From positions 1 through 6,276 of the IMG/VR virus record IMGVR_UViG_3300020029_000033: a DNA stretch of 6,276 nucleotides, one strand, 5' to 3'. The position numbers and the translations under genes are program-made. Numbering within the stretch: position 1 is the first letter of the stretch; the number at the start of each line of letters is the position of its first letter. A model generated the notes under the pieces. The model did no database searches. It had not been told where the DNA came from and was given only the letters and a program-made list of their open reading frames with translations. Shown one piece after another: positions 1-6,276 of the stretch. Source of the DNA: a virus.

Positions 1-121
1 GTCTGACAATGCCGGGATACAACACAGTTAAATCGTTCCTCATCTGTCATACCGTCCATCACAGTAGATTGAGTAGGATGCATCTGGGCAAGGATATTAT
101 TAACGTTCATATCACCAAGCA
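1..121. repeat. Terminal direct repeat, copy 1 (assembly overlap of a circular genome)
   Basis: Bases 1-121 (gtctgacaatgccggg...atcaccaagca) were compared by eye with 6156-6276 and are identical. This implies a circular unit of 6,155 nt. Confidence 0.95.
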
Positions 122-308
122 AACGACGGTACTTTTCCTGATTCAGAAGAATCTGAGTCATATCACATTGAATCAAATCACCGTCAGGAGTCTCATCATA
201 CATAACCGAATCATAAACAGAAGCCTGATAACACGGATTGCCTTCCTTCAGCTCAGGAACATACGAATTCTTTTCAAAATTCTCATTTTTATACGCAAAA
301 CTTCTCAT
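1..308 (-). CDS. N-terminal part (102 codons plus 2 nt) of a 147-aa wrap-around ORF; internal scaffolding protein (VP3)-like
   Basis: Hand translation of the minus strand from the ATG at 308-306 gives MRSFAYKNENFEKNSYVPELKEGNPCYQASVYDSVMYDETPDGDLIQCDMTQILLNQEKYRRLLGD with no stop. It runs in frame into the Met at position 110 (= 6265 in the second repeat copy). The ATG lies 10 nt downstream of the VP1 stop. The segment QCDMTQILLNQEKY resembles, from memory, the ECDINxIxxKY motif of gokushovirus VP3. Confidence 0.6.
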   Translation of the reverse strand, partial: MRSFAYKNENFEKNSYVPELKEGNPCYQASVYDSVMYDETPDGDLIQCDMTQILLNQEKYRRLLGDMNVNNILAQMHPTQSTVMDGMTDEERFNCVVSRHCQ

Positions 309-318
309 AATCAATACA

Positions 319-2049
319 TTAATAAGGTAAACCATTTCTATCCAAGTTCTGAACAGCATAAACCTGGAAATTGACATTACATAATAACTGGTCATAAGCA
401 ACGGAACAATTAGTACCGGAAACTTGAGGCTCAAAAATAGAGTTCAATTGTTGAGGACGAATTTTCATTGACTGATAAGACCAAGCACCAGAAGAAGTAA
501 GAACATCCCAACCATCAATAGGAGCAGACCAAGACTGATATGCCATACCAGAACGGAACGCAGCATGAACAGTATCAATATTAGACTTCCATTGCCAGTA
601 GCGGAGATTATAACCGATAGACCCAGAAACAGAACGAGACGGGTTGTTATGAAGATTCAGAGCAGGGACAGGCTGCATACCTAACTGGTCGAACGCAGGT
701 TGGGGGAAGTCAGTAATAGCCGTAACAGTCAATTGAGGATTCTGTCCAGTCAGATTCCAATCAACCATAGGAACTGCATGATAAACACACATAATCACCT
801 GATGCTCAGCGCCACAATCATAAGTTAATGTATGTCCAGACTGAGAACCAACACCTTTACCAGCGATAGAAGCCTGAGAATCATTGGTGTCCAAGTTGGT
901 ATTCACAACTTCATTGATATTGATTACATTAGACCAACCACCAATATAATGAGAATGATTACCCATGTATTCAGGGGCTTTAATACCAAATTGGGCAGCC
1001 ATCTGGTCTGAATAGTCCTTACTAGAGAACTGAACTACTTCTTTCCAACGCTGGAGGTATTCCGTTGCACGAATTGAGAGGGCGGAAAGGTCAGAATTAA
1101 GCTGAACAGCACGTTGAGAGGTGAACGTACCAGAGGCGATAACAGAATTAGACTCTTTAGGATTAACGACATAGTCCACATTAGGATTACCAACAGCAAC
1201 AATAGAGTTAGAGGAACCTTGAGGATTAAAAACACCCGGTAAAGCAGCAACCGAACCATACTGGCTATTCGGAAGCATACCCATAAAATAATCTTTCGGG
1301 TAATTGGCATAACGAAGCTGGAGCATCTCAGGAGCGAGATTCAATTGAGACTTTCCGTCCCAATAATCAACATTGTAAGAATAAGCCAAGTGTTTTTCCC
1401 ATTGAGATTCAGAAAAGAAATCATAATAAATCTTCTGATAAGCCAACAACGGAAGAAGATTCACAGTCTGACTAACGCTATAAACCAAAGGATTATCAAC
1501 ATCAAGAATTTCATTTTCGCTTAAACCTAAGTAAGCCTTAGTAATAGCATATTTAGCAGTATTCGAAGACGCAAGGAAAGAACCATATCCAAGCATATCT
1601 AATACCTTAGAAGCACCATAGACATAAGGAAGACCAGCATCATCGAAAACATCATTACCATTAATCGTCTGAAGACTCAATGACAACAAGTTCAACGTTG
1701 TATTCGGGACAGAAGTCAACATCTCGGCGTTAGCAGTGTTACTAGCAGCAGCTGTCATATAATCCGTCATCTGAGTAAACGCTTGCGGCAGCGCGCGAGA
1801 AATCAAGCGTAACGGCACAGCGTAAAAGTCATAATACTCTTTAATACGGGTATATGCAGCCGTATTGACGGGAACAGTACGGGTAAACCAATCGGAAGAA
1901 ATACGATACTTGTTACCAGGAATAGCAATCTGCCAATAACAAGGAAGGATTTCTCCAACTTTTGCCGTAAAAAGTTTTTTACTAGACAAGTCAAAGGAAG
2001 AGCGATGAACGGCAACTTTCGCTCGGTCTAGCGGATTAAAATCACTCAT
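319..2049 (-). CDS. VP1: Major capsid protein (Microviridae VP1 / F-like)
   Basis: The ORF is 576 aa. The N-terminal segment HRSSFDLSSKKLFTAKVGEILPCYWQIAIPGNKYRIS matches the conserved microvirus capsid N-terminal pattern (R..FDLS....T...G.L.P......lPGd...i). Size and position immediately after Rep are typical. Confidence 0.93.
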   Translation of the reverse strand: MSDFNPLDRAKVAVHRSSFDLSSKKLFTAKVGEILPCYWQIAIPGNKYRISSDWFTRTVPVNTAAYTRIKEYYDFYAVPLRLISRALPQAFTQMTDYMTAAASNTANAEMLTSVPNTTLNLLSLSLQTINGNDVFDDAGLPYVYGASKVLDMLGYGSFLASSNTAKYAITKAYLGLSENEILDVDNPLVYSVSQTVNLLPLLAYQKIYYDFFSESQWEKHLAYSYNVDYWDGKSQLNLAPEMLQLRYANYPKDYFMGMLPNSQYGSVAALPGVFNPQGSSNSIVAVGNPNVDYVVNPKESNSVIASGTFTSQRAVQLNSDLSALSIRATEYLQRWKEVVQFSSKDYSDQMAAQFGIKAPEYMGNHSHYIGGWSNVININEVVNTNLDTNDSQASIAGKGVGSQSGHTLTYDCGAEHQVIMCVYHAVPMVDWNLTGQNPQLTVTAITDFPQPAFDQLGMQPVPALNLHNNPSRSVSGSIGYNLRYWQWKSNIDTVHAAFRSGMAYQSWSAPIDGWDVLTSSGAWSYQSMKIRPQQLNSIFEPQVSGTNCSVAYDQLLCNVNFQVYAVQNLDRNGLPY

Positions 2050-2065
2050 AATTAATTAATTTAAA

Positions 2066-3886
2066 TTAGACCATACGGTTAAATATATCATTAGCATCAT
2101 TCAATTTCTTATGCTTAATCATATCGCGGCAGAAGGTAGCAGCACGGAAATCAAGACACCGTTGTAAGTCGCTACTTTGCCCACTATCATAGGTACTTCT
2201 TGTATCGGGTTTCGCGGATTTGATGTAATTACAAGCCGCGAGAGATGGGATTCTGGGATCATCAAACGGAACGTATATCTGTTTTTTAATGGGACGAATA
2301 AATCCGTCTGCATATTCTCCGTCTTCTCCGATACCAATGGACGCCATTTCGCATCCCTCGGCTGGTACATAGAAATACCGAAGCATAGGGGCTGGCAAAG
2401 TCTGTTGTATTCGCAACGAATCACACATTCGTACATAGTCCGCTTTCTTTTCATATTCTATTCCGGTTTTGATGATAAAATTAATACGATTGGCATAAGA
2501 ATCAAGATTGCCACCGATGGGAGGCAAATGCCAATTTCTGAGAAACTTACTGACATAAAGGAATAGCCGATATAATTTATTAATATAAGATTCAATATCG
2601 ACATCAGAAGAACTGTTACAGAGCCTAGTAAGGCACCGAGCATTGTGTAATATAATTTCGTCTTCATTGGTTAGATGATGATTCAATGTAAGATACTGAT
2701 AATAAGCGCGAACAATAGAAAGGATAGAATCGGAATCATAATCTATAATACCGAACCTTGCCATTCTTTTTGGCGCGCTTGCAACAGCTCGAATAATTCT
2801 AGCAATCGAAACAGCATCATCATAGCGAGCACTTGAGAATCGGGGGAGTAAGGTACGGATATACGACACGGGGGGAGTTGATTTAACACTAATCCCGTTG
2901 AAGTTATAGATTCGTCCATTAACGACAGAATCGATCTTTTGTTCAATCGCGTGATAGATGTCTTCACCTTCCTCAAAAACCTCGCCTTTTTCAAAAAATC
3001 CAATAGACGCTCTCTGGCAGGGTCTAAACGCGCGGCATGATCTATATAATAGGGGAGCAGAACTAAGGCTGTTAACGTAACTCGCAACGTACGATGCAGC
3101 TCCACCGCGGGAAGTCTGGAAATCTGAACGACCGAGCTTCCAACTCTTATCATGACACTGTCGTAATACCTTTGAGACTTCTTTCGAGTTCGTGAATAAT
3201 AAGATATGATAATGCGGGCGGAAACGAAATGGTCCGTATTCACCCACAGCGTAGAAATGTAACGTTTCATAAGAACCTAAAGCCGTTTTTAAATGTTTAC
3301 GTAATCGTTTAATATAGTTCTGAACATCGACATAATTCAGAAAAGGAATAAGATTATCCCCGTATCTAACGGAAAGCTCTCCCTCTTTACCGTAAGGTGT
3401 AGCAGATTTCGTCTTAGCGATAAAAGAGCGAATAGCATCCATAGAAAGAAACCAATTATCTTTAACCGATTCATATTGACCTAATTCACGGTTATACGGA
3501 ACTGTACCCTGTACTTGTGTAAAGTATATATGTCGCAATTGTTGTGGATCTGTACAACAATATTCGGATACCGGAACAAACGAATGTTTTTCATAACCAT
3601 AAACAACGCCAGAATCACTTAAAACATCGTCGTATTCAGAATGATACACCTCACAATTAAACAACGGAATGTGCTCGTTATCATAAGTAAGCGTAACAAA
3701 CCAACAATGTTCAAAGGCACTTCCAGCGGTATTCACACGCATGGACGCCTTTTGAGCTCGCTTGTATATACAATAGTCACATTGACCGCAATCTACAGCG
3801 ATACGCTTACCTGTATATCTGTTGGTAATGAAAGAGCGATGCTGACAATGATCAGCAGCTTTAAGTAACTCCGGCGTATATTTCAT
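2066..3886 (-). CDS. VP4: Rolling-circle replication initiation protein (Microviridae VP4 / gpA-like HUH endonuclease)
   Basis: The ORF is 606 aa. RCR motif 1 is FVTLTY (nt 3683-3700). The HUH motif is HYHILLF (nt 3194-3214). The catalytic double-Tyr motif is YVASYV (nt 3074-3091; compare phiX174 gpA YVAKY). All three were verified by hand translation. An N-terminal Cys/His cluster C14-x-H16...C33-x2-C36-x2-C39 lies at nt 3770-3847. Confidence 0.93.
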   Translation of the reverse strand: MKYTPELLKAADHCQHRSFITNRYTGKRIAVDCGQCDYCIYKRAQKASMRVNTAGSAFEHCWFVTLTYDNEHIPLFNCEVYHSEYDDVLSDSGVVYGYEKHSFVPVSEYCCTDPQQLRHIYFTQVQGTVPYNRELGQYESVKDNWFLSMDAIRSFIAKTKSATPYGKEGELSVRYGDNLIPFLNYVDVQNYIKRLRKHLKTALGSYETLHFYAVGEYGPFRFRPHYHILLFTNSKEVSKVLRQCHDKSWKLGRSDFQTSRGGAASYVASYVNSLSSAPLLYRSCRAFRPCQRASIGFFEKGEVFEEGEDIYHAIEQKIDSVVNGRIYNFNGISVKSTPPVSYIRTLLPRFSSARYDDAVSIARIIRAVASAPKRMARFGIIDYDSDSILSIVRAYYQYLTLNHHLTNEDEIILHNARCLTRLCNSSSDVDIESYINKLYRLFLYVSKFLRNWHLPPIGGNLDSYANRINFIIKTGIEYEKKADYVRMCDSLRIQQTLPAPMLRYFYVPAEGCEMASIGIGEDGEYADGFIRPIKKQIYVPFDDPRIPSLAACNYIKSAKPDTRSTYDSGQSSDLQRCLDFRAATFCRDMIKHKKLNDANDIFNRMV

Positions 3887-3891
3887 AATTA

Positions 3892-4197
3892 TTATCTTTT
3901 ATCAATCACTTGGCGACGATCACGTGAACCAAATGAAACATGAATAAAATTAGGATAAATAATAAGTTGGTCAAAAGGAGAAAAACGATCAGAATAATCA
4001 TAGATCATCTCAAGCAACTTACTAAAACTAGTAGAGCCATAAGGCTTGATATCAATAGCTTCACCCATCAGATGTTGAGAATTAGGAGCGCCATTACAAG
4101 CCTTATTCTGTTCGGGAGTGCGACGTGCACTAGTTACTGTAAAATGAGTATTAGAAAGCAACAAATACTCCAGAAAACGCATAAGGAATAAATTCAT
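3892..4197 (-). CDS. Zinc peptidase, LAS-fold / peptidase M15 family (D-Ala-D-Ala carboxypeptidase-like); putative peptidoglycan hydrolase (endolysin)
   Basis: The ORF is 101 aa. TSARRTPEQNKACNGAPNSQHLMGEAIDI contains the canonical SxHxxGxAxD motif (S40, H42, G45, A47, D49; nt 4051-4080). A distal His86 sits in FIHVS (nt 3940-3942). Together these give the three expected Zn ligands H/D/H. The protein is the catalytic domain only, with no wall-binding domain. Confidence 0.82.
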   Translation of the reverse strand: MNLFLMRFLEYLLLSNTHFTVTSARRTPEQNKACNGAPNSQHLMGEAIDIKPYGSTSFSKLLEMIYDYSDRFSPFDQLIIYPNFIHVSFGSRDRRQVIDKR

Positions 4198-4277
4198 AAT
4201 CCAATAGCATTAAGAATGTAACCAAGAGCAGCAGAAATAGCACCAATTACGATTTTCCAAATATTATTACTTTTCAT
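4194..4277 (-). CDS. Small single-pass transmembrane peptide (27 aa), candidate holin-like/lysis accessory protein
   Basis: The sequence MKSNNIWKIVIGAISAALGYILNAIGL has a polar N-terminus followed by a 22-residue hydrophobic helix. Its TGA (4196-4194) overlaps the peptidase ATG (4197-4195) as ATGA. It fills the otherwise non-coding 73 nt between ORF64 and the peptidase. It is the C-terminal part of the 74-aa track ORF 4194..4418. Confidence 0.4.
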   Translation of the reverse strand: MKSNNIWKIVIGAISAALGYILNAIGL

Positions 4278-4461
4278 CAGATTGAGATTTAAGTTCAACG
4301 AAATCATTTTCTTCTTTAATTGAATCCACAATAACAATAAGACCCAACGGAGAAACTCGCTCAGAATAATTTCCAAGACCATCCAAAGAATTGACAATAT
4401 AAGGCGGCATAACATCACGACCAGTTTGTTTTTCTTTAAGGGAAATAATAAATTTTTGCAT
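4267..4461 (-). CDS. Hypothetical protein, 64 aa, acidic C-terminus
   Basis: This is the first ORF after the intergenic region, and its amino-acid composition is protein-like. It lies in a genome with almost no non-coding DNA. I recognise no motif in it. Confidence 0.5.
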   Translation of the reverse strand: MQKFIISLKEKQTGRDVMPPYIVNSLDGLGNYSERVSPLGLIVIVDSIKEENDFVELKSQSDEK

Positions 4462-4512
4462 AATTTTAAAATTTTTAATGTTAATAATTTAATGAGTTGG
4501 TTTCTACAGGGG

Positions 4513-4543
4513 CAAAGGAAAACATTATTTTTGAATAAACAAA
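4513..4543 (-). promoter_or_regulatory. Candidate Bacteroides-type promoter (-33 TTTG / -7 TAnnTTTG-like) for ORF64 and the downstream genes
   Basis: On the minus strand, TTTG (4543->4540) is followed by 19 nt and then TTCCTTTG (4520->4513). This differs by one mismatch from TAnnTTTG at the expected 19-21 nt spacing. The implied leader to the ATG at 4461 is about 45 nt. Confidence 0.3.
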
Positions 4544-4597
4544 ATATTTCGGAGTTTTTTTATTCTACAGTTGGGGTGTGAGTTGTGCGTTTATGGA

Positions 4598-4632
4598 CAA
4601 GAAAAGGCGAAATTGAGATGATAACTCAATTT
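4598..4632 (-). terminator. Candidate intrinsic terminator / hairpin
   Basis: A perfect 8-bp stem joins AAATTGAG (4610-4617) and CTCAATTT (4625-4632) around a 7-nt loop. In the minus sense it is followed by CGCCTTTTCTTG (4609->4598). It sits between the VP2 stop and the candidate promoter. Confidence 0.3.
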
Positions 4633-4669
4633 TCCTCCGGACACAACTAGGGGCTCCGCTTGAATGACA

Positions 4670-4718
4670 TAGGTGTATAGGCACGGCAAGTCAAGTCTGT
4701 CTTGCCTTTGCGCACCTA
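4670..4718. other. Long imperfect hairpin (about 15 bp in three helical segments)
   Basis: TAGGTG (4670-4675) pairs with CACCTA (4713-4718). GCA (4681-4683) pairs with TGC (4709-4711). GGCAAG (4685-4690) pairs with CTTGCC (4701-4706), enclosing a 10-nt loop. Confidence 0.5.
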
Positions 4719-4720
4719 CG

Positions 4721-4747
4721 TGCTAAAATACCGGAGCGGGGCGCTCC
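4721..4747 (-). terminator. GC hairpin followed by a T-tract, terminator-like
   Basis: GGAGCG (4733-4738) pairs with CGCTCC (4742-4747) around a 3-nt loop. In the minus sense the hairpin is followed by GGTATTTTAGC. Its arms have competing partners elsewhere in the island. Confidence 0.25.
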
Positions 4748-4805
4748 TATAAGGAAGTCGCTCCGCTCCATTTTTCGACCAGGCCCTATGCGGGCGGCAG
4801 GTGTA

Positions 4806-4826
4806 TATCGCTCAAACGCCGCGATA
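4806..4826. other. Hairpin
   Basis: TATCGC (4806-4811) pairs with GCGATA (4821-4826) around a 9-nt loop. An overlapping alternative pairs GCGGC (4794-4798) with GCCGC (4818-4822). Confidence 0.3.
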
Positions 4827-4856
4827 GGCTTCTAGTCCTGAAGTATGTACTAACAG

Positions 4857-6023
4857 CTAATAACCAATACCATTAGAACTATTATAAATAGTAGTATTAC
4901 GAGGACCGTAATCATTACGGAAAATCTGAGCACCGGGGCGCATAGATCCGATAACATTACCAGCACCAGAAGCAATACGAGATGTATAATCTATAGCATT
5001 ACGAAGGCCGTAGGATTCAAAATCCTTCTTGGCATTTCCAGCAGACCACTTATAATAGTCGCGCAAGGCCTTATCCTTAGAATACTGCATATTCTTACGA
5101 TTATTGACGTTCTTATAATCCCAAAGAGAATCATAATACTGTGTATAGTAAGCCATATTAGTAGCACTTATAAGAGCATCAGCAGTACCAGCAGCTATCT
5201 TATTAGTAATCTTCTGTCCTTGCGCCTGAGCAGCTATCAGGATTGCACGTTGAATTTCAGTTCGAATCTGTTTCTCAGTTAAAGCTCCTTGTTGTACAAG
5301 GTTATAAAGATACTGGGCTTTTGTAAACAGATCTGCTTGCTGCTGGGCATCCATATACTTATTCATAATAGCTTGAGCATCAGACTGTAAATAGACCTGG
5401 GTCGTTTGAGCGGCAGAAAGCTTACCAGCAGTAACAGCGTTCTCTAATTGTTGACGCTCCATAGATTGGTCTAATTCAGCAGAAATACGACCTGTGTCCT
5501 TATTCCAATAACCAGATTGACCAACACCAATATTCTTATAATTAGTATCGCCTAAAATCCTATTTACCAAATAAGGAGTAAGAGTCTCTATCTGTTTAGA
5601 TTCAGAAAGAGCCTTTTTGGCTTGAGCAAACGAAGCCAAAGCAGTATCCACAGTTGAAAGGTCCGGATGAAAAGCCTGGTACGGAATAGGACTGACAGCA
5701 GAAGCTTGAGCACCAGAAGGTGAAGAACCCGAACCAGCACCAGTCTGAGCAGCAGAACCAGACATAAAAGGATTCAAACCACGAGCAATCATAGCTTCAG
5801 GAGAATTATATTCTCGCGACTCATCAACCATTTTTTCTTGCCAATCACGCTGCTTCTGGGCTTCCAGCATATTAAACTTATTAGTAGTCTGAGTATTGCG
5901 ATAATTAGCACGATTAGCGCTAGACTGTTGCAATGTACCGAAGATACCACCAATAGCAGCACCAAGGAAATGATGTTCATTTCTAGGAGAGAGCAGGCTC
6001 TCTCCAACTTCTAGAAACCTCAT
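4857..6023 (-). CDS. VP2: Minor capsid / DNA pilot protein (Microviridae VP2 / H-like)
   Basis: The ORF is 388 aa. It has a Gly-rich hydrophobic N-terminus (FLGAAIGGIFG). The segment AQKQRDWQEKM...EAMIARGLNPF (nt 5769-5864) matches the remembered VP2 pattern (..R.WqE.Ms......aGLNP). A G/S/A-rich linker is followed by a long Q/A-rich helical region, consistent with a coiled-coil tube. The ATG (6023-6021) overlaps the upstream TGA as ATGA. Confidence 0.85.
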   Translation of the reverse strand: MRFLEVGESLLSPRNEHHFLGAAIGGIFGTLQQSSANRANYRNTQTTNKFNMLEAQKQRDWQEKMVDESREYNSPEAMIARGLNPFMSGSAAQTGAGSGSSPSGAQASAVSPIPYQAFHPDLSTVDTALASFAQAKKALSESKQIETLTPYLVNRILGDTNYKNIGVGQSGYWNKDTGRISAELDQSMERQQLENAVTAGKLSAAQTTQVYLQSDAQAIMNKYMDAQQQADLFTKAQYLYNLVQQGALTEKQIRTEIQRAILIAAQAQGQKITNKIAAGTADALISATNMAYYTQYYDSLWDYKNVNNRKNMQYSKDKALRDYYKWSAGNAKKDFESYGLRNAIDYTSRIASGAGNVIGSMRPGAQIFRNDYGPRNTTIYNSSNGIGY

Positions 6024-6276
6024 TGTGCACTAGCGGCAGGGGCGGAATCCGTAGACGGCGCTGCCTGTTCCTCTGCCAGCATAGCTTGAGCATATGCAGT
6101 AAGATCGGATTTCTCATTAGCCAATTGCCGTAATACAGCTTGACGTTCAGACATTGTCTGACAATGCCGGGATACAACACAGTTAAATCGTTCCTCATCT
6201 GTCATACCGTCCATCACAGTAGATTGAGTAGGATGCATCTGGGCAAGGATATTATTAACGTTCATATCACCAAGCA
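6020..6276 (-). CDS. C-terminal part of the same 147-aa wrap-around VP3-like ORF (second window copy)
   Basis: The 81-aa track ORF 6020..6265 begins at an internal Met (residue 67 of the full ORF). Its reading frame stays open to the window end and continues, through the repeat, to the ATG at 308. The stop TGA lies at 6022-6020. Confidence 0.6.
   Translation of the reverse strand, partial: LGDMNVNNILAQMHPTQSTVMDGMTDEERFNCVVSRHCQTMSERQAVLRQLANEKSDLTAYAQAMLAEEQAAPSTDSAPAASAQ
6156..6276. repeat. Terminal direct repeat, copy 2 (assembly overlap of a circular genome)
   Basis: This segment is identical to bases 1-121. Confidence 0.95.

Follow-up and report, generated by a model that had tools for sequence, protein, structure and literature searches.

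Lysis by microviruses other than phiX174 is an acknowledged gap (PMC7062461). Here we describe a small gene for an M15-type zinc peptidase in the genome of a gut-type microvirus, together with a neighbouring gene that may have a part in lysis. The window, that is, the whole stretch of DNA that was analysed, comprises 6,276 nt (IMG/VR record IMGVR_UViG_3300020029_000033, positions 1 to 6,276). Because positions 1-121 recur at 6156-6276 as an assembly overlap, the genome is circular and ~6155 nt long. This corrects the initial annotation, which gave a 6.2-kb genome. The features needed for the argument are as follows.

2066..3886, minus strand: Rep/VP4 replication initiator, 606 aa, directly downstream of the peptidase gene (PF23343, 1.6e-16; PHROG 942, 7e-34)
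3887..3891, minus strand: 5-nt spacer from the peptidase stop to the Rep start, the downstream boundary of an optional cassette
3892..4197, minus strand: M15_3 (MEROPS M15A-type) zinc peptidase gene (Pfam, PHROG, AF2, Foldseek)
3934..3948, minus strand: F84-I85-H86-V87-S88, a (W/F)xH motif with the third putative Zn ligand, H86 (codons, alignments)
3955..3972, minus strand: D76-Q77-L-I-I-Y81, the 'FDQ...Y' block (codons, alignments)
4051..4080, minus strand: SxHxxGxAxD motif, codons S40 to D49, with H42 and D49 as putative Zn ligands (codons read; alignments to Hedgehog, 1lbu and LysPM1 H63/D70)
4194..4197, minus strand: ATGA overlap between the TGA of the micro-ORF and the ATG of the peptidase gene (sequence)
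4194..4277, minus strand: unannotated 27-codon micro-ORF, product MKSNNIWKIVIGAISAALGYILNAIGL (conservation, pN/pS, hydropathy)
4267..4461, minus strand: conserved 64-aa ORF upstream of the micro-ORF, which it overlaps by 11 nt (ORF list; 'hypothetical protein' in Dulem viruses)

The virus had been framed as a gokushovirus. This framing did not hold: no ORF matched a VP3 or VP5 family, and the 606-aa Rep and the genome length are traits of the Alpavirinae, which were described as having a longer genome, a long VP4, only VP1, VP2 and VP4 recognisable, and the gene order VP1-VP2-VP4 (Roux 2012, PMC3394797). Length, Rep, recognisable genes and gene order of the present genome all agree with that description. 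Its VP1 aligns from end to end with VP1 of phiHBP1, a microvirus of Bacteroides fragilis, at 32% identity, and most Dulem microviruses were earlier assigned to Alpavirinae or Parabacteroides groups. The genome therefore looks Alpavirinae-like, as judged from these traits and from VP1 identity. Among the remaining ORFs, the 64-aa ORF had no family match in Pfam, PHROG or NCBIfam, and a 147-aa ORF at the junction had none in Pfam. A scan of 185,579 species-representative genomes with VP1 gave no relative, and a scan of genomes with the peptidase alignment gave one partial cyanobacterial match only. The host is therefore assigned by analogy with phiHBP1 and the Alpavirinae, and would be Bacteroidota-like.

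Family, fold and active site of the peptidase

The peptidase ORF runs from an ATG at 4197-4195 to a TAA at 3894-3892 and encodes a single-domain protein of 101 aa and 11.8 kDa. Reading the codons directly confirmed what had been reported from the sequence, namely a 101-aa ORF with an SxHxxGxAxD signature and a distal His that ends 5 nt before the Rep ATG (3886), with the correction that the gene lies on the minus strand. The initial annotation had assigned it to the M15/LAS-type zinc peptidases and had proposed a profile search and a structure prediction, both of which bore the assignment out. The Pfam profile PF08291 (Peptidase_M15_3) was matched at 38.9 bits, against a curated gathering cutoff of 23.2 (E = 1e-9), and PHROG 894, 'endolysin', at 7e-15; a search of NCBIfam returned no model. 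The ORF and its profile matches are far beyond chance. Moreover, a pN/pS of 0.285 across 58 relatives indicated purifying selection.

The AF2 model of the protein is confident (pLDDT 96.9, pTM 0.87) and of the LAS (Hedgehog/DD-peptidase) type. In a Foldseek search of the PDB, the best match was 1lbu, the Streptomyces Zn DD-peptidase (E 3e-4, prob 1.00, TMq 0.61; rmsd 2.5 Å over 84 columns), followed by VanY, IhhN, LdcB and the RB49 L-Ala-D-Glu peptidase, while a search of BFVD gave 52 viral M15A matches. At the level of sequence, a single-sequence search of the PDB matched only 1lbu, and weakly, and a profile search was needed: the family profile found 1lbu at 5e-12, followed by N-domains of Hedgehog proteins, and the ligand motifs were aligned in both.

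The match to PF08291 spans only profile positions 43-107 of 108, leaving positions 1-42 unmatched. In alignments, the protein begins with the helix before the SGYR strand and is without the ~25-35 N-terminal residues borne by most homologues; by these alignments it is a truncated member of the M15_3 family. Its own N-terminal helix (residues 3-14) belongs to the fold in the AF2 model. The KD19 hydropathy maximum of the protein is 1.01, that is, it has no transmembrane or signal segment.

Next, we examined the active-site residues. The motif codons lie at 4078-4080 (S40), 4072-4074 (H42) and 4051-4053 (D49), with G45 and A47 also present, and the codon for H86, at 3940-3942, is followed by those for V87 and S88. 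In the profile alignment, H86 falls on the distal His of Hedgehog. H42, D49 and H86 are invariant in all 121 close homologues, and no fewer than 115 of 123 diverse ones keep them; from the homology of all three positions to known ligands we infer that these residues hold Zn2+. The motif from S40 to D49 is likewise invariant among the 121 close homologues and about 123 diverse ones. R26, part of an 'SxxR' block and conserved in 119 of the 123 diverse representatives, and Y81 appear from the alignments to be the counterparts of two residues known from characterised M15A enzymes, the substrate-carboxylate Arg and a conserved Tyr (R138 and Y189 in the substrate pocket of 1lbu, R47 and Y98 in that of LysPM1; PMC13461873). 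The Y81 column holds Tyr in 82 and Glu in 31 of the 123 representatives; Glu is also the residue in ST79, Siara and Hedgehog. D76 is the sole near-invariant acidic residue besides D49. The metal ligands together with R26, N31, D76, Q77 and R94 are kept almost throughout the close relatives and in 85% or more of the 123 diverse representatives.

The Ser two positions after the distal His (HVS) had been taken as an anomaly relative to the HxD of many family members, one that might point to a different chemistry. Upon closer inspection, Ser proved to be the commonest residue there in this subfamily (91 of 123 representatives, with Asp in 2 of 123). H-x-S also occurs in Hedgehog N-domains, and the biochemically verified ST79 endolysin has H-I-G. 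HxD is nevertheless right for another branch of M15_3, for example H104/D106 of LysPM1. Three general-base positions are known in these proteins (the HxD Asp of LysPM1, His195 of 1lbu and the Glu of Hedgehog and ST79), and they are filled here by S88, F84 and Y81, respectively. The invariant D76, in the FDQ motif, is then the sole candidate, and it may or may not substitute as the general base.

The peptidase itself is already known, in that M15_3 peptidases of gut microviruses have been catalogued since 2012. Eleven microviral peptidases were listed at that time, including M15_3 peptidases of gut Alpavirinae encoded between VP2 and VP4, and an endolysin role was proposed (Roux 2012, PMC3394797). 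Given this list, and the 'peptidase' annotated in genomes ~86% identical to ours, the earlier impression that such genes are only sporadic in microviruses has to be given up. Likewise, an M15 peptidase is encoded by most Occultatumvirinae and by phiHBP1, a cultured microvirus of Bacteroides. A large clade of Alpavirinae-like microviruses from the gut carries a 'peptidase' gene between VP2 and Rep, to which the gene described here is orthologous; taken alone, this gene changes nothing, being another copy of a gene that is already labelled in databases. In the literature we found no biochemical or genetic test of any microviral M15 peptidase, and a role in lysis is presumed there.

A conserved membrane peptide gene and an optional peptidase cassette

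Immediately upstream of the peptidase gene we noted a micro-ORF of 27 codons, which, like the truncation of the peptidase, the initial annotation had missed. Its predicted product is a single-pass membrane peptide (KD19 hydropathy 2.03, hydrophobic span at residues 9-27) whose N-terminus is basic and which presents small residues on one face (G12, S15, A16, G19, N23 and G26); the C-terminus lies inside the hydrophobic span, and a charged tail is absent. The micro-ORF is conserved in 75 of 77 relatives. With sets of 77 sequences for the micro-ORF and 58 for the peptidase gene, pN/pS for the micro-ORF was 0.128 in its own frame versus 1.77 and 4.22 in the two alternative frames, and amino-acid identity among relatives was 92% for the peptide versus 77% for the peptidase. 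We considered whether the conservation was instead due to an overlapping gene or to an element in the DNA or RNA, and rejected this since the changes fall mostly at the third codon position and pN/pS is low (0.13) in that frame only. Furthermore, the micro-ORF shares just 11 nt and 4 nt with the genes on either side, which leaves codons 5-26 free of any overlap.

The 4-nt overlap with the peptidase gene is an ATGA, which was found in 90 of 102 motif-bearing contigs, of which IMG/VR has at least 119; judged from sequence, it is the arrangement typical of translational coupling. The micro-ORF is still present where the peptidases of relatives are 55.8-66% identical, and where peptidase identity is 47-57% an analogous 29-aa transmembrane peptide fills its slot. 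Homologues of the micro-ORF occur only within this microvirus clade; the peptide had no match in Pfam (E<=10) or NCBIfam and no homologue outside the clade. In bajarodmic 66 and phiHBP1, which have full-length peptidases, no such micro-ORF adjoins the peptidase gene, and a search for a counterpart in cultured phiHBP1 gave nothing convincing. None of the phage records searched annotates the micro-ORF, and no such peptide is mentioned in the literature that we found; in Dulem viruses 238, 226 and 243 a deposited CDS crosses it in another frame, under the name 'peptidase' in the first two and 'hypothetical protein' in the third.

Two ways of joining the micro-ORF to the peptidase were also considered. 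The pair does not form a SAR endolysin, as the enzyme lacks a hydrophobic N-terminus and the transmembrane segment is encoded by an ORF of its own in a different frame; no slippery site was visible by eye. Nor is the micro-ORF the split-off N-terminus of the peptidase, since the segment of homologues that is missing here is hydrophilic and the micro-ORF also occurs without the peptidase.

In nine related genomes, the micro-ORF is kept but the peptidase is absent genome-wide, with a spacer of ~55 nt in its place. The boundaries of the missing cassette are clean, one at the stop of the micro-ORF and the other at the ATG of Rep. Each of the nine is nearest to a different peptidase-bearing genome (88-95% Rep identity), and peptidase-less genomes recur across several metagenomes; such viruses are presumably viable. 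A single loss event is not supported by Rep trees. The absence would reflect either multiple losses or recombination of one deletion allele.

Possible roles of the peptide and the peptidase

We think it probable that the locus encodes a minimal M15A endolysin-type peptidase, carried as an optional cassette downstream of a conserved membrane peptide, and that the peptide is perhaps the primary lysis factor or a holin-like one. On this model, the peptidase would most likely cut peptide stems or cross-links of the host peptidoglycan late in infection. Since it has neither a signal nor a membrane segment, it would need help to reach the wall, and the 27-aa peptide might provide this by damaging or permeabilising the inner membrane, in a holin-like or phiX174-E-like manner, thereby giving the enzyme access. 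Because the peptidase is optional and the peptide is always kept, the peptide would probably play the primary part, with the enzyme speeding lysis up. A lysis role for the peptidase is suggested by association, as its Siara homologue lies in a lysis cassette, and by analogy with its verified relatives ST79 and LysPM1. We also put forward, tentatively and with more doubt than confidence, a further-reaching proposal: that the peptide is the missing lysis effector of Alpavirinae-like microviruses, whether as a new kind of single-gene lysis peptide or as a holin-type protein smaller than any known, and that the truncated M15 gene is a coupled, dispensable cassette, the two forming a 384-nt lysis module that near-identical genomes gain, lose or swap.

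The same observations could be read with the peptide as a self-sufficient lysis protein, a wall-synthesis inhibitor or a pore comparable to phiX174 E or an Sgl of ssRNA phages, next to a peptidase that is non-lytic or marginal and serves debris clearing, host-range adaptation or superinfection exclusion. Single-gene lysis is an established strategy of small phages, and it would fit both the better conservation of the peptide and its retention under constraint in peptidase-less genomes from several metagenomes, as well as the fact that non-phiX microviruses have no known lysis gene (PMC7062461). However, the ATGA coupling is held in ~90% of genomes, the analogous pair of peptide and peptidase persists down to 47% peptidase identity, and the strong purifying selection on catalytic residues argues for a joint use of enzyme and peptide. 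Moreover, the peptide shows no likeness to phiX174 E or to any known family, and its gene occupies a slot of its own rather than being embedded in another. We regard a self-sufficient peptide as unlikely.

Two other readings concern the enzyme, and both are less probable still. The truncation and the residue differences (Ser for the Asp of HxD, Tyr for Glu) are real and the cassette is dispensable in nature, all of which would suit a weakened or inactive remnant that still binds the wall. This is very unlikely given that the metal ligands, R26, N31, D76, Q77 and R94 are conserved, that Tyr81 is the majority state (82/123) and has its match in a conserved Tyr of both LysPM1 and 1lbu, and that the truncated domain, at a pN/pS of 0.285, still folds confidently in the AF2 model. 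An entry enzyme, packaged or delivered with the DNA pilot protein and opening peptidoglycan locally at genome ejection, has its precedent in tailed phages, which fuse M15A domains to gp5-like baseplate hubs, to virion proteins of ~1000 aa and to tape-measure proteins. The present protein, in contrast, is free-standing at 11.8 kDa, fused to neither VP1 nor VP2, and its coupling is with a membrane peptide rather than with structural genes; its nearest homologues in tailed phages sit in lysis cassettes, and sister genomes presumably infect without it. We know of no slot for an extra enzyme in the T=1 capsids of microviruses, and hold an entry function to be highly improbable.

We therefore retain the reading of a membrane peptide with an optional peptidase. 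Matched natural genomes with and without the peptidase exist at ~95% identity, and microviruses other than phiX174 rank among the most abundant phages of the mammalian gut. Should the peptide prove lytic, it would be a membrane-active lysis factor of very small size and a possible antibacterial scaffold. Likewise, an active M15A domain of a minimal 101 aa would mark how small the functional core of this endolysin family can be.

Comparison with known systems

The closest known genes are those of the human-gut Alpavirinae of Roux 2012 and of Dulem viruses 237, 239, 242, 254 and 255 (e.g. PP511485), which share with our genome the Pfam family of the peptidase, the position of its gene, a length of ~6.2 kb, a long Rep, and VP1, VP2 and VP4 as the sole recognisable genes. 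In nucleotide sequence the Dulem genomes are ~86% identical to ours, and in protein sequence their peptidases are 78-79% identical to the one described here; theirs is the same gene, with no essential difference.

Among tailed phages, the M15A endolysin of Burkholderia phage ST79, which degraded peptidoglycan in zymogram and turbidity assays (PMC5025407), is 31% identical to the peptidase (8e-11) and belongs to the same FDQ subfamily. The homologue of Stenotrophomonas phage Siara, an endolysin endopeptidase, is 44% identical, and its cassette consists of the endolysin, two holin/antiholin genes, an i-spanin and an o-spanin. Both enzymes have the SxHxxGxAxD motif, FDQLI, a distal His without a following Asp, and a C-terminal RRQ in common with the present protein. 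By contrast, they are 146-149 aa long and retain the N-terminal segment that the 101-aa protein is without, they have Glu and Trp in place of Tyr81 and Phe84, and they are accompanied by conventional holins and spanins rather than by a 27-aa peptide. We found no verified enzyme of the Tyr81/Phe84/HxS type. LysPM1 of a Proteus phage, a Zn-dependent endolysin of 116 aa with one Peptidase_M15_3 domain (PMC13461873), is comparable in size; its H63/D70/H104, R47, Y98 and F102 are equivalent to H42/D49/H86, R26, Y81 and F84, but it has the HxD Asp, D106, for which a part in proton transfer was proposed (PMC13461873), where our protein has Ser88 plus the invariant Asp76. The M15A type enzyme 1lbu, the Zn D-Ala-D-Ala carboxypeptidase of Streptomyces albus G, shares the fold and the Zn-ligand motifs but is 213 aa long, with an additional N-terminal wall-binding domain and a His as general base (PMC13461873). 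The N-terminal domain of Hedgehog also shares the fold, together with FD..Y.E...H-x-S, but is a eukaryotic signalling protein.

The peptide is harder to place. Holins have one to several transmembrane domains and a charged C-terminal tail and are considerably longer than 27 aa, and in classical holin-endolysin systems the endolysin is indispensable. The micro-ORF adjoins the gene of a putative muralytic enzyme, as a holin gene would, but its product is far shorter, has no charged C-terminal tail and is retained where the enzyme is dispensed with. Similarly, it resembles phiX174 E in being a small single-pass peptide of a tiny ssDNA phage that has no other recognised lysis gene, but it has no sequence similarity to E, does not belong to its family, and is encoded in its own slot rather than out of frame within another gene. 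Compared with these systems, what is new is the unannotated membrane peptide gene, the truncation of the peptidase that follows it, and the retention of the peptide in sister viruses from which the peptidase is absent.

Genome organization and virus type

The ends of the window form an exact 121-nt direct repeat (1-121 = 6156-6276), hence we regard it as a circular genome of ~6155 nt that was assembled with an overlap. The minus strand carries all of its genes.

Features of the genome (window coordinates)
2049..319, minus: VP1
308..1 + 6155..6020, minus: 147-aa ORF across the window junction, between VP1 and VP2
6023..4857, minus: VP2 pilot protein
4462-4856: ~395-nt stretch with no convincing ORF, flanked by VP2 and the 64-aa ORF
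4461..4267, minus: 64-aa ORF
4277..4194, minus: 27-codon micro-ORF
3892..4197, minus: peptidase, 101 aa (from the ORF listing, codons checked singly)
3886..2066, minus: Rep, 606 aa

The junction ORF shows as 81 aa in a plain ORF listing because the window ends cross it; its equivalent is a 147-aa hypothetical protein of the related Dulem virus 254. It had no family matches, and its position suggests that it may encode a VP3-like scaffold. A GC-rich imperfect inverted repeat (GGAGCGGGGCG / CGCTCCGCTCC, 15-nt loop, 4733-4769) in this otherwise AT-rich genome might be a replication-origin or terminator hairpin. We also noted that a 50-aa (153-nt) hypothetical protein is annotated in the Dulem 254 region equivalent to 4462-4856. 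Profile matches to Rep are confined to its first ~270 residues, and residues ~273-606 (the C-terminal ~330) matched no Pfam or PHROG family. Among relatives, Rep is ~559 or ~604-611 aa long.

The gokushovirus framing of the initial annotation is probably a wrong label. No window ORF matched the VP3 or VP5 families, Rep has 606 aa, and the genome is 6.15 kb; the lack of recognizable VP3/VP5, a long Rep, and a genome of this size are Alpavirinae traits (Roux et al., 2012; PMC3394797). Moreover, lemur microviruses are mostly assigned to Alpavirinae or Parabacteroides groups, and VP1 shares 32% identity along its full length with that of phiHBP1 (PV598014, L082), the only cultured Bacteroidota microvirus.

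A truncated M15_3 peptidase

Codon-by-codon inspection confirmed the 101-aa ORF (MNLFLMRFLEYLLLSNTHFTVTSARRTPEQNKACNGAPNSQHLMGEAIDIKPYGSTSFSKLLEMIYDYSDRFSPFDQLIIYPNFIHVSFGSRDRRQVIDKR) that had been proposed to encode an M15/LAS-type zinc peptidase, and placed it on the minus strand, which had been left unstated. S40, H42, G45, A47, and D49 are encoded at 4051-4080, H86, V87, and S88 at 3934-3942, and 5 nt separate the stop codon (3892-3894) from the Rep ATG (3886). Assignment to the M15_3/M15A family is secure. Of the Pfam profiles, Peptidase_M15_3 (PF08291) matched with 38.9 bits (curated cutoff 23.2; E=1e-9), and M15_4, M15_2, and DUF5715 gave only weak, sub-threshold matches; in PHROGs, the protein matched family 894, 'endolysin' (7e-15). 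A profile of 93 diverse homologues retrieved 1lbu, the Streptomyces albus Zn D-Ala-D-Ala carboxypeptidase, as its best PDB match (5e-12), and Hedgehog N-terminal domains at ~1e-4 with both the SxH..G.A.D and the distal FD..Y.E...H-x-S blocks aligned. An AlphaFold2 model from the 93-homologue alignment (pLDDT 96.9, pTM 0.87) likewise found 1lbu as the top Foldseek match in the PDB (prob 1.00, TMq 0.61, rmsd 2.5 Å over 84 columns); next came VanY, Indian/Sonic hedgehog-N, LdcB, RB49 L-Ala-D-Glu peptidase, and VldE. Foldseek against BFVD yielded 52 viral matches (E≤1e-3), including the peptidases of Microvirus mar50, mar52, mar54, and mar59; those with names were nearly all 'Peptidase M15A, C-terminal'. 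By homology to the ligands of Hedgehog, 1lbu, and LysPM1 (H63/D70/H104; PMC13461873), H42, D49, and H86 are the predicted metal ligands.

The PF08291 match spans profile positions 43-107 only. Homologues are mostly 130-150 aa long, with 25-35 additional N-terminal residues (consensus 'nF.l.EF..S.TA...gi.N.p') that the microviral peptidase lacks; its first element is the helix preceding the 'SGYR' strand, and residues 3-14 are helical in the model. The protein has no hydrophobic segment (maximum KD19 = 1.01), and its gene is under purifying selection. This truncated form (~101-104 aa) is typical of the present microvirus clade, and a search of 185,579 species-representative bacterial genomes turned up no close relative.

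Ser88, two residues after the distal His (HVS), had been flagged as a departure from HxD. That pattern does hold for another M15_3 branch, but HxS is normal in this one: position 88 is Ser in 120 of 121 close homologues, and among 123 diverse representatives drawn from a 1.84-billion-protein library the counts are S 91, G 18, A 6, and D 2. Given this predominance, HxS is the rule for the branch, whose other markers are the near-invariant D76-Q77 ('FDQ'), R26, N31, and R94. Lytic activity has been verified for the family members LysPM1 (PMC13461873) and, by zymogram and turbidity assays, the endolysin of Burkholderia phage ST79 (PMC5025407). The ST79 enzyme (FDQLIHE..WVHIG) is a member of the FDQ branch; hence Asp at +2 is not required for lytic activity. 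Unlike the peptidase studied here, ST79, the tailed-phage homologue Siara, and Hedgehog have Glu at the position of Tyr81 and Trp or His at that of Phe84. Tyr81 is the majority state (82 of 123 representatives) and the counterpart of a Tyr conserved in LysPM1 and 1lbu. The phiHBP1 peptidase shares the Tyr/Phe/HxS subtype, in which D76 is the only conserved acidic candidate for the general base, as judged from sequence. The phiHBP1 enzyme, of FDQ/Tyr/HxS type, is full-length (134 aa; 84-488 of L082) and encoded downstream of Rep; it is a 'hypothetical protein' in GenBank versus an M15A metallopeptidase in the accompanying paper.

The identification was thus correct but ordinary, as this is a further copy of a described and annotated microviral M15 peptidase, and the impression that such genes had been noted only sporadically did not hold. 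Roux et al., 2012 (PMC3394797) reported M15_3 peptidases in five Gokushovirinae and six Alpavirinae, in four of the latter between VP2 and VP4 as in the window, argued for repeated horizontal acquisition, and proposed an endolysin role. Most Occultatumvirinae carry a peptidase, cultured roseophages included, and later literature treats the gene as routine. It is already labeled 'peptidase' in Dulem viruses 237, 242, 254, and 255 from lemur faeces (~86% identical to the window over 95% of its length), in Dulem 239 (~86% over 83%), and in a human Microvirus sp. (84.5% over 73%). More than 120 database protein clusters, on ~6.2-kb contigs, are 81-94% identical to the peptidase.

The upstream membrane peptide and peptidase-less genomes

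The micro-ORF encodes MKSNNIWKIVIGAISAALGYILNAIGL; its stop (TGA) and the peptidase start (ATG) overlap as ATGA. The product is a predicted single-pass membrane peptide (residues 9-27, KD19 = 2.03) with a basic N-terminus, in which G12, S15, A16, G19, N23, and G26 lie on one helical face. Several observations argue that this is a real gene. Among 77 genomes, pN/pS was 0.128 in this frame and 1.77 and 4.22 in the two alternative ones; variation fell mostly at third codon positions; and mean amino acid identity was 92%, versus 77% for the peptidase. Furthermore, a stop directly precedes the ATG in two genomes, hence the 27-mer, rather than the 74-aa extension of the ORF listing, is the conserved unit.

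The micro-ORF and its ATGA overlap are kept in Dulem 226, 238, 241, and 243 and mar56, whose peptidases are 55.8-66% identical to that of the window. In the genomes listed below, whose peptidases are 47-57% identical, the same slot is taken by a different 29-aa peptide of like design (MKSETKSKIWSAIIAAAVSLLTSIAQIFS), which stops 3 nt short of the peptidase and is probably distantly homologous, or else analogous, to the 27-mer.

Positions of the 29-aa TM peptide
L089 (bajarodmic virus 410) and L090 (Dulem 236), 463-552
L091 (Dulem 257), 466-555

In bajarodmic 66 and phiHBP1, whose peptidases are full-length, no micro-ORF adjoins that gene. A tblastn search of 50,697 phage records found it only in 35 microviruses, all of this clade, and none of these records annotates it separately; Pfam and NCBIfam hold no model for it, and a literature search found no mention of such a membrane peptide. 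The GenBank CDS of Dulem 238 and 226 ('peptidase') and 243 ('hypothetical protein') wrongly start inside the micro-ORF in another frame. These starts (L083, PP511887; L084, PP511322; L085, PP511396; locus positions ~493-604) are too early by 63 nt (238, 243) or 66 nt (226), giving 124 aa in place of ~102-103; all three records contain the conserved 28-29-aa TM ORF with the ATGA overlap.

Scanning IMG/VR with the back-translated core of the membrane peptide recovered at least 119 contigs, and all but one of those fetched were of microvirus size. The peptidase motif lay directly downstream in 91 of 102 occurrences examined. The other 11 comprised a fortuitous hit in a gene of a tailed phage (L167), one genome (L182) whose peptidase emerged in an HMM search, and nine genomes (L094, L125, L130, L138, L146, L148, L161, L170, L175) in which a six-frame HMM search found no peptidase anywhere. 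In these nine, a short AT-rich spacer separates Rep from the peptide, whose end reads ...GYILSAIGV in seven. Every outgroup has the peptidase in this place, which makes its presence ancestral and its absence derived. By Rep, the nine do not group together: each has a different peptidase-bearing genome as its closest match (88-95% identity), compared with 84-91% among the nine. L161 and L154 are the closest pair; their flanks are ~95% identical, and an unrelated ~55-nt AT-rich spacer stands in for the ~310-nt ORF, running precisely from the stop of the micro-ORF to the ATG of Rep. In these comparisons, the enzyme thus behaves as a cassette that is dispensable and has been either lost more than once or swapped through recombination, and the membrane peptide is kept.

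Possible roles in lysis

We postulate that, late in infection, the membrane peptide would insert into the inner membrane with its N-terminus inside, oligomerize via its small-residue face, and compromise the membrane. ATGA coupling would let the 11.8-kDa enzyme be made in proportion to the peptide; the enzyme would then gain access to peptidoglycan, cut peptide stems or cross-links, and speed or complete lysis.

Alternatively, the peptidase could be an entry enzyme. Elsewhere, the M15 fold is also used in entry lysins: M15-like motifs (HAFD...HVHVS) are embedded in tape-measure proteins or very long virion proteins of tailed phages, for example in L167 (a 13-kb IMG/VR contig) and Microbacterium phage Zooman (OK040793, 53767-53904), and BFVD matches include M15 fusions to gp5-like baseplate proteins. 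The peptidase could also be an inactive remnant, or have a non-lytic role. None of these alternatives is favoured.

The value of this analysis lies in its by-products, namely a minimal truncated domain, a strongly constrained, unannotated 27-aa membrane peptide coupled to it, and a natural presence/absence polymorphism of the enzyme, which together make lysis by such microviruses directly testable. phiHBP1 offers a practical system for testing the enzyme.

The proposed pairing of membrane peptide and peptidase can be set beside known lysis systems. The nearest tailed-phage homologues of the peptidase sit in textbook lysis cassettes: in Siara an endolysin, two holin/antiholin genes, an i-spanin, and an o-spanin, and in ST79 a holin, the endolysin, and two Rz-like spanin genes (LysB, LysC). 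Since genomes without the enzyme persist, the membrane peptide may lyse alone in the manner of phiX174 E, with the enzyme as an accelerator.

Follow-up and report, generated by a model that had tools for sequence, protein, structure and literature searches.

Results

A 27-codon mini-ORF overlaps the start of a peptidase gene

The stretch of DNA analysed here, referred to as the window (6,276 nt; IMG/VR virus record IMGVR_UViG_3300020029_000033), covers a circular microvirus genome in full (6155 nt), with 121 nt repeated at the ends as terminal redundancy; its GC content is 40%. The minus strand carries all genes of the window. These code for the VP2 pilot protein (6023..4857), the conserved soluble acidic protein ORF64 (4461..4267), to which no function has been assigned and which has no family match in Pfam or PHROGs, a single-pass membrane peptide of 27 codons plus a TGA stop (mini-ORF, 4277..4194), a peptidase of 101 amino acids that is a putative endolysin (4197..3892), the VP4 replication initiator (3886..2066) and the VP1 capsid protein (2049..319). 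An 81-aa ORF at positions 6020-6265 on the same strand, which resumes at 110-308, constitutes the C-terminal portion of a gene that was split by linearisation. A protein of ~153 aa is annotated at this position in relatives and is called internal scaffolding protein in bajarodmic virus 410.

An initial annotation, made from the sequence alone, had described the mini-ORF and proposed that it might form a holin/endolysin cassette with the peptidase. As described there, the ORF comprises 27 codons: its ATG (4277..4275, minus strand) sits within the last codons of ORF64, 11 nt inside the 3' end of that gene, the sense codons run to 4197 and the TGA occupies 4196..4194. The reported overlap of this stop with the next gene is likewise present, as the peptidase ATG (4197..4195) shares its TG with the TGA to give an ATGA junction (4197..4194, minus strand). 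The distance between ORF64 and the peptidase had been given as 73 nt, but measures 69 nt from the ORF64 stop to the peptidase start. The remaining genes had been described as separated by 5-16 nt; this holds for the gaps between peptidase and VP4 (5 nt) and between VP4 and VP1 (16 nt), but a single intergenic region of 395 nt exists besides.

For residues 9-27, the most hydrophobic 19-residue stretch of the peptide, the Kyte-Doolittle mean is 2.03 and 42% are Gly, Ala or Ser, in agreement with the hydrophobic helix of the initial annotation. The peptide has a basic N-terminus and is helical in an AF2 model, so that by hydropathy and by this model it resembles holins in being a small protein with at least one transmembrane helix. 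The five Gly/Ser/Asn residues of the helix fall inside an 80-degree arc, and an equally tight arrangement was seen in only 35 of 20000 shuffles. Such a one-sided face is typical of helices that associate with copies of themselves or line a channel. The hydrophilic, highly charged C-terminal domain of holins is absent from the peptide, which has no C-terminal tail and ends with the hydrophobic helix. The helix also contains no Pro, whereas the N-terminal helix of phiX174 E carries a conserved one.

The mini-ORF is under purifying selection

GenBank phage records contained 35 microviruses with the peptide, originating from lemur, dog, marmot, rodent and human samples. In IMG/VR, 80 loci were found via the peptidase, and a back-translated peptide pattern gave at least 111 matches, 80 contigs of which were listed. 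The mini-ORF was present at every locus with coverage and intact in all 123 distinct relatives. The in-frame ATG of the 27-residue form was kept in 122 of these 123 sequences and replaced by GTG in a single one. The ORF64 residue that overlaps this ATG can be D, N, H or Y, yet its codon is always xAT followed by G. In the last 22 codons, for which 81 distinct nucleotide versions were available, second-position entropy was ~0 at each codon, third-position entropy was high, twelve residues were invariant and Ser was encoded by both TCN and AGY codons. By the Nei-Gojobori method, applied to 86 genomes, dN/dS was 0.079 for the peptide, 0.21 for the peptidase and 0.37 for ORF64, the dS of which is itself low (0.37); the corresponding amino-acid identities were 92%, 75.5% and 77%. 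Furthermore, the periodicity of variation follows the frames of ORF64, the peptide and the peptidase in turn and changes precisely at the ORF boundaries.

While an ORF of 27 codons could have arisen by chance, conservation of this kind could not, and the mini-ORF is therefore a real, previously unannotated gene under purifying selection. Because the codon-position pattern fits the peptide frame only, selection acts at the level of the protein and not on a nucleic-acid element. A conserved non-coding element was also considered as a candidate and is ruled out by the same pattern; Rfam gave no match in the window.

The peptide belongs to no described family that we could identify. Neither the 27-residue peptide nor the longer, 73-residue form described below gave a significant match in Pfam or PHROGs, and ESM Atlas reached at most 0.77. 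No similarity of the peptide to any holin or lysis family, or to phiX174 E, was detected. When a profile of the peptide was compared with 1.84 billion proteins, only 24 matches were obtained, all of them from the lineage of the window.

Membrane peptides precede the peptidase in other lineages

A second clade consists of bajarodmic viruses 410 and 1134, Dulem viruses 236 and 257 and seven IMG contigs. The peptidases of this clade 2 are ~47-57% identical to that of the window, and a different membrane peptide of 29 aa is found in the same position before the enzyme. Among 11 genomes this peptide hardly varies, and its entropy of 0.47 at the third codon position, compared with 0.07 at the first and 0.03 at the second, again points to purifying selection. 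Its helix has a similar face, made up of Ser, Thr and Gln. The spacer to the peptidase ATG ranges from ~4 to 30 nt and the relative frame is also variable. As spacer and frame vary while the peptide does not, the peptide is a separate gene and not part of the enzyme. Bajarodmic virus 1034, which represents a third lineage, has an annotated 31-aa membrane ORF 25 nt upstream of a different peptidase of 162 aa, and a hydrophobic ORF of 20 aa lies 18 nt upstream of the peptidase in Microvirus D_HF5_96.

The ORF is annotated in no GenBank record of the clade of the window or of clade 2; current annotation either overlooks it or misreads it as an extension of the peptidase. The peptidases annotated in Dulem viruses 238, 226 and 243, which are 124 aa long, open with a wrong-frame reading of the mini-ORF. 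The over-extended coding sequences (L005:896-1270, L006:901-1275 and L007:874-1248; GenBank PP511887, PP511396 and PP511803), which are labelled 'peptidase' or 'hypothetical protein', begin with ~21 residues rich in Trp, Cys and Arg, and the true start is an internal Met. For the peptidase of bajarodmic virus 388 (L232:304-840), the annotation includes an in-frame N-terminal extension with a hydrophobic stretch: either the enzyme is genuinely anchored in the membrane in a SAR-like manner, or its start has likewise been set too far upstream.

These annotations could be taken to mean that the mini-ORF has no product of its own, and is instead a nucleic-acid element or an N-terminal anchor that is joined to the peptidase by frameshifting or readthrough, as in a SAR-type endolysin. 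The Dulem virus annotators indeed ran the peptidase across the mini-ORF, and the extension in bajarodmic virus 388 is both hydrophobic and in frame. We nevertheless regard this explanation as highly improbable: the Dulem extensions use the wrong frame, the codon-position pattern points to the peptide frame, conservation extends to the stop as well as to the peptidase ATG, and neither frame nor spacer is fixed in clade 2. For the same reasons, a fusion of peptide and peptidase by frameshift or readthrough was rejected. A SAR endolysin, in which a weakly hydrophobic N-terminal helix is fused to the enzyme, does not match the two separate ORFs seen here, and N-terminal fusions of peptide and peptidase in the protein library are apparent only, as they stem from chimeric assemblies.

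The peptide is probably also the C-terminus of an overprinted protein

The frame of the peptide is the +1 frame of ORF64, and a 73-codon form with the same final membrane helix could start within that gene (4415..4194, minus strand; ATG at 4415, GTG at 4418). Since long +1 ORFs are common in this genome, openness of the frame by itself was set aside as evidence, and the long form was judged only against randomised synonymous codons and against the peptidase gene as control. With synonymous codons randomised, 4.39 stops per genome are expected in the +1 frame of ORF64, but only 0.19 were observed, and the probability of an open frame was 0.006 per genome. In the peptidase gene, the corresponding frame contained 5.06 stops versus 4.84 expected. 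Most genomes have an ATG at ORF64 codon 16 (window 4415), and the residual stops in the +1 frame are located before it, at codon 2 or 8. Only 3 of 86 genomes carry a stop in the interval from this ATG to that of the peptide, and in two of these three a rearrangement of the duplication type described below is found nearby. For comparison, the +1 frame of VP4 (2066-3886, minus strand) has 14 stops versus ~21 expected under synonymous randomisation and contains a 175-codon ORF (2743..3270); its stop depletion is far weaker than that of ORF64.

Synonymous variation of ORF64 is reduced in the same region. Among identical ORF64 codons, third-position differences fall from 0.24 in codons 1-15 to 0.10-0.13 in codons 17-48, compared to 0.29 in the peptidase and 0.31 in the peptide, and this amounts to a 2- to 3-fold drop in synonymous variation from codon 17 onwards. 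The depletion of stops together with the reduced synonymous variation of ORF64 suggests that the 73-aa protein is probably made as well, and the peptide would then also be the C-terminus of an overprinted membrane protein with two starts. The frame is also open in the divergent relatives Dulem 238, 226 and 243 and mar56. The long form would begin with a hydrophobic region, continue with a basic stretch and a variable linker in which in-frame duplications are tolerated, and end with the conserved helix. Such tandem duplications, 7-10 codons in length, were observed in the C-terminal part of ORF64 (window 4267-4330, minus strand), which also codes for this linker, at four loci (L015, L027, L033 and L083).

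There are reservations about the long form. In this T3-rich genome, hydrophobicity of a +1 frame comes automatically, and ORF64 reaches only the 90th percentile. Clade 2 does not show the long form consistently, and AF2 predicted one long helix with an uninformative pTM of 0.40. The two conserved in-frame ATGs are 46 codons apart, whereas the canonical spacing of holin dual starts is 2-3 codons. In being a membrane protein overprinted in another gene the locus resembles phiX174 E, although this applies to the long form only.

The neighbouring gene codes for a minimal LAS-type peptidase

The 101-aa protein belongs to the Pfam family Peptidase_M15_3 (38.9 bits versus a cut-off of 23.2) and matches the endolysin family phrog_894 with an E value of 6.9e-15. 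Its zinc ligands H42 and D49 (H-x6-D) and the distal H86 are invariant in 39 sequences. With the AF2 model (pLDDT 87.8), the best Foldseek match was the Streptomyces zinc DD-peptidase 1lbu with a probability of 1.00, and the T5 endolysin, VanY, ChiX, LysECD7 and Ply500 were matched as well. The initial annotation had called the enzyme muralytic and signal-less. A minimal LAS-type zinc peptidase of the M15_3 family agrees with the former, and the enzyme indeed appears to be devoid of a recognisable signal sequence, its N-terminal helix lying within the confident fold.

The nearest cellular homologues, with 32-38% identity, are longer M15_3 enzymes from Prevotella, Prevotellaceae and Bacteroidales MAGs, which may be taken as a weak hint at a Bacteroidales host. 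Several of these genes are followed by a conserved gene of ~190-270 aa (L096-L104). No membrane ORF was found upstream of the bacterial homologues in the Prevotella/Bacteroidales MAGs, indicating that the pair was not imported as a unit from anything found. A 134-aa M15_3 peptidase that is 40% identical to that of the window is encoded by phage phiHBP1 (PV598014, L228), a cultured microvirus of Bacteroides fragilis; no membrane mini-ORF precedes the gene. This phage provides a usable experimental system for peptidase-dependent lysis in microviruses.

M15_3 peptidases have been described in Alpavirinae and Gokushovirinae as possible endolysins acquired by horizontal transfer, with no holin being reported, and unknown ORFs adjoin five of the 11 peptidase genes (Roux et al., 2012; PMC3394797). 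In more recent work on Occultatumvirinae (2024; PMC11499846) and on a Rhizobium microvirus (PMC9512667), the peptidase is treated as the lysis gene and a membrane partner is not mentioned.

The peptide is maintained independently of the peptidase

All 71 peptidase-bearing contigs among the pattern matches listed have the ATGA junction, and it is also found at the loci identified via the peptidase, one of which has GTGA. This arrangement is what one would expect if translation of the peptidase were coupled to that of the peptide. A membrane mini-ORF is thus conserved at the same place in relatives carrying the peptidase, which was the comparison suggested with the initial annotation. As in holin loci, the gene lies next to that of the endolysin; this is not universal among peptidase-bearing microviruses.

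At least seven relatives, for which whole contigs of 5.4-6.15 kb were searched by tblastn, have no peptidase but retain the peptide and the open long frame. These contigs have VP1, VP2, VP4, ORF64 and the scaffold-like gene in common with the window, and the peptide is followed by ~60 nt and then by VP4. The spacer is AT-rich in all seven (L113, L149, L159, L166, L168, L181 and L189), and their peptides share a distinct C-terminal signature, with an otherwise invariant Asn being replaced by Ser in six of the seven. A VP4 tree with very long outgroup branches places the peptidase-less genomes at scattered positions within the peptidase-bearing ones. Their scatter despite a common signature suggests recombination of modules, and the peptidase has likely been lost with recombination. 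Conversely, mar63, phiHBP1, bajarodmic viruses 66 and 1107 and one gokushovirus have a peptidase but no such peptide. As the peptide is kept without the peptidase and the peptidase occurs without the peptide, the peptide is an autonomous core gene of the lineage and not only a helper of the enzyme.

This distribution bears on how closely the two genes work together. In a strict two-component cassette, the sole task of the peptide would be to let the peptidase cross the membrane, and both would form an obligate unit. The conserved adjacency and ATGA overlap, the analogous peptides before the peptidase in clade 2 and in bajarodmic virus 1034 and an enzyme without recognisable signal sequence are in line with such a unit. 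Yet the peptide is maintained under constraint in at least seven genomes devoid of any peptidase, a peptidase occurs without such a peptide in at least five microviruses, the charged C-terminal tail typical of holins is absent and the peptide is probably the C-terminus of a longer overprinted protein, which makes a strict cassette quite unlikely. The holin-endolysin interpretation is partly supported: the conserved mini-ORF and its ATGA junction speak for it as a way of working, whereas obligate pairing and membership in a known holin family are not supported.

The window encodes a muralytic enzyme, and in this it differs from the phiX174 E system; the 7 relatives without peptidase, in contrast, correspond to it. 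The peptide might be a single-gene lysis protein of the kind of phiX174 E or the Sgl proteins of ssRNA phages, blocking a membrane step of murein precursor synthesis or export, with the peptidase only speeding up breakdown of the wall. A small membrane protein overprinted in a +1 frame is reminiscent of E, extreme conservation is expected where a specific protein is targeted, and the peptide persists where there is no muralytic enzyme at all. On the other hand, the peptide has no similarity to E, its helix is C-terminal and free of a conserved Pro, there is no known target, and a peptidase confined to the cytoplasm would be of no use until the cell bursts. We accordingly give such a mode of action a low probability, similar to that of the strict cassette.

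The independence of the peptide from the peptidase would equally suit a membrane accessory with no part in lysis, comparable to phiX174 K. Such an accessory might tune burst size, exclude superinfecting phages or anchor replication or assembly, and would owe its position before the peptidase only to genome compaction. Except for its size and its one membrane helix, the peptide has no hallmarks of holins. However, as far as the peptidase-less genomes were inspected, they show no obvious alternative candidate for lysis, and membrane peptides recur before unrelated lineages of peptidases. An accessory role outside lysis is thus unlikely in our view.

Discussion

In this study, we identified a membrane peptide of 27 residues whose gene ranks among the most conserved ones of a widespread microvirus lineage that is abundant in mammalian gut samples. 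To our knowledge, the mode of lysis of microviruses outside the phiX174 group is not known, and we know of no export signal in, or described partner of, the M15 peptidases of many microviruses. The peptide is a concrete and testable lysis candidate, and in our view the strongest one for the means by which these phages open the host cell, even though relatives keep it without the peptidase. A search of the full-text literature on Microviridae and microviruses for holins, transmembrane proteins and endolysins returned no description of such a peptide; coverage was incomplete, and an earlier description is possible.

In our interpretation, the peptide serves as a membrane lysis effector resembling a holin or phiX174 E, and a minimal LAS peptidase without signal sequence is coupled to it. 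More specifically, it might act autonomously by causing a membrane lesion and also give the coupled peptidase access to the cell wall, an explanation to which we assign roughly an even chance. To this end, the peptide would insert into the cytoplasmic membrane with its basic N-terminus inside, self-associate via the Gly/Ser/Asn face and damage or permeabilise the membrane late in infection. A chain of 27 residues should be inserted only after its release from the ribosome, and the basic N-terminus predicts the N-in orientation; both expectations rest on established knowledge of membrane-protein insertion. The same helix would also be made as the C-terminus of the 73-residue +1-frame product, so that two products would arise from two conserved starts. 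The 101-aa peptidase would be translated directly after the peptide and reach the murein through the membrane lesion, or once it has formed, and the two proteins would act like holin and endolysin. What the comparisons show is that the gene is real, constrained and membrane-like, adjoins the peptidase gene and is independent of it; translation of both forms, the membrane lesion, the role in lysis and the coupling are inferred. Since peptidase-less relatives keep the peptide, it would be the primary effector and the peptidase an accessory. A holin by itself does not lyse a Gram-negative cell, and the peptidase-less relatives would therefore need another route.

One might also speculate that the lineage lyses its host by means of a pore-forming peptide of 27 residues that suffices in genomes without the peptidase, derives from a gene with two starts overprinted on ORF64, the long form serving as regulator or antiholin, and is mostly paired with the 101-residue endolysin. 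We consider this scenario as a whole doubtful; if true, Microviridae would have their first holin-like system, and no smaller two-component lysis cassette would be known. For lysis studies, a membrane-active peptide of 27 residues and a murein peptidase of 101 residues would be unusually small parts. The locus is also likely a new case of overprinting with two starts.

With the peptide as a membrane lysis effector, the locus can be compared with several known systems. As in lambda S/R and in phage 21, where the pinholin S21-68 is combined with a SAR endolysin, a small membrane gene lies directly upstream of a muralytic gene and overlaps it. Two in-frame starts are possible, as in the cassettes of tailed phages, and the Gly/Ala/Ser-rich helix recalls the helices of pinholins and SAR proteins. 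In contrast to the holins of tailed phages, to which it has no sequence relation, the peptide has only 27 residues, a single helix and no charged tail; its starts are 46 instead of 2-3 codons apart, it persists without the enzyme and the virus is a microvirus. The phiX174 E protein, a MraY inhibitor of 91 residues with an N-terminal helix and an essential Pro, is similarly a microvirus membrane protein in the +1 frame of another gene, and like E the peptide could account for lysis in relatives that have no muralytic enzyme. Unlike in E, the conserved helix of the peptide forms the C-terminus, falls outside the overlap and is provided with a start of its own, and a peptidase then follows. The phiX174 K protein is likewise a small hydrophobic product of an overlapping microvirus gene; K is dispensable and poorly conserved, whereas the peptide is the most conserved gene of its neighbourhood.

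The peptidase, for its part, shares its fold and zinc ligands with the T5 L-alanoyl-D-glutamate peptidase (2mxz), LysECD7 (8q2g), Ply500 (2vo9) and Serratia ChiX. The T5 endolysin and ChiX each act together with a separate membrane protein, which in the case of ChiX is the holin-like ChiW. With 101 aa, the enzyme of the window is shorter than these M15/LAS endolysins, and the first ~42 positions of the Pfam model have no counterpart in it. It belongs to the same family as the M15_3 peptidases of Alpavirinae, Gokushovirinae and Occultatumvirinae, which have been proposed to be lysis enzymes acquired horizontally (PMC3394797, PMC11499846) and for which no membrane partner was described in these studies.

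What the first reader, a model, noticed from the sequence alone, without database searches (positions are those of the whole stretch)
4635..4850. GC-rich, hairpin-dense island in the only intergenic region
The base composition changes sharply within one non-coding region. By hand count, 4681-4800 is about 59% GC, the adjacent leader 4441-4500 is 15%, and a sampled coding line is about 37%. The island holds a roughly 15-bp composite hairpin (4670-4718), a 6-bp closing helix CTCCGG/CCGGAG (4635-4640 with 4731-4736) that encloses it, and further stems at 4733-4747 and 4806-4826. In phiX174 and G4 the intergenic hairpins of the virion strand are the complementary-strand origin (the PriA n-prime site and the DnaG-recognised oriC hairpins respectively). 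That is the most conservative reading here, because the coding (minus) strand should be the packaged strand. Other possibilities are a structured RNA at the 3' end of the capsid operon or a horizontally acquired fragment (attP or host-derived). Individual 6-bp stems are expected by chance, so the composition shift and the composite hairpin are the real signal.
Basis: partly seen in the sequence, partly recalled or inferred. Interest (0 to 1): 0.65.

Follow-up and report, generated by a model that had tools for sequence, protein, structure and literature searches.

The report
Folded DNA origin region of a microvirus
The GC-rich island is a real, strongly conserved folded element on the packaged DNA strand of a gut microvirus. 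It is most likely the site where the single-stranded genome starts to be copied, which is an expected kind of element in a new and unusually elaborate form.

Summary
The window is a complete circular microvirus genome of 6155 nt, with all genes on the minus strand. The composition jump is exact: 59.2% GC at 4681-4800, 15.0% at 4441-4500, 40.2% genome-wide.

The island (true extent 4576-4843) has no ORF and matches no Rfam, tRNA or tmRNA model. It occurs at the same position in over 200 independent ~6 kb microvirus contigs and in no bacterial genome scanned. On 91 distinct copies, 57 base pairs are 98.5% kept and 20 show compensatory double changes (0/500 shuffles). G·T pairs and motif asymmetry place the fold on the coding strand, which is the virion strand.

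The composite hairpin holds only in its inner part. The closing helix is not supported.

Evidence favours DNA over RNA. The only three GCGNAGC/CCGNAGG "mini-hairpin DNA" motifs on the genome's coding strand lie in the island. Twelve distant microviruses show the same strand-specific clustering. In relatives much of the element lies between a terminator and the promoter.

A three-way junction (4581-4648) is conserved down to 27-37% capsid identity.

Best reading: a replication-origin module. Complementary-strand priming is the leading function, and a Rep nick site in the junction is possible. Nothing has been tested biochemically.

The parts
4576..4843 (-). Whole conserved non-coding island (coding/virion-strand sense), from CTTCAGGACTA to AACTCACAC
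   Evidence: Alignments A1-A3. nhmmer finds it in about 110 full contigs. On the 57-pair structure, 98.5% of cells are paired and 20 pairs show double changes, with 0/500 shuffles as good.
4826..4838 (-). H0, small hairpin GGACT-AGA-AGCCT
   Evidence: helix 1: 94.8% paired, weak covariation (1 double change).
4807..4825 (-). The loop shows a G.T to T.G swap.
   Evidence: Pair 26-38 is GC:79, AU:9, CG:2 with none broken. Loop positions 30/33 are GT:75, TG:15, GC:1.
4799..4807 (-). Single-stranded repeat TATACACCT, copy 1
   Evidence: Direct repeat D3. These are the only two TATACMCC on the coding strand of the genome. The motif is also present in the gaps of distant relatives L272, L273 and L278.
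4783..4799 (-). H2 (GCCC GCATA GGGC) plus a pseudoknot-like or alternative 3-bp helix (TGC with GCA of the H2 loop)
   Evidence: H2 pairs: CG:86/GC:4/AU:1 and CG:88/UA:3. Pair 48-58: CG:80, GC:6, UA:5, none broken.
4760..4766 (-). Mini-hairpin C, GCGGAGC, inside the invariant GGAGCGRAGCGAC
   Evidence: Invariant in 91/91 (loop N is G in 84, A in 7). Also found as GGAGCGGAGCGAC in distant L273.
4733..4747 (-).
   Evidence: Terminator scan hit. Pair 101-113 is GC:56 against AT:31. Present with its T-run in 97/110 family genomes.
4722..4732 (-). GGTATTTTAGC, the T-run after the local hairpin
   Evidence: It becomes GGTATTTTTTGAC in L052.
4712..4723 (-). H4, GCAC-GTAG-GTGC
   Evidence: Pair AU:69 against GC:22, none broken. 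The loop is variable.
4681..4711 (-).
   Evidence: helix 8: 3 pairs with double changes. The apex varies in sequence and length.
4671..4679 (-). Single-stranded repeat TATACACCT, copy 2. A third copy (CTGTATACATCCAC) present in most relatives is missing here.
4653..4659 (-). Mini-hairpin A, GCGGAGC (GCGAAGC in most relatives)
   Evidence: The stem is invariant in 91/91. The equivalent hairpin is present in distant relatives.
4581..4648 (-). Three-way junction (3' domain). The closing helix is AGTTGTGT (4641-4648) with GCACAACT (4581-4588).
   Evidence: The closing helix has 3 consecutive pairs with double changes. A covariance model built from the family finds the same junction in 10 of 12 distant microviruses on the coding strand, and in an 11th by eye.
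4634..4640 (-). Mini-hairpin B, CCGGAGG
   Evidence: Outer pair is GC:52, CG:26, AU:7. Variants are GCGAAGC, CCGAAGG, ACGAAGT, GCGAAAGC and GCGAACGC. The GCGAAGC, GCGAAAGC, GCGAACGC and CC...GG forms are listed as stable DNA mini-hairpins (PMC13037366).
4610..4632 (-). H7, AAATTGAG [TTATCAT] CTCAATTT
   Evidence: 6 of 8 pairs have double changes. Up to 4 pair types per position in distant relatives.
4589..4609 (-). Conserved single strand of the junction, CGCCTTTTCTTGTCCATAAAC. Candidate primer start or Rep cleavage site.
   Evidence: CTTGTCYATAAACG is nearly invariant in the family. YCTCTTGTCY..AT is retained in distant relatives whose helices are all different.
4576..4580 (-). Invariant 3' flank CACAC
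   Evidence: It is (G)ACAC or ACAG in distant relatives.
4513..4543 (-). Neighbouring Bacteroidota-type promoter (TTTG, 19 nt, TTCCTTTG) that drives the downstream operon (ATG at 4461). Not part of the island, but it bounds it.
   Evidence: Read from the sequence. TTTG-N17-23-TnnnTTTG lies within 140 nt downstream of the island in 99/110 family genomes, and the strict TAnnTTTG form in 72. The consensus itself is from my own knowledge of Bacteroides promoters.

Best explanation
The island is a DNA-level cis element of the packaged (coding-sense) single strand. It is the replication-origin region of this microvirus, and its leading function is to start complementary-strand synthesis.

Proposed mechanism:
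1. When the circular ssDNA enters the cell, host SSB coats it.
2. The island folds on its own into a set of short GC-rich hairpins. These include three GCGNAGC/CCGNAGG mini-hairpins, which fold extremely stably as DNA and bind SSB poorly.
3. This leaves a naked, structured landmark.
4. A host priming enzyme loads there and makes the primer that converts the genome to the double-stranded replicative form. The enzyme would be primase acting directly, as at the phage G4 origin, or less likely RNA polymerase or a PriA primosome.
5. The 3' three-way junction (4581-4648) displays an invariant single strand (CTCTTGTCCATAAAC) beside a conserved loop. This strand is either the primer start site or the site that the viral Rep protein cuts and rejoins (the viral-strand origin). 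In the second case the two origins sit side by side, as in the f1/M13 intergenic region.
6. The hairpin 4733-4747 with its T-run also serves as the transcription terminator of the pilot-protein operon.

Shown here: the conserved structure, the strand it forms on, its modular anatomy, the clustering of mini-hairpin motifs, its restriction to ~6 kb microvirus circles, and the deep conservation of the junction.

Inferred: that it acts as DNA, every protein partner, and priming or nicking itself.
For: Real and selected:
- The island is found at the same place in 34 GenBank microviruses and in over 200 metagenomic circles.
- It is 73-84% identical in nucleotides where the neighbouring pilot protein is only 48-51% identical in amino acids.
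- Covariation is strong: 98.5% of cells paired, 20 pairs with double changes, 0/500 shuffles as good, and slid controls at 26-48% paired.

Strand:
- G.T against A.C cells are 351:59, or 153:53 without the doubtful long H3 helix.
- Mini-hairpin motifs are 306 on the coding strand against 33 on the complement in family islands.
- The coding strand is T-rich (33.3% T), as in microvirus virions (the comparison is from my own knowledge).

DNA rather than RNA:
- The only three GCGN(N)AGC/CCGN(N)AGG motifs on the coding strand of the whole genome lie in the island (P for 3 or more is 0.002 by shuffling). In the family the density is 9.7/kb inside against 0.39/kb outside.
- In 12 distant microviruses the density is 4.43/kb in the post-pilot gap against 0.33/kb elsewhere (p = 8e-18). 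The strand split in the gaps is 29:2.
- These motifs are the 'mini-hairpin DNA' class: Tm 76.5 C as DNA against 39 C for r(GCGAAAGC). They bind SSB poorly and occur at the G4/St-1/alpha3 priming site, in RSF1010 ssiA (CCGAAGG) and in N4 hairpin promoters (GCGGAGC) (PMC13037366).
- The two main stem variants seen here (GC..GC and CC..GG) are exactly the ones reported as allowed.
- The tetraloop variants in distant relatives (GATA, GTTA, GCTA, GGTA, GCCA) are not RNA-type GNRA.
- A 2-bp hairpin that covaries (GC:52, CG:26, AU:7) makes sense as DNA but hardly as RNA.

Position:
- In L065, L046, L132 and L009 a separate terminator precedes the whole island.
- In L070, L098 and L123 a terminator precedes the 3' domain. 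L108, the fourth relative with only the 3' domain, differs in its upstream region and was not scanned.
- In L274 a terminator precedes the whole 575-nt non-coding region.
- A promoter follows in 99/110 genomes.

Context:
- The element was never seen outside ~6 kb microvirus circles.
- There is no Rfam, tRNA or tmRNA match.

Precedent: conserved intergenic DNA hairpins with compensatory changes have been reported in other microvirus clades and tentatively tied to negative-strand initiation (PMC9865509).
Against: - There is no experiment of any kind, and no cultured member or known host.
- The fold has the same sense as the mRNA, so the strand test cannot separate RNA from virion DNA.
- RNA-like features exist. 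There is a pseudoknot-like covarying pair (48-58), an invariant T.G pair, and frequent G.T pairs if the long H3 helix is real.
- In the window and most relatives the terminator-like hairpin lies inside the island. The part from 4748 to 4843 is therefore probably transcribed as a 3' UTR.
- No sequence similarity to the G4 or phiX174 origins was shown.
- Complementary-strand origins are usually evolutionarily labile. The junction is conserved down to 27-37% capsid identity, which fits a Rep site better than a host priming site.
- Relatives with only the 3' domain (L070, L098, L123, L108) manage without the 5' domain.
- The standard DNA nearest-neighbour model does not itself predict the mini-hairpins. 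Their stability rests on the literature.
Confidence: 0.55

Rival explanations
1. The deeply conserved three-way junction (4581-4648) is the viral-strand (+) origin. The HUH Rep protein recognises hairpin H7 and its loop, then cuts and later rejoins the exposed strand near CTTG. The 5' domain is then the complementary-strand origin and/or the terminator. This overlaps the best explanation rather than excluding it.
For: - The junction architecture and its single strand (YCTCTTGTCY..AT) persist in 10-11 of 12 microviruses with 27-37% capsid identity, while every helix changes sequence. This is the pattern of Rep nick sites with variable stems.
- A hairpin followed by a conserved single strand is the usual HUH substrate (my own knowledge).
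- CTTG is also the sequence cut by phiX174 protein A (CAACTTG^ATA; my own knowledge).
- Relatives that lack the 5' domain keep the junction.
- The two origins are adjacent in f1/M13 (my own knowledge).
Against: - The window has no match to the phiX174 30-nt origin at up to 3 mismatches.
- The phiX174/G4 origin lies inside gene A and needs no hairpin (my own knowledge).
- No nick mapping is available.
- The mini-hairpins flanking the junction are known from priming sites, not from Rep origins.
- A shared host phylum could equally explain conservation of a host-factor site.
Confidence: 0.3
2. The island is a structured RNA. It would be either a stable non-coding RNA or a 3'-UTR element of the pilot-protein mRNA (stabiliser, processing site or regulator), folding as mapped here.
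For: - It has coding-sense orientation and starts 14 nt after the pilot-gene stop codon in the window.
- Covariation is strong and includes a pseudoknot-like pair and G.U-type pairs.
- The hairpin plus U-run at 4724-4747 implies that at least 4748-4843 is transcribed.
- The RNA fold z-score is -2.65.
Against: - There is no Rfam hit even at E up to 10 on the island alone, and no tRNA or tmRNA.
- In several lineages the island or its 3' domain lies downstream of an intrinsic terminator and upstream of the promoter, with no room for a promoter of its own.
- The hairpin loops are GNA triloops and non-GNRA tetraloops on 2-bp stems. These are stable as DNA but weak as RNA.
- The only RNA-labelled runs that hold it are wastewater total-nucleic-acid assemblies. 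Their depth simply follows sequence conservation.
Confidence: 0.14
3. The island carries an attP or dif-like site for XerC/D-mediated integration, as proposed for Bacteroidales microvirus proviruses, or it is a fragment captured from the host.
For: - Proviruses of Bacteroidetes microviruses are flanked by dif-like sites in the region between the pilot gene and the rep-proximal genes (PMC3091885).
- The palindromic TGTATACA in the third repeat of most relatives faintly recalls a dif core (the comparison is from my own knowledge).
Against: - The 3' domain pattern has no match in 185,579 bacterial and archaeal genomes.
- No capsid relative was found in those genomes.
- All 120 metagenome contigs returned and all 111 viral contigs returned are about 6 kb circles or concatemers.
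- The window itself lacks the TGTATACA copy.
- A 28-bp recombination site would not need about 270 nt of covarying, strand-specific structure.
Confidence: 0.03

Closest known systems
Complementary-strand origin of phages G4, St-1, alpha3 and phiK (primase-dependent, F-G intergenic region)
   Same: - An intergenic element on the virion strand of a microvirus.
- Several conserved stem-loops.
- It contains the GCGNNAGC/GCGNAGC mini-hairpin motif at or near the priming hairpin, in a form that can switch between a long hairpin and a mini-hairpin. Here that is the H3 5' arm GGAGCGGAGCGAC (PMC13037366).
   Different: - About 270 nt with roughly ten helices and a three-way junction, against about 140 nt with three hairpins.
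- No sequence relationship has been shown.
- The host is probably Bacteroidota, not E. coli.
- The priming enzyme and start site are unknown.
phiX174 primosome assembly site (n'/PriA site) in the F-G intergenic region
   Same: A hairpin in an intergenic region of the virion strand that nucleates complementary-strand priming (my own knowledge; also PMC9865509).
   Different: That site is a single hairpin region of about 55 nt recognised by PriA. Nothing here points to PriA, and the island is much larger and modular.
Intergenic region of filamentous phages f1/M13/fd
   Same: One large non-coding region between a terminator and a promoter. It holds a row of hairpins that act in the single strand, with the minus-strand and plus-strand origins side by side (my own knowledge). 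This is the best analogy for the two-domain layout.
   Different: - A different virus family, and Rep is used differently.
- The f1 minus origin mimics a sigma-70 promoter. No promoter mimic was seen in the stems here.
- No packaging signal is expected in a microvirus.
Single-strand initiation signals of plasmids (RSF1010 ssiA/ssiB; G4-type ssi of F, R6K, ColE2) and the ssoA-type origins of rolling-circle plasmids
   Same: - Strand-specific folded DNA that recruits a primase or RNA polymerase.
- ssiA carries the same CCGAAGG mini-hairpin.
- sso elements are 150-300 nt, of similar size (my own knowledge).
   Different: - RSF1010 uses its own primase, RepB'. This virus encodes no recognisable primase.
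- The ssoA landmarks RSB and CS-6 were not tested.
Conserved intergenic DNA hairpins of reekeekee- and roodoodoo-microviruses (PMC9865509)
   Same: Intergenic hairpins conserved within a microvirus clade, with compensatory substitutions and identical loops. They were proposed, without proof, to start negative-strand synthesis.
   Different: Those are one or two simple hairpins of 13-64 nt in tiny genomes. Here there is a multi-helix element of about 270 nt with a junction conserved across much deeper divergence and a mini-hairpin signature.
Phage N4 virion-RNA-polymerase hairpin promoters
   Same: A DNA hairpin with a GGA or GAA triloop (GCGGAGC) that is read by a polymerase in single-stranded form. 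The window's motifs are GCGGAGC, GCGGAGC and CCGGAGG.
   Different: N4 brings its own polymerase and the hairpins extrude from double-stranded DNA. No such enzyme is encoded here.

Membership tests
G4-type primase-dependent complementary-strand origin | Lies in a non-coding region and folds on the virion strand | tested here: met
   No ORF. G.T against A.C is 351:59. Motif asymmetry is 306:33. The coding strand is T-rich. That the coding strand is the packaged strand is family knowledge, not tested.
G4-type primase-dependent complementary-strand origin | Several stable stem-loops maintained by selection | tested here: met
   57 pairs, 98.5% kept, 20 with double changes, 0/500 shuffles. DNA fold z-score -3.87.
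G4-type primase-dependent complementary-strand origin | GCGNNAGC/GCGNAGC mini-hairpin at the priming hairpin | tested here: met
   Three motifs in the island and none elsewhere on that strand.
G4-type primase-dependent complementary-strand origin | Sequence homology to G4/St-1/alpha3 oric | not tested
Island-level blastn hits in the phage collection were confined to Dulem, Microviridae sp. and Microvirus sp. records.
G4-type primase-dependent complementary-strand origin | SSB plus primase alone make a primer at a unique start site | not testable with these tools
   Needs biochemistry.
phiX174-type primosome assembly site | Hairpin that activates the PriA (n') ATPase and assembles a primosome | not testable with these tools
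   Needs biochemistry. No sequence criterion was available.
f1/M13-type minus-strand origin | Hairpin stems that mimic the host promoter's two boxes | tested here: not met
   Sigma-70-like hits were no more than chance (2 found against 2.6 expected). Reading the sequence shows no TTTG / TAnnTTTG pair inside the stems. The TTTG in the H1 loop is absent in 15 of 91 copies.
HUH-Rep viral-strand origin (phiX174 type) | Match to the conserved 30-nt origin (CAACTTGATATTAATAAC...) | tested here: not met
   0 matches at up to 3 mismatches anywhere in the window.
HUH-Rep viral-strand origin (general) | Conserved single-stranded nick motif next to a hairpin whose stem varies | tested here: inconclusive
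   The junction strand YCTCTTGTCY..AT beside H7 fits this pattern across distant clades, but no cleavage data exist.
Mini-hairpin DNA (GCGNAGC / GCGNNAGC class) | Sequence definition, with GC..GC or CC..GG stems and a G...A loop frame | tested here: met
   4634-4640 CCGGAGG, 4653-4659 GCGGAGC, 4760-4766 GCGGAGC. Family variants are GCGAAGC, CCGAAGG, GCGAAAGC and GCGAACGC, against the published list.
Mini-hairpin DNA (GCGNAGC / GCGNNAGC class) | Actually folds and resists SSB or nuclease in the virion strand | not testable with these tools
   The nearest-neighbour DNA model does not predict it. Needs probing.
Intrinsic transcription terminator | GC-rich hairpin directly followed by a T/U run, at the end of an operon | tested here: met
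   4733-4747 plus GGTATTTTAG. The stem covaries. It is present in 97/110 genomes. The four genomes found to lack it have a separate terminator upstream.
Any described RNA family (Rfam 15), tRNA, tmRNA | Covariance-model or ARAGORN match | tested here: not met
   No hit at E up to 1 on the window. Only chance-level hits (E 1.4-5.5) on the island alone. No tRNA or tmRNA.
XerC/D dif-like attP of Bacteroidales microvirus proviruses | Integrated copies flanked by the site as direct repeats | tested here: not met
   No genomic copy of the element and no capsid relative in 185,579 genomes. All contigs are ~6 kb.
XerC/D dif-like attP of Bacteroidales microvirus proviruses | 28-bp dif-like sequence | not tested
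   The BMV att consensus is only in a figure that the library does not hold.

The most novel reading that the evidence does not exclude
The island is transcribed and acts as a structured non-coding RNA of about 270 nt. It would have a compact pseudoknot, a three-way junction and conserved single-stranded repeats, and would be shared by a large group of gut microviruses. As far as I know this would be the first non-coding RNA gene described in the Microviridae. The evidence disfavours this reading but does not exclude it, because RNA and virion DNA have the same sense.
Probability: 0.13. Interest if true: 0.8.

Novelty: new variant of a known kind. Interest (0 to 1): 0.55.

Why it matters
Microviruses related to this one are among the commonest DNA phages in human and animal guts. 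None of this clade is cultured, and neither of its replication origins is known.

This work defines a conserved, strand-specific, covariation-supported element at nucleotide resolution that almost certainly holds at least one origin. It also gives a simple sequence signature for finding the equivalent region in other microviruses. The signature is a cluster of GCGNAGC-type DNA mini-hairpins on the coding strand downstream of the pilot gene, plus a three-way junction with a CTCTTGTCC strand.

The origin question becomes directly testable with oligonucleotides, purified Rep, SSB and primase.

The element would be the natural cis module for building replicons or phagemids for Bacteroidales.

It extends the link between mini-hairpin DNA and ssDNA initiation sites from a few E. 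coli examples to a whole phage group.

It also warns annotators that the short 'hypothetical proteins' called across this region in some GenBank records are probably not genes.

Tried and rejected
- **RNA evidence.** The only runs labelled RNA that hold the sequence are wastewater total-nucleic-acid assemblies kept as contigs. Depth along 3800-5600 simply follows how conserved each segment is among co-occurring relatives. These data say nothing about transcription.
- **Rfam and ARAGORN.** Nothing found.
- **Prophage or host origin.** The pattern scan and the capsid-based scan of 185,579 genomes both came back empty. The metagenome scan returned only ~6 kb circles and concatemers.
- **Rep C-terminal half (about 330 aa, no family match).** I tried to see whether it is a primase or helicase. 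The AlphaFold model from a shallow alignment (87-96% identical homologues) was unusable (pLDDT 34), so no fold search was run. PDB sequence search and PHROGs gave nothing beyond the N-terminal Rep domain.
- **Long-range helix CTTC/GAAG proposed by RNAalifold.** Dropped. It has no double changes, its 3' strand is the invariant GCGAAGC mini-hairpin, and relatives without the 5' domain keep that sequence.
- **Long 15-bp H3 hairpin.** Demoted to a possible alternative conformer. The 31 sequences with G-to-A at 101 are exactly those with C-to-T at 113, which is one compensatory change in the local hairpin rather than two coincident wobbles.
Not supported by covariation.
- **phiX174-like origin sequence.** Absent.
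- **Literature searches.** No description of this element was found in searches on Alpavirinae or Microviridae intergenic structure, ncRNA or nick sites.
Full report
**What the window is.** The 6276 bases are a complete circular genome of 6155 nt with a 121-nt terminal overlap. All long ORFs are on the minus strand:
- major capsid protein, 319-2049 (Phage_F);
- a 606-aa replication initiator, 2066-3886 (REP_ORF2-G2P, phrog_942);
- an M15 peptidase, 3892-4197;
- small overlapping ORFs, 4194-4461;
- a 388-aa pilot protein, 4857-6023.

The closest records are uncultured gut microviruses from lemur, dog and human samples, at 72-85% identity over 89-98% of the genome among the listed records. The only sizeable non-coding stretch is 4462-4856. 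The coding strand is T-rich (33.3% T, 26.5% A). In Microviridae the coding strand is the packaged strand (family knowledge).

**Observation check.** The island contains the GC maximum of the genome. Folding of 4600-4860 is better than dinucleotide shuffles on either strand and with either parameter set, with z from -2.65 to -3.87. So the signal is real. Folding energy alone cannot tell which strand or which molecule is involved.

**Conservation.** The island is present at the same position in three collections:
- 34 GenBank phage records;
- 31 of the 40 loci then held, 37 of which had been fetched through the pilot protein;

Every contig is about 6 kb or a concatemer of that unit. The same pattern has no match in 185,579 bacterial and archaeal genomes, and the capsid protein has no relative there. 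Where the pilot protein next door is only 48-51% identical in amino acids, the island is still 73-84% identical in nucleotides. Across 111 full genomes it is as conserved as the best parts of the capsid gene. It has no conserved ORF. The short 'hypothetical proteins' that some records annotate across it differ from record to record.

**Structure and strand.** The alignment holds 91 distinct copies in coding-strand orientation (A3). A structure of 57 pairs is kept in 98.5% of cells, and 20 pairs show changes on both sides. None of 500 column shuffles reaches these values, and sliding the partners by 1-3 columns drops pairing to 26-48%.

Read 5' to 3' on the coding strand, the parts are:

| Part | Window coordinates | Note |
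|---|---|---|
| H0 | 4826-4838 | small hairpin |
| H1 | 4807-4825 | |
| TATACACCT, copy 1 | 4799-4807 | single-stranded repeat |
| H2 plus short helix | 4783-4799 | a 3-bp helix pairs its loop with the upstream strand |
| GGAGCGRAGCGAC | contains 4760-4766 | invariant; holds mini-hairpin C |
| Local hairpin GGAGCG/CGCTCC | 4733-4747 | followed by GGTATTTTAGC |
| H4 | 4712-4723 | |
| H5 | 4681-4711 | |
| TATACACCT, copy 2 | 4671-4679 | single-stranded repeat |
| Mini-hairpin A | 4653-4659 | |
| Three-way junction | 4581-4648 | closing helix, mini-hairpin B (4634-4640), H7 (4610-4632), 21-nt single strand CGCCTTTTCTTGTCCATAAAC |
| CACAC | 4576-4580 | invariant 3' flank |

The pair between the H2 loop and the upstream strand reads CG:80, GC:6, UA:5, with none broken.

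G.T pairs outnumber A.C combinations 351 to 59. The ratio is 153 to 53 if the doubtful long H3 helix is left out. The fold is therefore on the coding strand. That strand is both the mRNA sense and the virion strand, so this test cannot separate RNA from DNA.

The stems at 4806-4826 and 4733-4747 are confirmed by compensatory changes, and so is the inner part of the 4670-4718 hairpin. Its outer stem conflicts with the covarying hairpin H4. The proposed closing helix 4635-4640/4731-4736 joins a self-contained mini-hairpin to the end of the terminator-like hairpin and shows no co-variation. RNAalifold's long 15-bp H3 hairpin is at best an alternative conformer. The G-to-A change at position 101 and the C-to-T change at 113 occur in exactly the same 31 sequences. 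That is one compensatory event in the local hairpin.

**DNA or RNA? Four observations favour DNA.**

*First, the mini-hairpin motifs.* The motifs GCGN(N)AGC and CCGN(N)AGG occur three times on the coding strand of this genome, and all three are in the island (P about 0.002 by shuffling). In the family their density is 9.7 per kb inside the island against 0.39 per kb outside. The strand split in family islands is 306 on the coding strand against 33 on the complement.

These are the 'mini-hairpin DNA' sequences (PMC13037366):
- Two G-C pairs plus a sheared G.A pair give a Tm of 76.5 C as DNA. The RNA counterpart r(GCGAAAGC) melts at 39 C.
- They bind SSB poorly.
- They occur at the primase site of G4 (GCGAAAGC) and of St-1/alpha3 (GCGTTAGC), in RSF1010 ssiA (CCGAAGG) and in N4 hairpin promoters (GCGGAGC).

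Mini-hairpin B covaries as GCGAAGC (52), CCGAAGG (26) and ACGAAGT (7). The first two are exactly the stem combinations reported as allowed. Other variants seen (GCGAAAGC, GCGAACGC) are also on the published list.

*Second, the signature is general.* I examined twelve microviruses whose capsid is only 27-37% identical to this one. In them the motif density is 4.43 per kb in the non-coding gap after the pilot gene against 0.33 per kb elsewhere (p = 8e-18). The strand split in the gaps is 29 to 2. Their loops are mostly GNA triloops. The tetraloops (GATA, GTTA, GCTA, GGTA, GCCA) are not the GNRA type expected in RNA.

*Third, position relative to transcription signals.*
- In L065, L046, L132 and L009 a separate intrinsic terminator precedes the whole island.
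- In L070, L098 and L123 a terminator precedes the 3' domain, and the 5' domain is absent. L108 also has only the 3' domain, but its upstream region is different and was not scanned.
- In L274 a terminator precedes the entire 575-nt non-coding region.
- Downstream, a Bacteroidota-type promoter (TTTG, 17-23 nt, TnnnTTTG) follows in 99 of 110 genomes.
- In the window the terminator-like hairpin lies inside the island. So 4748-4843 is probably a 3' UTR, while 4576-4723 lies between terminator and promoter.

*Fourth, context and database matches.* No described RNA family, tRNA or tmRNA matches. The element is never seen outside single-stranded DNA phage genomes.

**Modularity and deep conservation.** Some relatives carry only the 3' domain (L070, L098, L123, L108). 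L052 keeps only the H3 region and the 3' domain. In L065-type genomes the 3' arm of H3 is replaced by a second GCGAAGC. What is conserved there is the mini-hairpin, and the terminator has moved upstream.

I built a covariance model from the family's 3' domain alone. It finds full-length matches on the coding strand, in the non-coding gap, in ten of the twelve distant genomes (E from 7e-8 to 2.2). An eleventh is visible by eye. Every helix differs in sequence, with up to four pair types per position and almost none broken. Three features persist:
- the GAA-type mini-hairpins;
- the H7 loop (TTWAAYCC...);
- the junction strand (YCTCTTGTCY..AT) and the (G)ACAC flank.

**Mechanism.** My best account is that the island is the replication-origin region acting in the virion strand.
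1. After entry, SSB coats the genome.
2. The island folds, nucleated by the mini-hairpins, and stays free of SSB.
3. A host priming enzyme starts the complementary strand there, as at the G4 origin.
4. The junction strand is either the primer start or the Rep cut-and-rejoin site.

Complementary-strand origins are labile. For example, phiX174 and G4 use different mechanisms, whereas the viral-strand origin is conserved across that group (my own knowledge). For that reason I give real weight (0.3) to the junction being the viral-strand origin, with the 5' domain as the complementary-strand origin. This would be an f1-like side-by-side layout.

The structure, strand, motif statistics and distribution are shown here. 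Every protein partner and the DNA-level action are inferred.

**Rivals.**
- A structured RNA (0.14) remains possible because of the shared sense, the pseudoknot-like pair and the transcribed 5' third.
- An attP or host-derived fragment (0.03) has no support.
- An assembly artefact is excluded.

**Comparison and novelty.** In kind, this is what textbooks expect in a microvirus intergenic region. A similar inference has been drawn for simple hairpins in other microvirus clades (PMC9865509). It is not a demonstrated member of the G4, phiX174 or f1 origin families. Sequence homology was not shown, a promoter mimic is absent, and the phiX174 origin sequence is absent.

What is new:
- the size and architecture of the element;
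- the three-way junction conserved across very distant gut microviruses;
- the strand-specific clustering of mini-hairpin motifs as a general marker.

I found no description of it in the paper library.

**What led nowhere.**
- RNA-labelled public runs.
- The prophage search.
- The Rep structure model, pLDDT 34.
- The PDB sequence search.

Noticed in passing
window 1-121 and 6156-6276: The window is a complete circular genome written with a 121-nt terminal overlap. The unit length is 6155 nt.
   Followed up: yes
window 4513-4543 (minus strand): A Bacteroidota-type promoter (TTTG, 19 nt, TTCCTTTG; many relatives have the perfect TAnnTTTG) lies upstream of the small-ORF/peptidase/Rep/capsid operon. 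It points to a Bacteroidota host, although no host or prophage was found.
   Followed up: partly
window 2066-3886 (minus strand), especially 2100-2500: The replication initiator is 606 aa, but only residues 22-272 match any Rep family. The C-terminal ~330 aa have no family or PDB match. The extreme C-terminal part is the least conserved coding stretch among relatives (29-31% coverage at 2201-2400). An AlphaFold model was unusable.
   Followed up: partly
window 4671-4680, against alignment A3 columns ~196-213: Most relatives carry a third repeat, CTGTATACATCCAC, after the second TATACACC. The window and a subgroup (L017, L021, L023, L001, L027, L015 and others) lack it. It is therefore dispensable. 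It contains the palindrome TGTATACA.
   Followed up: partly
L016, L012, L020, L013 (alignment A1 columns ~227-270): Some relatives have a ~40-nt insertion with its own hairpin (CTGGATCTATTAGTAATGGATCTAGGAC plus a T-run) between the third repeat and the 3' domain.
   Followed up: no
window 4816-4819 (H1 loop; positions 30 and 33 of the island): Two loop bases separated by only two nucleotides swap together (G..T in 75 copies, T..G in 15, G..C in 1). This suggests a pair that closes a two-base loop, or a contact with another part or a protein.
   Followed up: partly
window 4194-4461 (minus strand): Two overlapping small ORFs (74 aa and 64 aa, no family match) lie in the most conserved nucleotide stretch of the genome (85-89% identical positions across 111 relatives). 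The cause may be the overlapping frames or a further cis element.
   Followed up: no
L054 (7121 nt), L175 (7410 nt), L209 (9614 nt): These contigs hold two copies of the island about 6.1 kb apart. In L054 the two copies differ in sequence, so the contig is a heterodimer or a chimeric assembly of two related viruses rather than a simple concatemer.
   Followed up: no
L001 1871-2023; L003 1306-1602 (GenBank PP511799.1, OP549867.1): Some deposited records annotate short 'hypothetical protein' genes that run into the island. These ORFs are not conserved among relatives and are probably annotation artefacts.
   Followed up: partly
L070, L098, L123, L052 just upstream of the 3' domain: Relatives that lack the 5' domain share the conserved stretch TTTTTCCGAAAGTA(T/C) between their terminator and the 3' domain. 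The full-length island has no counterpart to it. Its role is unexplained.
   Followed up: no
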